A stretch of 63,294 nucleotides of DNA, the filler included, from Basidiobolus ranarum (lineage: Eukaryota), in assembly GCA_040143965.1 (NCBI GenBank). It is 21 parts of 21 records of this genome, joined end to end, with 100 filler letters (N's around TTAATTAATTAA, not from the genome) between each part and the next. Parts side by side here need not be neighbours in the genome. Positions count along the whole stretch, not along the records: positions 21,188 to 24,109 come from JASJQH010002863.1; 20 more parts are not named here. One strand, 5' to 3'. This document shows positions 1 to 63,294 of this stretch, piece after piece. The notes beneath the pieces were generated by a model, which had not been told where the DNA came from, made no database searches, and saw only the letters and a list, made by a program, of their open reading frames with translations. Position 1 is the stretch's first letter. The number at the start of each line of letters is the position of its first letter. A program made the position numbers and the translations under genes.

Positions 1-425
1 TATGGAAGATTAACAACTGGAAACACTTATCTCTATGGTAATGGAGCCACAACTTGGAATAGTAAGAAGCAACCAACTGTAGCACTTTCCACTACAGAAG
101 CAGAGTATTTGGCTGCCTCTGCAACTACACAAGAAGCTATGTATTTAAGGAGGTTATTTCAGCTTTAGGATACATGCAAAAACATTCTATTACTGTATTA
201 GAAGATAATCAAAGTTGTATTTCATTAGCTAAAGCCTTACTTTTCATGCTAGAACAAAACATATAGATATTAGGCATCATTTTGTTAGAGAAGCAATAGA
301 GAATGATGTAATTGAACTTGTCAATTGCCCTACTGAATAAATGATAGCTGATATCTTAACAAACCTTTAGCTAAAGCACAACTTGAATTATTTAGATATA
401 AGTTAGGTTTAAGAGATTTACTAGA
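1..425 (+). mobile_element. Ty1/copia pol 3' end (RNase H), degenerate
   Basis: Translates as WNSKKQPTVALSTTEAEYLAAS...HARTKHIDIRHHFVRE...MIADILT with frameshifts; followed by purine tract AAGTGGGAAG (435-444) and an LTR. Confidence 0.9.
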
Positions 426-444
426 TAATTAGTTAAGTGGGAAG

Positions 445-794
445 TTTGAAATTAGTTGAATAGCAACTCATTATTTAGTAGTTAGTTTATTTATATTCTC
501 ATTATTCAGCCCTCAATTCTGTCATGCAAAAACATGTGTTAATTGCTCTAATTGAGATATATATTAATTGGAGCACTTTAACCAATTTTCACTATTTTCT
601 CAAAACTTCTCCAGATCACCTCAAATTTTCACCCTTGCTTAAAAGGCATGTTTGTTATTATCTAAGCATGTCCAATAGTCCTAACTCATAGTAAGTTATA
701 AATAGGATATATTCAAATCAATACAACTTAAGTGTCTAATTCACAAATCCAAATCTTGTGCAAATGCTTCCAAACCCCCTAAACACTTTTATCA
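445..794 (+). repeat. copia LTR type B (3' LTR)
   Basis: Follows the PPT, starts TTTGAAATTAG (other copies TGTTGAAATTAGG), ends CACTTTTATCA; homologous to 2715-2929, 51900-52250 (minus), 54156-54265 (minus). Confidence 0.85.
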
Positions 795-799
795 TATAC

Positions 800-2700
800 A
801 TCATTTTATATAAATTGTGGGTGTGGATTGCTGAGAGTGCCAGGATTATCTAATAGAGCTAAACTTAGCTACTGGAGCAAATGTTTCATTGTAATTAACT
901 CCTGGAGTCTGGGAATATATATATTGGAACCATTTGTGCTTTGTACCTTTCTGTGGTTCCATCTGCTTGGCTGTTGACTTTATAAGCTCATTTGCCACCT
1001 ATTGGCTTTCTTCCCAATGGTGGAGGACTTGAAACCCAGGTTTTATTGTTATAAAGTGGAGAAAGCTTATCAGACATTGCTTTGCCCAAAACTTTGATTC
1101 AGGACACTCCAGAGCTTGATCTATAGTCTGTGGCTGGTCACAGAAAGCTGCATAAGCATATACACTTCATTAGAAGTTTTTTCTCCAGGTTCTGGCTTAT
1201 TTCATCTTATCAATTATTTTTCTGGGTCCTGAAGCATCCTCTGGTGTAGTTAGGGCTTGTATTTTGGTTAAATTTGGCTCAGATAGTGCTAGAAATTTGT
1301 CAGACACTACCTGAATAGTTCTGCTTGTGTTTTCTGGATCAAAAATTCTGATTTGGGGTGATAAGGTTGCTTTTTCATCAAAATTCACATCTCTGCTCAT
1401 AATTAACTTCTGATTTTAGGTATCAAACAGTCTGTAGGCCTTAGTTTCATCACAGTACCCAAGAAATATTCATATTCTGCTTTTAGGTTCCAATTTAGAG
1501 CATATTCGGAGCTGGAATTATGCAATATGTTGTGCAACAAAAGATCCTGAGATGGTCCGCATGTTGTTTTGATCACTATAGGACTTCAAATAGTTCAGGA
1601 TTTTGTAGCACTTTTATTGGGTGTCTGTTTTTGATATAGACTGCAGTGGTGACAGATTCAGCCCTATATTGCTAAACTTACTTTGGATAATGTAACATTG
1701 AACTTGCCATCTCCATCAGCGTCCTATTAGTAAATGTTGCAACTCCATTTTGCTACGGATTATAAAGTGCAGTTTTTGTTGCTAAATTCCATGTTTAGAA
1801 CAAAAACTAGCAGAGTCTACAGAGCAGTATTGTCCCCCATTATCACTACTTGGTACCCTTATTTTTGTGCTGATTCTTTCTCTACCTTTGCTTTGTGGTG
1901 CTTGAATGCAGCCAAGACTTCAGATTACAATTTAGCAAAGAATACCAAAGTATTTCTTGTTTTGAGATCAATCAAGGTCATAAAGTACCTTTTGCCACCA
2001 TGTATATGTTTTTCACTGGCCTACATAGGTCCAAATGTACCAGGTCACAATTTTAAGTGGATTTGATCGTGCTGAAAGTTAAAAAAAGATGTCTTTGATG
2101 TGTCCATTTATACAATCATCAAACAGATCCAATTTGGTGATATTGTTAATTTTTCAGCCTGAAACAAGCTGATTTTTGAGAAATTAGGTCAGATTCTGAT
2201 CTGCAATCTGCCTGATCTTCTATGCCATGTTTGACAGCTTATTTAAGTGGTTTTAGCCAAATTTGCATGCTCAAAATGCCATTTGTTCATTCCAAGCTTT
2301 TAACAGCTTTGAGTTTTGATTGCAGTAGCTAATTTTGTATTATTTGGACTTGTGATAGTGCATCCTGCCTTGCTGAGCACAAAATTTGTCCTTGAGCTGT
2401 TGCTTGGCTTGCTGAGAGTATATTCCTGGCTATGTTTGGTACATAGAGTACATCATCCAATTTTGCAGATGGTGTAGCTGGATTTTGATCTACACTCAGC
2501 ACCATTGTACCCTTACCACCTGCATCTAGTGCATAGTCAGCACCTAAGTAGACTTGACTTGTTTGGATGGGTTTTAAACTGGAAAACTAATATTTCTAGT
2601 TTGATGTAAGCTAGGAAGCTCCTAAATCAATATACCATTTTTTTGTGTCTTCCTTGGTGGTTACTAATAGGGCAGACACAAACTGATGGTCCCTATCAGA
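800..2700 (-). mobile_element. Ty1/copia pol (protease, integrase, start of RT), degenerate
   Basis: Minus-strand motifs WYIDLGAS (~2615-2640), SRDVNFDE (ORF 1197-1400), ETFAPVAKFSSIR (~850-890); many stops. Confidence 0.85.
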
Positions 2701-2714
2701 GCTTACATGATATT

Positions 2715-2929
2715 TGTTGAAATTAGGTAAATAGCAACTCATTATTTAGTAGTTATTTTATTCATATTCTTATTATTTAGCACTCAATTCTGTTTTTCAA
2801 AAATGTGTGTTTATTGCACTAATTGATAGAAATATCAATTAGATCACTTTTACCAATTTTCACTATTTTCTCAAAACTTCTCCAAATCACCTCAAATTTT
2901 CACCCATGCTTAACAGGCATGTTTGTTAT
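2715..2929 (+). repeat. copia LTR type B, 5' part, cut by contig end
   Basis: Starts TGTTGAAATTAGGTAAATAGCAACTCATTATTTAG, aligns with 445-660. Confidence 0.85.
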
Positions 2930-3029
2930 NNNNNNNNNNNNNNNNNNNNNNNNNNNNNNNNNNNNNNNNNNNNTTAATTAATTAANNNNNNNNNNNNNNN
3001 NNNNNNNNNNNNNNNNNNNNNNNNNNNNN
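2930..3029. other. Artificial contig spacer (first of 20)
   Basis: 44 N + TTAATTAATTAA (stops in all six frames) + 44 N; same spacer starts at 5958, 8986, 12013, 15039, 18064, 21088, 24110, 27131, 30151, 33170, 36188, 39203, 42217, 45231, 48244, 51255, 54266, 57277, 60287. Confidence 0.99.
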
Positions 3030-3370
3030 TTTTTGATCATTTTGCTCAAATAATCAAATCCAATATGGCCAAATCTCTTATGCCATAATTGAATAGTTTC
3101 TTGATTGGAATAACTTATATTTACACATAAACCTCTTGGATTATATGTAAGTTTGTATAAGTTCTGATCCTTTTCTCCCAAAGCTAAATAATTCCCATTT
3201 TGATCAGTGATGGTGCATCCTGACTTATCAAAATTGAATTTTAGCCCTTCTGAGGTGGCCTTGCATACAGATATTAGATTCTTGGCAATATCTGGAACAT
3301 GTAGTACATCCTTAAAAGTATATACTTTCTCTTCAGAAGCTCCAGTTAAATTGACTTGAATTGTTTCCAT
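3030..3370 (-). mobile_element. Ty1/copia protease to GAG-pre-integrase fragment
   Basis: ORF with FKDVLHVPDIAKNLISV and QLWHKRFGHI. Confidence 0.88.
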
Positions 3371-3538
3371 TCAAGATATAGCAAGATAGTGGGGGTAATT
3401 GGACACACTAGTTACATAGATAGAGAGATATTCTAAATTAGAATATAAGGGGTATAAGATATGTTGCATTCTTATTTATGATATATGTATCATAAACAAG
3501 GTTAACTAAGACATGAAATCAAGATTAATTATCCAACA
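3371..3538 (-). repeat. copia LTR type C, partial
   Basis: Minus strand starts TGTTGGATAATTAATC; homologous to 12820-12983, which lies upstream of a copia gag. Confidence 0.7.
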
Positions 3539-3948
3539 TAGATTGACAAATGAAGACCATTCTTTCTCATCATGATTCATTTGACCTTCAATCTTCCTGA
3601 AATTCACATCAGTATTGTCCAAAAGTCTAAAACCACAGATATTAACAATGTATCATGATGTTAATGTGATTGGAGAAATGACTTCAGGATTTCATCAGAG
3701 ACCAATATTGAGGTAGCCATGATGTATTCAGGTGGAATGAACTCCATTACTGATGAGTATCATCAGGTGAGGTAGATATTGAATGAACACTAGTAGTCAC
3801 TTATGCTCAGAGAGAGCTATTGTTCAATTGGTATGAGAGATATTGAATGTTTGAATTCATCTTGGTTATTTCTTAGGTGGTTCCAAGTTTTTGGTTGTAC
3901 TTCTTTGTACTTGATATCTGAATATTGCTAACTAATACACCTGGTTAG

Positions 3949-4278
3949 TGTTAAAGTATTTTGGGAGCCTAATGGAAGTGGTTTGAAGAATTAGAGATAT
4001 TGGTGGTTTTCACTTACTGATTTATTAAGTAGAAAGCTGATATATATAGTTTTGACAAGATGTAAGCAAACTAACATGTAGAATGTGTTCAGTGAGGTCC
4101 CAGGAACATTTATGCAAAGTTTAGAGCCTCTAGCACAAGTTTGAAAAAATTCATGTATCTGAGAACTCCGAAGAAAATTCCAATATTGAATAATGAGTGA
4201 TATCTTGGTGGAAAACAGGATCACTATATACTAAACTATATGTTGCTATATAGGTGTTTCAATAATGCTAATTTCAAA
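3949..4278 (-). repeat. copia LTR type A, diverged
   Basis: Reverse complement aligns with 11616-11962 and 41852-42200. Confidence 0.8.
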
Positions 4279-6057
4279 GGTTAGAGTAGTTAGTTATAAT
4301 AAAACATGTAAAACTACTTTGCAGGGAATACGCTTGTTCTAAATCGAATCAGGACTATATATTATAGAGTAATTCATAGAGAGAGCTTACATCCTTACGA
4401 TAATAAAATATATACTTACATAGTCTGCACTATTAACTCTCACTAGAATAAGTCAAGCAAGCATGAGTGATATATTGAATACACTAAACAAAGTGATGAG
4501 GGCAGAGAACTAAGGATGGTATATTAGTCAGAAGTGGAGGCATTGTACTACTTATGTCAGAATATGTTTGTTGCTCATTTAAAGAACACATCCTCTTTGG
4601 CTAAGCATATTGAACTACTTGAGCTGCACACCAAAGAACTCATAGATTATGAATGTTTCTTGTTCATTAACTTGGTATTTCATAACTCAAAGTTGTTACT
4701 GGTATTTTTGTGGGATAGAGGCAAAGCTTTCAAAATTGGTTCAGGATTTGAACCTTTTGGTCAGTATCTTGAAAAGGATATCTCTGTTAATACTATAAGG
4801 ATCTAATCTTCCATTCCCGTAGACAATACTGATACTGCTATCTCTTCTGATATTCCGTATATTGATACATTACTGAAATATTCATATAGCTTCCTCAGCA
4901 CAAGTTAAGGTCATGTATGTTACAACGACGAAATAACATGACATAAATATATGCATCTTCACTTTAGACACATCTCAGTTACAAGTATCAATATTTGCAT
5001 GCATGTTGATTATATATTATGAATTTTGTAGAAAGGCAACTAAAATGTCAGTTCTGAAAGCGTGGACAAAGGGATAGTTTCTTCTTCTTTTACCCAAAAA
5101 TATCTCTACTAATTTCAGAAAATTATTGTACTATTTATCAGCAATAATATTTCTTAATCGAGGGGCACATTGCCCTGCGCCATTAGGTATAACTTGGCAA
5201 AATAAAGCTATTACCTTGCAATCATAGCAGAAATACTGGTAGTGATGGAATATGACTAGCATACCAAGTTAAAGCTATGGTGTGACAAAACTTTCAAGTG
5301 AAACCAGGGGTTTAAACTTTTTTTTAATAATAATAGTGGACAAGAAGCATCTTCATATTTGCTTGATTCATTAAAATATAACTGTGTTTTACATCATTGA
5401 TATGTGCAGAAATCGAGTATTCCCAATTTCTTACATAATTTTCGTTGCTTCGCATTGCATCCTATTCTAGATTTATATGTTAAAGAAATTGATGACGTAC
5501 AGAAAGCTCACTTAGATCCTGAATAGAATAACAGAACACTTTTGAAGAACATAGCGGCGAAAGTTTGTTTATATACTAGTATGTGACCTGAAACATGAAA
5601 GCAATCCTGATCAGATCATTGGACAACTTAATGACAGCGGTAAAAGATTGGTTCGGAATCCGCGGAAATTGCGGAAAATCTGGTTTTCACCATCTGAGAA
5701 TAAAGAAATGTCATCGTTGCTTCGGTATAATTCTATGGGTATCATCACTGATTAACGAGCACGGTATCTACGTCACCATATACAATAAAATCCATGGTTT
5801 CACTCTAGCAGGTTGTGTTATTGGTGCACCATATACTCTAGAATATTTAACTATTGACATATTGAATACATCGGAAGATACACTATTCTCTTGGTTACGC
5901 GAGAATCCAATCATTTCACAAGTAAACCATTGTTAGAACGGGAGCATAGAGTGATAGNNNNNNNNNNNNNNNNNNNNNNNNNNNNNNNNNNNNNNNNNNN
6001 NTTAATTAATTAANNNNNNNNNNNNNNNNNNNNNNNNNNNNNNNNNNNNNNNNNNNN

Positions 6058-8985
6058 CTGATGGTATTCATATATGTTAAAATATTGATCCTCAAATTTG
6101 GCATATGTTATTCAATATCCTGCAATTTTGGCAAAAACCTAATTTTCAACAGAAAAATTACTGGGTTTTCTGCTGTAGGAATTTGAATTAATATGTATGC
6201 CTTTATTTAGATATTTCAGGCTTTGTATTCCAGCCATAATGAGTATCAAAAAATACAAGAATCTTGTAGTGTTTAGTCTCTGCATATGCAAATATTTGAC
6301 TGATTAGACATAATTCAACAACATTAATATTCTATAGCAGCAAACTAGCAGTGGAAAAACTACTAAACATCTGAAATCTTAAATAGCACTGACACCAGGC
6401 AAATAGCAGATGCTTGTTACTATTCACAATGAGAATAAGCTCTTGGATTTTGGCAAACCTCCACAATGTATTCAGCCTATATATCTACAACTTGTATTCA
6501 GCAAATGTCCTGCCACAAGTATATGTGTTGTTGCTTGAATAGATTCCCCCCTGGTTAAAACATTAATATTGCATATCTTGATCTATCTCACCAAGAAGTC
6601 TGTCTTGCAGCTTTCCTAAAATACCTTCAGATTATCACACAAACAAATTAGTCCAAATTATAGAGCTACTTACTCTGTGTCAATGGATTGGGCTTTGTTG
6701 TTGTCATTGTGTTCAAACAATGCAAAAACCTGCAAGCACATTGAAAGGAGCCCTTTGCTCAAAGGTTAATATACTCTGGAGTCTCCTTAACCCTTTGCAA
6801 TGCTTGCATCACTGTTTTTGCTGATACATTGTTAATCAGATTAGCATATGGTAATACTGACAATTTCACATGGAGCATCATTTTACCACAGGTGTGCTCC
6901 ATTGGGAACTTCAAGAATGTATAGCCAGGGCCTATAATCTCTTAGCATTGTAAGAGATGCAGCAGGGAATGTAGTGAATACCAGCACAGATTCAGTCTGT
7001 CTTCTTCAAACCGGTAAAAATGTTTGTATCCAAATACAACATCTTTACACAGTCACTGCATCTGCATGAGATCTGCCAATGTGAGTGGATGCCATAAGAA
7101 TAGATTAACAATATTCAAAGTCCACTCTGAATGTTGCCAATACTCATCAGGCAGACATCTTTTCAAAATTCCACTTTAATATATACAAATCCAATACTTC
7201 CAGTCTTTGCATTTGAGTAAATACCTAGCTGAGTGGATATTGATGGGAGTCCTGGTAAAATCAGAGGGTATCTTGATGTTTTCAAGCATTTTCCCAATTG
7301 ATTCAAACTTTGATCCTGTCTCAAATGGTTCATTAATATTGAATTTTCCACTATTTTGCTGAGTAAGCAGTATTGGAATGTTATTGAATAGTAAGTGCAT
7401 AGTACCTAATGGGAAGCTCTGGCTCCTGCTGATTCCCTTTAGCAATATAATCTCAGGATTATGGCTATTACCACATTTGATTTTAGACTGACTAGTTGGA
7501 GAATTGATATCAGCTATCATGTTGAAGTCTGACTGGGCTCATGATGGCAAAATTATGGAGTTTAGTGTTGTATTTAGATAGCAGTAATGCATATGCCTGA
7601 TAGAGTAAACTCCATTGCTTTGACAAAATCTATAGCCAAATAGTGCAGTGTGCCCATAAAAACCTCCAAGTTTATTGATGGCAGGAGTGTCACCAAGCTA
7701 TACAATGATGTTAGCTTTAATAGAATACCCACACATCTGAAACCCATTAGATAACCATTCAAATTCCACAATCAGGGGCTTCAAGAAGGTATCTATAGGC
7801 ATTGGTGATTGAGGTCCAGAAATGATGGATTGTATCAAAATATTATGATTCTTAAACTGTTCAGAAGGAGGACGATTTAAGTTCATTGACATAATTGGCC
7901 AGCAAGCCTTTCCAAATATATATTTGTTTAGCAAGAAACCATCCAAAGCTAATGCAAATGCATGATCGTAGATGTTTTCAAAAAACCTTCACTTTCCAGA
8001 TTCTGGTAGTGATATTCATCAAGTACATTGGTAATACCATCAGATTTACAGTGAGTACTTTGGTATTGAATTAATGATCTATAGTTGGGTGATTTCATCA
8101 AAACTTTAAGATGGGGAAGCAATGGTACATAAGACAAATATGAATGATATTTTCCTGATTCAGTGATTACCAATTGTGTTCAAACAGTACATGACTTCAG
8201 GTTTTTCAGATCACTGGTGAAACCCAAACAATCATTTGGACATGAAGGTAGTTTAATTACTGAAGGATTATAAGTCATATGATTGACAAGTGTATTCTAC
8301 CTGTACCAGGTCTGTGGCAAGCAACAGTTGCTAATCAACTGTGGTAAAAGTGTAAGAAAACCAACAAACACCTGGTTGCTAAGATTAGATTGAACTCTCC
8401 ACTCCTCAATCATCAGAGCTACTTCCTTTATGGTAAGTGTCATGAGTGGATCAATGCTTGCTAAAAATAAAGAGTCTATAACCCAACCATTGCCCTCTTC
8501 TTCAACTTCTGATATACTATCATCAGTACTGGAATAGCTAAAGTCAACATCTACTAGCAAGTCCTTAAAGTTGTCTGAACTGACTGGTTTGACCAAAGTT
8601 GCATTTCTACCTACACCTTCCTGGTCATATAACTGTGGTAACTCCATAATAGCTTGACTTTAGGCAGTGTTACCAAAATTTTGAGGCAAAGTAAAGTCAG
8701 TGGATTCAATGGACAAAACTAAAGTTGACTTGGTGTACTTATTACTGTTGTTATACACCCACCTTGTGCAGCTGGTGGCTTTGAACAGTACCACGCTTGT
8801 GATTATTTTTTAAAGAAGCCTCTGGCTTTCATAGGACAAGAATTTGTGACAAGACTAGTAGGGCTTCTTTAAATGTGTGTGTTGCAGCAGGAGAAGGATA
8901 TTGTAGAAAAAAGAACACCTCCTATGTAAGGGTGGTATTTCAGGAATAGCCCATCAATAACATCAGCTGATTCTGAGATGATGTC
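6058..8985 (-). mobile_element. CACTA/CMC-type transposon: near-complete degenerate transposase and subterminal region
   Basis: Collinear broken ORFs with Transposase_21-like motifs YLSYVPLLPHLKVLM, LDGFLLNKY...CWPI...NLNRPPSEQFK...IISGP...IDTFLKPLIVEF, FPLGTMHLLFNNI, PSDFTRTP, FPMEHTCG; 6058-6500 matches the subterminal region at 9950-10390. Confidence 0.85.
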
Positions 8986-9085
8986 NNNNNNNNNNNNNNN
9001 NNNNNNNNNNNNNNNNNNNNNNNNNNNNNTTAATTAATTAANNNNNNNNNNNNNNNNNNNNNNNNNNNNNNNNNNNNNNNNNNNN

Positions 9086-10527
9086 ACTTACTCAGCTATA
9101 TAGTGGAAAATTCAATATGAATGAGCCATTTGAGATAGGATCAAAATTTGAATCAATTGGGAAAATGGTTAAAAACATCAAGATACCATCATATTTTACT
9201 AGGACTCCCATCAATATGCACTCCTCTAGGCATTTATTCAAATGCTAAACTGGAAGTATTGGATTTGTATATATTCAAGTGGAATTTTGAAAAGATTTCT
9301 ACCTGAGAAGTATTAGCAACATTGGGAGTTGTTTGTTGACATTGATAATATATCTTTACAGCATCAACTCACATTGGCAGATACAGCTATTGTGCAAAGA
9401 TTTTGTAATCTGATATGAATAACTTTCTTACTGGTTTAAAGAAGATAGATTGAATCTATGCTAGTATTCAATACATTCCCTGCTGCATCTTTCACAACGC
9501 TTAGAGATTATAGGCCCTTGCTATACACTCTGGGAGTTCCCAATGGAGCACACCTGTGGTGAAATGATGCTCTGTGTGAAGTCATCAGTATTACCATATG
9601 CTAATCTGATTAACAATGTATCAGCAAAATCAGTGATGGATATAATGCAATGGGTTAAGGAGACTCCGGAGTATATTAATCTGCCAACAACAGGCTCTTT
9701 TCAATGTGCTCATGGGTTTTCACATTGTTTGAGCACAATAACAGCAACAAAGCCCAATCCATGGACACAGAGTAAGTACCTCTATAATTGGACTAACTTG
9801 CTTTTGTGATAATCTGATGGTAATTTTAGGAAAGCTGCAAGATAGACTAATTGGTGAGATAGATCAAGATATGTAGTATTAATGTTTTAGCCAAGGGGTA
9901 ATCTATTCAAGCAATGACACTACTACTTGTGGCAGGACATTTGTTGACTGCAAGTAGGGGATATATTGGCTGAATTCTTTATGGAAATTTGCCAAAATCC
10001 AGGAGCTTATTCTCATTGTGAATGGTAACTAGAGTTAGCTATTTACCAAGTATCAGCACTATTCAAAATTTCCAATGTTTAGCAATTTTTCCACCATTAA
10101 TTTGCTGGTAAAGTATATTGATATGGTTGAGTTATAGCTAATCAGTCAAGTAGGTGCATATGTAGAGACTAGCCACACAAAATTCATGTATTTTTTGATT
10201 CTTGTGATGGCTGGAATACAAAGCTTAAAATATCTAAATAAAGGCAAGCATATTAAATCAACTCCCTACAGCAGTAAACCCAGCAATTTACCATTTAAAA
10301 AGTATGTTTTTGCAAAAATTGCAAGATATTCAATAATGCAAGCCAAATTTGAGGATCAATATTTTAACCTGTATGAATACCATCATAATACTATTAAGAA
10401 ACCACCATCACACCATCAAATTCCCTGGCAGAATGCAAGCCACCAATATTGTGATGGTTCTCTGACAGTTTTGCTACTTTGGAGGGTGGATCTGATCTGG
10501 ATCAAGTTGATTTTATTTTTGTTAGGG
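9086..10527 (+). mobile_element. CCCTA/CMC transposon: transposase C-terminus and right end
   Basis: Homologous to the reverse complement of 6058-7370 (WEFPMEHTCG); ends GATTTTATTTTTGTTAGGG, after which homology with other copies stops. Confidence 0.85.
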
Positions 10528-10559
10528 TGCAAAAGGAGCCTGTTTCAGATCATCTAGAC

Positions 10560-11050
10560 TTGTCTTTGGTTTACATACTTGATGATCTTTTCCTTTCGCA
10601 ATATATCCCTCTAGTTGGTCTATATATATATCTTCATCAATTGCTCTATTAAGAAATGCTGCCTTGCCTTAAATTTGTTCAATCAGCATACCTTGGTGGG
10701 TAGCAATAGCTAAGGTTACTCTGATTGAGATAAACCTAGCAACAGGAGAAAATGTTTCATCACAGTCAATGCAATGTTTCTGAGCAAAGACTTTTACTAC
10801 TAACCTTGCTTTGTACCGTTTGATGGATCCATCTGAGTTAAGTTTCAGTTTCAGCACCTATCTATGACCAATAGTTTTTCTTCCAGTAGATAAGTTCACA
10901 AGGATATAAGTGTTGTTCTTGATTAAGGAGTGAATTTCATCATCAGTAGTTCTTCCGCATTCTGTTGCTTCATCAGATTTTAGAGCCTGTGTCAAATTTT
11001 TTGATTCAGAAAATGCTATATGTGCAGATACATTCCACACTTTTACTGGA
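10560..11050 (-). mobile_element. Ty1/copia reverse transcriptase fragment
   Basis: [18 protein letters not shown]...[19 protein letters not shown]. Confidence 0.9.
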
Positions 11051-11399
11051 TTGAATCTGTTGACTTCATGCTCTGCTTTGAGACATCCAAAGTCCTTGGT
11101 AGAATGGTTAGATGTTTCACTTAGAGGATATTTATGATTTGCACTTGGTAGGATATCAGTGACCTGATTACCCAAACTTTATAATTGGTTGAATACTTCC
11201 TGAGATTGATTGCATACTTCCAATAATTGATTGCATCTAATAGCAGCCATATTGAGAGCAGAATACTTCTTAGGTACATGATTGGTTAGAAAATTGTTGC
11301 CTTGTTTCTGAGCCCAACATCCAGATTCCTGATTGACTGAGAAATCTCCTTTTTCTGATTACCGTTTTTTTGTTGGCAGAGATAATATGCTGATTTCCA

Positions 11400-11615
11400 G
11401 AAGCCATTTCCAAATTATCAGTATCCTCCAAGTAATTATCAGGTTTTCTGGAAGCTTTAAAATGTACTGCCCTTTCTTCATCATCAATGATCTCTTGGTT
11501 TATAACCAGCACCTTTATATCTCAGACGATGCTTCCAGACTCTAAACCATGCAGGGAATGTTGAATAGGCCACACATGACTCATCATTTGCAGTACATCT
11601 TGGTATTGCCAAATC
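11400..11615 (+). mobile_element. Ty3/gypsy pre-integrase fragment
   Basis: FIINDLLVYNQHLYISD resembles FSIINDLLFYKKHLYIPD at ~59120-59185; cut by an LTR at 11616. Confidence 0.65.
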
Positions 11616-11962
11616 TGTGGAAATTAGCATTGCCTAAACACCTATATAGTCATATATAACTTGGTACTTAGTTATCTTTTAACTCACTAACATATTATCC
11701 ATTATTCTCAATTGGAATTTACTAAGAATATTTTTACCAACTTAGAAATTCTCAAATATATAGATTTTTCAAACTTGTACTAGAAGCCCCAACCTTTGCA
11801 TACATATTGCTGGGACCTTCCTTGATATATTCTACACATTAGTTTGTTCACATCTTGACAAAACTATAAATGTCAACTTTCTACTCAATAAATCAATAAG
11901 TGAAAACCACCAATTGCTCTAATTCTCCAAACCACTTCCAACAGGCTCCAAATACTTTAACC
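11616..11962 (+). repeat. copia LTR type A (5' LTR)
   Basis: TGTGGAAATTAGCATTGCC...AAATACTTTAACC, immediately followed by a PBS; six other full or partial copies in the window. Confidence 0.88.
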
Positions 11963-11974
11963 GGTTATGAGCCC
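11963..11974 (+). promoter_or_regulatory. Primer binding site GGTTATGAGCCC (half tRNA-iMet type)
   Basis: Abuts the LTR end; matches the Ty5/Drosophila copia style PBS complementary to the initiator tRNA anticodon stem-loop. Confidence 0.85.
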
Positions 11975-12112
11975 CAAGCTTGCACTCTCTCTAATATTTA
12001 CTTCTCACATTTNNNNNNNNNNNNNNNNNNNNNNNNNNNNNNNNNNNNNNNNNNNNTTAATTAATTAANNNNNNNNNNNNNNNNNNNNNNNNNNNNNNNN
12101 NNNNNNNNNNNN

Positions 12113-12686
12113 CATCATCAAGTGAGCAAGCCCTTTTTGCTCATGATGTTCCACTAGGATTTCCCATGCATTCTTGGCAGAGTCAGCATCTCTGACTAGC
12201 ATAAGTTGTTGTGATCCCAGTCTCAGACATATTTCCCTAAATGCCAATCTGTCTTTTTCTTTGAATGCTGCCCTGGCTTCTTTGTTTCAGTGTCAGAATC
12301 TGTACTTTCTTCTTCTTTATCTGGTTGAACTACTTCCCAGACATGTTTCCCTTCATGCATAAGCCCTAACAAAAAAAATTGAAATTTGCATATCATACTA
12401 TTTTCTGACTGTTTTATAATGGTATTATGCTGGTATTGCAACAATTTTCTCATGGTTTCTCTACCAGTCTTTTTTTCCTCCCATTTTCTCATGGAATTCC
12501 TACCACTATATTTGTGTTTTCTCTGGTTTTCCTCTGGTATTGATTCCCATATTTTTCATAGGGAAGTTGCATCTTGAATTTCCATTCATGGAAATCTTCC
12601 CCATTGAATGTTGGAATATTAGTAATCTTGTTTTGGGAAGAAGACTCTAATTCACTCACTGCTACCATGTTGGAGGATTTTAACAT
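12113..12686 (-). mobile_element. Ty1/copia gag, interrupted by a MITE
   Basis: IPTFNGEDFHEWKFKMQL | MHEGKHVWEVVQP...AFREICLRLGSQQLMLVRDADSAKNAWEIL. Confidence 0.85.
12364..12563. mobile_element. 200-bp non-autonomous CCCTA element (MITE) with 3-bp TSD AAG
   Basis: Starts CCCTAACAAAAAAAA, ends TTTTTCATAGGG; AAG at 12361-12363 and 12564-12566; removal restores the gag frame. Confidence 0.9.
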
Positions 12687-12699
12687 AATTGGGGTAGAC

Positions 12700-12983
12700 T
12701 TTGTGTATTAGAAGCAACTTATGATAGTGTGTTTTAGTTGCATTATTCTTAAGAGTATATGGTGACTTACATAGCAGAAAGGTAAATCAATTGTTTGAGA
12801 TATTCAGGAGCTTGTGTAATAAGATATAATAGATAAGTGGGGTAATAAGACATACTTGTTATATAAATATAGGGATATTCCTATTTAGAATATAGGGGCT
12901 ATAGATACATTGCTTTCTGTTTCTGATATATGTATTGTAACTAAAGTTTACTATGATGTTGAATAAAGATTAATTATCCAACA
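12700..12983 (-). repeat. copia LTR type C (5' LTR of the gag above)
   Basis: Minus strand starts TGTTGGATAATTAATC; homologous to 3371-3538; inner boundary approximate. Confidence 0.7.
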
Positions 12984-12999
12984 TCATCCCCCCTAACTA

Positions 13000-13162
13000 T
13001 ATTTACATCCTCAAAACTGGATTACATTGGTAATCAAGTTAAGTATAGATATGATTCAGTTTTGTCACAATATCTTAAAAGATTGATTTCATGATTGTTG
13101 CTTTATTTAGATTAGTACATAAGCTAAATAAAGTCCACACCATGTGGTGCTTTTCATCCCCT
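13000..13162. repeat. Dispersed repeat end, possible hAT terminus
   Basis: Homologous to 56865-57030 and 23996-24109 (reverse); ends GGTGCTTTTCATCCCCT. Confidence 0.6.
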
Positions 13163-13166
13163 CTAT

Positions 13167-13278
13167 GTCTTGACAAAAGTATAAATGTCAACTGAATACT
13201 TAATAAATCAATAAGTGAAAGCTACCAATTTCTCTAGTTCTCCAAACCACTACAAACAAACTCTCAAATACTTTAACA
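13167..13278 (+). repeat. copia LTR type A, 3' fragment
   Basis: Matches ~11853-11962, ends TACTTTAACA. Confidence 0.75.
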
Positions 13279-14679
13279 TCCACAATGACGTTTTTGTTAA
13301 AAAACCTGGTCAGGGATTTAGTGTTTTGCGGTGAGACTATGTACCCTAGTATCACAAAAAATGTCACAGGGTGCCAATCGCTTTGAAAGGTTTGCGCAAA
13401 GTTAGTTTTGATATGAGGCAATACTGGGATTTATTCTTGAAGTGCATGCTTTTTAAGCTGGCAAAGCTACTACAAGGGCTAATTAGAAGGCTAGTATACA
13501 TATAAATATTCCCTAACACTCCGGCTTCATTTGATATGAGGTGGTAAGCTGGCATTATCTGCATTCCAGCCATATTTCATTAGGAATTAGAGAAGAAAGG
13601 CCAAAGCATCCAGTAAAAAGGTTAATGGAGACGCACCAACGTACTCTGCATGCGGTGGTATCTTTTTAGTGGTAGGCTTGTCTGGGGGATTAATAAGAGG
13701 TTGATTGTCAGCATTGGTTGAATTGACAGTAGTAGGTGGATTGACCGGCATCTATGATGGGCTAGAGTATTGAGATGTTCAGATGTCACCAGAGTTTAGT
13801 AATAGTTAAGTTTTACTTGACACTTCGGACACTATTTAAAGCTTTATATATATTGTTCAATTTGGACACTTAGGGACTTACAAATTCTAACCTCACATGT
13901 CAATCTCAGTTACATCATTTTTCCATCACAAACAACGAATCTCGGTTACATAGTGTTGGACTAGAATTCTTGGCACCAATTCATTGCAAAGTATTAGTGT
14001 TAGGCGCTGATGCACACAATGAAACATCCTAGACCAGTTTACGAATCGCTAAAATTAGCAGCAGAATGAGTAACCACAGTTGGGAATTTATAGTACAATC
14101 TGGACAGTGCCAGCCAGGTATATTGAGGCAAAAGTTAGAAAAAATCCAGTTGGAAGCACTAGATACGCATTTCTCTTTTGGTTGATACGATGGTGGCATA
14201 GAGTGCCTACAACTATTGCTATTCAATAGATACTCTATCATATGCCATTATACTTGGCCAATGCTAGCGTTGATATGCATGTAGTCTTTCACTTTGTTAT
14301 TGTTGCTGACACAAAAAAATGCAAAGTGAATGATTCAGTATGAAGGAGAAGTTTAACAATATCCACGACGACCACCTCAACCACCCGAGTCTGAATTTTC
14401 AAGGTTTGCTTCACCGAAAATTTAAAGATTTCTGTAAAGACTGATAACTGATCTGCTACTCATGCTAGAAGAGCTATACCCTCTCTCTGTGATTCTATTA
14501 CTGACTTTAGAAAGTCTTCCCCCACAAAAACTGAAGCAAACGTTTGGATACGAGTCCATTTGACTTTGACACTATTTGGATTGGAAGGTAACCTCAGCTT
14601 TTACATTCAAGTTTTCATGTGTGTGAGATCCGTATTACCAGTTATGTATGCGTATTTAGTAAGGTAATCGTAAAATGAA

Positions 14680-15038
14680 TCACTTATCCTTCGTTCGATT
14701 GTATCAGGAGATTTGCTGGATATTGTTAAAAATGCCGATCTTAATGAATGGGACAAGATCCTTGCTACCCTTTGCACCTATTCTCGTCCTGAGAATTTCG
14801 CCAGCCTTTGTGAAAAATTTGGTTCGTGGTTGGAAAGCGAATGGAGTAAAGTGCAAATCACAAGGAGAAAACCTAGCTTAACAGCCCCATACACCACGCC
14901 TCTGTGTGCTACCTCGCTTCAGACAACATAGACAAAGTGATTAGTATTTGGGTGGCGCAGGAAATTGAAGCTGAGACTAGGGCTCTTGCTGATCAAACCT
15001 CCACTCGCGGCCAAATTCTTCAGGAATTTATTGAAAAG
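14680..15038 (+). pseudogene. SEC31: Sec31 (COPII outer coat)-like fragment, frameshifted
   Basis: LRSIVSGDLLDIVKNADLNEWDKILATLCTYSRPENFASLCEKFG, then in another frame CYLASDNIDKVISIW; I could not find intact upstream exons. Confidence 0.7.
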
Positions 15039-15138
15039 NNNNNNNNNNNNNNNNNNNNNNNNNNNNNNNNNNNNNNNNNNNNTTAATTAATTAANNNNNN
15101 NNNNNNNNNNNNNNNNNNNNNNNNNNNNNNNNNNNNNN

Positions 15139-16041
15139 TGGATGAGTATGCCAAGATCAAAATCATGACAGTATCCCCTCCTTTAGTGCTGGCTCCCAAA
15201 CATCTTAGGGCCAGGTTCTTCTGGGTAGGCTATATCAAACCTAAGAGTTGGAAAGATTTGTTGCTGCTCCCATGATTGATTATTTGTTGAGTATCCCTTC
15301 CAGTGCACTAAATACTGCTATTTATGTCAATCAATTCTGGAATCTAGAATTTTGCTAACTTCATATTCATGGTGTTCTACTTGGATTGATGGGGGTGGGT
15401 CAATGGATAGGCCATGAAAGGTATTTCTGGAAAGTGGCTCTAGGAGAGATACATGGAATACATTGTGGACTTTGAAATGGGCTGGGGGTTCAATGCAGAA
15501 GGCTATGGAATCAATTTGCTAATAATCTTAAGAGATCCTAATCTTTTGTGACCAGGTTTATCACAAAGTCTAGTGGTTTTGATATTTTTATAAATTAGCC
15601 ATACATATTCTCCTGGCTTGATATGTGGGTTTGGCTTTCTTTTCTTATCAGCAAAGTTCTTGTCATGGGAATGAACATGCTCCAACTTGGATATTAATTG
15701 ATTATATCTTTAAGGAAAGTGACAAGATCTGAGGCAGCAGGACAAGGTAGATTGGATGGAGGGTGACTTGCAAGACAAGGATGGAATCCATAATTTGCAA
15801 AGAAAGGAATTTGCTTTGTTGAGGTATGATAAGAGTTGTTGTAAGTAAATTCAGCAAGATGCAAGAGTAGTGTCCAATGAACTTGATCATAGTTAATAGT
15901 ACATTGCAAACATTGTGCCATCACTTGGTTGTCTCTTTCTGCTTGACCATCAGATTGGGGATGGAAGGCAGTGGAGAGATTGGCAGAGATACCCAAAGTT
16001 TGGAGGAGACTTTTCCAGACTTTCAAAGCAAACTGAGGTCC
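15139..16041 (-). mobile_element. Ty3/gypsy chromovirus 3' end: integrase C-terminus, chromodomain, PPT, LTR start
   Basis: LSTAFHPQSDGQAER...AEFTYNN...PFFANYGFHP; chromodomain EYEVSKILDSR...YLVHWKGY (~15290-15370); PPT AAAGGAGGGG (15175-15184); LTR starts TGTCATGATT at 15170. Confidence 0.9.
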
Positions 16042-16586
16042 AGTAATGATTCTGATCTTGGCATACTGATCCACTGCAGATAGAACACTTCTATTATTAG
16101 ATTATGACATCATATCTGCTGTGCCATTCCTTCTTGGCAATCTGGTGTTGGTTCATCCAGATTAGCTTATATGGAAGTCATGTTCTTTGGAACATTCCAT
16201 GAAGCCTAACCAATCATGTCATCCCACACATAGTGTATTTCCACCAAGACTTTCCATAGAAGGTCACCTGAGCATCCTAACATCATCCTTACATCACTCT
16301 CTTTGTATTGGTACTTGTAGTCCCAAACACCCCAACTCTTGAACTTGCTACAGTATATTCCCTATTCAGTATATTATGTTTCATCTTGCAATATCTATAT
16401 AAGCCCCATGTATTCCCTGATCAGACCTCAGTCTGATCAATGCCAGTTATCAATAAAGATTCTTGCCAAAGTATCTTCCTTGTCCAGTCTTGTCTTGTCT
16501 TGTCTTGTGGTCTACACCCATGTACTCTCCTGCCTTCTAGCCTCTCTTCATTGTTTCCAGTCCTTGTCCAGTTCCTTATTGTGACA
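16042..16586 (+). repeat. gypsy LTR in opposite orientation
   Basis: Starts AGTAATGATTCTGATCTTGGCATACT, matching the LTR start at 15170 (minus); has TATATAA and AATAAA, ends GTGACA. Confidence 0.7.
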
Positions 16587-16777
16587 CCTAGTGTGTATTT
16601 ATTGCTACAATTGATTGAGACATTGACAAGAAACCATTTACATACTTTCAATAGTTTTCATAAGTTCTATACATCTTCTCAAACTTTCACCCATGCTTTA
16701 CAGGCATGCTCAATGCAATCTATGCTTTTCCAATGCTCCAGATGCCTAGTAAACTATAAATTGGATATATGGGATTT

Positions 16778-18063
16778 CCCTTAAAGAAACTTGAGGATTG
16801 TTATTGTAGGAAAACAGTCACAATTTTAATCCATTTGGGGTTGACCATTTACTTACCATCATAAAATTGTCATGTTATATTTGATTTTAATCAATTTTTG
16901 CAGTTTCAAGAGAGAAATTTCAAGATCTCACCAAATAGTTGCATATGTTTGGCTACAATCTCTGAAAACTATGGATCACACATGTGCAAAAAATATAACT
17001 CATATTTTACACAATTACCACTTGAATGCTAATTTGTCACCTTTGAAATCCCTGGTCTCTTGAATACATTCTCTTGAATATTTTTCTAGAGTTCTTCACA
17101 ACCAAGGTTTAGCTCATACCCAATATGAGTTTGTATCAATATCTCCAACAAAGCCCACCATTGTATTAATGTTGCTGAATCAACATTCTTCCAGCTATCT
17201 GGCAGATACCCTGAAATATTGTGCCACTCTGTATTAAATTCTTCCCAGATATCTGCATGGTCAACACCAGACTGAATGTTGAGTTGAATGTTCTTCTTCT
17301 GAAGCCACTTTCTGCATACTTGCACTTGGTTTTTCCCTTCATACTTTTAAAAATACTCCTCAAGCACTTTGACTATTTTTGTACATCCTTGTAGTGTGAC
17401 ACTCCTGAGGGTGCTTTGTGGTTTGTGCAGCTTTTTGCTTGCCTTTACCTTTGGGACTAATTTCAACACTTTGAAAAGTACCACTTGAGGTTGGAGAGCC
17501 ATGAGTTTTATTTGCTGGTGTTTTGGCCTGCTGAGAGGTGCCAGGTGTTGTATAAACTTCCAAGTTTAGCACTCTTCCAACAGGTGTACCCAGTTCCATG
17601 GTGAAAATAAGCTTTTTTGCCAGTATACCTGACTCTGGATATGCAGATCTTTGTAATGGTGTGAAGAATTTGGTAAGTGGGACAGTAGACCTCAAACTTG
17701 CTGGCCCCTTTGCTTCCCCCTTGGGTTAACTAACTTCCTGCTCCTTCAGTACTTCTTTAGCTGCTTTTCTTTCTTTTCCAAGTTGATAATTGTATACATT
17801 TTTGAGATGTCTCATGAATAGGCCTATGCTAGCCAAATTGCATCTGCTTGCAAAAACCCAGGATAAGCCATTTGAAATAAGTCAAGAACTTTCAGAGTAA
17901 TGTCTGGTTTTTGGTTTTTCCCCAATTGGCTCAAATCCAGGTTATTTTGGGCAAGATTCCACACAGTTTCCAAAATGTTAAACCACTCATCATCAGAGCA
18001 AGTGATGGCAGCTCCAACATTCAGAGTCTTTTGGTTTGCAGGTTTTCCTATGAGATTTCTACT
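16778..18063 (-). mobile_element. CCCTA/CMC transposon left end with 3' half of accessory gene
   Basis: Starts CCCTTAAAGAAACTTGAGG (variant of CCCTAACAGAAATTTG); minus-strand ORFs STVPLTKFFTPLQRS... and VCRKWLQKKNIQL...TLIQWWALLEILI. Confidence 0.8.
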
Positions 18064-18163
18064 NNNNNNNNNNNNNNNNNNNNNNNNNNNNNNNNNNNNN
18101 NNNNNNNTTAATTAATTAANNNNNNNNNNNNNNNNNNNNNNNNNNNNNNNNNNNNNNNNNNNN

Positions 18164-20200
18164 TTGCTTTATTTCTGGACAATAAACAATTATCTCACAC
18201 AGCTATTCACAACTCCACTGTTCTAAAGTTCCTCCAAGCAGCCCATATTTTCCCAATAGTTTATGAGCCCCATTTTCAAACCTTTACAGCATGACAGAAA
18301 CCATCACTACCACTTTCATTAACTCAAGTGTTGACAAACTTGATTGAAAAAGTTACAATTTCAGGAAGTTCAAGATGCAAATCATGCTGGCAAACAGAGA
18401 GCTTTGAGAGGTAGTCTCTGGCGATGAAAAGGAACCTTCTGACTCTTCTTTATTGAAAGCTACAAGAAAAGAGACAAGAAGGCCTTAATGTCAATTGTCA
18501 AAGTTTGAAGGACTCTCAACTTATGAATATTCAATATGCAAAGACTTCCCATCAAGCTTGAACTATACTGGAAGAGTGTTATGATGCAAAGAGTCTTGCT
18601 AATAGACTCTTTCTCAGACAAAAACTCTTCAATATAAATATGCAAAAGTCTGAAAGCATGGTTACTCATATTGCAAATGTGAGATCTTTAGTGAAACAAC
18701 TGAAAATATTGGTGCTACTTTACAGGAAGAAGATGTCATTATTACTTTTCTACTTAGTCCCCCAGAACAGTATTCAAACATGATCAGAGCTTTTGAAGCA
18801 AGTTCTGACAGGCTATTTTAGGAGTTGGTGATGGCAAAACTAATTGATCAACATCTCAGAAGTAAGAAATTACAAAAAGAATCTGAGGAAGTGGCTCTTT
18901 TTGGAGCTGGAAAATGTAGCTTCAGTAGGTACATAGGTTACAGGAGAAGGAAACCAGGTTTACACTGAGATTGTAACAAACCAGGATACCAGTTTAAAGA
19001 TTGCAAATCAAGATATTACAACAAAAATGAGAAGTCAGAACAAGCAAATGAGGTTTCAGCCAAAAGGAAGTTTTATTCATTTCTGCCCTATCAGTGATGT
19101 CTAAAGAAGACTCTAAGACATGGTATATTGATTTTGGAGCCTCTCAATATTTCTCTAATCAAAAAAACTGGTTTAAGAAACTCAAAACTGACATGAACAA
19201 GCAGGTTGGTATGGGAGATGACTGGCCACTAGAAGCTCTGGGAGTGGGAGAAATTGAAGTGGACTTTGGGGCATCCCTGGGGACATGTATTTGACACTGA
19301 AAAATGTGCTGCATGTGCCTGTGATAGCAAAATATTTGTGATTAGTTAGTAAAGCTATATCTGAGGGATATAGCTTTAATTTTGATCAAAATAGCTGTAC
19401 AATCAGGGATCAAAAAGGGCATTATGTAGCTTCTGGAGCTAAGCAAAATAGCTTGTGTAGACTTCATTCTATTGGGCCAATATAGGAACAAGTTAATACT
19501 GCCACAGCTGATGAGACCGACTGGAAAATCTGGCATAGGAGAGCAGGTCATCTAGGAGCTGAAAATATTAGAAATTCAATCAAATGCAAGATGGTTTTGG
19601 GACTAAATTTTGTAAATCCACCAGATTTGGAGCTAAGTGAATGTTGTCTATATGATATGCAACACAGACAGCCATTTGAGGGCTCTGGAATGAGCACAAT
19701 TGATCAAAATTTGGGCCTCATACACTCAGATCTATGTGGCCCAATGCAGACAAAATCCTTAGGCAGAAAAAGGTATTTGATGACTTTATTGTTGATAAGA
19801 CAAAGTATACTTGGGTGTACTTTCTGGCTAGTAAGGAAGAAGTCTTTGATACCTTCACAAAATTTGAAGCAATGGTGGAGACTGAAACAGGTCTAAAGAT
19901 TACAATTATCTGTACTAATAATGGAGGGGAATATATCTCAAAACTCTTCTCTAACTTCTGCTCAATGTGTAGGATAAAACAGCAGACTACAGTGCCTATT
20001 CCCCACAGCAGAATGGAGTAGGAGAGTGTGCAAAAAGATCAATAATGAAAAAGGCAAGATCAATGCTTCATTATCAAGATTTACCAAAAAAGATCTGGGC
20101 TGATTTGGTTGCAACTGCAGTATATATTAGGAACAGATGTGCTTCTAGGTCTCAATTGGCTATGAGTTCTTATCAAGCTTAGTTTGGAAGTAAACCTGAT
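18164..20200 (+). mobile_element. Ty1/copia 5' half (PBS, gag, protease, integrase), degenerate
   Basis: PBS variant GTTTATGAGCCC (~18259-18270); KFKMQIML, WYIDFGAS, LIHSDLCGPMQ, TNNGGEYIS; truncated after GSKPD by a CCCTA element. Confidence 0.9.
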
Positions 20201-21087
20201 CCCTAACAGAAATTTGAAGATTGTTATTGTAGGTAAACCATCACAATTTTAATCTATTTTGGGATTGACCATTTACTTGCCATCATAAATTCTTCAAGTT
20301 AAATTTGATTTGAATCAATCTTTTCAGTCTCAGGAGTGAAATTTCAATATATTTCCGGTAATGGATGGCAATTTTAGTGTATCACAAGCGGTTTCTAAGC
20401 ATTACATTACACCAAGTTTACCATCTGAAAATTTCAATGCCATCCAAAAAGCATTCAAAATTTAAATCAAAATTGGCTTCCAAGCCAAAGCCTGCTGGCA
20501 CAAAAGGAAAAAAACCAGCAAGAACAGAGGACTTGATTGATGAGCAGTCTAGCAATCCACTATCCACTATGGAAGGCATTAACATGCCAGAAACTAACTC
20601 AAGTAATGATGAAGCATTGATCAATTTACCAGATGTGTTTCTTTCAGCAATAGTGCAAGTGAAGAGATTATAATCCCCCAATTATGCGGTATATCCATAG
20701 TTGAGCAAAGTTTGACCAAAGCACTGTCAAGATCATAAGCTTCCAAAATGGCTACTTTGCCCACTACTGAACAACCCTCTGTAGAAAATTTGGATAGAGT
20801 TATTACAACAAGGGATTTTCAGGCAGAACACCATAATGATTTGTATGAAATCCTATGCAAAAACTATAAAAGTTGCTATAGAGGCCATGACAAGCAATAA
20901 CACTGCAATATTGCAATTAATCCAGTGTTTTGAAGCAACTAGTCAATAGTTAGAGAGTCACTCAACAATGATACAAGACCTTCAGAATGCTGTACTTGAG
21001 CTACCACAACATGCTGCTCCCTCCAATGATTCTCATATGGGATTTCACTCAATCCCACACCATACATAGGAATGTTGCCATGACAAT
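20201..21087 (+). mobile_element. CCCTA/CMC left end joined to 5' part of accessory gene (rearranged or nested copy)
   Basis: Starts CCCTAACAGAAATTTG at the copia break; ATG at 20437 gives MPSKKHSKFKSKLASKPKPAGTKGKKPARTEDLIDEQ. Confidence 0.8.
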
Positions 21088-21289
21088 NNNNNNNNNNNNN
21101 NNNNNNNNNNNNNNNNNNNNNNNNNNNNNNNTTAATTAATTAANNNNNNNNNNNNNNNNNNNNNNNNNNNNNNNNNNNNNNNNNNNNTGCATTGAAATGT
21201 TGTTTATTAATTCAAATCTATATTTGCTCTTGCGAACTTAACCCTAACTTTGGTTTATGCTATCATTTAAATTATGCTATTTCCAACAA

Positions 21290-21362
21290 GACCCTACATA
21301 TCAGTGGATAGAGCGCCCGCTTCCTAAGCGGAAAATCCCAGGTTTGACCGCTGGTTGGGTTG
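21290..21362 (+). tRNA. tRNA-Arg(CCT), probable pseudogene
   Basis: 73-nt cloverleaf: D-loop AGTGGATA, anticodon loop TTCCTAA, T arm CCAGG-TTTGACC-GCTGG; mismatches in all stems, C at position 8, TTTGA in place of TTCGA. Confidence 0.75.
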
Positions 21363-22581
21363 TGCTTTGTAATATATCACTTTGGATATCACACAAAGTC
21401 GGTTACAGCATTTTTACAATATTTGTATGTCAATATAATTATTTCTTAAGATTGTACAATGGGTATGTGGATCCTTAAGAATGGCATCAATAATACTTCG
21501 CATGAATGGACGATTATAAGCGTAAACTGTTTAAAAGCGTAAGCTATAAAAGTTAGTTTAATATCAAGAGCTTGAGTTAAACTTGAGTGATAGGCCAGTG
21601 ACTGGATTCGATATCTTCTTGATGCCACATTCGCGTTTCTCGCTTGCTATCAAAGTTCGAAGATTTGGCTGGGAAAACATGACGAAGTTGTTGTGCTTGC
21701 ACATGGTGAGATTAGTGCCCAATAAGTGGTTATTCGATTCTTTCTGGTTACTTGATAGATTGTGTTGCATAATGCTCGTGTACAACTTGAAAGATTGTGT
21801 ATCAAGGTAGTGTCATCGGAGTACAAGATCCATGAATCGATACTTGTCTGGTACAAATGGCAGGAAAGAATCATGATTGGTTCCCAAGTATGTTCACACC
21901 AAAATTGGCTGTACCATATATAACCTATTAAGGTAGGGAATCGATTCGCGGTCATTCATTGTTGCGCAATATCTTGATTATGAAATATTGTAATGGATCT
22001 AGGGCAACTTGTTCTAGGTATAGAGCACCAGCATCGCTAGTATATATATCTGTGCTACTCGAGCATTGCTTACATGTATGGAAAGAACAACTTTATGTCG
22101 TGATAAAAAACTCCATCTATCAATAAGTAGATTTCTGCCAGTGACACACAAACTAAATTATTATGCCACGGGAGAGAGGGGAGCAGCCATGATATAGAAA
22201 AGTAGTTAAAGTGAACAGATACGATATCATCGAGCTCTAAAGAGAAGATAGTGGTTGGTCATCTTTATCAATCCTAGGCTTGGTTTCTTTTGCAATAGAG
22301 TATGCCCATTATGGAGAATATACTTATTAAATGGTAATTCTCGCGGACGGAAAATATGCATGTTATCTACGATTATGTTGACGGAATGACTTGTACCGAT
22401 TCTGAACAATGTAAATATACAGTTTGAAGATCAGTATCCAGTGATATTTTTACTCAAGTGGTAACACACCTTTACACAAAATATATTTGGTAGCCAGTGA
22501 TCAATTACTATATTAGCTACATGGTGGGGCTTCAGGAGTTATAAGAAGGAGGCAACTCTTGAGTAATCTTCATTCCACAAA

Positions 22582-22878
22582 ATGGTTCGCATCAACCTCT
22601 ACGCTATAGCTGCTGCGCTTCTCTGTACCTCCGCCTATGCTAGTAACTTTGTAGCTTACTCTGGAGGTCATTATTCTGGATCTAGCAAGAGCATTGGAAA
22701 GTGTGGCTGCTCTTCCATTCCCTACAGAGGTAGTTACAAGTGGTACGCTGAGGGCCAAAGTGGACGTGTCTATAATGGATCCGGATGTAGCGGAGCCGCC
22801 CATTCCGTATTAAAGAGTGATGCAAACTCTGAGCAATCATCCAGTTATGGCTGGAAGAGCATCTTCATTGTTTGCTAA
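22582..22878 (+). CDS. Secreted MiAMP1 (beta-barrelin)-like antimicrobial peptide
   Basis: Intact 98-aa ORF, ~20-aa signal peptide, KCGCS, GQ..VYNGSGCSG.AH and C-terminal GWKSIFIVC as in Macadamia MiAMP1; TATA-like TTATAAGAAGG upstream. Confidence 0.9.
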   Translation: MVRINLYAIAAALLCTSAYASNFVAYSGGHYSGSSKSIGKCGCSSIPYRGSYKWYAEGQSGRVYNGSGCSGAAHSVLKSDANSEQSSSYGWKSIFIVC

Positions 22879-23834
22879 GTCCAACTATTTGCTTATGGTT
22901 ATGAAGGCATTATCTTTCTACATATTCGCCTTTGATTTTTACAATCATTGACTCAAGTATACTACTAAATATCAAGTGAAATTAAGTCTTAGAAATATGT
23001 TATCATACTAGCTTTAAATTTGCGTATATCTGAATAGTAAAAGCATATCTTCAGGTACTTTCAGCCCATAAAGAACAAAAGAAACTGATGTTTCCACTTG
23101 ATTTGAAAGTGTACCTCATTTATGCCATCTCAATTATGACAATTCTGAATTCATTAACAATTAAGCACAACCGTACATTTCACAGATTAAGTTAGTATTA
23201 CGATAGTTTTGAATACAAAAAATACCCATATTAATATCATCTATCAATACCAGATTCTGACTAATGAATAACAACGAAGATAGTCTCTGCGGGAAGTTGT
23301 GTCATTCTTGTGGTAGCTTTGCAAATAAATATTTAAATAGACGTAACAGGAGTCATTTTGCTACGCCAAAGACTGAAATACATGTGTAAGGTGTTTTGAA
23401 AGTAAAACCTATTGATAGTCAGCTGCTTATCGTATTCATGTAACTATCCACTGTGTTGCTTGGTGTTTGCCTCATGATTTTGATGTATATTATCGCTATA
23501 TTTCTTTTCTTGTACCTCTAGATCATTTCACTACGCTGTCCTAAGTTTGAGTTACGCGAATCATATTAATATGGAGCTGTGGGAGATAATACTGACGGTG
23601 CAATTCCACAAAGCTCATCTTTAGACTACGTGATGTGAAAGATAGGTGGGAAATAATGACAAGTAAGGCCAGCATTTCTCGTATTACAGATAAGAATAAG
23701 ACTACTATTAAGTCATTAAGTGCACTCAAATACTAGTGCTAAAGTAGAATCGTTGATCTTTTTTGCTACTATAGTATATGACTGATATGAAAATATGACT
23801 GTTCGACGATAATACTCGATGGGAGGTTTTTACG

Positions 23835-23995
23835 GCTTCTGAAAAACGTAAATATACAGTTCGAAGAAGAATATGAAGCGATATTTTTGCTTAAGTGGCA
23901 GCATAAGATATATTTGGTAGCGAGTGATCAATTACCTTATTTGCTACATCGTGGGGCTTTGGGAGTTATAAAAGGAGACATCCCTTTGGTAATCT
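23835..23995 (+). promoter_or_regulatory. Diverged duplicate of the MiAMP1-like gene promoter
   Basis: Collinear with ~22400-22570 (GTAAATATACAGTT, ATATTTGGTAGC, AGTGATCAATTAC, GTGGGGCTT, GGAGTTATAA, GTAATCTT). Confidence 0.8.
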
Positions 23996-24109
23996 TAGGG
24001 GGGGATGAAAAGCACCAGATGGTGTAGACTTTATTTAGCTTATATACTAATCTAAACAAAGTGACAATCAAGACATCAATCTTTTAAGATATTGTGTCAA
24101 TACTGAATC
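23996..24109. repeat. Dispersed repeat end, possible hAT terminus
   Basis: Starts TAGGGGGGGATGAAAAGCACC; reverse complement of 13050-13162 and 56920-57030. Confidence 0.65.
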
Positions 24110-25464
24110 NNNNNNNNNNNNNNNNNNNNNNNNNNNNNNNNNNNNNNNNNNNNTTAATTAATTAANNNNNNNNNNNNNNNNNNNNNNNNNNNNNNNNNNN
24201 NNNNNNNNNTTCCCCCGATCAACCCTATAAAAATAGCACCATCGAAATAAAATTAATCAGTCAATTTATCAGTGAATCAAGTCCCGAAATTGCACTCACC
24301 TCAGGAACCAGCCACAATACAAGTGTCAGGAATCTGATTTCTCAAAATCAGAATTCCTAAGGTGAAATCGGAAATCCGATTTCCAGGTTTATACAGTACT
24401 AAAGTGCCACGTAAACTTGATCCACCGAACCGTTTTCTGCCATCTTTTCACACAATATGTATTGACCATCAGGGCAACCTGCAGTTCATATGCAAACTTT
24501 AACCTTCAATGAGTTTCAAATTCAGATTTGACAAAACCAATATTAATAAGCTCATATTTCCATTATTGAGTAGTGAAACATCACAGATTTTTAGGTAGAT
24601 ATTTTCCTACTTCAACTCTATCACAGATATAAGTTTCGAAATGAATAGATATTGGAGTCAGAATTTACATCCGAAACAGGTCACCACTCCTCAATAGATA
24701 TTATCAAGATAGATATTTAGCTTTAAGCAGTAGATAAAGTTGCCACCCGGAAGATTTTTATAAACAGGCTCAATTTCAATTCAATATAACAACGTATAGC
24801 TCTGTTATACAGATAACTTGTCAAAGAGTAAGCTTGATTTGTTTGTAAATATCAGCAGAAGTGAATCAATGAGTTTCGGTAACCTCTCTTTCAAGCAAGC
24901 AGCATATGTTTTAGCACAATATTACTCTGAATTGAGGTTCATTCCACTTAGATTCAGCAGGATGGTGCTGGATAAACAATATATGAGGTATCTTCAATTA
25001 GAAAAAGTTGTGCAAACTAGAAGTGGTAAAATTGTAGGCAAAACTATCATTGCTCTTGATATGCTTTCGATACTAATGTAGTTACAACTCAAATTGTATT
25101 TACTCGCTATGATGAGTATTAAAAAAATATCACCTCGATAGATCTTTTATATTTAAATAATCACTCCAACCTCACGATGAAAACATCGCTGAATCTGTAT
25201 TTAGAGATTACATAGAAGATAAACTTACTTTACTAAAGTTAGTGCTAAGTAGTTCTATTAGTAAACGATGGTATCATTTTACATTACTAAGAGTATAGTG
25301 AGCATTATTATGTTTATGAAGCTGAAATATCTACGTATGGATAACGCTCCCATACGAATTACAATGCCTGAAGAAACTATACTGCTTGTATTTTCTTTCA
25401 TTCCAAAATTTGAAATATCTTTGATGCAATTGGGCCAGTCACGTGAAACTGCTTTCCTATGCCA

Positions 25465-25981
25465 ATATAATAATCTTGTCTCAATATATCTCGGAATCCC
25501 TCTTGTTGCAGGCATTATCACGCGATTTAATCTTCGGTCTCTCAAAGGAGACAAATGGTATAACAGCATTTTTATACCTCGATCCAGTCTTATTGCATTG
25601 CTAGGATTTTTGTACACTATTGTTATCATGTTTGCGAATCAAGGGCATCACATTATTGCTAACGTTGGGTCTGTATGTCGTGTTGCTGTTCCTATGTTTT
25701 CATGTCTCATTTTAATATTCTTCGTCACATTTTTTGTGGTGCGTGCCTGCCAATTTCCATACAATCTCGTGGTTACTCAGTCTCTCACAACTGGCAACAA
25801 TAACTTCGAATTAGCCATTGCTGTCGCAGTAGAAGTGTACGGTATAAACTCTGATCAAGCACTTGCGGCCACTATTGGTCAGTTGATCGAAATCCCAATT
25901 TTATTAGTACTTGTATATGTGGCTTTATATTTTGAAAAGAATATCTTGTGGAGGAATCCGAATCATGAGAATGCTTCGTAA
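25465..25981 (+). pseudogene. ACR3: ACR3 arsenite efflux transporter, C-terminal half only
   Basis: IYLGIPLVAG, LLGFLYTIVIMFANQG, NNNFELAIAVAV, ALAATIGQLIEIP (canonical GPLIEVP); no recognisable N-terminal half in ~1.2 kb upstream. Confidence 0.75.
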
Positions 25982-26734
25982 TATTTCTCCAAAGAATATG
26001 GCATCATCTATAACCTACCACTTCGGCATGAATAGAATTAACCGCTTCTATTTCATGAGCAGGTTATAGTATATAAATCAATTAAAATAACCATTTCTTC
26101 ATATCGATTATTGATCGTTGTTGATTGATGGACTGAATATTCCGTTAATGATTAATCATTATGCATTGATTAATATTTTGAGTGGATCGGGATGAAATAG
26201 ATTTGCACATACATCAACGTGTAGTAGAGATTGATGAAAATAGATATTTTTAATACGCATGATACTGCTTTAGAGTCTCATGATTAATTGGCCATTCAAA
26301 CTGACGCTAATCATGAGAGTGAGTGTCTCATGAATCCCCCAAATGTTAATCAACTCCCATTGAACGAGGTAAGTCGGCTTGGCTCAAAATCAAATCCAGT
26401 AACCAATCGCCATTGTAATTCCTTTATACCGTATATTAGTAATATTACCATATACAAATGTGTCTGAGAAAGTCACCGCTTTCTAGTATCGTTTCTTGGT
26501 AAAACAAGGCCTATTGCCTTCGCTCGTAAATCCGGGATTTAATTAGCATGGTAGCATTAATCAGCAGCTTGGAAAACATTCAATTATATGACTAGTGTAT
26601 TCATATATATTACCCCGCACATATATTTCATCCATGAGGGTGACGTATGTTCTAGCTCTAACTACTATAAAGCCAAACCCCAGCTAATTACCAGGTATCA
26701 CGATTGTGTTACATTTTACTCTCTTCCTATCACC

Positions 26735-27130
26735 ATGGACTACAATCCACAGCCAACAATGACCACGTCTAACGGTGACCCCGTAGATGACAACCAGAAC
26801 AGCATGACCGCGGGCCAGAAGGGGCCTATAGTGATCCAAGATTTCCATTACGTCGAAAAGCTGGCTCACTTTAATCGTGAACGTATCCCAGAGCGGGTTG
26901 TTCACGCCAAAGGAGCTGGAGCCCATGGCTACTTCGAAGTAACTAAGGACATTTCTCATCTCACCAAAGCCAAGTTTCTCTCCAAAGTAGGCAAGCGCAC
27001 GCCGGTTTTTACGCGCTTTTCCACTGTCGGAGGGGAAAGTGGGTCTGCAGATGTCGCTCGTGACCCACGAGGATTCTCTGTTAAATTCTATACTGAAGAA
27101 GGAAATTGGGACATGGTTGGCATCAACACG
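26735..27130 (+). CDS. Heme catalase, N-terminus (cut by contig end)
   Basis: Start in CACCATGG context; [59 protein letters not shown]. Confidence 0.95.
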
Positions 27131-27479
27131 NNNNNNNNNNNNNNNNNNNNNNNNNNNNNNNNNNNNNNNNNNNNTTAATTAATTAANNNNNNNNNNNNNN
27201 NNNNNNNNNNNNNNNNNNNNNNNNNNNNNNAACACAATTTGTCTTAATGTTAAAGACAAATTGCTAATTCAATGTTCAAGAGCTAAAACTGCCAAGAAGG
27301 TACGGAAAGCCTTGGAAGACACCTACCAAACAAGTTCTGCTCCCAAATACTTTAACAGTATTTTGCTGTAGCTCCAGTACAGCATTCTGAAGATCTTTTA
27401 TCATTGTTGAGTGACTCTGTAACAGTTGACTATTTGCTTCAGAATGCTGCAGGATTATTGCTTGTAAAGGCCTGTTAAG

Positions 27480-27966
27480 CAACTTTGTAGGTTTTACTTA
27501 TGAATTTGATACAGAGTGGCACAATATTGCAGGGTATCCACCAGATAGCTGAAAGAATGTTGATTCACCAGCATCAATACAATAGTGGCCTTTGATGGAG
27601 ATATTGATAAAAACTCTTGTTGGATATGAGCCAGACTTAGGGTTTAAAGAACTTTGTAAAAATATTCAGGAGAATATATCAAAGAAACTAGGGACTTCAA
27701 AGGTTACAAGTTGGCATTGAAGTGGTGAATGTGTACAATTTGAGTTACATTTTTTGTACATGTGTTTATCCATAGTTCTCTGAGATTGTAGCCAATCATG
27801 TGCAACTATTTTGCAAGAGCTTGAAATTTTAATTTTGAAACAGAAAAAATTGAGTAAAATCACATCTAACTTGAAAATTTTATGATAGTAAGTATATGGT
27901 CAATCCAAAATGGATTGGACTTGTGACAGTTTTGCTACAATAATAATCCTCAAATTTCTGTTAGGG
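27480..27966 (+). mobile_element. CCCTA/CMC accessory gene 3' end and terminus, nested in another copy
   Basis: Ends CTCAAATTTCTGTTAGGG; flanking DNA resumes inside the accessory gene (PIEPSSLENLDRTITT). Confidence 0.8.
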
Positions 27967-29647
27967 CCTATTGAACCATCCTCCTTAGAAAATCTGGATA
28001 GAACTATTACAACATGGGAATTGCAGGCAGAACACTGTAATGATTTTTATGCAAGCATAAGAAAAAACTATGAAACTGCCATAGAGGCCATGAAAAGCAA
28101 TAAAACCGCTACATTGCAATTAATGCAGCATTCTGAAGCAACTAGTCAACAGTTTTGCAGTCACTCCATACTGATCTAAGGTCTTCACAATGCTGTACTT
28201 GAGCTATAGCACCATCCTGCTCCCTCCATCCATTCTCAAACAGCATTTCAATCAAGGTCACATCATACATATGAGCATCACCACAACAAATCACCAGAGC
28301 AAAATATGTGTGGAACCATCAAGCCTACACTATGACCCAAAATTGCTTGGGCACATAAAAGTAGAAATCTCCTGGGAAAACAAGCAAACTAAAAGACTCC
28401 AAATATCAGAGCTGCCATGACTTGCTCTGATGATGAGTGGTTTAACATTTTGGAAACTATGTGGAAGCTTGCCCAAAATCACATTTGTTTGAGCCAATCA
28501 TGGAAAAACCAAAAACTAGGTGTTACTCTGTAGGTTCTTGGCTTACTTCATATGGCCTACTCTGGGTTTTTGCAAGCAAATGGCAATTGGGCTAGGATAG
28601 GCTTATTCTTGAAACATCTCATAAGTGTATGCAATTATTCACTTGGAAAAGAAAGATAAGCAGCTAATGAAGTACTCAAGGAGCAGGAAGCTAGTAAACC
28701 CAAGGGAAAAGCAAAGGAGCCAGTGAGTTTAGGCTCTACTGTCCCACTTACAAAATTCTTCCAAGCATTACAAAGATGTGTATTTCCAGAGTCAGATATA
28801 CAGGCAAAAATACTTAATTTCACCATGGAACCAGGTATACCATTTGGAAGAGTGCTAAATTTGGAAGTTTATCCAACACCTGGCACCTCTCAACAAGCCA
28901 AAAAACCAGCAAGTAAAACTCATGGTTCTTTAATCTCAACTGGTACTTTTCAAAGTGTTGAAATTAGCCCCAAACTCAAAGGCAAGCAAAAAGCCACACA
29001 AACTCTGCAAAGCACACTCAGTAGTGTCACACTAAAAGGACATGTAAAATAGTAAAAGTGCTTGAGGAGTATCTTCAAAAGTATCAAGGGAAACTTGCAG
29101 TGCAAGTATGCAGAAAGTGGCTTCAGAAGAAGGACAATCAACTAGAGATTCAGTCTGGTGTTTACCATGCATATATCTGCTAAGAACATAATGCTGAGTG
29201 CCACAATATGGCAGGGTATCTGCCAAATAGCTGGAAGAATGTTAATTCAGCAACATTAATACAATGGTGGGCTCTGCTGGAGATATTGATATAAGCTAAT
29301 GTTGGATATGAGTTAAACCTTGGGTTTGAAAAACTCTATAAAAATACTCAGGAAAATATATCAAAGAAACTAGGGATTGTGAATGTGACAAATTAGCCTT
29401 CAAGTAGAGAATGTGTAAAATTTGAGTTACATTTTTGCTCATGTGCTAATCCAAAGTTCTCTAAGACTATAGCCAATCACATGCAACTAATTTGCAAGAT
29501 TTCAGAGTTTCAATCCTAAAACTGAACAAATTGATTACAATTAAATCTAAGCAGATTGTTTTATAATTGTAAGTAAATGGTCAATCCAAAATCAATTAAA
29601 ATTGTGGCGGTTTTCCTACAACCACAATTCTCAAATTTCTATTAGAG
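27967..29647 (+). mobile_element. CCCTA/CMC accessory gene (most of it) and terminus
   Basis: ORFs 27910-28179, 28190-28420, 28723-29052 match other copies; ends CTCAAATTTCTATTAGAG. Confidence 0.8.
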
Positions 29648-29759
29648 AAAATGAAGTACAGGGCTTAACAACTGGGAGGGCAGAAGTCATAGAGAGATAT
29701 CAAGACAAATTTCCTGGATAGGAAACAGAGTGCCTACCTAAAGGAGAAGCAGACTGGGC

Positions 29760-30150
29760 CATTGATGCAACAGATTGGGCACTTTTCTGCAAAGCACTCA
29801 TCATACATTAATGGGCTTTTGCATTATTAGAGCACAATAACAGCAACAAAATCCAATCCATAGACCTATGATAAGTGTGTCTATAACTTTAGCTAATTTG
29901 TTAGTGAGATAATCCAACTGTATCTCTAGGAAAGATGCAAGACAGACTTCTTGGTGAGAGAGATTGAGATTTGCAATATTATTGTTTTAGTCATGGGGTA
30001 ATATATTCAAGCAATGACACATCTACTTGTGGCAGGACATTTGTTGACTGCAAGTCAGGTATATTTTTGCTGAATTCTTTATGGAAATATGCCAAAATCC
30101 AAGAGCTTAATCTCATAATGAGTGGTAACAAGAGTCAGCTATTTGCCAAG
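29760..30150 (+). mobile_element. CCCTA/CMC transposase 3' fragment
   Basis: Aligns with ~9690-10050. Confidence 0.75.
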
Positions 30151-30250
30151 NNNNNNNNNNNNNNNNNNNNNNNNNNNNNNNNNNNNNNNNNNNNTTAATT
30201 AATTAANNNNNNNNNNNNNNNNNNNNNNNNNNNNNNNNNNNNNNNNNNNN

Positions 30251-30827
30251 AACATATTTGATGGATATCACTACCAGTCTCTGAAAAGTGAAGGTTTCTT
30301 TGAGAACACATGTGATTATGCATTTGCATTGGCCTTGGATGGTTTCCCACTAAACAAATATATAGTTGGAATGGCTTGCTGGCCAATAATTTTAATTAAC
30401 TTAAATCTTCCTCTTTCTGAATGGTATAAGAGTCATAATATTTTGTAACTATCTATCATATCTGGACCTAAATCAGCCATGCTTATAGATTTACTTTTTG
30501 CAGCCTTTGATTGTAGAATTTGAATGGTTATCTAATGTGGTCAGATGGGTGAATATTTTATCAAGGCTAATATCATTGTATGTATTGGTGACACTCCTGC
30601 CATCAGTAAACTGGAGGTTTTTGCAGGCACAATGCACTATCTTGCTGTTGATTTTGCCCAATCAAAGGAGTCTACTCTATCAGGCATATGCATCACTGCT
30701 ATCCAAATAAAAAACTACACTCCATGACTTTACAATCAAGAGCCCAGTCAGATTTCAACATGATCACTGATATCAATTCACCAAATAGTCAGTCTAACAC
30801 CAAACTTGGTATTAGCCATATACCTAA
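30251..30827 (+). mobile_element. CCCTA/CMC transposase core fragment
   Basis: AFALALDGFPLNKY, CWPIILINLNLP, FIKANIIVCIGDTPAISKL. Confidence 0.85.
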
Positions 30828-32829
30828 GTAGATGGAGCGCTTGATACTAATCTTGTAATGAGCTGGCACAATTCGGATCAATCTGGCTTGCATGAGATAT
30901 TTATTTAAAAATATCAATTATCATGATAAAATATTCCTACATTGGGTATAATAAAATTTCTGTTTCATTTATTCTCCTGATTATTTCAATTATGTGTAAT
31001 TACATGGAAATTATATAATCCACTGCATCAGCAAAGTTAATCATAGTGCAATCTGAATCAATTGATTTTGTGTACATATTCAAACATCTTGAAGCAGAAT
31101 GCACTATGCATGCCACTATAGGAAATTAACTTTGACATTTTAACCAATAATATAAAACAATCCCTAATTCTGATTGAAACCACTAATCTCTAACATCATA
31201 GATATATGGTAGTATGTATCATGTCAAAACAGATTTTCCTGATTTACAACCTACTTTGGTACAGGAAGCCAGTACTTCCAAAATTTGTGTTCAGAGTCAA
31301 ATGAAGGTATAGGTGGCACAAAGTAGTATATGCCTAATGATCTTACAGATGACCAGGTATCCACTATGAAACTATTGAGTTTGCTTTGGAGAGAATAATA
31401 TATCTTCATGCCATCAGAGATTTGCAAAGACACAATTCCAATTGCATTTTTGCTTATATGGACCAGAATCAAGCATTGCAGCCTCAACTTTAGAGACAAA
31501 AGATGTTCTGAATAGATGTCTACCGCTACTCATTGAGACTTTGTAGTAACTTTTCATGGAGGTTGCTGAGTTCAAAACAACACTTCAGGCACTATGGCAA
31601 GAATAATTAACATAGGTGTAGAGAGAAATGCAAGACAATTTGTTGAATCAGAAGATATTCCCAAAGGCAAATTGGAGCAGTCCAAACCATTGAACAGATG
31701 TTGTAGTGAGGCAGTATTGCTACCCACTGGCAGGTTAACTTATTTCCACTCCAACCTCATAACATTACTATTGCACAATTTCTGTTATAGTATCCATATT
31801 TGACTTACCCTTAATATGTAGCAAATCATTTTACACCATTAGTATTATCCCAATTATTTGAGATTTTTCTGTATTAACCCACATTAGTCCTATTGTTTTG
31901 CGGAAAATTCTACAATCTTCCAGAACATTCCACAAGATTCTGGGAATATTTGATGATTGGTTGAATTTTGCCCAATCAAAACTTGATTTTGCTAGAATAT
32001 TCCATGACTTTCTGAATGATTATACAACCTGCTGGAACCTTCCATGGATTACTAATCATATGATTTATGGTGATATCATAACCTCAGATCCCCACTAATA
32101 GAAATTTCTGAAACTTTCTGGAAATTCTCATTAGTAATCACATCTACCATCAGAAAAGTACAAATAGCAGCCATATCTTTTCAAATAAAAATGATCCTGG
32201 TTTTCAACTAACAATTACTACTTGTGATTTCCCCTTATTTTCATCAATGCTTACAAGACCCTTAAATAGGAAGCTCAAGAGAGACTACTAGAAACAGTTA
32301 CAGGCAACTTTGTGCATAGAAAGGACTTGACTGGCTCAAAGGAAGTACTGACAGGAAGGTGTTATTTTTCTGATACTTGATATTCTTTCCCTAGCTTTGT
32401 CTGCATAGGCCAGGAACTTTTCATATGCTTGGATAAATCACTACTAGTGCATCCTTGTTCAAGACCATGCTGGCTGGGTTTACAGTTGTTTTTGATTGGA
32501 TATACCCTTTTTATCTGATCATTCTCAATGGATGTTGAAGCTAGTATATTCTTTTGTCAGGCACCAGCATATTTTTCAACAGAAAGCTGGACATTTCATT
32601 TGTGTTTATCAGTCCTTACACACTTCTAAAGGCTTGATCCCTTTTCACAAAGACCCAAGAGGCAAGAGACAGACCCATATTACAGTACATCCCAGAGTTA
32701 TTCTACCGTGGTTATTGCACCCTTTGGACACCTCACAAAACCCTTACAATATTGCAGTTATAATTGCTGCTTACACCCTAAAACAACTATGCCATACTAG
32801 CAGCAGCAGCAAACCACAGCTTAAAAATC

Positions 32830-33169
32830 CATCAAATGGATGATAAAACTGCTTTTTTGAATGGGGACTTGGAAGAGGATATATTCATGGATCTACCAGA
32901 TGGTTTTGTGGATCCTGAGCATCCTGAGGATGCGTATAAGCTACAACAAGCACTTTATGGACTTAAACAATCAACCGGAGCCTGGTACACTAAGATAGGC
33001 TCATAATTGGAAATACTTGGTTTCCAAAAGAGTACGGTGGATTTTGGATTTACTTTGAGACAGATAAGGACAATAAGGTAGTACTTGCTTTATATGCAGA
33101 TGATCTGATTATAGCTACCAATAATGATGAAGCTATCAGGAACACCAAAAGATATCTATCAGTTCAATT
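32830..33169 (+). mobile_element. Ty1/copia reverse transcriptase fragment
   Basis: QMDDKTAFLNGDLEEDIFM...LQQALYGLKQ...LYADDLII. Confidence 0.9.
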
Positions 33170-33269
33170 NNNNNNNNNNNNNNNNNNNNNNNNNNNNNNN
33201 NNNNNNNNNNNNNTTAATTAATTAANNNNNNNNNNNNNNNNNNNNNNNNNNNNNNNNNNNNNNNNNNNN

Positions 33270-35480
33270 TCTTGATGGTAAAATCATCGAGTTTAGTGTT
33301 GTATTTGGATAGTAGTAATGCATATGCCTGATAGTGTAAGCTCCAGTGATTTGACAAGATCTAGAGCAAGATAGTGCATTGTGCCCCCTAAAACCTCCAA
33401 GTTTACTAATGGCAGGAGTTTCCCCAATAGATACAATGATATTAGCTTTAATAAGAAATTTGCCCATCTGAGCCCCATTAGATAACAATTCAAATTCCAT
33501 ATTCAAAGGCTCCAAGAAGCTATGTATAAGCACTGGTTATATGACTCCAACTATGAAGGATAGTATCAAATTATCATGACTCTTACACTGTTCAGAAGGA
33601 GGAAGATTTAAGTCAATTAAAATTATTGGCCAGCAAGCCATTCCAATGGTATATATACTTAGTGCCAAACCATATAGAGCCAATGCAAATGCATGATCAT
33701 ATGTGTTCTCAAAGTAACCTTGACTTTTCAGATTCTGGTAGTGATATCCATCAAGTATATTAGTTATACCATCAGCTTTATGGTGAGTACTTTGGTAATT
33801 GATCAGTGATCTATATTTGGGTGATTTTATCAAAACTTTAAGATGGGGAATCAATGGTATGTAAGACAAATTTGAGTAATAGTTGCCTGATTTGGTCATT
33901 GCCAGTTGTGTGCAAACAGTGCATGATTTCAGGTTTTTCCAATGACCAGTGAAAGCCAAGCAACCATTTGGACACAGAGGTAGTTTAATTACTAAGGGAT
34001 TAAAAGTTATACAATTGACCAGTATTTTACACTTGTACCAGGTCCATGGCAAGCAACAGTTGCCAATCAACTTTGTTAAAAGTCTAAGAAAACAAACAAG
34101 TACCTTGTTGCTAACATTGGATAGAACTCTCCACCCTTCAATAATTGAACTGCTTCCTTTATTATAAATACTATGAGTGGACTAATGCAGCTAATAACAA
34201 AGATTCCATAACAAGCCCACTGTCCTCTTCTTCATCTGACACACTACCATCAGTACTGGAATAGCTGAGATCAACATCAAGCAGCATGTCCTCAAAGCAA
34301 ACTGGACTAACTGGTTTGACCAAAGTTGCATTTCTACCTAGATCATTCTGGTCATATAACTGTGGTAACCCCATTGTATCTTGACTTTTGGCAGTGTAAG
34401 TAAAAGCTACAAAGTTGCAATACAGGCCTCAACTAGCAAGAATGCTGCAATAGCCAATTAATGTTGCTTCTGAAGCAACTAGCCAGCAATTAGAGAGTAA
34501 CTTAAGATTGATACCAGAGCTCAAGATTGCTGTACTTGCACTACAGCAATATGCTGCTCCCTCTGTCTATTCTGATACATGATTGCAATCAATCCTGCCC
34601 CATATATGTGAACAACACCATGACAATTAAGCAGAGAAGTATATATGTTGTACCATTAAGCCTATGTAATGAACCAAAATTGCTTGGGCACATAAAAGTA
34701 GATATCACATAGGAAAACCAGCAAACCAAAAGATTCCAATTGTCCAAGCTGCTGTCACTTGCTCTCATGATGAGTGGTTTCCCATTTTGCAAAATGTGCA
34801 AATCTAGCTCAAAATCACCATGATTTGAGCCAATTGAGAAAAACCAAAAACCATGCATTATTCTGAAGGTTCTTGACATATTTCATATGGCTTGTTGTTG
34901 GTCTTTGTAAACAAACAGCAATTGGGCTAGTATAGGCCTGTTCATGAAACATCTCAAGAATATATGCAATTATCGACTTGAAAAAGAAAGAAAAGCAGCT
35001 AAAGAAGTACTCAAGGAGCAGAAAGTTAGTAAACCCAAGGGAAAAGCAAAGGAGCCAGTAACTTCATTCTCTACTATCCCACTTGGAGAATTCTTCACAC
35101 CATTACAAAGATCTGTATTTCCAGAGTCAGATATCCTGGTAAAAAAGCTTAATATCACCATGAACCAGGTATACCAGCTGGAGGAGTGCTAAGTTTCGAA
35201 GTTTATCCAACACCTGGATCCTCTCAACAAGCCAAAACACTAGAAAATAAAACTCATGGCCCTCCAATCTCAACTAGTACTTTTCAAAATTTTGAAATTG
35301 GCCCCAAACTTAAAGGCAAGCAAAAAGTATGCAAAAACTGCTAAGCACCATTAATAGTGTTACATGACAAGGATGTACCAATATAGTAAAAGTGCTTGTG
35401 GAATATTTTCAAAAGTATGAAGTGAAAAACAGTGCAAGTATGTACAAAGTGGCTTCACACAAAGAACATTGAACCTCACA
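33270..35480. mobile_element. CCCTA/CMC internal region: transposase 5' half (minus) head-to-head with accessory gene (plus)
   Basis: Minus ORFs 33270-34374 (CPNGCLAFTG...CTVC, IGETPAISKLGGFRGHNALSC); plus-strand accessory sequence ~34405-35480. Confidence 0.85.
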
Positions 35481-35559
35481 TCACTGGATAAGGTCAGGTG
35501 ACTAGTTAGTAATGATGATAAGATAAACAGATATTCATGCAAGTTGTATAGATATGGTG

Positions 35560-36187
35560 TAAGTTAAACAACTCTTTATGTTGGTGCACAACATCATTAC
35601 CTCCCTGGATAAGGACTGAGTAGAACATCTTGATAGTTCTGTGGTTGGTTGAACATTCTTCGAAATATAAGTGAGAATGAAGTGGATCCATGGAGTGCAG
35701 CAATCTTAGTGTTGATAGCATATCTGACCATTGGAATTGACTTGTTGCAATTCTTCTTGACTCTTTTGATGGATTTATGGATTATGTTCATAAAGGTTTG
35801 GGCATGTCTTTCTGCAAGTCCATTACCTTAAGGATGATAGGGAGTGATCAGTCTGTGATCAATGGCAGAGTTACGGCAGAGTTCTTTGATGACTTGGTTA
35901 ACAAACTCAGTTCCATTATCAGATTGAATGATTTTGGGAAATCCAAAGAGGCAGAATAGCTTGAATAAGGCTTGGGCAATGGTAGTAGCAAATTTGTCTG
36001 GTAGAGCTTTGAGAAAAACAAAATGTGTACAAACATCTACTATCACAAAGAGGTAGTGATTTCCATCATCACTGGTTGTGAATGGTCCAGCTAGATCAAT
36101 AGCAATATGATCCATAGGGAGTTCAGCATGTATTGCAGTCAAAGGGTGAAATCCATGGCGTGTGATATTGTAAAGTTGACATTCTCT
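35560..36187 (-). mobile_element. Ty3/gypsy integrase core (second lineage)
   Basis: PMDHIAIDLAGPF...VIVDVCTHF...FGFPKIIQSDNGTEFVN...TPYHP*GNGLAER. Confidence 0.9.
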
Positions 36188-36287
36188 NNNNNNNNNNNNN
36201 NNNNNNNNNNNNNNNNNNNNNNNNNNNNNNNTTAATTAATTAANNNNNNNNNNNNNNNNNNNNNNNNNNNNNNNNNNNNNNNNNNNN

Positions 36288-37436
36288 TAGACGATTGAGT
36301 TAGCAGCGAAAATTCCTTTCCGACTAACGCGATTTGCCCTGTTCGTCTCCACAACACAGTGGGCGTTCCGGAAAAGCTAATCAACTTTTTAAATTCCTAT
36401 AGTAATAATGGATCAATATCGAAAACTTGACGAACCAGCAATCAATCTATAGTTTACCAAGGTAATCCTTTGGAAACTTTTTTCCATGAATATCAAATCC
36501 TCCTCCGTTAGATTTTTAATCAATATAATAAATGACGGTCTGAATAAAGCCATGGCTTTACATATTTTCATTATAGCATCTTTGTCCATTCTTGTGATAA
36601 AACAGAAATTAATAAAGTGACAAGTCAAATCCATATGGAATCGTTCTTACCGTTCTCTAATATATCGCAGAAGATAATGAAACCCTTCCGTATAGTTGAA
36701 CGGAACAGTGGGGTTGTGATAAATTGCACTGATGGCGGGAATTGTATTGATCATAGTTGGGCTCCTTTGCATCATATTACTAATAGCCACAAGATCGTGG
36801 CTAGGGGCCTCATTAATAGCTGCCCAAGTGGCAGCATCAGCTACTCCTGTAGGATTGGGGTTAGCGAGCATTGTGCTAAGCATTGAGTATTCTAGGTTTA
36901 AAGCTTCCGAATCAAAACCATAATTGGGCTTCATTTGATAACTGTTGTACATTTCATTAGGAGCGATCAAAGTTTTACTCAAATCTGTGCATTAACAATG
37001 GCTCAGTATAGTGAAATATTCGCTGAACAGAGGAGTGTCACATACCAAGTTCAGGAGTTTCCTTTTGCGCCTCTTCAAGGTACTTTGCTCTTTTTCGAAC
37101 TCCGTCTTTACAAGAACTGGCTAAATTGCGTTTGACACATCGCTGACAAGGACGCGCTACAAAAAGGGTCAACTTTGAGTTGGATATAGGTGGAAAAAAC
37201 TCAATGTGCTCATTATTCTTACAATCATCACATGTTAGATGAGCTTTTTGACAATGAAAACACGCTCGAGAAGCCTTCTTTTTCTTTTTTGGTGAGTGTT
37301 GTGAAGAACTTTGAGAAGATTGGTTATTTAGGGAAGATCTTTGGACGGGTTGAGTGTTTGAATCATGATCGGAAATTGCGTTGGAGCTGAACACGCTGTT
37401 TGACACAGGTAAAGACGATGTTACGACCTGGGCCAT
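36288..37436 (-). CDS. ERT1: Zn(II)2Cys6 transcription factor, ERT1/AcuK family; multi-exon, 3' end cut
   Basis: [16 protein letters not shown] [66-nt GT-AG intron 37157-37222] [26 protein letters not shown]; later [45 protein letters not shown]. Confidence 0.85.
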
Positions 37437-38308
37437 GACCAGAAGAAAGTAAAATTACCAAGTCGGAGATAAACGGAAAGTGTCATATATAAATAGAGTT
37501 GTTAACTAAGCTTATCAGCTGATTTAGATCCAATTGGTATTGGAGGGGATGGCTGAATCGAAGTACGACACCGTATTATATCCTATAGTATAAAGACTGA
37601 TACAGATCTCTACCTACAAGATTAGTTAAGACTCAAACATTTCGCTGTCACATTTCACAAAGCCTGGTATTGGTCACATTTTGGATGTACCACATGAATG
37701 CTTGACGTATGAATTAAACTGTGATTAAGAGGAGGATTCTGGTTTAAGTAATCAAGCACCACTTGCAGTTGCAGATCCTACCCGGGATTTTCCATGAATA
37801 AGAATTATTAAATATATTTGATAAAAAACTGAGTTCCTAAACTGCACTTGCAACGTAAATAACATTCGGAGGAATGAGTAAATATTGCGGAAATCAACTT
37901 GATTAATGAATACTCCATGTGGATATGGAAGGCCCCACTAAGCAATACACTTGCTGCTGTTTTAAAAGGATCAATATTTGTTTGATGGAAAAGTACTGGC
38001 GACAATGGGGCTTCATTATAAAGCGCAGTTTAATTAGAGTATTAAGAGGCAGAAAGGTAATGTTACTCTTAGCATGAACAATAAAGAGGTATTTAAATGA
38101 AATGAAAGGTATATTCATGGAATCCTTCACATATAATATATATATGTGAAGCTAATCCAGAAGATCAATATTACGAGTGCTAGAGTAACCTTGGATAGAG
38201 TGATACGGGTAAGAGCCGAAATAAGCATAAATAAAAAGATCATTGATTATGGAATCGAAGAGAAAAAAGTTTAAAGTCATTTGATTGCTAATGCTCAAAC
38301 CTAGTAAT

Positions 38309-39202
38309 CTATTTAGGGAAACCGAAGGTCTTCTTACGAACAGACTTGTCAGGAGTAATGGGTCGACCAGCTGTCTCTAGTCTCTTTTTCTTATCCTCTA
38401 ACTCTAACCTCTGTTTTTCTAATGTATCCTTCATCTCCTTGTGACGTGAATGAAGCTATCAAAAGGATAACCAAGTTAGTTTAGAAACTACATGCATTAA
38501 ACCATCCACAATACATCAGCTACCTCTTCCTCAGTTTGCTTCAATTTGGCTTCTTTTTCTTGGACTTTTTGTTGGAAAACATTCATCATTTCACTTTCCA
38601 TCTTCTTCATTTTGGCTTCGTGAACTTTGCGCTCCTCTTCCATTTTAGCTAAAGGACTAAGTTCAAACACAAACATTAGATTGATTAAAAATAGAGGAAT
38701 CGGTCAATCACACAGAAAAGCTTACTTGACTTCTTTGAATACAGAGCCATCCTGCACAACACCAAGAGATTCCAACTTTGCAGAGCGATAGTTTTCGTAA
38801 AGAATTGTATTAGTATATTCTCTTAATTCTTCCATGTGGGTTCTAGGATTAGCAAGATTAGTACATATCAATCATGTGGAAAAGGATAATATAAATCACC
38901 TAATCAACATCTGACGAAGTTTCACGAAATCGCAATGGTCTTCGTTTTCAACTGTAGAAATTAACGATCACATAAGTATATAACACTTTACAATCAGATA
39001 TCGATAGATCACCGAACCTTCAATAACACCCCATGGATATTTACGACCACGCACCATTTTACCATCGACCTCAATCTCCTTTTCACTCCCAACGATGGCG
39101 AATGGGACCTTATCCATGATCTCTTTGTTCTCGGCGATGGTTTCCGGGTCGTCGTAGATATAAGGAGATGGCTTGAAAATCTGAATCTTATGATGCTGGA
39201 TA
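38309..39202 (-). CDS. CDC3: Septin, Cdc3/AspB group, 3' exons (absent from the ORF track)
   Basis: Spliced translation [20 protein letters not shown] / [17 protein letters not shown] / [23 protein letters not shown] / ..[30 protein letters not shown] / ..RKKTFGFPK*; four short introns. Confidence 0.92.
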
Positions 39203-39302
39203 NNNNNNNNNNNNNNNNNNNNNNNNNNNNNNNNNNNNNNNNNNNNTTAATTAATTAANNNNNNNNNNNNNNNNNNNNNNNNNNNNNNNNNNNNNNNNNN
39301 NN

Positions 39303-39569
39303 AATTCCTACAGCAGTAAACCCAGTAATTTGCCATTCGAAAATTATATTTTTGCTAAAATTGCTGGATATTGAATAACGCATGCCAAATTTGAGGATCA
39401 ATATTTTAACATGTATGAATACTGCCAAGATACTGTCAAGAAACCACCATCACATCATCAAAATCCCTGGCAGAATACAAGCCACCAATATTATGATGGT
39501 TCTCTGATGGTTTTGCTATTTTGGAGGGTGGATCCAATCCGGATCAAATCAATTTTATTTTTGCTTGGG
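39303..39569 (+). mobile_element. CCCTA/CMC right end
   Basis: Aligns with 10262-10527; ends TTTTATTTTTGCTTGGG. Confidence 0.85.
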
Positions 39570-39859
39570 ACTAGGGGATGAACTTGCTTTGTCAGTTACC
39601 CAAAATCATAATTTGGCAATACTAAACTGGGTAACTTGGTACAGGCTGGCACAATATCTCTAAAAATATCATTGTGTCCAATTGTGATGTAATAGTGCCA
39701 TATTTTTCCTTATAGTGTCCAATCAAGTGTTATAGGACCCAGCCATGGTAATTGACAGATTGCACTAGATGGTGTGTTAGCAGGCTGGATCAAGTGGCAT
39801 GATCTGACCAGGTTCAATGGGACAAGTCTAATGAGTTGCTATTTACCTAATTTCAACAT

Positions 39860-40490
39860 TCTGCAACTCCATTTTGCAGTTTGGTACAAGGTAGAGTACT
39901 TTGTTTCTTAGTTCTAGATTGAGAACAAAAAGTGGCAAAGTCTGTAGAGCATTATTCTCCACCACTATCACTCCTTAGTATTCTTATTTTTGTGCTGATT
40001 CTTTCTTTACCATTGCTTTGTAGTGCTTGAATGCAGCTAAGGCTTCAGAATTTGATTTGAGAAAGAGTACTCAAGTATATCTTGTTTAGTCATCATGAAG
40101 GTCATAAAGTACTTTTTGCCACCTAGTGTGACATATTTGATGGCCCCACATAGATCAGAATAAATCAAGGCCAAATTCAGAGTGGATTTGAGCATGCCAG
40201 AGCTTGAAAACAGCTGTCTTTGATGTTTTCCATATATGCAACCTTTGCCCAGATCAAATTTGTTGGTATTTTCAGTTTTAAGCCTGAAACAAGCTGATTT
40301 CAAATCATTGAGATCAGTTTTTGTTTGCCAATGTGGCCTAATCCTCTATGATAGGTTTGAAAGCTTATTTTGCCAGTTTTGGCCAAGTTTGCATTCTCAG
40401 AATGCAATTTATTGATTTTGAGCTTGTATAAGTTCTGAGTTTTGATCCCAGTAACTAATTTTGTACTATTCAGATCTGTGATAGTGCCTC
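39860..40490 (-). mobile_element. Ty1/copia integrase fragment
   Basis: CIYGKHQR...LIYSDLCG...GGKKYFMTF; similar to 1740-2370. Confidence 0.85.
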
Positions 40491-40504
40491 CAAAAATTGT
40501 CAGA

Positions 40505-40703
40505 AATTAAATAATGCATGCCAATTATGAGGATCAATATTTAACTATGTTTGAATACTGTCAAAATACCATCAAGAAGCCACCCTCTCACCATAAAATC
40601 CCTGGCAGAATGCAAGCCACCAATATTGTGATGGTTCTCTGATGGTTGGGCAATCTAGAAGGGTGGATATAATCCTGATCAAAATGATTTTATTTTTGAT
40701 GGG
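40505..40703 (+). mobile_element. CCCTA/CMC right end, diverged
   Basis: Aligns with ~10325-10527. Confidence 0.8.
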
Positions 40704-40849
40704 GATTGTGCTGTATATGTTGAATTGGATATGGTATTCTAGAATTTATACAGGACAATTTGGCACTATCCAGCACCCTCTGGCATGATCAATTTCAATC
40801 ACAATTACTCTAACATATTGAGCCAAGGTCTGATAAATCCTAGCACAAT

Positions 40850-41640
40850 GGAACAAATCCATTGGATTTGACTATATGAGCCAAATGATCAAAAATTGCC
40901 TAATTTCTGGCATTCAAATTAATCACCTAACTAAAATGGAAATATGTGAGAGTTGTATAAATCAAAAACAAGCCAGGAAAACATTCAAGAGCTCCGGCTT
41001 AATTAAACCTGTCAAAAACTGGATCTAATTCATTCAGATTTGAGTGGATCTATGCAAAATTTGTCTTAGGCAGAAAAAAATATTTAATTGCATTTATTGA
41101 TGACTATATAAGATACACTTGGGTCTACTATATGGAAAGGAAAGAAGAAGCTCTCTCTATCTTTGGAGATTTTAAAACACTTGTGGAGACTGAAACTGGA
41201 ATTAGATTTGAGAAAATATGTACTGATATTGGTAGAGAATATATTTCATCACTATCTAATCACTGTTCCAAAGTTCATTTAATTAAGCAAGAAACTAATG
41301 CCCCCTATTCACTTCAACAAAATGGAGTTGCTGAAGGAGCTAACAGGACTATAATAGAAGTGGCAAGATCTATGATAAATGCATAAAGTTTATCTCATAA
41401 CTTTTGGGTGGAATCTGGTGCTATAGCTGCATATTGGAAGAATAGGAGTTTTTCTAGAAGTCTGTCTAATACTACATCACATTAAGCTTGGTTTGGAGTT
41501 AAGCCAAATATAAAACATTTGATGATCTTTGGATTCACTGCTTGTGTCAAAGTTATGATCAAAGATTGATCTAAATTTAATCCAACAGTAAGAATTGCAT
41601 ATTTCTGGGTTATTATACTCAAACTAAGGCCAAGTTGGTA
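40850..41640 (+). mobile_element. Ty1/copia integrase fragment
   Basis: LIHSDL, FIDDY, PYSLQQNGVAEGANRTIIEVARSM. Confidence 0.88.
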
Positions 41641-41851
41641 ATAATATTCTAAGTCAACTCCAATCTAGGACATTGGGTAAGATCTTAGTGAAACATAGGA
41701 TAACTAATTACTAAGCTATTCATGACTATATTGGTGCTTAGACAATGCTAGTTTCAACCAAAACTGGCAAGACCTGCACCAAGTACAGCTGATGAAGAGA
41801 ACTTTTAAAAGAAATTAAATCAGCAATAACATATCAGCACAATAATCTCTC

Positions 41852-42200
41852 TGTAAAAGTATTTGGGAGCCTGTTGGAAGTGGTTTGGAGAATTAGAGGA
41901 ATTGGTGGTTTTCACTTATTGATTTATTGAGTAGAAAGTTGACATTTATAGTTTTGTCGCAATGTAAACAAACTAACATATAGAATATGTCAAGGAAGGT
42001 CCCAGGAACATGTGTGCAGAGTCTGGGGCTTCTAGCACAAGTTTGAAAAAATCTATATATCTGAGAACTGCTAAGTTGGTAAAAATATTCTAAGTAAATT
42101 CCAATTGAGAATATTTGATAATATCTTAGTGAATTATTAGATAACTAAGTACCAAGCTATATATGACTATATAGGTGTTTAGGCAATGCTAATTTCTACA
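41852..42200 (-). repeat. copia LTR type A, full length
   Basis: Minus strand TGTAGAAATTAGC...TACTTTTACA; no clear TSD. Confidence 0.85.
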
Positions 42201-42345
42201 TTGTCTCCATTGGGGTNNNNNNNNNNNNNNNNNNNNNNNNNNNNNNNNNNNNNNNNNNNNTTAATTAATTAANNNNNNNNNNNNNNNNNNNNNNNNNNNN
42301 NNNNNNNNNNNNNNNNATTATTCAGCTTTAAGATGCATATCTCGT

Positions 42346-45230
42346 TCATACAGCCGTGGCAACTGCAGCAGAGAATTGACCACTATGGCTAATTGTTACT
42401 TTTATATTATTGATCCCAATGGCCTTGGCAGTTTCTTTTATCAGACCATGAAGAATAACCTCCGGCGCCCCACTTTCACTTACCATGATTTCAATATGCT
42501 GAAGTGGAGCACCAGCCCCTTGATCGAGTTCCTTCAGTAGTGACCTTTTGCTATCCGGAGCGAATGATGAGATTGCTTTAAAAACCGCTTCTTTTGCCGA
42601 CCATCTCCCAGCAAAGCTTGACTGGGGATCTGGACGCGATTTACAATAGATCTGTCCAAAGTCGGTAAAGTTGCGTTCGAAGAATGTTTCTGAGGACATT
42701 GGAATTGCTGACACAAGCTCAATGTCCACTCCTACTCCGTATTCGGTTTTATTCATAGATTTGGTCATGTCTTCCATCATAGTTCTCATTTCAGGAACAG
42801 ATTCATATTGCTTGTCGGATAGTCCGCTAAAAGCCTGGTCGAAGGTCCAGGTATTCTTGGTCGGACTGAATGCTGCGCGTGCATTTGGATTCAAGTAAAC
42901 GTTGCTTTCTTGTTCTTCTGTATAAGGTGGGCTGTTCTTTACTTTGACAAAAGTGTCACCAGTGAATGTCTCGTGGAAGTATCTGTATACCTTATGTTGA
43001 CGTTGGGTCATCAAGGCTTTGTACTCCTCGAAGACGCTTTCTTCGATAGCACCAAAGACATAGTCTGGATGAATGACCAAAACTTCACCTCCGACTTGTC
43101 CGAAACCGAATGATTTCAAAAACCCGGCCTTGATTCCTCCTATGTGTACACTCTTGTTGGGGAAGTAGAGGTGGGAGAACTTTTGAAGGTTTGAATCGAT
43201 GTTATCCGCGTTCCTATTAATGAAATCAGCCGCAATCCTATATACAAAATCGTAATATGGTACACATACCTATTTCCTGGAACAATGCCAGTTTCGATGT
43301 ATTGTAAGACACCGTTAAGCATCCAAGCAGCTGCTGCTCCCTTTCCGTGGCCAGTCAAGTACTTTTGGCAAACAACAGGGCAGGCGTTTCCATGGGTACG
43401 CCCAAGATGATTGAATTGCTTATTAAACACATCACATTCATTTTTATCATTGGCTTTTGTTCCGGTTCCATGAAGAGAAGCAACCTAAGTCAAAGAATAA
43501 GCAAATGATTGACGCTTGTTGGATATATTCGGTATACTTACCCCTATATCATCAATTGTAAGTCCAAACACGGCCAGTGCTCCGCGAAGTGGTGAAATTG
43601 ATTGATCATTCTTGTAGAAATGATTTCCCCAGGTACTTAGCATCTCCTTTTCTTGCTTCTTTGCCTCGGAGTTTATGAAATCGGTGCGTTCCTTCAAGAA
43701 TACCTCAGCTTCTTGTGGGTAATTCTGTCTGATTGACTGGTATTCGTAATTCATGTTTTCCAGCTCGCTCTCTACCCAGCCCTTAATCTGCAGGCGACGG
43801 TAGCTAATCTGTCTGGCACGATAGTGGAAATTCAACTTTGGTGATGGTACTCCAGTTTCTCGAGCAGAAGTCAAAATTCCTTGTCCAGGTGCTGGCACCG
43901 AACGTCCTTCCTTATCCGTAGCAGTGGCACTGTGTGCAATAATTCCATAGATTGGTACTCCCATTTCAAGAGCAAGCTATATATATTGTTTAGCAAGTTG
44001 ATGTTTGAAAAGCTCATAATCTCTGATTTACCTTGGCTGACATCAATATCTGATGACCGGCCCCCATAGACTCCATGAATCCTCCACGGCTAGAGGTCGT
44101 TGGCCGAGACATTTCTTGTGGCTCGCGTCCTTGCTCGAGCTCCTCAATTGCATTACTTGTAGCCTTCATATTGGCGAATTCAAACGATCCCTCCTCTTGG
44201 AAATCATCATAACCACCAACAACCACAATCTTTGCCTTTTCATTGAGAATGGTATCAATACCAATGTCCACGGATTCAACTGCTGTTGCACAAGCGCCAA
44301 CAGGTGTCTTTACTGGACCGGAGGAACTCAAAAGTAACAAATTAACCCAAGCAGGCTAAGAATACTCGATTAGGTACTATATAGGAGAGATGATTTTCAA
44401 ATTTTCTTACCATTGTGTTTACAAAACTCTCTTGCATAATATCCATCTGAACCGGCTTTTCCATAAATCGATCTTTGTAGATAGCTCTGTTAGCTAGCAT
44501 GGCCCCAACACCTCCTCCAGACGTGTTTCCGAGCTCAGATACATGGATATATTTGTAAAACTCATATGGATCAGCTATACCAGATCTCACAAGTGCCTCT
44601 ACAGTTGAAACCAGACAGTAGAGTGTAATGGGATCGACTTGTTGAATGATATCCTGTGGAATACCTATTGTCGGGTTAGTATAGCTTTGAAATTGATGGA
44701 AATTTGGAAAATGTACCATAACGCTCGGCACTCCATCCAGTTGGAATTTGACCAGCAACCAAACGAGAGAATCTGAGAGCCTTGGGTACGTAGATCGTGG
44801 CGCCCTTTCTGAGGAAAACAGTCCATTGGCCGGTCTTTTGGTCCTCAAAGATATCAACATTCTTTCCATGTTGCGACTTAAATTTGGCCGCTTCCTCAGC
44901 ACTTGCTTCAAACGGCGGTAGCTCATGGTCCACAATTACTTCTTGAAGCATTGTCTTCTTCTCTGGGTCGTAGCCATTGAAGAGTTCAGGTTCTAGAAGA
45001 TGTTTTAGCTAAGAAATACTCTTAATAGGTACTATTCGAACTTACCAATTAGCCTGATCCCAGTATGCTCAAGAATCTTCTTTTCATACTTCTCTTTGAT
45101 TTCAATATCACGTAGAGGCTGGCCAGTTTCGCCATCAAGCCATCCAGAGAACAATTTTCCGTCTTTAGTCTGCTTGTATCTAACATATTTGATGAAACCC
45201 ATGATCCAGGCCATCTCAATACATCCCTCT
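42346..45230 (-). CDS. FAS2: Fungal type I fatty acid synthase alpha-type region: ketoacyl synthase and PPTase; multi-exon, 5' end cut
   Basis: [59 protein letters not shown], PPTase GVGVDIE...[12 protein letters not shown]...ISHS. Confidence 0.97.
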
Positions 45231-45330
45231 NNNNNNNNNNNNNNNNNNNNNNNNNNNNNNNNNNNNNNNNNNNNTTAATTAATTAANNNNNNNNNNNNNN
45301 NNNNNNNNNNNNNNNNNNNNNNNNNNNNNN

Positions 45331-45441
45331 ATCTTGTAATTCACTAAGATATTATCAATTATTCTCAATCGGAATTTACTTAGAATATTTTTACCAACTT
45401 AGAAGTTCTCAGATATATAGATTTTTTCAAACTTGTGCTAG
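45331..45441 (+). repeat. copia LTR type A internal fragment abutting a host ORF
   Basis: Matches ~11680-11783 up to ACTTGTGCTAG. Confidence 0.85.
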
Positions 45442-48243
45442 CGCTGAATTTGAATTATTTTTCTTACTTGTTCAATTTCGTTGTCCGATTCGGTTTCCTT
45501 TTTTGCTACCGTAGTGTTAGCAAATAGTAGAGAGTTGACTTTGGAATTCTTAGGTTTGTCTACAATTTCGTCATGCAATCCTTTATGTGCACGTTTCCCG
45601 TAAGTGAATCTGGATTTGACTTTCTTTGACCATCTTTTTCCGCTCTTGTCATCATGCGACCCAACCACACTCGGCCCTCCGAATATGCCACTTAAAGCTG
45701 CACTCTTGGATTGTTTAGAACCTTGAAGACCCAGAATCTGGTAAATGTGATAATTGGGCCCGGAGAAGCAACTTTTAGAGGGGTGTAATGACTGTGGCGC
45801 AATTCCTATACTAGAACCAATTGCATTTCGTGTGCTGAATGTAGACGCTTTCGCCTTAAGCACTTGATGTAAGCGCGACGTCAGTCGCATGGATCTTGCA
45901 GTGGTGATTGAACTTGGCAAAGGATTTGGGAAGTAAGTTGGAAGATTATCATCAAGAAAAGGGCCTAGCTTATGCTGAAGGGAGCATGTTGAGGCCAACG
46001 CTCGAGCTCGCGGTAAAGGTATCCTAATTTCAGAGAATTAATACGTTGATGTTAAATAACATATTGTTTAGTTGCTTACCATGTTCCAAACAGTTTGCTA
46101 TCCGCTTTTCTAACACGGACTCGTCCAACCTCAAGACTCAATACTATGGTTCGCTCACTTTCTGTCTCCATGCCACCGGCCATAAGCAACTTGGTTCCAT
46201 TGATATAGCCTGAGTCGAAACGCCGCATAAGTTGAATCATCTCATTATTACCATACCCTTTGGATATGTAAGTTACATACACAGGAACAGACTCGATGAC
46301 TGTCATATATATAGATGGCGTGGTAAGAGTCTGCGTGGGAATGAAAGATTTCCTTTCTCCTATTGTAGGATTATCACTTTCACTTGGTGAAAGTGTTACC
46401 GAGTGGGATGAGCCGCTCCCATCCAATTCATGCTGCTTATCTACAACATTCTGCTCTTCGTCATCCTCATCCAAGCTAATATACGTATGTGGATCTATAT
46501 CGTTAACATGACTTGCAATACTGGAATCCACTGAATTGGTATCCGCAGTTTGGACTTCGGAAATCATTGTGACATTGCAGGGATCTGGTTGGCATGGAGT
46601 TTTGCTGTTTTGATGATTTTCCTGTGAGAGACTATATTCTGCTACTGCATTCTGCAATACTCCGCTTAATTCCATCAAGTGTTTATCCATTTCCGAAGGA
46701 TCAAAAGAAGATTCAAGGTCTAAAATTGAGAGTCGGGGTAAATATGTATAGCATAAATTAACGTTCTTTCTGTTACGTACCATGCCGTTCACCTAAAGGA
46801 TCGGTGCTCAATAACTTTTGGATATGCGGTACGTTTTGCATCCCATACTCTTCCACCAAATGACGAGCTCGATCCAAGGAAATCCTATTATAATAGAATT
46901 GCATAAGATTCGTGTACTTTTAAAGTGAATAATATAGGAATTCTTCTAGAAACATACCAAACTCCACGACACTCCACTGGCCCATTTCGTATCACAACAA
47001 ATCGAGTGTTCCCATCATCGCTTTCGAATTTACCATCACCGACGTACGGCTGGGCAGCTTTTCTCAATAGACTAGCATTACAGAAATCCTTATGACGGCT
47101 CTCTTCAAGCATAACTTGAGACCTTTTTTGCCCCTTGTCACCTTTATTTTGAGAACTAGCACTGTCAAAAGGAACATTTGAATGAAACCGCAACAGTCTA
47201 AGTTGCGTATCTGGAAGAATAGTCTCGTAAACTCTGACATTCGAGTAGACCTTGGCAACCACCATAGGGGCTTTATCTTCTGTATCAATAAGCATTGGAT
47301 ACGACTCGTTGAAAAGTTCAATACCTTTCATAGAAGTGTTTTTGATAGCAGTGTCCTTCGGAACGTACATCGTATCACCTAAGCAGGTCTGGTCTACAGG
47401 ATTGGTTCCAAAGACCCCCTCTTGAGAGAGGATTGAAGAATCATCTGACGACCTACTGTCGATTTCCATTTGAGTAACATCCGCTTTAGTATTGAAAGAG
47501 CTAATGTCGTTCTCAGTGATCTCATCTTCGCGTGAGGGAACCTTATGATCATGGTTTTCTTCATACCTGGCAAATTCGCGGAACGGAGTTCGCTTGATGG
47601 TACCTTTCTTGCGAGTTCCAAAGAGTCTCTTTGGGCTAGAATCGTGTATACGAGGGGAACCATTCAATAGTTCATCTAATTCTGATACTGGCATAGTCTC
47701 AGGGTTGTTCAGCTCCATTAAAGGAACATACGATGAGTTCTTAGTGATTAAGGATGAATCCTCACCAAATTCATCTCCAAAATTTGGTATTAGATGAGTG
47801 TCAAGCTCTCGCTCAAATAAAGATGTGGTATCAGGAGTCAAAAGGCTCGCTTCTGGAGCCAAATCTGACCCATTTTCTTTGTGAATAGGGGGATCAGGAG
47901 TTACTGTCAACGAGGCGGCAGTGGGAACATCATACATGGGGCTATTCACTGGATTAGATTGTGATCTTTGAAATGGTGGTGAGGATGACGTGTCTGGATC
48001 TTGAATTAGAGTGGAGATAACGTCATCGTCAATACACAAGTCCCCATTCATCATTTCTTCAAAGTAATCACTAAATTCGGCATCACTAGATAAAGTCAAG
48101 GAGGACTTAGCCACTTCATATGGTTCTACTGTGATAGCATTTAAAATGGAGTCATGTGAAGCATACCCTCGATCAAAAGAAGGGATACTATTTTCTAGCG
48201 TAGAGAGACTACTAACAGCTTCGTTATTAAATTCTTGCTCAGA
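45438..48243 (-). CDS. Protein with two APSES/KilA-N-like domains; multi-exon, 5' end cut
   Basis: Domain 2: VPVY..LMRRFDSGYINGTKLL..LFGTW/IPLPRARALA; domain 1: YSNVRVYE..LRLLR..FCNASLLRK..CRGVW/ISLDRARHLV; introns 46885-46957 and 46024-46079, plus one near 46720-46780. Confidence 0.8.
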
Positions 48244-48645
48244 NNNNNNNNNNNNNNNNNNNNNNNNNNNNNNNNNNNNNNNNNNNNTTAATTAATTAAN
48301 NNNNNNNNNNNNNNNNNNNNNNNNNNNNNNNNNNNNNNNNNNNAGCAGCGGTTACTGTGATTTCATTATGCAAAATATGAATCTGTTGGGAGAAGCCCAA
48401 AGTGAATAGATATAGGATATACTGTCATTATATGATTACCAGTAAAGCTTTCTAGAATCTTGGAGAATAATATAAGCAAGTGATCCATCGTTGAAGCTGA
48501 TCTCAAGAAATATTCTAAATTTATTAAAAACATCTAATTTAATAGGTCTATTCCTGCACAGCAGTTTAATCTATATCTATTTTTATGCTTTAAATAAGCA
48601 TATTTAAACCTTAACCTGATATCTACTGGTGCCAGATGAAGGTTA

Positions 48646-48782
48646 CTATTTACTTCCAAATTTAAAATTACTGGCATTGATAGCAAAGGCTGTAGAAAGA
48701 ACAAGTAAGAGTTGAGCGACTGAATACTTCATTGTTGAAATGATTGATAGATATACAGAGAAAGGGGAGTATTATATACTAA
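48646..48782 (-). pseudogene. Remnant paralog of the Gly-rich gene (promoter, 5' UTR, signal peptide)
   Basis: 48673-48782 aligns with 51147-51254; reads MKYSVAQLLLVLSTAFAINASNFKFGSK*. Confidence 0.75.
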
Positions 48783-50083
48783 TATTGTATACTAGACCGA
48801 AATAATGCTCAGAGGTAAATACATACTGATCGATGTACTGTTATACAAGTCTAAATTCTACCAGTGTTTAAGTTAAGCACAAACAGCATGTACGATGCAG
48901 AAAATTCAACGTGGTAATATGGATTATTTGTTGAAGTAGTCAAACAAGTCAATCCCACACTGGCCACACGCTCTACATATGGTGAAAAATAGGTTAATGC
49001 AAATACTAAAATCCATGCAAATGACCAAGTTTCTATGATCAATCCATTAACTCTGATCTTTAATCGGGAATGCAAAGTATTACTAAATGATCAGTGAAAT
49101 CAATCAAGACTCTTGAATGTGATATGCGAAGATAGTGATTTCAAAAATTTGTCCCTATTTCGAAATCTACAAAGGATCGGTTCCGAGATTTACGAAGGAT
49201 TACCGTTCTAAGAAAAAGATAATATGATGTTATGAAATTGGATATCAGACAAAAAAAGCGACGGCGACAATATAATGCCTCAATTAACTTAATATTTTGT
49301 ATATATATATAGTGCATAAGCAAACCTTGATCTTCACCAAGTTTCACCCACACCTTTCCTACACTTGTTATATACATGTTTCGAAATTTATTACACTCTC
49401 AAATTCGACAGGAATGCCACTCGATTTTCCCTTGAAAAAATAGCACAATCGAAATAAAGTTAATCAGTCAATTTATCAGTGAATCAAGTCACCTCAGGAA
49501 CCAGGCTTAATACAGATAATTTTTATGTGAACTAAAACAGTTTACACGTATTTGTTCCGATCAGATGAGCTATAAAGCAGAAGGAAATTCCCCAAATTAA
49601 GAATTAGACTAAAGAATGTGCATCAGCTGCGATATTGAGTGATTCATTTCCACCTGTAGCGTTCATAAGTTCCTCCTCAGTATTCCAACCATTAATTTAC
49701 ACCTCGAACCAACTAACAGAACTCCCTCAAAAATTCCCATTGTAATGAAAACTTGTACAAAATCACCACCATTATAGAAAAGATCAGCAATGATGACACC
49801 ATATTATTAAGCGAAATACAGTCTCATTGGAAGTAATACATACGTATTTGGTTGTGCAAGGTCTAAAAGAAACTGTTAACTGGAAAAAATCTTAAAATTA
49901 GGTAGCGTCTAGAGTTGGCGATGATACCAGCTATTCATGCATTTTTCTCATTGGTGCACTTGGGTGGCTCTATATGTGAATGTTTTTTATGTGCGATGGA
50001 ACTCTATCTTGCATAAAAGAACGGTTCGGGAATCGACAATCGCATTCCATATAGTTTTATCTACCTCCTCCTTTAGGCCTGTA

Positions 50084-50329
50084 ATGTTTATCAGAACTGT
50101 AGTACTTGCAATTACCCTCTGCGAACTGGCTCTCGGCGCGTCTCAAATATCACTGGAATGTGGATCTGCCGCCCAGAAATGCGCAAGCGCTTACTCTCAG
50201 GGTACTAGAAGTTGCTATGTCTCAGGAACTACTGTTCAATGCACCGATCAGAATGTGAAATGCCAGTACCAGGGTTACTACAATTACACCAACTGCAAAT
50301 CATGCTCTCTTATTCAGTGCCATGATTAA
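50084..50329 (+). CDS. Small secreted cysteine-rich protein (81 aa, 8 Cys in mature part)
   Basis: MFIRTVVLAITLCELALG signal-like leader then ECG..KC..SC..QC..KC..NCKSC..QC; AATAAA downstream. Confidence 0.75.
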   Translation: MFIRTVVLAITLCELALGASQISLECGSAAQKCASAYSQGTRSCYVSGTTVQCTDQNVKCQYQGYYNYTNCKSCSLIQCHD

Positions 50330-50678
50330 TGCTATTGGTATATACATGCATTGAAACAGTAACTACTGCCTACCAACTCTAAATAAACCAAAGTAATTTG
50401 ATGAACACAGCATTTAAGAGAAGTCGAAACCGAACATGTCAATAGTCGTTATTCTTTATCAATCACCCATCAATGGTCTTCATCATAATCTTGTTACAAG
50501 TGAGATATTTCACATTAGACATACGGTTAGGCTTTTAGGGTTCAAGAACTAACACTTACTCTACGTTAAAAATATATTCAGAGTTACCTCCAAACACAGC
50601 AAATGAAATAAAGAATATGGATTTTTATTCATTCTGTAATTTACAATCACTTGGGTATTCTTGAAGTTCAATCTGGTT

Positions 50679-63294: not shown

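Follow-up and report, generated by a model that had tools for sequence, protein, structure and literature searches.

A four-cysteine MiAMP1-family peptide gene in Basidiobolus ranarum that groups with actinobacterial and early-diverging fungal relatives rather than with plants

How does a gene of MiAMP1 type, a family that the available text of reviews assigns to the defence of seed plants and of a few monocots, come to be carried by the fungus Basidiobolus ranarum, and what would its product do there? A preliminary description of the locus had taken it for a fungal homologue of macadamia MiAMP1 that lacks exactly one disulfide pair, possibly obtained from a plant by horizontal transfer. Overall, we favour another account, which we think probable when taken as a whole: that this is a native and intact gene of a non-plant branch of the family, that it reflects an old exchange between actinobacteria and fungi, and that it encodes a probable secreted antimicrobial.

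The locus lies in what we call the window, the whole stretch of DNA analysed here (63,294 nucleotides), and comprises the following features.

22582..22878, plus strand: coding sequence of a MiAMP1-family pre-peptide, complete, in a single exon (ORF listing, PF09117 match, P0001 match)
22582..22641, plus strand: predicted signal peptide, residues 1-20, read from the sequence
22642..22875, plus strand: mature 78-aa domain, with eight predicted beta strands, Cys21/23/49/78, pI 8.98 and charge +3.6
22540..22545, plus strand: TATA-like hexamer TATAAG, 37 nt upstream of the ATG, read from the sequence
22350..22570, plus strand: 5' flank of the MiAMP1-type gene, with a diverged duplicate at 23789-23996

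The reading frame runs from an ATG at 22582 to a TAA at 22876-22878, 98 codons without a break, and the earlier view of the gene as intact and intronless holds. Its product is identical at 97 of 98 residues to a B. ranarum protein of equal length, K7432_014793 (P0001), and it is by this single protein match, rather than by marker genes, that we identify the host as Basidiobolus. A tblastn search within the window returned the gene itself as the sole match and no second coding copy. Upstream, the TATAAG hexamer is a possible core promoter candidate; it sits inside the 5' block that is duplicated downstream, where the second copy retains TATAAA. The two copies of this flank match at 75% over 222 nt (repeat search families D2 and D3, pairwise alignment and blastn), and tblastn in the window found no MiAMP1-like coding sequence downstream of the duplicate.

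The first 20 residues of the precursor read by eye as a signal peptide, with a basic Arg3, a hydrophobic core, small residues at -3 and -1 and a putative cleavage site between Ala20 and Ser21. When MiAMP1 (PDB 1C01) is aligned to the precursor, residue 1 of that chain falls opposite residue 21, the PF09117 match covers residues 21-98 and leaves residues 1-20 outside, and pLDDT in an AlphaFold2 model is 60-68 over residues 1-20 as against 98 elsewhere. The putative signal peptide also contains the one extra cysteine of the precursor, at residue 15.

That this is a MiAMP1-family (beta-barrelin) gene in a fungus, as had been proposed, is borne out by Pfam, phmmer and the structural model alike. 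The match to the Pfam MiAMP1 profile PF09117 is full length (positions 1-76 of the 76 in the profile; score 54.7 bits, cut-off 26, E 1.2e-14), and a phmmer comparison with 1c01_A gives E 1.5e-12; by sequence comparison, the likeness to MiAMP1 is far above chance level. The model has a pLDDT of 91.2 over the whole precursor and 98 in the mature part, where it shows eight strands, and it superposes on the NMR structure of MiAMP1, which is also the best Foldseek match in the PDB (1C01, E 2e-5, TMt 0.91, rmsd 1.2 A), with beta-gamma-crystallins next in rank. A structure search of the ESM Atlas puts a plant MiAMP1 cluster in first place (TM 0.82). The mature domain is thus predicted to be a single beta-gamma-crystallin-like double Greek-key barrel.

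Other family labels fared less well. In UniRef, the cluster that contains the B. ranarum protein is called a Lactococcin 972 family bacteriocin, a label that no match supports and that we reject because NCBIfam gave no match for the peptide at E<=10; Pfam at E<=1 gave PF09117 alone. Peptidase inhibitor family I36 (SMPI-like, PF03995) likewise has no Pfam match at E<=1 and resembles the peptide in fold alone (Atlas TM 0.64). A comparison can also be drawn with Ecp4 and Ecp7 of Cladosporium fulvum, other fungal beta-gamma-crystallin-like effectors and the killer toxin WmKT of yeast, which are secreted and for which the same fold has been predicted or shown; the available text of one preprint reports the MiAMP1 cysteine spacing in Ecp4 (10.1101/127746). 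All of these, however, are from Dikarya and are tied to MiAMP1 via structure prediction and HHpred only, whereas the Basidiobolus protein is a family member by sequence, and none of them was among the sequence matches obtained here.

The mature 78-residue peptide has cysteines at positions 21, 23, 49 and 78 and ends in GWKSIFIVC, just as first described. The MiAMP1 chain of 1C01 (P0081) has them at 11, 21, 23, 49, 64 and 76 and ends in GWKSIFIQC. In both HMMER and BLASTP alignments C11 of MiAMP1 stands opposite Tyr11 and C64 opposite Ser66, and the four remaining cysteines align, so that the replacement of C11 by tyrosine and the absence of its partner were correctly noted; the numbering of that partner as C64 also agrees with the deposited chain, whereas the available text of a preprint citing the NMR work gives the first bond as Cys11-Cys65 (10.1101/127746). 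The three-disulfide arrangement of MiAMP1 (C11-C64, C21-C76 and C23-C49) is therefore incomplete in the Basidiobolus peptide, which has four of the six cysteines, with the positions of C21-C76(78) and C23-C49 kept and two of the three pairs represented, as the preliminary description had stated. The likeness would extend to a predicted signal peptide and a mature length of about 76-78 residues with the N-termini in register, and it includes a cationic character, the calculated pI and net charge being 8.98 and +3.6 for the Basidiobolus peptide and 9.08 and +4.6 for MiAMP1. Other members of the clade to which the Basidiobolus peptide belongs are acidic, with pI 4.8-5.9, so that a cationic mode of antimicrobial action is not shared across the clade. 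The differences from MiAMP1 are an identity of 41% with a two-residue gap, a loop that is longer by two residues, a fungal host and a different clade. In addition, the motif [YFW]xxxx[YF]xG, which we take to be the Greek-key signature of beta-gamma-crystallins, occurs once in the Basidiobolus peptide, at mature residues 6-13, and is missing from MiAMP1.

The description of the peptide as lacking exactly one pair, in the sense of a special loss, did not survive comparison with the wider family. An exhaustive phmmer search of 1.84 billion representatives gave 65 matches at E<=1e-3; two of these, P0043 and P0057, were considered as multi-domain relatives and rejected, being long Ig-domain or repeat proteins with many short matches. 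PF09117 was matched at E<=1e-3 by 53 of 58 aligned members. Named relatives include four from Mortierella, one each from Ramicandelaber and Stephania, many from plants, and proteins of Streptomyces, Actinomadura and Nonomuraea, for which NCBI already uses the name "MiAMP1 family antimicrobial peptide"; the statement that the family is known mainly from plants is thus true of the literature but not of the databases. C11 is absent from 67 of the 99 aligned rows and occurs in none but the 32 plant-type rows. The six-cysteine feature is restricted to those same rows (32/99), and is accordingly a mark of the plant subgroup, not of the Pfam family. The four-cysteine pattern of the Basidiobolus peptide is shared by 21 of 99 rows (seven named actinobacteria, four Mortierella, one Stephania, eight unnamed and the query itself), and the pair formed by C21 and the C-terminal cysteine stands alone in a further 46. 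An aromatic residue occupies position 11 in 36 of the 46 two-cysteine rows and 11 of the 21 four-cysteine rows.

These patterns define a non-plant branch in which, relative to MiAMP1, the loop before the final GW is longer by two residues, one strand is of GSYKWY type, and an aromatic residue stands in place of the plant C11-C64 bond, completing the [YFW]xxxx[YF]xG motif. By sequence identity, the closest matches to the Basidiobolus peptide in this branch come from soil actinobacteria. The best pairwise match is a Streptomyces protein (57% over 82 residues, gapless), and identities to the actinobacterial proteins reach 57-58% across the mature domain; they share with the query the loop length, the GSYKWY strand, the IVC ending, the aromatic at position 11 and a signal peptide ahead of the domain. 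They differ from it in that most have C21 and the C-terminal cysteine alone, with position 49 usually Ala, whereas the fungal members keep the cysteines of both C21-C78 and C23-C49, and in being bacterial Sec substrates. A separate Streptomyces group has four cysteines but a short loop, unlike the query, and in the unrooted tree its neighbour is the plant-type clade. Among fungi, the Mortierella and Ramicandelaber proteins with PF09117 matches, hypothetical proteins at NCBI, are small and secreted-looking, but they are only 30-40% identical to the query and acidic; the Mortierella copies have its four-cysteine pattern and long loop and group with it, whereas the Ramicandelaber copy has six cysteines and falls among the plant-type rows. 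In actinobacteria, too, the family is rare and patchily distributed, judging from sequence searches of genome samples (7 of 401 genomes in a class-level sample and 15 of 201 in a family-level sample). A scan for actinobacterial loci used the pattern GW[KR]SI[FL]IVC alone, taken from a 14-row alignment, and confirmed 44 actinobacterial loci among 54 pattern matches; limited to that pattern, it is skewed to the corresponding subgroup and is no census. In two of these 44 loci, among 19 ORFs, we found unrelated enzymes only and no conserved immunity or export partner beside the gene.

Phylogenetic trees, which are unrooted and built on 80 columns, place the query in the same company. In the 99-row tree it falls with Stephania, P0002, Mortierella and P0006/7 at weak support (38-39), and this group joins 43 actinobacterial-type rows (15 named and 28 unnamed) at a node with support 73/97. 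P0002, P0006 and P0007 are the nearest eukaryote-like kin of the query. In a reduced tree of 88 rows, from which 11 long or truncated rows had been taken out, support for the eukaryote group rises to 75-81, its joint clade with the actinobacterial-type rows receives 93/94, and the eukaryote group is nested within actinobacterial diversity (78/62). On this sequence evidence, the gene belongs to a branch common to actinobacteria (Streptosporangiaceae, Streptomyces, Kribbella) and early-diverging fungi (Mortierella and unnamed eukaryote-like sequences).

The general course of events can then be inferred. An old transfer would have taken place between actinobacteria and early-diverging fungi, its direction probably from bacterium to fungus, although the trees are unrooted and the interior of the joint clade is weakly supported; the gene would afterwards have adjusted fully to the base composition of its host. 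Its GC content is 47.5% and its GC3 about 44-45.5%, comparable to a catalase exon (46/48) and a PPTase gene (43.5/43) in the same window, whereas 44 actinobacterial homologues have a median GC of 65.8% and GC3 of 94.9%. Such a history would have precedents in Basidiobolus. According to the available text of Tabima et al. 2020 (PMC7466969), bacterial transfer candidates make up 2-5% of Basidiobolus gene models, Actinobacteria are their third-largest source, and 61% of them are intronless; their GC is no different from that of the fungal genes with which they share scaffolds and is, overall, slightly but significantly unlike that of all fungal genes. The gene described here may already stand in the transfer-candidate tables of that study. 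Two supplement files of Ciach et al. 2024 contain none of the terms MiAMP1, PF09117 and IPR015201.

A serious, if doubtful, alternative is that the gene is an ancient fungal one: an early ancestor of the fungi would have had the family, Basidiobolus, Mortierella and Ramicandelaber would have kept it by vertical descent, and Dikarya and most others would have lost it, with actinobacteria, and perhaps plants, having received the family from fungi, or with the family being older than all of these groups. Three early-diverging lineages do have named homologues, actinobacteria seldom carry the family, the composition of the gene is wholly host-like, and the query keeps company with Mortierella and with unnamed rows of eukaryote-like type instead of falling within one actinobacterial genus. 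When all six named fungal rows, Ramicandelaber included, are held together, the resulting tree is not clearly rejected (p-AU 0.056), which leaves some room for one old fungal origin. At the same time, a handful of fungal sequences stands against dozens of divergent actinobacteria-like clusters among the 1.84 billion representatives, the Ramicandelaber row lies in the plant-type clade and distant from the query in both trees, the nesting of the eukaryote group inside actinobacterial diversity points the other way, and the gene has no intron, like most Basidiobolus transfer candidates.

The old exchange that we prefer might also be part of a larger history, which as a whole we regard as speculative and unlikely to hold in full. 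MiAMP1 would then be a bacterial invention, an actinobacterial one-disulfide crystallin-like secreted peptide that crossed into eukaryotes at least twice. By one route it would have reached early-diverging fungi (Basidiobolus and Mortierella), by another, via Streptomyces-like four-cysteine forms, the forebear of the plant clade, and a copy of fungal type would also have entered the flowering plant Stephania. One disulfide would have been added per step (from two to four to six cysteines), the last bond taking the place of an ancestral tyrosine corner, and the Basidiobolus gene would be a living intermediate of the cysteine series.

By analogy with characterised plant members of the family, the peptide is probably secreted and antimicrobial. 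On their example, the signal peptide would be cut after Ala20, two disulfides would lock the barrel and the peptide would be secreted, and the stable cationic product would then attach to a cell-envelope component of rival microbes, curbing their growth in gut, dung or litter. MiAMP1 is active as an antimicrobial and the pine homologue Sp-AMP3 binds beta-1,3-glucan, as stated in the available texts of two sources (10.1101/127746, PMC7476358); for the actinobacterial proteins, we found no functional test in the literature searched. Alternatively, the same gene might serve some non-antimicrobial extracellular role of a single-domain beta-gamma-crystallin-like protein, for instance inhibiting proteases (like family I36), serving under stress or in the spore coat, or acting on the animal host. 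We consider this unlikely, but it draws on a fold that is common to Inhibitor_I36 and microbial crystallins (TM 0.63-0.67 for these rows in the Atlas structure search, and the crystallins found by Foldseek), on the acidity of the clade relatives, and on the available text of the preprint, where the way in which MiAMP1 itself acts is called undetermined (10.1101/127746). Against it, PF09117 is the sole sequence match even at E<=1, the query is cationic as MiAMP1 is, and the characterised members of PF09117, in the parts of the sources available, are all antimicrobial. Nor does a regular-expression search of the mature peptide find the double-clamp calcium-binding motif of crystallins, N/D-N/D-x-x-S/T-S in the form quoted in the accessible text of 10.1101/127746.

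The plant-to-fungus transfer initially suggested, in which Basidiobolus would have gained a plant MiAMP1 gene and later lost the C11-C64 disulfide, is very improbable. It has in its favour that the family was first described from plants and is treated as a plant family in the reviews, so far as their text is available, that the C-terminal motif is nearly that of MiAMP1, and that a copy from Stephania cephalantha, whose sequence shows two tandem genes of this kind, lies near the query (45% identity). That copy, however, lacks C11, has the long loop and is thus itself of non-plant type. The actinobacterial proteins are closer, with Streptomyces at 57% and gapless as against MiAMP1 at 41% with a two-residue gap, and the query ends in IVC, as do many actinobacterial members, whereas the plant-type rows mostly end in IQC. 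In both the 99- and the 88-row trees the query falls outside the plant-type clade, and a tree that joins it by constraint to the 32 plant-type rows loses 20.1 lnL units and is rejected (p-AU 0.0085); the set of plant-type rows was delimited after inspection of the tree, while the hypothesis itself came from the preliminary description.

Least credible of all is contamination or an assembly artefact, also raised at the outset, in which plant or bacterial DNA would have been assembled together with that of the fungus: small cross-kingdom genes are its classic sign, but the reading frame lies in a 63-kb window with an ordinary eukaryotic context (the catalase exon, an SBF transporter, the PPTase and transposon fragments), its GC and GC3 fit the other coding sequence there and its GC3 is some 50 points under that of the bacterial homologues, a near-identical protein stands on an NCBI record for B. 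ranarum, and plant and bacterial sequences in the searched libraries are all <=58% identical.

In the literature searched, in so far as its text was available and with subscription papers such as Manners 2009 lying outside it, we found no report of actinobacterial or early-fungal sequence homologues of MiAMP1. The sequences themselves are already public under a correct Pfam label, and the view of how such peptides work is unchanged. What changes is the range of the family, which is wider than plants and takes in actinobacteria and at least three early-diverging fungal lineages, with a disulfide count that climbs from one to three across actinobacteria, early fungi and plants; the family thus offers a small, tractable example of an antimicrobial-type gene common to several kingdoms. 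For Basidiobolus, a gut-associated fungus that is also able to cause human disease, the gene would be one more likely bacterial acquisition, here of a secreted peptide, and the natural two-disulfide scaffolds of this branch may serve as a probe of the part that the third plant disulfide plays in stability or activity.

The gene analysed here is a single open frame of 98 codons, running from ATG to TAA:

22582-22878, + strand, MiAMP1-family gene

Two antisense frames overlap it (52 and 77 aa), neither with independent support. Residues 1-20 read from the sequence as a signal peptide, containing Arg3 and a hydrophobic core, with small side chains at positions -3 and -1, and pairwise alignment sets precursor residue 21 against the first residue of the 1C01 (PDB) chain of MiAMP1. 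The mature peptide is 78 residues long; its Cys stand at 21, 23, 49 and 78, and its C-terminus reads GWKSIFIVC. In phmmer and pairwise alignments C11 of MiAMP1 falls opposite Tyr11 and C64 opposite Ser66 of the Basidiobolus peptide, while the four Cys that both have are in register. The observation in the preliminary description, checked on the sequence for open frame, Cys positions and ending, is thus correct in every detail, and the numbering that it gave is that of the 1C01 chain (Cys 11, 21, 23, 49, 64 and 76); a passage of the preprint 10.1101/127746, citing the NMR paper, gives Cys65 for MiAMP1.

The only Pfam match is PF09117 (MiAMP1), at 54.7 bits against a cut-off of 26 and over profile positions 1-76 of 76, and a phmmer search of all PDB sequences returned 1c01_A at E 1.5e-12, apart from which it matched just antibody chains, all with E>0.05. 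The model that AlphaFold2 gave from a 58-row alignment has eight strands, with pLDDT 98 across the mature domain; Foldseek ranked 1C01 first for this model among PDB entries (E 2e-5, TMt 0.91, rmsd 1.2 Å, 38% identity), followed by lens and microbial beta-gamma-crystallins at E 0.03-0.2. In accord with this, a plant MiAMP1 cluster came first in an ESM Atlas structure search (TM 0.82). A pattern search of the mature peptide did not find the crystallin Ca-binding motif.

Relatives occur across kingdoms. An exhaustive phmmer search of 1.84 billion cluster representatives returned 65 proteins at E<=1e-3, 27 of them at E<=1e-10; two long matches proved spurious, being Ig-repeat and simple-repeat proteins. 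PF09117 is matched individually at E<=1e-3 by 53 of 58 aligned rows. The sources name plant relatives in Macadamia, Amborella, Macleaya, Papaver, Spirodela, Anthurium, Colocasia, Picea, Pinus, Taxus and Cryptomeria, two tandem genes in the plant Stephania cephalantha, and fungal relatives in Mortierella (four proteins) and Ramicandelaber brevisporus (one), and the NCBI name 'MiAMP1 family antimicrobial peptide' already stands on Streptomyces, Actinomadura and Nonomuraea proteins. A prokaryote scan, which used one genome per species and the sole pattern GW[KR]SI[FL]IVC and is hence no census, gave 54 matches and 44 confirmed loci.

Confirmed loci in the prokaryote pattern scan
Nonomuraea, 17
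Streptosporangium, 11
Microbispora, 4
Streptomyces, 3
Herbidospora, 2
Sphaerisporangium, 1
Rhizohabitans, 1
Kribbella, 1
Metagenome-assembled genomes, 4

An unbiased PF09117 profile search found the family in 7 of 401 genomes sampled class-wide and in 15 of 201 from the family of Streptosporangium, with none in 14 control genomes; in bacteria, too, its distribution is patchy. The Basidiobolus peptide is 57% identical to a Streptomyces protein over 82 residues, in a gapless alignment that extends into the signal-peptide cleavage region; to MiAMP1 its identity is 41%, in a gapped alignment.

The Cys complement of the Basidiobolus peptide is set in context by an alignment of 99 mature-domain rows.

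Cys states in the mature domain
C11 present, 32 rows: 17 named plants, 14 unnamed, Ramicandelaber
Four-Cys pattern of the Basidiobolus peptide, 21 rows: 7 named actinobacteria, 4 Mortierella, Stephania, 8 unnamed, the peptide itself
C21 and C-terminal Cys only, 46 rows: 15 named actinobacteria, 31 unnamed

The C11/C64 pair is indeed absent, as proposed, but its absence is no peculiarity of this peptide: it is the usual state outside plants. Judged from Cys content, the family would show a neat gradient of structure, with one, two or three disulfides. Some rows of the class with only C21 and the C-terminal Cys show another, local Cys pair. Seven of these actinobacteria-like rows (P0017, P0025, P0034, P0039, P0055, P0063 and the actinobacterial locus L042) form a subgroup with an extra close pair (NC..N..C) at the site of C49 in the fungal and plant proteins, which suggests a separate local disulfide, evolved independently. 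The classical crystallin Greek-key signature is [YFW]xxxx[YF]xG. It is present in the Basidiobolus peptide (Tyr6, aromatic 11 and Gly13) and absent from MiAMP1; among rows without C11, an aromatic residue occupies position 11 in 36 of 46 two-Cys and 11 of 21 four-Cys rows, and Gly13 is near-invariant. Because Tyr6, the aromatic residue at 11 and Gly13 make up this signature, the plant disulfide at C11 stands where the crystallin tyrosine corner sits. The peptide further has in common with two-Cys actinobacterial and Mortierella rows a GSYKWY strand and a loop longer by two residues; the loop length is 12 in 40 of the 46 two-Cys rows, versus 10 in 23 of the 31 plant-type rows with six Cys.

The trees agree with the pairwise identities. 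From these we omitted 14 of 98 proteins (the near-identical P0001, which is B. ranarum K7432_014793, and P0005 from Stephania; the two spurious matches; one long fusion; nine fragments) and 30 of the 44 actinobacterial loci, retaining 14 representatives. In a careful IQ-TREE run (LG+C20+F+G4, 80 columns), whose bootstrap was incompletely settled, the Basidiobolus peptide groups with Stephania, the Mortierella rows and the nameless eukaryote-like P0002, P0006 and P0007 at a weak 38-39, and this group joins 43 actinobacterial-type rows (15 named, 28 unnamed) at a node of 73/97; the 32 plant-type rows, which carry C11, lie opposite, past a Streptomyces four-Cys group. With 11 long or truncated rows taken out (88 rows), support for the eukaryote-like group rises to 75/78 and 77/81, the node that joins it to one clade of actinobacteria has 78/62, and the entire clade, 46 rows that are actinobacterial, fungal or unnamed, has 93/94. 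These comparisons support common ancestry of the Basidiobolus gene and the actinobacterial branch.

We favour a bacterium as the putative donor, because sequence diversity is much larger on the bacterial side, because the eukaryote-like group nests within actinobacterial rows in the reduced tree, and because the gene lacks introns. The gene may instead be an ancient fungal one that was lost many times, or may have passed from a fungus to a bacterium: uniting the six named fungal rows against named plants and bacteria costs 27.3 log-likelihood units, but the p-AU of 0.056 is borderline and no rejection. The plant-to-fungus transfer first proposed fares worse. The peptide lies outside the plant-type clade and is closer to the Streptomyces protein, and constraining it with the plant-type rows, a row set taken from the tree for a hypothesis fixed beforehand, costs 20.1 units (p-AU 0.0085); on this sequence evidence we reject a plant donor. 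Whichever the direction, the event, transfer or divergence, is old, since identity is at most 58% and base composition is wholly host-like. Bacterial acquisition in Basidiobolus also has a documented precedent. According to Tabima et al. 2020 (PMC7466969), bacterial transfer candidates make up 2-5% of Basidiobolus gene models, with actinobacteria their third-largest source; 61% are intronless, and in composition they match the fungal genes of the scaffolds that carry them, but overall show a slight, significant difference from the whole set of fungal genes. The paper points to Basidiobolus and Mortierella as the fungi that have secondary-metabolite genes of bacterial clades.

Contamination, raised at the outset as an alternative source, is disfavoured by composition, by a B. 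ranarum match and by the tree. Other coding features of the window are an exon of a catalase, a piece assigned to the bile-acid/sodium symporter family and a phosphopantetheinyl transferase, alongside several fragments of transposons. The tree position, and a B. ranarum hypothetical protein at NCBI that differs at a single residue, residue 10, within the signal peptide, make plant contamination very unlikely. Bacterial contamination is excluded, because the coding sequence (47.5% GC, 45.5% GC3) resembles the catalase exon (46/48) and the phosphopantetheinyl transferase (43.5/43) and lies far below the 44 actinobacterial homologues (medians 65.8% and 94.9%).

Two groups of relatives deserve separate mention. 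The Stephania cephalantha proteins P0004 and P0005 are encoded side by side (Scep_025459 and Scep_025462) on a contig of 50 Mb. Both are without C11 and carry the long loop; they cluster with fungal and unnamed four-Cys sequences, not with plant MiAMP1s, and both gene models extend beyond the usual C-terminus. They may be the plant's acquisition of a fungal- or bacterial-type gene, or an assembly contaminant. The kickxellomycete Ramicandelaber brevisporus protein P0086, noted alongside the unnamed P0061, has six Cys and a short loop and falls, with a very long branch, among the plant-type rows; it would represent another fungal lineage of the family, distinct from the first, and is the better candidate for a plant-fungus link.

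Transposon remains are abundant in the window, and the other features are as follows.

17000-17241 / 27502-27743, inverted repeat pieces, 242 nt, 83%
20923-21016 / 27356-27449, inverted repeat pieces, 94 nt, 85%
20201-20262 / 27905-27966, inverted repeat pieces, 62 nt, 84%
19486-19893, gag-pre-integrase fragment
42349-43269, phosphopantetheinyl transferase, adjoining the next frames
43485-48291, - strand, long open frames (467, 238, 199, 197 and 163 aa), no Pfam match
59341-59949, + strand, integrase-core fragment, under the Pfam cut-off
60427-61422, - strand, tnp2-type (Transposase_21) transposase frame

The inverted pieces, probably two opposed copies of one transposable element, flank a stretch of ~10 kb in which the peptide gene lies together with the catalase exon and the symporter-family piece. 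The ~220 nt directly upstream of the gene (22350-22570, including a TATA-like box) recur 1.43 kb downstream, at 23789-23996, with 75% identity and cores of 79-87%. No MiAMP1-like coding sequence was found after this copy, just a 7-codon frame, with 24110-24209 masked; it may be a tandem-duplicate relic or a small repeated promoter element. The frames at 43485-48291, in the window's most GC-rich part (40-42%), are probably a single large intron-split gene, its family unassigned. Forty runs of 44 N, paired around TTAATTAATTAA, recur at a regular ~3.0 kb spacing along the whole window, one pair within the catalase frame (27131-27230); they look like inserted masks, not assembly gaps.

As to function, the peptide would be a secreted, disulfide-locked barrel that binds a cell-envelope component of competing microbes. 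The pine homologue Sp-AMP3, as summarised in 10.1101/127746, binds beta-1,3-glucans and deforms hyphae. By analogy, we consider such an antimicrobial role somewhat more likely than not; its main rival is a protease-inhibitor-like or other extracellular role of the same fold. The Basidiobolus peptide (computed pI 8.98, charge +3.6) and MiAMP1 (9.08, +4.6) are both cationic; the clade relatives of the former are by calculation acidic, and the two actinobacterial neighbourhoods examined showed no conserved partner genes.

The B. ranarum protein is public, with a precomputed PF09117 label already attached in the protein collection. The literature mentioning MiAMP1, so far as its accessible text goes, deals with the family as one of plants, and with proteins of Dikarya and Dictyostelium that resemble it at the level of fold, and gives no account of bacterial or early-fungal sequence homologues. 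The family is absent from two supplementary files of a 44-genome transfer survey of early-diverging fungi. We believe it is the cross-kingdom distribution of its family that makes the Basidiobolus peptide modestly interesting.
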